Assembly (NCBI GenBank): GCA_964496415.1
Contig: CAZBZN010000013.1
Span: 414 to 18,420 of the forward strand
Source of the DNA: Candidatus Micrarchaeota archaeon
GTDB lineage: Archaea; B1Sed10-29; JAJRYS01
Direction: 5' to 3'
DNA length: 18,007 nucleotides
The notes beneath the pieces were generated by a model, which saw only the letters and a program-made list of their open reading frames with translations, was not told the origin of the DNA and did no database searches. Position numbers and translations under genes: made by a program. Position 1 is the first letter of the stretch, and every line of letters begins with the position of its first letter. Shown here piece after piece: positions 1 through 18,007 of this stretch.

Positions 1-370
1 GTTTAAATTTTACTGAGGCTTTTTCAGTGTCACTCCATCTGTCATCAGCAGTTGCTTCTAATTTATAATCATGGCCTGGAGTTAATCCACTTATAGGGTA
101 TGAGAATTTAAACTCTTCACTTGCATCTCCGCCAGGCCACCAGCATTTTCCATCTCTTGAAAATGTCTTAACTGTTTTGCTTGTGTTAAGGTCTTTTATA
201 CTCACGGATACCCAGCAGAGATCATGGTTTCCAACTACTTTTCCTTCTATCTTGCTTTCGTTTGACAAGTAAGTGCTCTTTATTCCTTCAAAATGGATGT
301 TAAATGCACTAACTGTTGTTATAAAGAGTATTGCTGTTATTGCAAGACTTAAGTATTTTCCTATTTTCAT
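1..370 (-). CDS. Secreted/surface protein, N-terminal part (runs off the window)
   Basis: Not in the ORF track. Manual translation from ATG at 370: MKIGKYLSLAITAILFITTVSA-FNIHFEGIKSTYLSNESKIEGKVVGNHDLCWVSVSIKD...GLTPGHDYKLEATADDRWSDTEKASVKFK, open to the window edge. Signal-peptide-like N-terminus, beta-rich Ig-like composition, GGAGGT at 384-379. Confidence 0.8.
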   Translation of the reverse strand, partial: MKIGKYLSLAITAILFITTVSAFNIHFEGIKSTYLSNESKIEGKVVGNHDLCWVSVSIKDLNTSKTVKTFSRDGKCWWPGGDASEEFKFSYPISGLTPGHDYKLEATADDRWSDTEKASVKFK

Positions 371-417
371 CCTCTCTTACCTCCGTTCAGATTGTTACTA
401 TTTTTGAGTAATAACAT

Positions 418-2082
418 TTAAATACTTTTTGGTTTTGGGGATTTTCTGGTTTTTAAGGGTTTTCCACCAAGTTTTATGTAGTCGTTTGTTAGCAGAATCC
501 ATGAAATTACTATCAATACTCCTGTAAGGATTGAATTGTCTATTCTTGAGACAGCAAGTCCTGTGATTCTAACAGGACCCTGAGTGTTTTGGCTTGGAAC
601 ATTTACATTATTAGTTTGAGTTAGGCTTTGGTTTGACTGGTTTGAGGTAGTGTTTTCTTCAGTTTGAGCAGGGGTTATGCTTGTTTCATTAGTAGTATTT
701 TCTTGTTCTAATTTTGTCTTTCTGGCAACAAATCCTCCTCCACCGTTTGAAGCAGTAGCTGGTGGAATGATGCATTGTTTCTTTCCTTCTATTGTCAAGC
801 ATCCTGAAATAAGAGTGTTGTTTATTATTACAGCGTTTTCTGCACTAACATTGTTTAAGGTTGAGTTAATAATTTGTGAGCTTGTAATATTTGAGTTTGT
901 AATGTTTGAATGAGTTATTACAGTATTTCCTGTATTGATTTCCAGTGCATAGTAATTCTCATAGTACTCTCCGTCAATAGTAGTATTGATTACTGTTGAT
1001 TTTCCACCATAGTTTAAAGGAAATGAGGAAGTTGCGTTTACCATTTTTATGTTTATGAATTCTTGGTTAATTGAAGAATTTTCAGGATAAGAGGTGATTG
1101 AGAGAGCTGGAAGGATTATTGTTACTGGCTGTCCATTTAATCCCTGAATTACTGCCTTTTTTTCTTTTCCTATTATTGTGATGTTTTTGAAAGTATTCTT
1201 ATACTTGGTTAGTCTTAGTTCTATTCCGACGTAAACGTTTTCAAGTGTGATATTTTTGAATTCACTGTAACTTGTTAAGATTGAAACATAAATTCCAAGT
1301 CTTGTAGGAGAGTTTTCATCCCCTATTATTTTCACGTTTTCAACAGTTATCCTGTTTCCTTGGGTGTTTATTCCTTTTGATGAATTGATTATGAGAGTGT
1401 TTTTTAAGCTGGTTTTTGACTTCATTATTACTGCGTAACTTGAAGTGCTTTGAAGCCTGCAGTTTTCAGCAGAACCACCATGAATCAAGGTTAATATAAT
1501 TGATTTTGTTTTTATGACTGCATTGTTACAGTCAAGGTTAGAACCATTAACAGTGATGCTGACGTTTTCATAAGTAAGAGGAGCAAGCTTAACATCCTCT
1601 GTGAAATAATATTGTGAATTGTTTTCAAGAATCAGTAAGTCTTTTTCAAAGACTTTTATTTTTACTGAAGCAGTTGAGTTTGCTCCGTCATCATCAGTGA
1701 CTGTTAAGACTACGGTGTATTCTCCAGTATTATTATAAGTATGAGTAGTTGTTACTCCTGAACCAGTTGTTCCGTCTCCGAAATCCCAAGAATACTTTGT
1801 AATGCTTCCATCAGGGTCATTTGATTGTGAAGCATCAAAGCTTATTGTTAAAGGAACATTCCCATAAGTAGCGTTAGTTGTTATTACTGCGGTTGGAGGC
1901 TGGTTACTAGGAGTTATTATAGGTTGTCTTATTGGAAGAGGTTTTATTATTGGTGTTATTGGTCTAGCTATTGGAGTTTGCAGTGAAGGAGTTACTCCTG
2001 GGTTTTTAATGCTAAGGCTAAACCCAGTAACTGCTAATGTTATTAGCAGGATTCCCATCGTAAGAGTTTTTATTAATCTCAT
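418..2082 (-). CDS. Membrane-anchored surface protein with PKD domain and probable right-handed beta-helix region
   Basis: Signal peptide, Pro-rich linker, PKD signature (FDASQSNDPDGSITKYSWDFGDG...HTY...GEYTVVLTVTDDDG), Asn/Ile-rich repeats, Thr/Asn/Gln linker, C-terminal TM helix and basic tail. GGTG precedes the ATG. Confidence 0.85.
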   Translation of the reverse strand: MRLIKTLTMGILLITLAVTGFSLSIKNPGVTPSLQTPIARPITPIIKPLPIRQPIITPSNQPPTAVITTNATYGNVPLTISFDASQSNDPDGSITKYSWDFGDGTTGSGVTTTHTYNNTGEYTVVLTVTDDDGANSTASVKIKVFEKDLLILENNSQYYFTEDVKLAPLTYENVSITVNGSNLDCNNAVIKTKSIILTLIHGGSAENCRLQSTSSYAVIMKSKTSLKNTLIINSSKGINTQGNRITVENVKIIGDENSPTRLGIYVSILTSYSEFKNITLENVYVGIELRLTKYKNTFKNITIIGKEKKAVIQGLNGQPVTIILPALSITSYPENSSINQEFINIKMVNATSSFPLNYGGKSTVINTTIDGEYYENYYALEINTGNTVITHSNITNSNITSSQIINSTLNNVSAENAVIINNTLISGCLTIEGKKQCIIPPATASNGGGGFVARKTKLEQENTTNETSITPAQTEENTTSNQSNQSLTQTNNVNVPSQNTQGPVRITGLAVSRIDNSILTGVLIVISWILLTNDYIKLGGKPLKTRKSPKPKSI

Positions 2083-2115
2083 AACACCACCAGATTGTTA
2101 CTTTTTGTGAGTAAC

Positions 2116-2163
2116 AAGGTATATAAATCTTTTGGTTGGGGGCATTTAAAAACCTTTTATAAT
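2116..2163. promoter_or_regulatory. Divergent archaeal TATA/BRE-like promoter region
   Basis: AAGGTATATAAAT (2116-2128) and ATTTAAAAACCTTTTATAAT (2144-2163) lie between divergent genes. TTTTATAA is about 25-30 nt upstream of the trpS ATG at 2185, consistent with a leaderless transcript. Confidence 0.5.
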
Positions 2164-2184
2164 AAGTTACTCTTAATTTACTAC

Positions 2185-3246
2185 ATGGACCCATGGAAAA
2201 CAGAAATCCCAAAAGACTATGAAGAAACAATGAAAGAATTCGGGCTTTCAAGCATCCCAGAAGAATTAATAGAAAAAATCCCAGACAACCTGTTATTTAA
2301 AAGAAAAATAATCTTTGCTCACAGGGATCTTGATAAAATAATTCAAGCTCATGAACAAGGAAAAGACTTCGCAGTACTTACTGGAATAAAGCCAAGCAGT
2401 AACCTTCACTTAGGAAACCTTTTAGTGATAAAACAAATGCTCAGCTTTCAAAAAATGAGAGCAAAAATCTACTATGCTGTAGCAGACATTGAAGCATACC
2501 ATTCTAACAACCAAAGCCTTGAAAAAAGCCATGAAATAGCAATAGACAATATTGCTGACTTGCTCGCTTTAGGAATAAAAGAAGACAATTACTTTTACAA
2601 ACAGTCACAGGAAATACAAGTTTTAAGAGACGGTTACTTGTTTTCAAAAAACGTTACAATGAACATGATAAAAGCAATCTACGGCGAGCATGGTTTTGGT
2701 TATTACATGAGTGCTTTACTGCAAATAGGAGACATATTTATTCCACAGTCAAAAAAATTCGGAGGGCCAAAACCAGTAATTGTCCCAGTAGGCTTAGACC
2801 AAGACCCACACATAAGGCTAGCAAGAGACCTTGCACCTAAAAACAAGCTAATACCACCTGCTGCTACTTACTCAAAGCTACTACCTTCACTCACTGGAGA
2901 AGAAAAAATGAGCAAAAGCAACCCCTTAGGCATGATTTCATTAAGTGATTCCCCTGAACAAGCTGAAAAAAAAGTAATGAACGCCTTCACTGGAGGAAGA
3001 GAAAGCATTGAACAGCAAAGAAAACTAGGAGGACAGCCTGAAAAATGCAGGATCTATGACTTGTACTTGATGTTCTTTGAAGAAGATGAGAAAAAACTAA
3101 CTGAAAGATACGAAGCATGCAAGTCAGGAAAATTGCTTTGCGGTGAATGCAAAAAACAACTAGCTGAAAGAATAAAAGCTTTTCTCAAAAAACATCAGGA
3201 GAAAAAGGAAAAACTTTACTCAAAAGCAGAAGAACTGCTTTCTTAA
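2185..3246 (+). CDS. trpS: Tryptophanyl-tRNA synthetase, archaeal type
   Basis: MDPW start, HRD, TGIKPS-HLGN (HIGH equivalent), VPVGLDQDPH, KMSKS, AFTGGR and C-terminal CGECK. ATG at 2185 is preferred over the TTG at 2095 in the ORF track. Confidence 0.95.
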   Translation: MDPWKTEIPKDYEETMKEFGLSSIPEELIEKIPDNLLFKRKIIFAHRDLDKIIQAHEQGKDFAVLTGIKPSSNLHLGNLLVIKQMLSFQKMRAKIYYAVADIEAYHSNNQSLEKSHEIAIDNIADLLALGIKEDNYFYKQSQEIQVLRDGYLFSKNVTMNMIKAIYGEHGFGYYMSALLQIGDIFIPQSKKFGGPKPVIVPVGLDQDPHIRLARDLAPKNKLIPPAATYSKLLPSLTGEEKMSKSNPLGMISLSDSPEQAEKKVMNAFTGGRESIEQQRKLGGQPEKCRIYDLYLMFFEEDEKKLTERYEACKSGKLLCGECKKQLAERIKAFLKKHQEKKEKLYSKAEELLS

Positions 3247-3283
3247 CTTCTATTATTTTAACTTGAAAGAATAAGGTGGTTTC

Positions 3284-3451
3284 ATGGAGGAGTTGTTGAA
3301 GCAGATTCTTGAAGAGTTGAAAAGCCTTAGGGAAGAAGTAAAAGAAATGCATGAAGACTTGGTTGACTTGTTAAGCGAAGAAGAAGCAGAAGAAGACTCA
3401 GAACAAGTTGAAGACTTGGATTCAGAAGTTGACTGGGAAAAAGCAGAATAA
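3284..3451 (+). CDS. Small acidic protein (55 aa), coiled-coil-like N-terminus
   Basis: Below the ORF-track cutoff. MEELLKQILEELKSLREEVKEMHEDLVDLLSEEEAEEDSEQVEDLDSEVDWEKAE*. AGGTGGT just upstream; fills the trpS-aor gap. Confidence 0.7.
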   Translation: MEELLKQILEELKSLREEVKEMHEDLVDLLSEEEAEEDSEQVEDLDSEVDWEKAE

Positions 3452-3509
3452 AACTCAGTTAAATACTTTTTTATTCTGCGGGTTTCTTAAAAGGTAGTGT
3501 GGTGGTAAC

Positions 3510-5192
3510 ATGAAGCCAAGAATGCTTGACGTGAACTTGTCAGAAGAGAAGACTGAAGTCAGAGAGCTTGATGACTCTTATTTTAATGAGTGGGTTGGTG
3601 GAAGAGGATTAGGAGCAAAACTACTTAGTGAGGAAAAAGTAGAAGACATCGAACCACTGTCAGAGGAGAACGTGTTAATATTCTCTACTAGTCCTTTTGT
3701 AGGGTTGGCTCCTGCTTTTAACAGGATATGGGTTACTACTATCTCACCGCTTACTGGTTATTACTTGTGTTCAAGTGCTGGAGGGTTTTTTGCAGGAATG
3801 ATGAGGAAAGCAGGCTTTGACGTCATAAGAGTAAAAGGAAAAGCAGAAAGGCCTGTAGTGTTGGAAGTGAGTGATGGGAAAGCAGTTCTTGTTGAAGCTT
3901 TTGACTTATGGGAGAAGAGCACTGACTACGTGAGAGAAAAACTTAAGTCAAAAGGCTCAATAGCATGCATTGGTGAAGCTGGAGAGAAAAAAGTAAGGTT
4001 CGCAAGCATACAGTTTGATGAAAGAAGTGCTGGAAGAGGAGGAGCAGGAGCAGTAATGGGTTCAAAACTGCTTAAAGCAGTAACAGTAAATGGGTCATTG
4101 GAGTTTCCAGCAGCAGACTCTGAAAAAGCAAAAGAATTAATGAGAAAACTAACTGAAAAGCTTGTTAAAACTCAAGCTTCATGGGGAGAACAGGGAACTC
4201 TTTTGATATCAAGAATGGTTAATGAAGCAGACGGCTGGCCTACTAACAACTTCAGGCAGACTCATTTCAAAGACGCTGAACCATTGTACTATGAAGGCTT
4301 TAAAGACAAAATAGTTGAAAGAAGAGCTTGTTTTAACTGTCCAATTGCTTGCGCAAGATACGTAAGACATAAGGACGGAAGCTTGCATGAAGGTCCTGAA
4401 TACGAGACTGTCTGGGCTTTTGGTCCTCAAATAGGATTCAACGACCCAGAGTTAGTGATTCAAGCTAACAGGCTTTGTGACAAGCATGGCTTGGATACTA
4501 TAAACACTGGTAACATAATTGGGTGGGTCATGGAGTTAAGTGAAAAAGGGTTAATTGAAAGACAAGTCAAGACAAAAGAACAGGTTCTTGAGTTAATCAC
4601 TGATATTGCTTTTAGGCAAGGACAGCTTCCATGGGATCTTGGTGAAGGATTAAAACACGCTGCAAAAACAATAGGAGAAGAAGCTGAAAAAATAGCAATC
4701 CACCAACAAAACATGTGCTTGCCTGCTTATGATCCCAGAGCTTTTCCAGGAATGCTTTTAACTTATACTTTAGGACCAAGACACGGCTGTCACTTGAAGG
4801 CTTGGACTATTTCAAGAGAACTTAAAATGCCTTTACAGGAAAGGCTTTCAGGAAAAGGAAAAGCAAGACTAGTTAACGAGTTAATGGTTTTCAGGGCTTT
4901 TGTTGACAGTGCTTCTCATTGTTCTTTCCTTGACTTTGACGAAGAAGACTATTCAGCGTTGTTTGAAACAGTGCTTGGAGTGACGAAGACAATGGAAGAC
5001 TTTAAGTCAGTTGGTTCAAAGATTCTTGACTTGGAAAGAAGCATTGACGTGAGAAGAGGATTGACAAAAGAACAAGACACGCTTCCTTACAGGATTCTTA
5101 ACGAGCCAGTAATAGTCAATGGAAGAGAATTCAAAGCAGCAGAGGCATTTGAAGAAATGAAAAGAGAATTCTACAAGCTAAGAGGATGGTAA
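3510..5192 (+). CDS. aor: Aldehyde:ferredoxin oxidoreductase family (tungstopterin, 4Fe-4S)
   Basis: GGRGLGAKLL, SPLTG, AGFD, GRGGAGAVMGSKLLKAV, CFNCPIAC (Cx2Cx3C), GPEYET, CDKHGLDTI, YDPR, GCH (fourth Fe-S Cys), DTLP. GGTGGT RBS. Substrate subclass cannot be assigned. Confidence 0.92.
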   Translation: MKPRMLDVNLSEEKTEVRELDDSYFNEWVGGRGLGAKLLSEEKVEDIEPLSEENVLIFSTSPFVGLAPAFNRIWVTTISPLTGYYLCSSAGGFFAGMMRKAGFDVIRVKGKAERPVVLEVSDGKAVLVEAFDLWEKSTDYVREKLKSKGSIACIGEAGEKKVRFASIQFDERSAGRGGAGAVMGSKLLKAVTVNGSLEFPAADSEKAKELMRKLTEKLVKTQASWGEQGTLLISRMVNEADGWPTNNFRQTHFKDAEPLYYEGFKDKIVERRACFNCPIACARYVRHKDGSLHEGPEYETVWAFGPQIGFNDPELVIQANRLCDKHGLDTINTGNIIGWVMELSEKGLIERQVKTKEQVLELITDIAFRQGQLPWDLGEGLKHAAKTIGEEAEKIAIHQQNMCLPAYDPRAFPGMLLTYTLGPRHGCHLKAWTISRELKMPLQERLSGKGKARLVNELMVFRAFVDSASHCSFLDFDEEDYSALFETVLGVTKTMEDFKSVGSKILDLERSIDVRRGLTKEQDTLPYRILNEPVIVNGREFKAAEAFEEMKREFYKLRGW

Positions 5193-5256
5193 AACATTTC
5201 GTTCAGCGAAGTGAACAAAATGCATGTATTTCGTTCAGTAAAGTGAACAAAATGCA
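5193..5256. repeat. Tandem pair of 32-bp palindromic units (13-6-13), left of ATPase 1
   Basis: AACATTTCGTTCA-gcgaag-TGAACAAAATGCA (5193-5224) and TGTATTTCGTTCA-gtaaag-TGAACAAAATGCA (5225-5256). Confidence 0.95.
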
Positions 5257-5271
5257 AAGATTTTTAAATGA
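5249..5271 (+). promoter_or_regulatory. BRE/TATA-like block for ATPase 1
   Basis: AAAATGCAAAGATTTTTAAATGA. The TTTTTAAA element is about 25-30 nt before ATG 5292. The block is 20/23 identical to the one before ATPase 2. Confidence 0.6.
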
Positions 5272-5291
5272 TTTGTTTCTTTAATTAAAGC

Positions 5292-6506
5292 ATGGAAGAA
5301 GCAGTAATATCAAAAATCATAGCTACTAGTGAAAAGCTTATTGGAAAAGCAAAAGAATACAAGTACAAGAGATACTTGTATGAGATTATAAGAAAAACAA
5401 GCCAAGAGTTTTTCATAGGCTTTTACGGAATGCGTGGAATTGGAAAAACTACTTTATTACTTCAATTAGCTGAGAAAACAAAAGACAGCGTTTACTTTTC
5501 AGCTGACTCAACACACTTAAGACCTTTTGACTTATATGAGATAATCTCAGAACTTAAGAAAAAAGGCTATAAGACAATTTATGTTGATGAAATCCAATTC
5601 AAAGACCATTGGAAGCAGGATCTTAAAACAATTTATGATGAAAGTGAAGTAAGAGTAATATTCACTGGTTCATCAGCAATAGACATAAAAAAAGGAGCTG
5701 ACCTTTCAAGAAGAGTGTTATTGTATGAGTTAAGCCCACTTACTTTTTCAGAATACCTTATAATAAAAAGAGGAATAAAAGCACCGTTTATTAGTTATAA
5801 ACAGTTAATTTCAAAAGCAAGCGAGCTTGCTAGGCAAAACGCTGGACTGATGGAGTATCTGCCAGAATACTTAAAAGAAGGAGGAGTAGCATACCCAGGA
5901 ACTGGGGTTGAAACTTATTTAGCACTAAGGTCAGCAGTGGACAGGGCGATAAGCCATGACTTGGCAGTAATGAAAGACGTTGATGTTAGTTATCAAAACC
6001 TTGCTTATAAGTTCTTATACTTTACAGCTTCTTCAAAACCACTTGAAATAAGTTACTCTTCAATTGCTAATCATTTGGAGATATCAAAGAACACTGCAAA
6101 GTTACTAGTGTATTATCTTGAAAGAGCTGGCTTGGTTTACTCTTTCTTACCATGTCTTAAAGGTTCTTCATTAGTAAGGAAAGAACCTAAAGTTTTATTA
6201 CCAGTTCCTTTAAGAAGTTACTTTAATTGGGAGATTGGAAAAGAACCAGATAAAGGAGCTTTAAGAGAAGACTTCTTCGTACAACACATGAAACCTGATT
6301 GTTACTTAAAAGGGAAAAGAGGTGAGAAGACTCCTGATTATTTAGTTAAAGGAAAAGCTTTTGAAGTTGGAGGAGCATCTAAAACAAGATCACAAAACCC
6401 AGACTTTTTAGTATTAGATGGTTTTCCAGTAGGTGAAAAGAAAATACCATTATTTTTAATAGGATTAATAAACCCTAAAGAATTTGCAATACGTTCAGTT
6501 AAATGA
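5292..6506 (+). CDS. AAA+ ATPase (AAA_14-like) with HTH-like region and C-terminal DUF4143/PD-(D/E)xK-like domain
   Basis: Walker A GMRGIGKTT, Walker B IYVDEIQ, TGSS, DLSRR, HTH-like SYSSIANHLEISKNTAKLLVYYLERAGLV, GALREDFF, TPDYLV...FEVGG. Confidence 0.88.
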   Translation: MEEAVISKIIATSEKLIGKAKEYKYKRYLYEIIRKTSQEFFIGFYGMRGIGKTTLLLQLAEKTKDSVYFSADSTHLRPFDLYEIISELKKKGYKTIYVDEIQFKDHWKQDLKTIYDESEVRVIFTGSSAIDIKKGADLSRRVLLYELSPLTFSEYLIIKRGIKAPFISYKQLISKASELARQNAGLMEYLPEYLKEGGVAYPGTGVETYLALRSAVDRAISHDLAVMKDVDVSYQNLAYKFLYFTASSKPLEISYSSIANHLEISKNTAKLLVYYLERAGLVYSFLPCLKGSSLVRKEPKVLLPVPLRSYFNWEIGKEPDKGALREDFFVQHMKPDCYLKGKRGEKTPDYLVKGKAFEVGGASKTRSQNPDFLVLDGFPVGEKKIPLFLIGLINPKEFAIRSVK

Positions 6507-6548
6507 ACAAAATGCATGTATTTCGTTCAGTAAAGTGAACGGAATTCA
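6485..6548. repeat. Tandem pair of 32-bp palindromic units (13-6-13), right of ATPase 1
   Basis: TGCAATACGTTCA-gttaaa-TGAACAAAATGCA (6485-6516) and TGTATTTCGTTCA-gtaaag-TGAACGGAATTCA (6517-6548). 6504-6540 is identical over 37 bp to 5212-5248. Confidence 0.95.
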
Positions 6549-9500
6549 CTCAGGCCATTCAAATCCTTTCTTTTCTTTTGGTTTTTCTTCTTCTTTTTTC
6601 ATTTGCTGAAGTTTTTCCTCAAAAGGATACTTTGGCTTTTGCTTTTTCCTGTAAAACCTTAGTCTTTCAGGAAGCTTTTCATTAACCCTTTCAAGGATCA
6701 AAGTCATTTCCTCCTTAAACAACAAGTAACCTGAAACCAAAGCTGTTATTATTGCTATTATTACTGCGTAAAGAAGCCTATGAGAAGGCTTTACTTCAGT
6801 AAGCTCTATTTCCTCTTTTCTCAAAACGCTGACAATCATGACCTGAGCAGGAGCAAGAGAAACATTACCAACAGCTTTACTCACAGTATAAGTTATTGTT
6901 TTTGACTGAGAAGCATTAAGAGTCAAAGTCCAAGCAACCACAGGATCCTCTTCTATTATTGTAGGTTCTTCACTGAAAGAAATCATTGAAACATTCTCAG
7001 CTATTGTTTTCGGAATAACTTCAGTGACATTAACCTCTACTGTCTCGTTCAAGTTGTTCGTTACTATTATTCCAATCACTGAACTTGAGTTGTCTTTCTT
7101 AACTTCAACATACTTATGAACGCTAACCCCTTCACCTACTTCTTCTTTTATCTTTACTTTAAAACTAGTGCTCACGCTTCCTGCAGTGACTTTCACAGAA
7201 TACTCCCCTGGCTTTGGATTCTTAAAAGGAACCACCTTAATCAAAGCAGTTTCAGAACCATTAGCAGGAACAATTAACTGAGTAGTATTAGCTTCTAAGT
7301 CAAAGTGCTTGAACTCAGAAGCCTCTTCAACAGTTAATGAAAGAGTTTTTGACTCATCAAAATTATTCAACACTGTAACTAATACGTCAACGCTTTGGTT
7401 TTCAAGCTCAATGCTTGAAGCATTAACTTCTATGCTTAGTTTCTCCTCCTGTTGTTCTTGTACTTGTTTTGAAACAGTCAAAGAATTATTGAAAATACTA
7501 GTAATGTTCCACACTCCAGTGACAGTAACGTTTACTGAGTAAGTTCCTTCAGGAGGAGTAGGACAATTAAAACTAAAGTACCCGTTAGAGTTAGTCCTCC
7601 CAGAACACAAGTAAGAAGAATAAGAAACCTTAACATTATCAAAACTTGAGTTAGCAAGACTTACTTTGTAAGAAGTATTATCATAATACACATAACCATA
7701 AGCAGTAAAGTAAGCAAGATTAGTATTACTACTCCATGACGAAGCATTAAGCCTTAAACCTGAAGGAAGATAAACAGTCCTATAAGCACTTCCCTTATGT
7801 CCTCTTGAATCAGTAACATTAACAGTGAAGTTATAATAACCACTAAGGCTTGAAATGTTAAACAAGCAGTATCCTCCTGAAGAATTATAATAACCACTTA
7901 ACACTAAGGAAGAAGAATTATACAAGCCACAGGACACGTTAAACAAAGAAGAGTCGTTGCCGTCAACCTCACAGGAAAAACCAGAAACATTAACTACTTT
8001 TAACTGCTTTACGTAAGAACCATTATAATTAGTAAACAAGAACAAGTACTGAGTTAGGTTTTCGTTATCAGTAATCCTAAACAATGATGGGATGCTGAAG
8101 CTAATGCTTGCTGGAACAAAAGAAACATTACCCTGTTCTAAATGACTCGTGTTACTGGAAGTTACGTTAAAGTACACTGTGACGCTTTGAGAAGCATTAG
8201 AAGGAACGCCAACAGTTACTAGTACTGAAGCACTTGAAAGACTAGCAACATTAGTAACGTTAGTCTGGTTTACTGAAACACTCCAGCCAGAAACATTATC
8301 AATGCCAACATTTATAGTATAATTCTCTGTTATGTCATCATTGTTGAAAATATTCAACAGGAAAGAATAACTGCTTCCAAGAGTAAAGTTCTTGAAAGGA
8401 GAAGAAATATTAGTTGACAGAGAAAAGTAACCATAAGCAGAAAAGTTCCTTGGCTCAGCAGTACTATTCCACACTGCAAGATTACCATAAGAGTCATTAG
8501 CATACAAAGTCAAATTATAAAGACCGCTCTTAGTAGCATTAAACACTGCAGAGTAATTATTACCACCATCATAACTCATGGTCAAGTTAACAGCAGTACC
8601 GTCAACATTAACAATCTCAACCCACACGCTGGAAACATTAATATTGTCAGTAACGCCAGCAGTGAAAGTCACGTTATCATACTGGTTCACGATTACAGTG
8701 GTCTTTCCATTAACCAAAAAACTCCCTAAAGTAGGAGGAGTAGTATCAACCAAAGTAGTGAAGTTATAAGGCCCAGTAGTGTTGCAGTTGCCTGCCTGGT
8801 CGCAAACAGTAATGTTGTAATAGTAAGTAGTGCCGTTCTCTAAAGGAGACAACTGGAAGAAATGAGAAGACGCTAAAGAAGAATTACTCACAACAGTGCC
8901 AAGATCAGTTGTATTACCATAGTTTATGGAAGCATTAGTATCCTCGCTAGTGGAAAAACTAATGTTAGAGTAATTACTCCACACGCTTGAAGAAACATTA
9001 ACAATCAAAGGAGAAATGCTAAGAGTAGTGAAGTTATGAGGCCCAGTAGTATTACAGTTTCCAGCTTGGTCGCAGGCAGTGACGTTATAATAATAAGTAG
9101 TGTTCTCAAGCAAGCCAGTAATGGTAATGTTATGCTGGGTTAAGAAAGAAGAATTAGTGACAGTCGTGCCAAGAGAGGTTGTAGTCCCGTAGTTGATTGA
9201 CGCGTTAGTCTTGTTATCAGACAACTCATCAAAACAAGAAAAAACAATAGTAGCATTATGCTCTGAAATGTTAGAAGCGTTTACTGAAACAAAAGAAGGA
9301 GCAACATTGTCAACAGTAATTCCAGTGGTAGTGTTTGATACAGTCACAGTGTCATTAGAAGCATTCACTTTAACAGTTACTCCTTCAAGGTTAAGGGAAG
9401 AAGTATCCCAGGAGTAAGTGAACTCAGAACCAGCAGTATCATTAGTTCCTATTAAAGTCCAGTCAATCCCATTAGTAGAATACCAGAAACTAGCATTGTC

Positions 9501-9659
9501 AGCTGACTCCCCAGAACCAACAGTAGCGTTAAGCAAGTAAACTCCATGAATGAACTCATTCTCAGAAGGAGCATTAATAATAATAGTAGTCAACGCTGCA
9601 TTACTTATTCCGACAACTAGCAAAAACACCAGCAAAAACCTTAAGTTCACAGCACTCAT
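6546..9659 (-). CDS. Large membrane-anchored surface glycoprotein with Ig-like/FN3-like domains
   Basis: Signal peptide, very many N-x-S/T sequons, two FN3-like repeats (ASINYG...TTYYYNxTxCDQAGNCNTTGPxNFTTL), further beta-sandwich segments, C-terminal TM helix (LLYAVIIAIITALVSGYLLF) and charged tail. Confidence 0.88.
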   Translation of the reverse strand: MSAVNLRFLLVFLLVVGISNAALTTIIINAPSENEFIHGVYLLNATVGSGESADNASFWYSTNGIDWTLIGTNDTAGSEFTYSWDTSSLNLEGVTVKVNASNDTVTVSNTTTGITVDNVAPSFVSVNASNISEHNATIVFSCFDELSDNKTNASINYGTTTSLGTTVTNSSFLTQHNITITGLLENTTYYYNVTACDQAGNCNTTGPHNFTTLSISPLIVNVSSSVWSNYSNISFSTSEDTNASINYGNTTDLGTVVSNSSLASSHFFQLSPLENGTTYYYNITVCDQAGNCNTTGPYNFTTLVDTTPPTLGSFLVNGKTTVIVNQYDNVTFTAGVTDNINVSSVWVEIVNVDGTAVNLTMSYDGGNNYSAVFNATKSGLYNLTLYANDSYGNLAVWNSTAEPRNFSAYGYFSLSTNISSPFKNFTLGSSYSFLLNIFNNDDITENYTINVGIDNVSGWSVSVNQTNVTNVASLSSASVLVTVGVPSNASQSVTVYFNVTSSNTSHLEQGNVSFVPASISFSIPSLFRITDNENLTQYLFLFTNYNGSYVKQLKVVNVSGFSCEVDGNDSSLFNVSCGLYNSSSLVLSGYYNSSGGYCLFNISSLSGYYNFTVNVTDSRGHKGSAYRTVYLPSGLRLNASSWSSNTNLAYFTAYGYVYYDNTSYKVSLANSSFDNVKVSYSSYLCSGRTNSNGYFSFNCPTPPEGTYSVNVTVTGVWNITSIFNNSLTVSKQVQEQQEEKLSIEVNASSIELENQSVDVLVTVLNNFDESKTLSLTVEEASEFKHFDLEANTTQLIVPANGSETALIKVVPFKNPKPGEYSVKVTAGSVSTSFKVKIKEEVGEGVSVHKYVEVKKDNSSSVIGIIVTNNLNETVEVNVTEVIPKTIAENVSMISFSEEPTIIEEDPVVAWTLTLNASQSKTITYTVSKAVGNVSLAPAQVMIVSVLRKEEIELTEVKPSHRLLYAVIIAIITALVSGYLLFKEEMTLILERVNEKLPERLRFYRKKQKPKYPFEEKLQQMKKEEEKPKEKKGFEWPE
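8751..9210 (-). repeat. Intragenic duplicated FN3-like domain
   Basis: Two ~60-aa near-copies sharing CDQAGNCNTTGP, at about 9021-9210 and 8751-8940. The DNA has diverged at synonymous sites. Confidence 0.85.
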
Positions 9660-9713
9660 GCTTCTAAATAAAAAGCCAGTGATTTAAAAAACTTCACTAA
9701 CCCTCAAAGCACC

Positions 9714-10138
9714 CTACTTGTACAACTCAAGGCATTCTTCTTTCATTACTCCTTTTATTACTTTTATTTTTTTGAATCCTTTTGCTTTTGAGATAATATC
9801 TTCGCATGAGACATTGATTTGTCTTTCAGTGAGGTCAATAATGTCTTCGAGTGAAACGCCATACACGACTGTTGATATCCCAGCTCAAAGGCATGCGCTT
9901 ATGCACATGGTTCGCATGTAGTGTACAAAGTACAACCTTCTAAGTGACGGTTCTTAATTCTTGCTGCTAAGCTTCTGATCGCGTTTATTTCAGCATGTGC
10001 TGTAGGGTCATTATCACTTACAACAGTATTATACCCTCTTGCGACTACTTCACCATTTTTAACAATAACTGCTCCATAAGGATTGTCTCCTTTCTTCGCT
10101 TCTTCAATTGCCATTTTCATAAACTTTTCATGAACCAT
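9714..10138 (-). pseudogene. Disrupted zinc-dependent nucleoside/guanine deaminase (TadA/CDA fold)
   Basis: MVHEKFMKMAIEEA...PYGAVIV...DPTAHAEINAIR...TLYTTCEPCA stops at TAA 9901-9899. The C-terminal half continues in another frame: ACL*AGISTVVYGVSLEDII...MKEECLELYK*, with TGA at 9887-9885 and TAG at 9716-9714. Confidence 0.88.
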
Positions 10139-10199
10139 GACAGCACCAACTTCATGCAGTTTAATTATTAACAAGGAGTTAGTATTTAATAAGAGTCTC

Positions 10200-10337
10200 T
10201 TGAGCTTTATTGAAAAAGTTAGAGAAGCTTTGAGGGAGAAGATGGGTAAAGAACCATCTGATATCACGGTTACTAGAGTTGCCCGGAAATTAGGGATCAA
10301 AAAAAGAAAAAAACGCAAGGAGACGGAAGAAGAGTAG
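10200..10337 (+). CDS. Possible small basic HTH-like protein or gene remnant
   Basis: LSFIEKVREALREKMGKEPSDITVTRVARKLGIKKRKKRKETEEE*: protein-like, purine-rich, helix-turn-helix pattern. Start uncertain (TTG 10200; the track uses ATG 10137). Confidence 0.35.
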   Translation: MSFIEKVREALREKMGKEPSDITVTRVARKLGIKKRKKRKETEEE

Positions 10338-10356
10338 TTCAAGTTTTCAGCTAAAT

Positions 10357-10420
10357 AAGTGATTAGTCGCAAAAGCGACTAATTTTTGCTAATTTTGGTC
10401 GTAAAAGCGACTATTAGACT
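10357..10420. repeat. Tandem pair of palindromes, 32-bp period, upstream of ATPase 2
   Basis: ATTAGTCG-caaaag-CGACTAAT (10362-10383) and GGTCG-taaaag-CGACT (10397-10412). GTCG starts at 10366 and 10398. Confidence 0.85.
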
Positions 10421-10431
10421 TTAGAATTTAT

Positions 10432-10456
10432 ACCTTTTAACGAAAAATGCGAAGGT
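10432..10456 (+). repeat. 25-bp direct repeat, left copy (flanks ATPase 2; overlaps BRE/TATA-like block 10444-10466)
   Basis: ACCTTTTAACGAAAAATGCGAAGGT, 24/25 identical to 11686-11710, with inverted ends ACCTT...AAGGT. Confidence 0.92.
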
Positions 10457-10487
10457 ATTTAAATGAGTAAAGCTTTTTTTTTAACTT

Positions 10488-11714
10488 ATGAGTTTAAGGC
10501 AAGTGCTTGAAACCTGGAACCCATGGTGGTCTGTAGGAGAAGTACCATCATCCTTAACAGGAGAGGAAAGAAAAATAACTAAAGAAATTTTCAGCTGGCT
10601 TGGTAAGAGAAAAATAAAAGTCATACTTGGTCCAAGAAGAGCTGGGAAAACAACAGTCATGTACCAGCTTATTAGCAAAATAGTTAAAAAAGATCCGTTA
10701 AAAGCAGTGTACGTTAATTTTGAAGACCCTGAACTTCAAGACGCTGGTTTTAAAAAAGTATATGAAGAAGCAAAAAAAATAGGAGGTAAGAAAGCTTTCA
10801 TATTCTTTGATGAGATTCAAAACATTAAAGACTGGGACAAGTACTTAAGAAGCATTCATGACAGAAGAGACCCAGTTGATTTAATAATTTCTGGCTCTAC
10901 AATGGCAATGCTTGGGAAAGAAGTGCAAAAAAGAATAGCGGGAAGGACAGTAAGCTTTAAGGTTTATCCCTTTTCTTTATTAGAAGCTTCTGAGATTAGA
11001 GGAATAAACCCTTTTGACCCAAGAGAAGAAGAAGCATTCCTTGGACTAGTAAAAGAACTCTTTACTACTGGATCTTATCCTGAAATTTTCCTGGAAAAAA
11101 ACCCTAATGTTAAGAAAAAACTTTTAGTTGAGTACTATGAAGGAATTGTTTCAAGAGACGTGGCAGCAGCCCATGACCTGGACTTGCACTTAGCTGAGGA
11201 AATTTCAAGGTATCTTTTAAGAAACGCAGGGAGTTTGGTGTCTATTAACAAGCTTTCAAAACTTTTCAAAATTGCTTTTCATACAACTGAAAAATACTTG
11301 AATGCTTTAAAAGATTCAATGATAATGTTTGAAGTTAGGAGATATTCTCATTCAATAAGAGAACAACTTGCGTTTCATAGGAAAGTATATCCAATTGACC
11401 TTGGCTTAAGATGGGCTGTTAGTAAAGGACCTTCACCAGACCTTGGAAAATGCTTTGAATCATTAATTGGCATAGAATTATTTAAGCAAGGAACAGAACT
11501 TTATTACTGGTCAAATCACGGTGAATGTGATTTTGTGCTTGCTGAACAAGGAAAACCATACTCATTAGTCCAAGTCACTTTTGATAAAAGAAAAGCAAGA
11601 GAACTTGAAGGGATTAAGCTTGCTTCAAGAGAACTTAAAGTAAAAATAAGCCATGTTGTAGAATTTAAGCCAGAATCAATTATAAACCTTCTAACGAAAA
11701 ATGCGAAGGTTTAA
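10488..11714 (+). CDS. AAA+ ATPase (AAA_14-like) with HTH-like region and C-terminal DUF4143 domain
   Basis: WNPWW N-terminus, Walker A GPRRAGKTT, YVNFED, Walker B FFDEIQN, SGS, AGR, GSYPE, HTH-like SINKLSKLFKIAFHTTEKYLNAL, RKVYPIDLG, GKCFES, ECDFV...VQV. Confidence 0.9.
   Translation: MSLRQVLETWNPWWSVGEVPSSLTGEERKITKEIFSWLGKRKIKVILGPRRAGKTTVMYQLISKIVKKDPLKAVYVNFEDPELQDAGFKKVYEEAKKIGGKKAFIFFDEIQNIKDWDKYLRSIHDRRDPVDLIISGSTMAMLGKEVQKRIAGRTVSFKVYPFSLLEASEIRGINPFDPREEEAFLGLVKELFTTGSYPEIFLEKNPNVKKKLLVEYYEGIVSRDVAAAHDLDLHLAEEISRYLLRNAGSLVSINKLSKLFKIAFHTTEKYLNALKDSMIMFEVRRYSHSIREQLAFHRKVYPIDLGLRWAVSKGPSPDLGKCFESLIGIELFKQGTELYYWSNHGECDFVLAEQGKPYSLVQVTFDKRKARELEGIKLASRELKVKISHVVEFKPESIINLLTKNAKV
11686..11710 (+). 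repeat. 25-bp direct repeat, right copy (within the last codons of ATPase 2)
   Basis: ACCTTCTAACGAAAAATGCGAAGGT; the ATPase stop TAA follows at 11712-11714. Confidence 0.92.
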
Positions 11715-11730
11715 AAATGATGAGAGTCTT

Positions 11731-12084
11731 ATGAAAGTTCTTTCACTGCGTCAGCCTTACGCTGAATGGGTCATTAGTGGGAAGAAAACAATAGAGCTTC
11801 GTTCTTGGAATACTAAATACAGGGGAAAGCTCCTTATTCACGCCAGCGGAAAACACTCAACGCTTCCAACAGGGGCAATCATTGGAAGTGTTGAACTAGT
11901 GGACGTGAAAGAATACAATAATGAAAAAGAATTCGCAGAAGACAAAGACAAACACCTCGCAGGCACAAAGTGGACTCTTCCATTCGCTAAAAGGCCGTTC
12001 AAATACGGGTTCATCCTTCGCAATCCAAAACGCTTTGAAAAACCAATACCAGTAAAAGGAAGGCTAGGGCTGTGGGAATTCTAA
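11731..12084 (+). CDS. ASCH domain protein
   Basis: MKVLSLRQPYAEWVISGKKTIELRSW (GxKxxExR), LLIHAS, GAIIGSVELVDV, PIPVKGRLGLWEF. ATG 11731 is preferred over 11701, which lies inside the repeat. Confidence 0.92.
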   Translation: MKVLSLRQPYAEWVISGKKTIELRSWNTKYRGKLLIHASGKHSTLPTGAIIGSVELVDVKEYNNEKEFAEDKDKHLAGTKWTLPFAKRPFKYGFILRNPKRFEKPIPVKGRLGLWEF

Positions 12085-12139
12085 TTTTTCACCCTTTGTA
12101 AGCAAAAAATTAAAAACTAACACGTTATTACTAAAACTC

Positions 12140-12751
12140 ATGAAAGGGTTTTTGGTTTTCGGTGACAGCATTGTTTATGGTGCTTGGGACAAGGAAGGAG
12201 GATGGGTTCAGAGACTACGGAAGTTCTTAGAGGAAAAACAAGAAGACGTGCTTGTTTATAATTTAGGAGTGTCAGGAGACACTACTGATTCTCTGTTGGA
12301 AAGATTTCAAGCAGAAGCAAAAGCAAGACTAAAGGACAGTGAAGGGGTTATAATAATCAGCATAGGAGTTAATGACTCTCACCTTTTTAAAAACAAGAAC
12401 TGCGTGCCTTTGGAAAAATTCCAGCAAAACATTAAAAGGCTTGTTAGTTTATCTAAGGAAATCTCTTCAAAGGTAATATTTGTTGGCTTGACGCCTGTTG
12501 ACGAAACAAAAACAACACCAATCCCATGGGACAAAGACAGGTTTTACAAAAACGAATACATTTAAAAGTACGATGAAGTAATCAAGAACATTTGCGAAGA
12601 AGAAAAAATCTTATTTGTTGAAGTATTCAAGAAACTAAAAGAAACAAATTATCAAGAACTGTTAGAAGATGGCTTGCATCCTAATTCAAAAGGACATGAG
12701 AAAGTCTTTCAAATCATTAAAGAATTCCTTGAAGAGAAAGAGATAATATGA
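12140..12751 (+). pseudogene. SGNH/GDSL hydrolase interrupted by one in-frame TAA
   Basis: FGDSI (block I), NLGVSGDT (II), IGVND (III). After TAA 12563-12565 the same frame continues KYDEVIKNICEEEKILFVEVF...EDGLHPNSKGHEKVFQIIKEFLEEKEII* to TGA 12749-12751, supplying block V (DxxH). Confidence 0.9.
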
Positions 12752-12766
12752 ACCTATCTATCATGA

Positions 12767-14053
12767 TTATTTTTTATGATCATTAAGATTGTCTTCAGTT
12801 AATGCTTCTTCCAGTTTTTTCTTTGCCAAAGCAGGTGGTATTGCCCCCTTGCTTTTTCTAACAACCACACCAACAAGGTAATGAATCACAGTTTTCTTAC
12901 CCTTTAAGTATTTTTCTACAGCGTTTTTTTCTTCTTTTATAACTCCTTTAATTACTTCTTTGACTATTTTTTCTTCTAAAATTACTTGCTGCGGCTTGAC
13001 TTGCTTTTTGTCAAGCAAGTCTCTTAGCATGCTTACAGCCTGAGGTTTTGTGATCTTCTTTTCTCTAAGAGCATTTATTATCATGAAAAAATCATCATCA
13101 AGTTTAAAGGTTCTTGGTTGGATTCCTCTGAATCTTAACTCTCCTAAGATTACTGGAACCCATTCTGTTATTTCCGAAGTAGTCATTCTTTTTCTCATTT
13201 TTTTATACGCAGTTGACAAGCCGTTTACCAAAATAGTTCTAGCAGCGCCTGCTGGCAGTCCTAAGTCAACCATGCTCTTCAAAAGTTCTTCATAAGGTCT
13301 TAAACCAAACTTTTGAATTAATATCTCTGGTATGTCAGGGTCTTGTATGAACCTATAGTCTTCTTCAAGCTCTTTTTCCCTAGCAGTAAAGGTCTCTTGA
13401 CGGGTCTCATCATAGTGTTTTGTAACTCTTGTTTTTGACGGTTCTTTTCCTTCAAGTTCTATGACCTTTAGTATTCCTTTAAAAGTACTAACTTCTTTGA
13501 CTTCTACTTTTTCCCCTTTATCTACTGTTATGTTCACATCAGCTCTAATCAGCTTGTCCTTCCAGATGCCAGAATACTCTAAAACATCAACTAATGCTTT
13601 GAGGAATCTTCTCACATCCTCTTTTGATTTCATGTCAGGTTCAGTGACTATTTCTATCAATGGCACTCCTGCTCTTGAATAATCTACTACTCTTTTTCTG
13701 GGGTCATATCTTCCAGCATCTTCTTCAAGATGCACTTCTCTTATCCTTACTCCTGCAAGGGTTCCATTAACTCCTATCGGAGTACTTGTTCTTTGAAAAC
13801 CAGCAGGCAAGTCAGGGTAAAAATAATGCTTTCTTAAAAACCTTATCTTACTTGAAATCCTGCATCCTAATAATTCTGACAACATTATTGTTTTTTTAAT
13901 TGCTTCTTCGTTTGGAGCCATTGGTTTTGCTCCAGGCTGAGCAGTACAAATAGGGCATACTGCTTCGTTAGGAGTCTTTGAAGATGCTGGACACTTACAG
14001 AACAATTTTGACAAAGTCTTAGGATGAACATGAACTTCTAAGCCTATTTTCAT
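12767..14053 (-). CDS. gatB: Asp/Glu-tRNA amidotransferase subunit B
   Basis: IGLEVH, KLFCKC, CPICTAQPG, RKHYFYPDLP, HLEEDAG, DYSRAGVPLIEIVTEPD, RADVNI, VEVK, DYRF, C-terminal Yqey-like tail. ATGA overlap with the gatA stop. Confidence 0.93.
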   Translation of the reverse strand: MKIGLEVHVHPKTLSKLFCKCPASSKTPNEAVCPICTAQPGAKPMAPNEEAIKKTIMLSELLGCRISSKIRFLRKHYFYPDLPAGFQRTSTPIGVNGTLAGVRIREVHLEEDAGRYDPRKRVVDYSRAGVPLIEIVTEPDMKSKEDVRRFLKALVDVLEYSGIWKDKLIRADVNITVDKGEKVEVKEVSTFKGILKVIELEGKEPSKTRVTKHYDETRQETFTAREKELEEDYRFIQDPDIPEILIQKFGLRPYEELLKSMVDLGLPAGAARTILVNGLSTAYKKMRKRMTTSEITEWVPVILGELRFRGIQPRTFKLDDDFFMIINALREKKITKPQAVSMLRDLLDKKQVKPQQVILEEKIVKEVIKGVIKEEKNAVEKYLKGKKTVIHYLVGVVVRKSKGAIPPALAKKKLEEALTEDNLNDHKK

Positions 14054-15390
14054 TTTAATCCCTCTTCATACATCCTAGCAAGCCTTAACACACGCGCGTC
14101 ATGGAATCTTCTTCCAATTATCTGCATGCCAACAGGAAGGCTTTTCACTTCACCTATTGGAATAGATATGGCAGGCAGTCCTCCAGCAGACGCTATTCCT
14201 GTCAAAACATCCATTAAATACACTTTGGTAGGATCCTGAACCTCACCGAACTTCCATGGAACCACAGGCATTGTAGGAGTAATTATTGCATCTAATTCCA
14301 GACTCTTAAACAATCTTTCAATCTCTGTTCTGAACTTTGAAAAAACACTTAATGCTTTCTCATAATACTTGCTTTTCTTTTCTTTCATTGTAACAAAAGT
14401 CCCAACCGCTATCCTGCGTTTTAGTTCTTCTGACAGCAATTCAGACCTTGTTAACTGAAAAAAATCCTCCCATTTGTTCCCTACTCTCTTGCCAAACAAG
14501 AGTCCTGAATATCTTTGCATTGAACTTGAGAACTCTGCAGGCATTAAAATATAATAAGCTTTAACAATATCTTCTAAAGATAACGGAAAATCTACTTCAG
14601 TGACTTCCACGTCTATTATTCTTATTTTTTGTTCAAGAAGCTTTAGGATTCCATGATCGACTTCCTTCAACATTTCCTCTTTTAGTACTCCTATTCTTGG
14701 CTTTTTAACATCAACATCAAGGAGGTCAAGATCAATTTTTACACTTGTTGTTGTTAAGTCAGAGTCATCTTTTCCAACTATCTTAGAAAGGACCCATGCT
14801 ACTCCAAAAACATCTCTGGCCATTGGAGAGACAACATCCAAGCTCATTGAAAGGTCAAGAAGACCATGCCTGCTCACTATGCCATACGAGGGCCTCATGC
14901 CCACTACTCCGCAGAAACTAGCAGGAGCTCTCGCAGAGCCAAAAGTATCTGTTCCTAACGCAAGGTCAATCATTCCTAACGCTAATGCAGTACCATTACC
15001 ACCACTACTTCCTCCTGGTACTCTTTTAGGGTCAAAAGGATGTTTTGTCCTGCCAAAGTCACTTCCAGCCCCAGAACTTCCACACCCAAAAGGGTCGCAA
15101 GAAGTCTTACCAAGAAAAGTTGTCTCATTTTTTATTTTTTTATACGCTGTAGCATCATAAACAGCAACATAACCTTCAAGTATTCTTGAACAAGCAGTAA
15201 CAGGCTTTCCTTTAACACAAATGTTGTCCTTGACGCCAATAGAAGGGCCTTTTATTTCAGGACTTTCTTCCACGTAAACAAAAGCATGATAGTCACTCAT
15301 TTTTTCAATTAACTTTTTCTGCGAAAAAATCCTTTCTTGAAGTTCTTCTTTTTCCAAGTCAAGAACTTCTTTTGTGCTAAGCTTTTTCAC
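14050..15390 (-). CDS. gatA: Asp/Glu-tRNA amidotransferase subunit A (amidase signature)
   Basis: VKDNICVKG, TACSRILEGY, RVPGGSSGG, LGTDTFGSARAPASFCGVVGMRPSYG, ELKRRI, YLMD, GLPAISIP, LPVGMQ. Start is probably GTG 15390 (GTGA overlap with the gatC stop); TTG 15399 is the alternative. Confidence 0.92.
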   Translation of the reverse strand: MKKLSTKEVLDLEKEELQERIFSQKKLIEKMSDYHAFVYVEESPEIKGPSIGVKDNICVKGKPVTACSRILEGYVAVYDATAYKKIKNETTFLGKTSCDPFGCGSSGAGSDFGRTKHPFDPKRVPGGSSGGNGTALALGMIDLALGTDTFGSARAPASFCGVVGMRPSYGIVSRHGLLDLSMSLDVVSPMARDVFGVAWVLSKIVGKDDSDLTTTSVKIDLDLLDVDVKKPRIGVLKEEMLKEVDHGILKLLEQKIRIIDVEVTEVDFPLSLEDIVKAYYILMPAEFSSSMQRYSGLLFGKRVGNKWEDFFQLTRSELLSEELKRRIAVGTFVTMKEKKSKYYEKALSVFSKFRTEIERLFKSLELDAIITPTMPVVPWKFGEVQDPTKVYLMDVLTGIASAGGLPAISIPIGEVKSLPVGMQIIGRRFHDARVLRLARMYEEGLK

Positions 15391-15638
15391 ACCACGCAAA
15401 ATCTTTCCCTCCTTTTAGGGAACTGTCTGACGATTTGTTCTTTTTCTTTAAATTCTTCATAAGAATCTTTTCTTTGCTTTTCTAGACTAAAAGAGCTGGT
15501 CATGTCTCCTTTTTCAAAACTAGGCAAGTCAGAAAGCCATTCAAGAATCTTTCTTATCTCTTCACTAAGCTTTTTGTCTTTTATGTTTATTCTCCCAAGC
15601 TTTGCTACTTTTTCTAACACTTCTTCCATAACACTCAC
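15387..15638 (-). CDS. gatC: Amidotransferase subunit C
   Basis: ~80 aa directly upstream of gatA. LEKVAKLGRI...IRKILEWLSDL...RKD...FPKRRERF fits the GatC pattern. Start is GTG 15638 or ATG 15629. TTTTTATAT at 15665-15657 is TATA-like. Confidence 0.8.
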   Translation of the reverse strand: MSVMEEVLEKVAKLGRINIKDKKLSEEIRKILEWLSDLPSFEKGDMTSSFSLEKQRKDSYEEFKEKEQIVRQFPKRRERFCVV

Positions 15639-15665
15639 TCACATAAAGGATGTTTGATATAAAAA

Positions 15666-15738
15666 CGCCAGGGAGAGGATTCGAACCTCTATCCCCAGGT
15701 CAACAGCCTGGGATCCTGCCAAATTAGACTACCCTGGC
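15666..15738 (-). tRNA. tRNA-Asn (anticodon GTT), no intron, CCA not encoded
   Basis: GCCAGGG TA GTCT AATTTGGCA GGAT C CCAGG CTGTTGA CCTGG GGAT AGAGG TTCGAAT CCTCT CCCTGGC G, then TTTTT. All four stems pair; discriminator G73. Confidence 0.92.
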
Positions 15739-15866
15739 TTGTCAAGTCTAACAGCTACCACCACCTTGCTTCCAGGAGAAATAGCTAATTTTTCTCTAAC
15801 TAATTTGGGGACAAGAACCCTGCCTCTATCATCTAACCTTGCTATAAAAGTCAGTTTTTCCTCTAT
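15729..15866 (-). CDS. AbrB/MazE/SpoVT-like DNA-binding mini-protein; start non-canonical or lost
   Basis: IEEKLTFIARLDDRGRVLVPKLVREKLAISPGSKVVVAVRLDKPG* matches the AbrB pattern (DxxGRxxxPxxxRxxLxxxxG). An in-frame TAG lies at 15872-15870, so no ATG/GTG/TTG precedes the domain. GGGGA is 8 nt before ATA. Confidence 0.7.
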   Translation of the reverse strand: MEEKLTFIARLDDRGRVLVPKLVREKLAISPGSKVVVAVRLDKPG

Positions 15867-15917
15867 TTTCTAAATCCCCTTTCACTTTTTTCACCAATCT
15901 TTTTTTAGTCACAGGTG

Positions 15918-15939
15918 TTTTTATACCTTACGAAAAATG
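15918..15939 (-). promoter_or_regulatory. BRE/TATA-like element upstream of the abrB-like ORF and tRNA-Asn
   Basis: Minus strand CATTTTTCGTAAGGTATAAAAA; resembles part of the repeat flanking ATPase 2. Confidence 0.5.
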
Positions 15940-15994
15940 GGAAAACCAGCAATTCTCAGAAAATATGCTCTTATTTCAATGATCACAATTATCT

Positions 15995-16048
15995 TACTTT
16001 TCTTGGATAATACTCCATGATTGGTTCTACTATTTTTTCATATTCAAA
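15995..16048 (+). repeat. ~50-bp direct repeat, left copy (flanks TA pair)
   Basis: TTGGATAaTACTCCATGATTGGTTCTACTATTttttCATATTCAAA; 24-bp exact core at 16011-16034. Confidence 0.92.
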
Positions 16049-16066
16049 ATCTTTTGGTTAAGGTTC

Positions 16067-16393
16067 TCAACAAGGAACCACGATAGGGCTTACTATTTCC
16101 TTCTCAGGCTTAATTTTTAGAAAGATCTTCACGATTAAGGAGTTCTGGATTTTTGAAACTTCAACAACAGCTTGGGAAATCTTCTCCAAGTCACTTTTAG
16201 AAACTTTAACCCCTGAAATTTTACTAAGAAGTCTAGAAGCACCCTGAACCTCAACACCAACAACTTTGCCATCAGCATCAATGTCAAGAACAACATCACC
16301 AAATTCAACACTAGCTGAAGATTTTTTTCTACTTAAGTAAATGAACAAGTCATCAATTTTTCTATCATAGCTTATACTGAACTTTCTTCGCAT
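16067..16393 (-). CDS. DUF2283-like protein (putative antitoxin)
   Basis: MRRKFSISYDRKIDDLFIYL...GDVVLDIDADGKVVGVEVQGASRLL fits the YD..D..YI / lD.d..G.vvGiEi..AS pattern. ATG 16393 overlaps the end of the upstream gene. Confidence 0.85.
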   Translation of the reverse strand: MRRKFSISYDRKIDDLFIYLSRKKSSASVEFGDVVLDIDADGKVVGVEVQGASRLLSKISGVKVSKSDLEKISQAVVEVSKIQNSLIVKIFLKIKPEKEIVSPIVVPC

Positions 16394-16706
16394 ATCTATC
16401 AACCCTCTTTTGCCACTTCCTACCAATCTTAATGGCAGTAACTACTAAACATTTATCATTTATAATTATACCATATACATGCCCTCTTCTTTTACTTTTC
16501 TCAAAAAAACAATCATAATGCTTTTCTTTAGCATCTCGGACTCTCACAAAAACCAACTTAGCGGGATTAATGATGTCATTGATTACATCTTTTCTCGAAA
16601 TTTGCCGATGATCCATTTGAACCAAACTATGCTTTGTAAAAATTATGTCCTCTTCCTTATATTTTGCTAATTTCTTTTTCATTTCTGGAACATCCACAAG
16701 AACCAC
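16365..16706 (-). CDS. DUF4258-like basic protein (putative RelE/BrnT-fold RNase toxin)
   Basis: IIFTKHSLVQMDHRQISRKDVINDIINP...LVVTA; very basic; coupled to the DUF2283-like gene. Start is GTG 16706 or ATG 16682. Confidence 0.78.
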   Translation of the reverse strand: MVLVDVPEMKKKLAKYKEEDIIFTKHSLVQMDHRQISRKDVINDIINPAKLVFVRVRDAKEKHYDCFFEKSKRRGHVYGIIINDKCLVVTAIKIGRKWQKRVDRYAKKVQYKL

Positions 16707-16828
16707 TTTTACAATATCATTTGCTTTTAATTGAAACCAAGCCCTGATTTAAGCATTATTACAACACACTTAGGATGCTGCTAGTTGCGTTCAGCGCAAA
16801 CCAAGAACTGGTTTTAACTAATTTAATC

Positions 16829-16877
16829 TACTTTTTTGGATAGTACTCCATGATTGGTTCTACTATTCATATTCAAA
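16829..16877 (+). repeat. ~50-bp direct repeat, right copy (flanks TA pair)
   Basis: TTGGATAgTACTCCATGATTGGTTCTACTATT----CATATTCAAA; exact core at 16844-16867. Confidence 0.92.
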
Positions 16878-16903
16878 CCTTTCTATTAAAAACTAGAAGT
16901 AAT

Positions 16904-17620
16904 CTAACGTTTTCTAAGCAAGACAACCACGGCAATCATAAGCAAAGCTAGTACTATAAGGAGAACAAAGACGGTGTTGCTAGTGGTTTTATGATTTTCA
17001 GAAGCATTACTGAAATTTTCAAGGTCATTCCATACAATGTTAACCATTACAGGAGCACAATAAGGCCTAGGCATCAAAGAGCATTCTTTAGTCTTATTAC
17101 TGAATTCACTGAAGACAAAACCAGTCCAGTTACCCCTATGTGCTACGGCATAATAATAATCGCAAGTAGAGAGGTCACTGTTAACCTTAGAAGCATTCTT
17201 CAAAAACTCCGCGTACTCTTGATCAGTCTGCTTTATCACTGAATAGCCGTTAGACAAAAAATCAGCAATTATCTCAATATCTTCATCTGAAAGCTGTGAA
17301 GTCCTCACGTAAACCCACTTAGCACACTCGCCATCAGAACAATTAACCTCTCTAGTAACACACTCGCTCCAGCCAGGAGTATTTTTATCCGCAAGACAAG
17401 AATAGTTTTTGAAAGCCTGCAAGCGTTCCATAATTTTAGTCTTGTTAAAAGGCAATGAAGGGTAAAAAGCATAACACTCACGCAACCCAGCTGCTGTTGA
17501 CGAATTAACCAACACGCACTCAGGCTCGCTGAACAAGTCAGCATTAGGAATACTAATACATGCTAACCCAACCGAAAACAACACGAGAGCAAACACGCAG
17601 GTCAATGCAAGCCTCATCAT
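16904..17620 (-). CDS. Cys-rich secreted protein with C-terminal membrane anchor
   Basis: Signal peptide MMRLALTCVFALVLFSVGLA, 10 Cys in the predicted mature part, multiple N-x-S/T sequons, C-terminal TM helix plus RKR. TATA-like TTTTTATA about 25 nt upstream. Confidence 0.8.
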   Translation of the reverse strand: MMRLALTCVFALVLFSVGLACISIPNADLFSEPECVLVNSSTAAGLRECYAFYPSLPFNKTKIMERLQAFKNYSCLADKNTPGWSECVTREVNCSDGECAKWVYVRTSQLSDEDIEIIADFLSNGYSVIKQTDQEYAEFLKNASKVNSDLSTCDYYYAVAHRGNWTGFVFSEFSNKTKECSLMPRPYCAPVMVNIVWNDLENFSNASENHKTTSNTVFVLLIVLALLMIAVVVLLRKR

Positions 17621-17683
17621 AAACAATAAGAGCAGGAGGAGTATAAAAAGGTAGGGATTTTGTTAGGTGAAGACCTAACGTTT

Positions 17684-17719
17684 GAAAATCAGCACTTGCG
17701 GGAAAATCAGCACTTGCGG
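17684..17719. repeat. Perfect 18-bp tandem duplication
   Basis: GAAAATCAGCACTTGCGG at 17684-17701 and 17702-17719. Confidence 0.95.
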
Positions 17720-17908
17720 AAAGGAGATGGTAAGGATAGTTAAAATAACAAAGCAAAAAGAGTTAAGTAAGGAAATTGCGCTATTTCAGTCGTTTTTTGT
17801 TAGGAAATAAAACATTATTTTTATATGTTTGAAAACACATGGTATAATGCGTAAAAATTTTCGAATCACTGCAAATGTGAGCCTAATAAGAAAATAGGAG
17901 GGGAGTAC

Positions 17909-18007
17909 ATGTTAAGCATTATTGAAATAGCAAAATACTTAGTGGTGTTTTTAATTTCAGCGATAATATCAGACGCCCTTTTTACAGGAGGTAAAGGTTG
18001 GGCAAAA
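17909..18007 (+). CDS. Start of a probable membrane protein (runs off the window)
   Basis: AGGAGGGGAG immediately upstream; MLSIIEIAKYLVVFLISAIISDALFTGGKGWAK, open to the window end. Confidence 0.6.
   Translation, partial: MLSIIEIAKYLVVFLISAIISDALFTGGKGWAK

Follow-up and report, generated by a model that had tools for sequence, protein, structure and literature searches.

Why one ATPase gene should lie between two similar arrays of palindromic sites, and which protein reads those sites, is the question raised by the window, the 18,007-nt stretch of archaeal DNA analysed here. The original prediction was that four 13-6-13 palindromic sites bracket this gene (ATPase 1), and two readings were offered: sites for the HTH region of the ATPase at both gene ends, or tyrosine-recombinase sites that make the gene an excisable cassette. 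The motif GTTCA-N6-TGAAC occurs exactly four times in the window, at positions 5201, 5233, 6493 and 6525, where 0.02 occurrences are expected and none of 200 shuffles reached this count, which confirms the bracketing. A scan of the 687-kb assembly with the motif showed no genome-wide scatter, with only one further, unrelated match (C2:4595). The features of the locus are as follows.

5196..5253, no strand: left (upstream) site array, defined by sequence, motif statistics and the 32-bp dyad period; half-sites ATTTCGTTCA (5196-5205), TGAACAAAAT (5212-5221), ATTTCGTTCA (5228-5237) and TGAACAAAAT (5244-5253); spacers, in order, GCGAAG, GCATGT and GTAAAG.
5212..5248, no strand: direct-repeat core of 37 bp, identical to 6504-6540.
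5260..5269, + strand: TATA-like box ATTTTTAAAT, 6 nt past the left array and about 25 nt before the ATG.
5292..6506, + strand: ATPase 1, 404 aa, with an AAA_14 P-loop domain, a winged helix and a C-terminal PD-(D/E)xK-like domain.
6471..6506, + strand: atypical C-terminal extension NPKEFAIRSVK plus stop, recognized from alignments with relatives.
6488..6545, no strand: right (downstream) site array, 87% identical to the left copy (repeat family D1); half-sites AATACGTTCA (6488-6497), TGAACAAAAT (6504-6513), ATTTCGTTCA (6520-6529) and TGAACGGAAT (6536-6545); spacers, in order, GTTAAA, GCATGT and GTAAAG.

Each array spans 58 bp and consists of four alternating 10-bp half-sites (ATTTCGTTCA / TGAACAAAAT) separated by 6-bp spacers, with a distance of 32 bp from dyad to dyad. 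The dyad spacers, which are the first and last of each array, have the same orientation in all four dyads; this orientation, the 32-bp units and the 37 bp shared between the sides had been described correctly at the outset. The left array begins 3 nt after the stop codon of aor (5190-5192), with its first half-site from 5196, and the end of the right array (6545) adjoins the stop codon (6546-6548) of a convergent gene encoding a 1037-aa surface protein. The AAAGnTTTTTAAATGA context seen at the TATA-like box of ATPase 1 also follows the arrays of three relatives (L003, L004 and L033), and the position of the box so close to the ATG suggests a leaderless or short-leader transcript. The right-hand pair supplies the last codons of ATPase 1 and its TGA, as had been proposed, with the stop codon (6504-6506) located within the first right-hand unit. 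In alignments, the relatives end in ...IPLFLFGLLY, whereas ATPase 1 continues as ...IPLFLIGLI-NPKEFAIRSVK; its open reading frame runs into the right array because the usual stop codon, which follows the tyrosine in the relatives, is missing. This anatomy can be regarded as established.

The duplication was also checked against other assemblies. A separate 1766-nt metagenome contig is 99.9% identical to window positions 5188-6953, and the same cassette with both arrays is found in the same place in contigs of two runs from different studies. An assembly artefact as the source of the duplication, an objection foreseen in the original prediction, is therefore not supported. Sequencing depth in the Logan contigs, which are built with k=31, break at the 37-mer and so cannot resolve circles or empty alleles, is 9.0 for the left flank, 9.7 for the cassette and 13 for the right flank. 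Two runs were left out of the conclusions, one containing the stretch in fragments only (X3) and the other only a small share of it (X4). A third dyad pair, close in sequence to the other two, lies between unrelated flanks on a 551-nt contig of run X1. The search of viral contigs gave five distant matches, none of which is informative or has a circular overlap.

ATPase 1 is, from its sequence, a divergent COG1373 / PADLOC PDC-S01 protein. Pfam places the AAA_14 domain (PF13173) at residues 43-156 with an E-value of 1.2e-24, and the PADLOC PDC-S01 model PDLC04787 matches residues 23-285 with an E-value of 6.9e-24. No DUF4143 domain was reported in ATPase 1 by Pfam at E <= 0.001; hhalign aligned 35 ATPase-1-like sequences with 16 DUF4143-bearing relatives over columns 28-357 with a probability of 99.9 (E 1.3e-35). 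Among the 35 sequences, G49, G51 and K52 of the Walker A motif GxGKT are invariant and T53 is present in at least 90%; the C-terminal domain shares the invariant residues D349 and E358, with K364 kept in at least 90%. The structural model (pLDDT 92.9) suggests an Orc1/STAND-like AAA+ domain, a winged helix (approximately residues 235-300, with the recognition helix near ISKNTAKLLVYYL) and a small nuclease-like domain. The top Foldseek matches of the model are Orc1/Cdc6-DNA structures (PDB 2v1u and 2qby) and STAND NTPases, and a sequence search of the PDB with ATPase 1 found nothing close. The C-terminal domain (pLDDT 85) has mostly restriction-endonuclease-fold matches, all of them weak (Z <= 5.5), including VRR-NUC 4qbn, Bax1, Hjc and Can2, and its Foldseek search gave no match at E <= 0.001. 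The recognition-helix motif SKPT pairs with the GTAAA half-site in two separate clades, comprising a handful of lineages.

ATPase 1 is not alone in its genome (G000, 0.69 Mb), which encodes five divergent PDC-S01 paralogs. Three of the five have their own flanking palindromic repeats, mutually unrelated in sequence, and flank repeats scoring at least 50 are found at only four of 162 ORFs of 300-520 aa, namely the three ATPases and one tRNA-related ORF. The link of such repeats to the PDC-S01 family is established. The second of these cassettes also lies in the window.

10429..10466, no strand: left repeat of the second cassette, upstream of ATPase 2; palindrome ACCTT-N15-AAGGT plus TATA-like ATTTAAAT (repeat family D18).
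10488..11714, + strand: ATPase 2, 408 aa, with typical AAA_14 and DUF4143 domains (Pfam); PDC-S01 match with an E-value of 3.2e-85 (PADLOC).
11683..11720, no strand: right repeat of the second cassette, 87% identical to 10429-10466.

The right repeat of this cassette encodes the last nine codons of ATPase 2 (NLLTKNAKV) and its stop. The same layout recurs in two relatives, L115 (65% identity) and L116 (46% identity), within unrelated flanks, and in this lineage the right copy still matches the left one at 46-65% protein identity. A solo palindrome of another cassette type, with no gene alongside, is located on G000:C2; its interpretation as the orthologous empty site of L136 was ruled out, as the flanks are unrelated. 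A candidate solo pair at G019:C8:3-48 was also rejected, since it lies at the contig start with a convergent gene adjoining it, which makes the right array of a cassette cut off by the contig end the likelier identity.

Archaeal Orc1/Cdc6 genes and their origin recognition boxes offer a parallel for such a genome, in that an AAA+/winged-helix gene stands beside repeated sites, which are bound by Orc1/Cdc6 and predicted to be bound here. The TM-scores to Orc1/Cdc6 are low (0.28-0.30), so that the likeness is one of build, not of membership. The present locus differs further in that no unwinding element is evident, ATPase 1 has an extra nuclease-like domain, and the one small genome holds five divergent paralogs with private sites (flanking palindromes having been found at three).

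Relatives of ATPase 1 were searched with a 4-sequence alignment, and the related loci proved to carry arrays of their own. At 12 of 23 testable loci, the flank pair beats all 150 non-cognate flank pairs. By inspection, both arrays are present in 16 of 32 non-redundant archaeal cassettes, with the second array just past the stop codon, and all deep archaeal branches have both, where both-sided and upstream-only states were assigned on the tree by eye. The other archaeal cassettes, which make up half of the total, have no downstream array, and neither does any of the three bacterial cassettes that were analysed; this array is therefore dispensable. When periods of 20-44 bp were allowed, 24 of 35 upstream arrays (bacterial ones included) had a 32-bp dyad period, as did 9 of 16 downstream arrays; among control upstream regions the figure was 3 of 400. 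Four alternating half-sites are found in 13 of 35 cassettes versus 2 of 400 non-ATPase controls. The bacterial homologues have an upstream AGTTC-N6/7-GAACT pair that overlaps the promoter. Unit number varies between arrays (for example, in L033 and L035), and the left array keeps a constant distance to the TATA box of its own cassette, regardless of the upstream neighbours. A layout common to so many relatives suggests that the protein reads the borders of its own gene.

DNA homology between related cassettes spans from the edge of the left array (-86 to -91) through the stop codon, and nothing is shared between their flanks in 686 of 687 tblastx comparisons. The arrays are inherited with the gene, and these comparisons show that the array is cassette-borne and travels with the gene through unrelated neighbourhoods. 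The arrays of different lineages differ wholly in sequence. Among 31 genomes of the phylum, the motif of the window is restricted to the ATPase 1 locus, and the sites of three other cassettes are found only as 2+2, each at its own gene, so that each set of sites is unique to its cassette.

The two sides of a cassette evolve in concert. In L004 (61/61) and L006 (51/51), the left copy agrees with the right one at every position, spacers and linkers included; this exceeds the needs of binding and points to recent duplication or gene conversion. Mismatches between left and right amount to 23 of 356 positions in the arms and 72 of 593 elsewhere (p = 0.005, with crude automatic arm calling and columns that are not independent), and in L003 to 2 of 45 and 11 of 19, respectively; the right copy thus looks to be under constraint. 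The left end of the duplicated segment always coincides with the left edge of the cassette, and its right end is ragged, lying between -40 and +4 with respect to the start codon. No target-site duplication at the outer edges is consistent across the loci; only L024 shows one, of 19 nt. The aor gene was not found in four genomes of the same family and is present in one genome of the same order, so that no orthologous junction is available for comparison.

The interpretation that we favour, and consider somewhat better than evenly poised, is that the arrays are recognised by the winged helix of the ATPase itself as its cognate sites and provide autoregulation together with a second, bracketing cluster in a horizontally mobile single-gene cassette. 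Of the two original readings, the one that places HTH-region sites at both gene ends agrees with the comparative data, namely private sites inherited with the gene, a fixed 32-bp geometry and concerted sides. From these private, co-inherited sites we infer both the identity of the binder and the effect of binding. Two adjacent dyads (5196-5253) stand beside the promoter of their own gene (TATA-like box at 5260-5269) in a layout that is family-wide, and like operator clusters lie on both sides of a candidate regulator gene, as in the lambda CI type.

Since 32 bp corresponds to three helical turns, both dyads of an array would be placed on one face of the DNA. The winged helix may bind each dyad as a dimer, with two dimers per array. 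The upstream array, 6 bp before the TATA box, would then be an autoregulatory operator, and it probably stops transcripts of aor from running through as well. A second set of the protein would be bound at the downstream array, directly past the gene. Oligomerisation of the AAA+ domain may bridge the two sets, looping out the 1.29-kb gene, and the downstream set may also be a roadblock against the convergent surface-protein gene. A toxic-looking nuclease gene would in this way be kept under tight self-control wherever it is inserted. Because they are direct repeats, the arrays would allow gene loss or exchange by ordinary recombination, with excision of the gene between them as a possible outcome, and the same process would keep the left and right arrays alike. 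The role of the downstream array is the weakest part of this model; the point made at the outset, that the downstream pair goes beyond what a simple promoter operator could account for, is a fair one.

The closest parallels come from phage and restriction-modification regulators. In lambda, OL and OR, each a cluster of similar tandem dyad operators, flank the gene of the CI regulator; autoregulation is made sharper by cooperative binding at the individual clusters and by a loop that joins them. The lambda clusters serve divergent lytic promoters and are 2.4 kb apart, whereas the downstream cluster of ATPase 1 has no obvious promoter; moreover, ATPase 1 is an AAA+ nuclease-like protein, for which looping is a prediction.

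The operators of restriction-modification controller (C) proteins, such as OL+OR of C.AhdI (PMC1885659) and those of C.Esp1396I (PMC2504287), are similar, as far as the accessible text of these reports goes, in that a mobile nuclease gene has two adjacent dyads beside its promoter. Dimers of the regulator that the system itself encodes occupy these dyads, so that control is self-contained at any site of insertion; binding of this kind is predicted at the ATPase 1 arrays. According to the same portions of text, the C protein is a separate small HTH regulator with upstream sites only; in the present cassette, by contrast, the ATPase-nuclease would read the sites through one of its own domains, the dyad period is 32 bp and the gene is followed by another array.

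The same duplication could alternatively reflect a self-mobilising element with terminal redundancy, which we regard as conceivable and on balance unlikely. Such an element would pass through a circular or concatemeric form with one array between gene end and promoter; the ATPase-nuclease would cut at the array, and insertion of a copy slightly longer than the unit would leave an array at both ends, as in LTRs, with binding to the array serving mobility first and regulation second. The right copy lies 0-36 nt past the stop codon or encodes the last codons, as expected of a circle join, and the left edge of the cassette is the start of the duplicated segment in every case. The identity of 96-100% between several left/right pairs, linkers included, the different neighbourhood of every cassette, and the case of L080 and L081, which have the cassette and right array in common and completely different sequence beyond it, also agree with mobilisation, as do the solo palindrome without a gene on G000:C2, the 19-nt host duplication outside both arrays of L024 and the nuclease-like domain of the protein. 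However, neither a circular form nor an empty site or junction was seen among the k=31 contigs, which cannot resolve them, and there is no sign of transposition bursts, because no two cassettes of the same genome are at least 60% identical; cassettes without a right array are also found in unrelated contexts, and target-site duplications are inconsistent across loci. PD-(D/E)xK plus AAA+ proteins of the PDC-S01 family are not known as transposases.

A related proposal, rather more doubtful, is that PDC-S01 / COG1373 cassettes could be a new kind of autonomous mobile element, whose AAA+ winged-helix nuclease recognises its private array. The 1.3-kb gene would be excised or copied through a circle in which one array is both gene end and operator-promoter, and re-insertion would duplicate the array. 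If true, this would account for the spread of the fourth most common defence candidate in the absence of any known recombinase.

It is improbable that the palindromes act without any protein reader, as RNA hairpins that form the 3' ends of the aor, ATPase and convergent-gene transcripts or terminate them. Two hairpins per array can be folded (-19.1 and -19.6 kcal/mol, with z of -4.6 and -4.5), and both arrays lie directly past stop codons, but there is no T-tract and the number of terminator-like sites is zero. Additionally, the distance from the left array to the cassette TATA box is constant whatever lies upstream, the fixed 32-bp spacing and fully private sequences are unlike generic terminators, and the bacterial pair overlaps the promoter.

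Insertion with long target duplication has a marginally poorer prospect still. Here, palindromes of the host intergenic region between aor and the surface-protein gene would have been copied when a promoter-less gene inserted, as described for restriction-modification genes by Furuta et al. 2010 (PMC2853133) and in the study of Nobusato et al. 2000 cited there. A lone defence-type gene that has direct repeats of more than 30 bp on both sides and lacks a transposase, integrase or other mobility gene fits the criteria given in the accessible part of PMC2853133, and L024 has its 19-nt duplicated host segment. In that account, however, the repeat aligns with a single-copy target in the empty genome, whereas the repeat here is the cassette's own inherited array, a predicted operator. 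The upstream array is homologous among related cassettes in unrelated flanks and is also present in relatives without a downstream copy, bacteria included; its 32-bp geometry is family-wide, and apart from the one match on C2 the motif is absent from the host genome.

The other original reading, dif/loxP-type sites at which host XerA or an integrase would excise the cassette, is highly improbable and did not hold up, since inverted arms, asymmetric 6-bp spacers and direct orientation on both sides of one gene would suit a tyrosine recombinase, but PF00589 has no match in the 91%-complete genome (controls positive in 14 of 14 genomes), no such domain is found among the 11 window ORFs scanned, the three cassettes of the genome have three unrelated palindromes instead of one reused site, the repeat ends are ragged with a variable number of units (L033 and L035), and each array has four half-sites, not two.

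According to the accessible part of PMC12988326, PDC-S01 ranks fourth in abundance among prokaryotic defence candidates, with enrichment in archaea, and most such candidates still await validation. In the portions of the literature on DUF4143 / COG1373 / PDC-S01 proteins that were accessible, no description of such arrays was found. The arrays provide a practical marker for cassette borders in small archaeal genomes. If the private arrays fit the winged helix of their own protein, each protein would come with a predicted DNA target, and the family would become directly testable. The self-read operator interpretation, if true, would explain the safe, self-regulated state of a transferred nuclease-bearing gene and would give a concrete handle on the gain and loss of PDC-S01 genes.

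Four GTTCA-N6-TGAAC dyads occur in the window, at 5201, 5233, 6493 and 6525 (0.02 expected by chance), a count reached in none of 200 shuffles, and they lie two per side of the ATPase 1 gene, in agreement with the original prediction. The motif is not scattered through the genome, as the 687-kb assembly (41 contigs, 36% G+C) contains one additional, unrelated match. Read as sequence, each side forms a regular array: four 10-bp half-sites (the arms of the dyads), alternating and separated by 6-bp spacers.

Palindromic arrays and ATPase genes in the window and on contig C10 of the same genome
5196-5253, left array of ATPase 1: ATTTCGTTCA-gcgaag-TGAACAAAAT-gcatgt-ATTTCGTTCA-gtaaag-TGAACAAAAT
5292-6506, plus strand, ATPase 1 gene, palindrome GTTCA..TGAAC
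6488-6545, right array of ATPase 1: left-array sequence with a few changes
10488-11714, plus strand, ATPase 2 gene
10429-10466 and 11683-11720, flanking repeats of ATPase 2, palindrome ACCTT..AAGGT
Contig C10, ATPase paralog, palindrome TTGTCCG..CGGACAA, two units per side

The 37 bp of identity claimed between the two sides was recovered exactly (5212-5248 = 6504-6540). The left array starts 3 nt past the stop codon of the upstream gene, aor, and a TATA-like box (5260-5269) lies 6 nt past its end and about 25 nt ahead of the ATG at 5292. The ATPase 1 stop codon (6504-6506) is inside the right array, which adjoins the stop codon of a convergent gene for a 1037-residue surface-type protein; the gene contains 270-bp tandem repeats (8754-9209, 77–85% identical), presumably repeated domains. 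The duplication is not a product of misassembly: positions 5188-6953 are matched at 99.9% by an independent metagenome contig of 1766 nt, and two runs, each from a different study, gave contigs in which the cassette (the ATPase gene with its arrays) occupies the same position and has both arrays. A 551-nt contig of metagenome run X1 (same sample, depth 6.7), aligning at 5232-5256 and 6487-6514, carries a third, closely related dyad pair between unrelated flanks; it is a solo array or else marks the edge of a related cassette from a different genome. Two other repeats were noted in the window. A 57-nt repeat (388-444 and 2091-2147, 77%), in which a TATA-like box comes after a GTTACT-N7-AGTAAC dyad, may be an operator-promoter common to two unrelated genes. 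A 36-nt repeat on the minus-strand gene side (15999-16034 and 16832-16867, copies 833 bp apart and 94% identical) appears to correspond to the beginnings of two paralogous genes.

ATPase 1 contains 404 residues with an AAA_14 domain and matches the PADLOC candidate defence family PDC-S01 (AAA_14 + DUF4143); a profile of 35 relatives aligned with DUF4143-bearing relatives at a probability of 99.9. The predicted structure (pLDDT 92.9) consists of an AAA+ domain, a helical lid and a winged helix, and resembles DNA-bound archaeal Orc1/Cdc6 and STAND NTPases. A separate model of the C-terminal 100 residues (pLDDT 85) gives weak matches (Z up to 5.5), nearly all of them to proteins of the restriction-endonuclease fold, and Asp349 and Glu358 are invariant, with Lys364 kept in 90% or more, in the 35-sequence alignment. 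The relatives end in ...IPLFLFGLLY-stop; in ATPase 1 that stop is lost and ten extra codons are read into the right array, so the normal layout is stop, 0–36 nt, array.

The genome containing the window (G000) encodes five ATPase paralogs. Direct repeats flank three of them, and the palindrome differs in each case; in the remaining two, palindromes are confined to the promoter. Of 162 G000 ORFs of 300–520 residues, 4 had flank repeats with a score of at least 50, three being the ATPases. The fourth, a transglutaminase-like gene (C5:34052-35389) with a tRNA-related repeat, is flanked by 3' tRNA ends with GC-rich hairpin modules. Two further dyads, TTAGTCGCAAAAGCGACTAA and TTGGTCGTAAAAGCGACTAT, show the geometry seen in the ATPase arrays. 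They are located 32 bp apart at 10363-10414, between the divergent deaminase and ATPase 2 genes and upstream of the repeat belonging to the latter.

Homologues of ATPase 1 were found in 21 of 61 genomes (G000 plus 60 relatives) and in none of the four same-family genomes. At 12 of 23 testable loci, flank repeats scored higher than any of 150 non-cognate pairs of flanks, and 30 genome-collection and 45 metagenome loci yielded further cases, these being counts over relatives and hence non-independent samples. Arrays were searched for a half-site followed by its inverse and then by a second copy of itself, at any period from 20 to 44 bp. The period was 32 bp in 24 of 35 upstream arrays (and 33 bp in a further three) and in 9 of 16 downstream arrays, versus 3 of 400 upstream regions taken from G000 as controls, whose periods were evenly spread. 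Four alternating half-sites were present in 13/35 cassettes versus 5/403 controls, three of the five being the ATPase genes themselves. Bacterial homologues (Elusimicrobia, Desulfofervidaceae) carry an AGTTC-N6/7-GAACT pair upstream, over the promoter, with no downstream copy, and typical DUF4143 relatives also have private promoter dyads (period 32–34 bp in 11 of 28). Array sequences have almost nothing in common between lineages; such constant three-turn spacing, combined with sequence that varies freely, looks like an architecture imposed by a protein. One contig of a related genome (G027:C20:4062-11724) carries three PDC-S01-type genes within 8 kb, including an ATPase-1-like cassette with 100% identical arrays and the closest relative (65%) of ATPase 2.

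The two sides of a cassette evolve together. Left and right copies are identical at L004 (61/61) and L006 (51/51) and 80–98% identical at other loci. In the ATPase 2 lineage, three cassettes with 46–65% protein identity and unrelated flanks match their own left copies at 38/43, 36/37 and 43/46 positions, each right copy encoding the last 9–13 codons of its gene. Left/right mismatches avoid the palindrome arms, with 23/356 in arms versus 72/593 elsewhere (p = 0.005; 16 loci, arms called automatically and crudely; L081, redundant, and the single-unit cassettes L011 and L021 omitted); at L003 the values are 2/45 and 11/19. On a tree of 35 proteins, both arrays occur in every deep archaeal branch and upstream-only cassettes form subclades of the crown, with a minimum of six changes for states assigned by eye and L037, whose downstream array has diverged, scored as upstream-only.

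The arrays are also a property of the cassette, not of the host. Between related cassettes (65–82% protein identity), DNA homology spans the stretch from the left border of the upstream array (-86 to -91) to the stop codon (0 to +19), and 686 of 687 six-frame comparisons showed nothing in common between the flanks of 22 crown-clade cassettes. The outer ATTT..AAATGCA and the TATA context are common to close relatives of ATPase 1, and the inner five bases vary. Among 31 genomes of the phylum the window motif is confined to the ATPase 1 locus, and for three other cassettes the sites were found solely at the gene they flank, as two plus two. This anatomy and comparative pattern are directly observed. 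No earlier description of such arrays was found in a literature search on the ATPase family.

On balance, we slightly favor the arrays being cognate sites of the ATPase winged helix, with upstream autoregulation and a second, bracketing set downstream. In this reading, their logic is like that of the tandem operators of restriction-modification controller proteins. In phage lambda, CI lies between OL and OR, a layout similar to that of the ATPase between its two arrays.

The main rival, that the duplication is terminal redundancy from self-mobilisation via a circular form, is unlikely, and is compatible in part with the cognate-site reading. All sampled cassettes differ in neighborhood. At L024, a 19-nt host duplication lies outside both arrays. 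Loci L080 (1475-3300) and L081 (1353-3846), whose proteins are 96% identical, have the upstream flank, cassette and right array in common and differ wholly beyond it; the breakpoint falls within the last half-site of L081, and downstream lie, by eye, an AbiEi/AbiEii-type pair in one and a long ankyrin-repeat-like ORF in the other. Against an active transposon, no cassette pair within one genome reaches 60% identity, cassettes lacking the right array are equally scattered, no tyrosine recombinase was detected in G000, and no target duplication was consistent across the loci compared. An orthologous empty aor/surface-protein junction was not found, aor having been sought in four same-family genomes and one same-order genome. 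A single palindrome, GGGGGAAACTTTTTTAAATTATTTCCCCC, lies between convergent genes without an ATPase gene at G000:C2:22283-22311, possibly as the footprint of a cassette since lost; in two related genomes (G018:C18 and G019:C13) this element occurs on both sides of ATPase cassettes, its copies about 1.25 kb apart.

RNA hairpins, of which two per side could form (about -19 kcal/mol each), are improbable, as the arrays lack a T-tract and fit this explanation poorly. Target duplication is quite improbable as the source of the repeats and also agrees poorly with the data; the cassettes differ from an insertion with long target duplication, as described in PMC2853133, because the repeat belongs to the cassette. 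The suggestion that the palindromes are tyrosine-recombinase sites is highly improbable, since it fits the data poorly and no such recombinase was detected in the 0.69-Mb G000, with its five PDC-S01-type genes, while one was detected in 14 of 14 control genomes.

PDC-S01 is ranked as the fourth most common defence candidate in PMC12988326, which describes most such candidates as still pending validation. If the arrays are cognate sites, we infer that the ATPase's own winged helix would bind them as two dimers per array. The upstream array would autoregulate the adjoining promoter, and the downstream array would bind a second protein set that brackets the gene; this set would form a loop through the oligomerising AAA+ domain, act as a roadblock on the side of the convergent gene, or both. 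Being direct repeats, the two arrays would recombine with each other, staying alike and permitting gene loss. The arrays would thereby keep a nuclease-bearing gene tightly self-controlled, whatever its genomic context.
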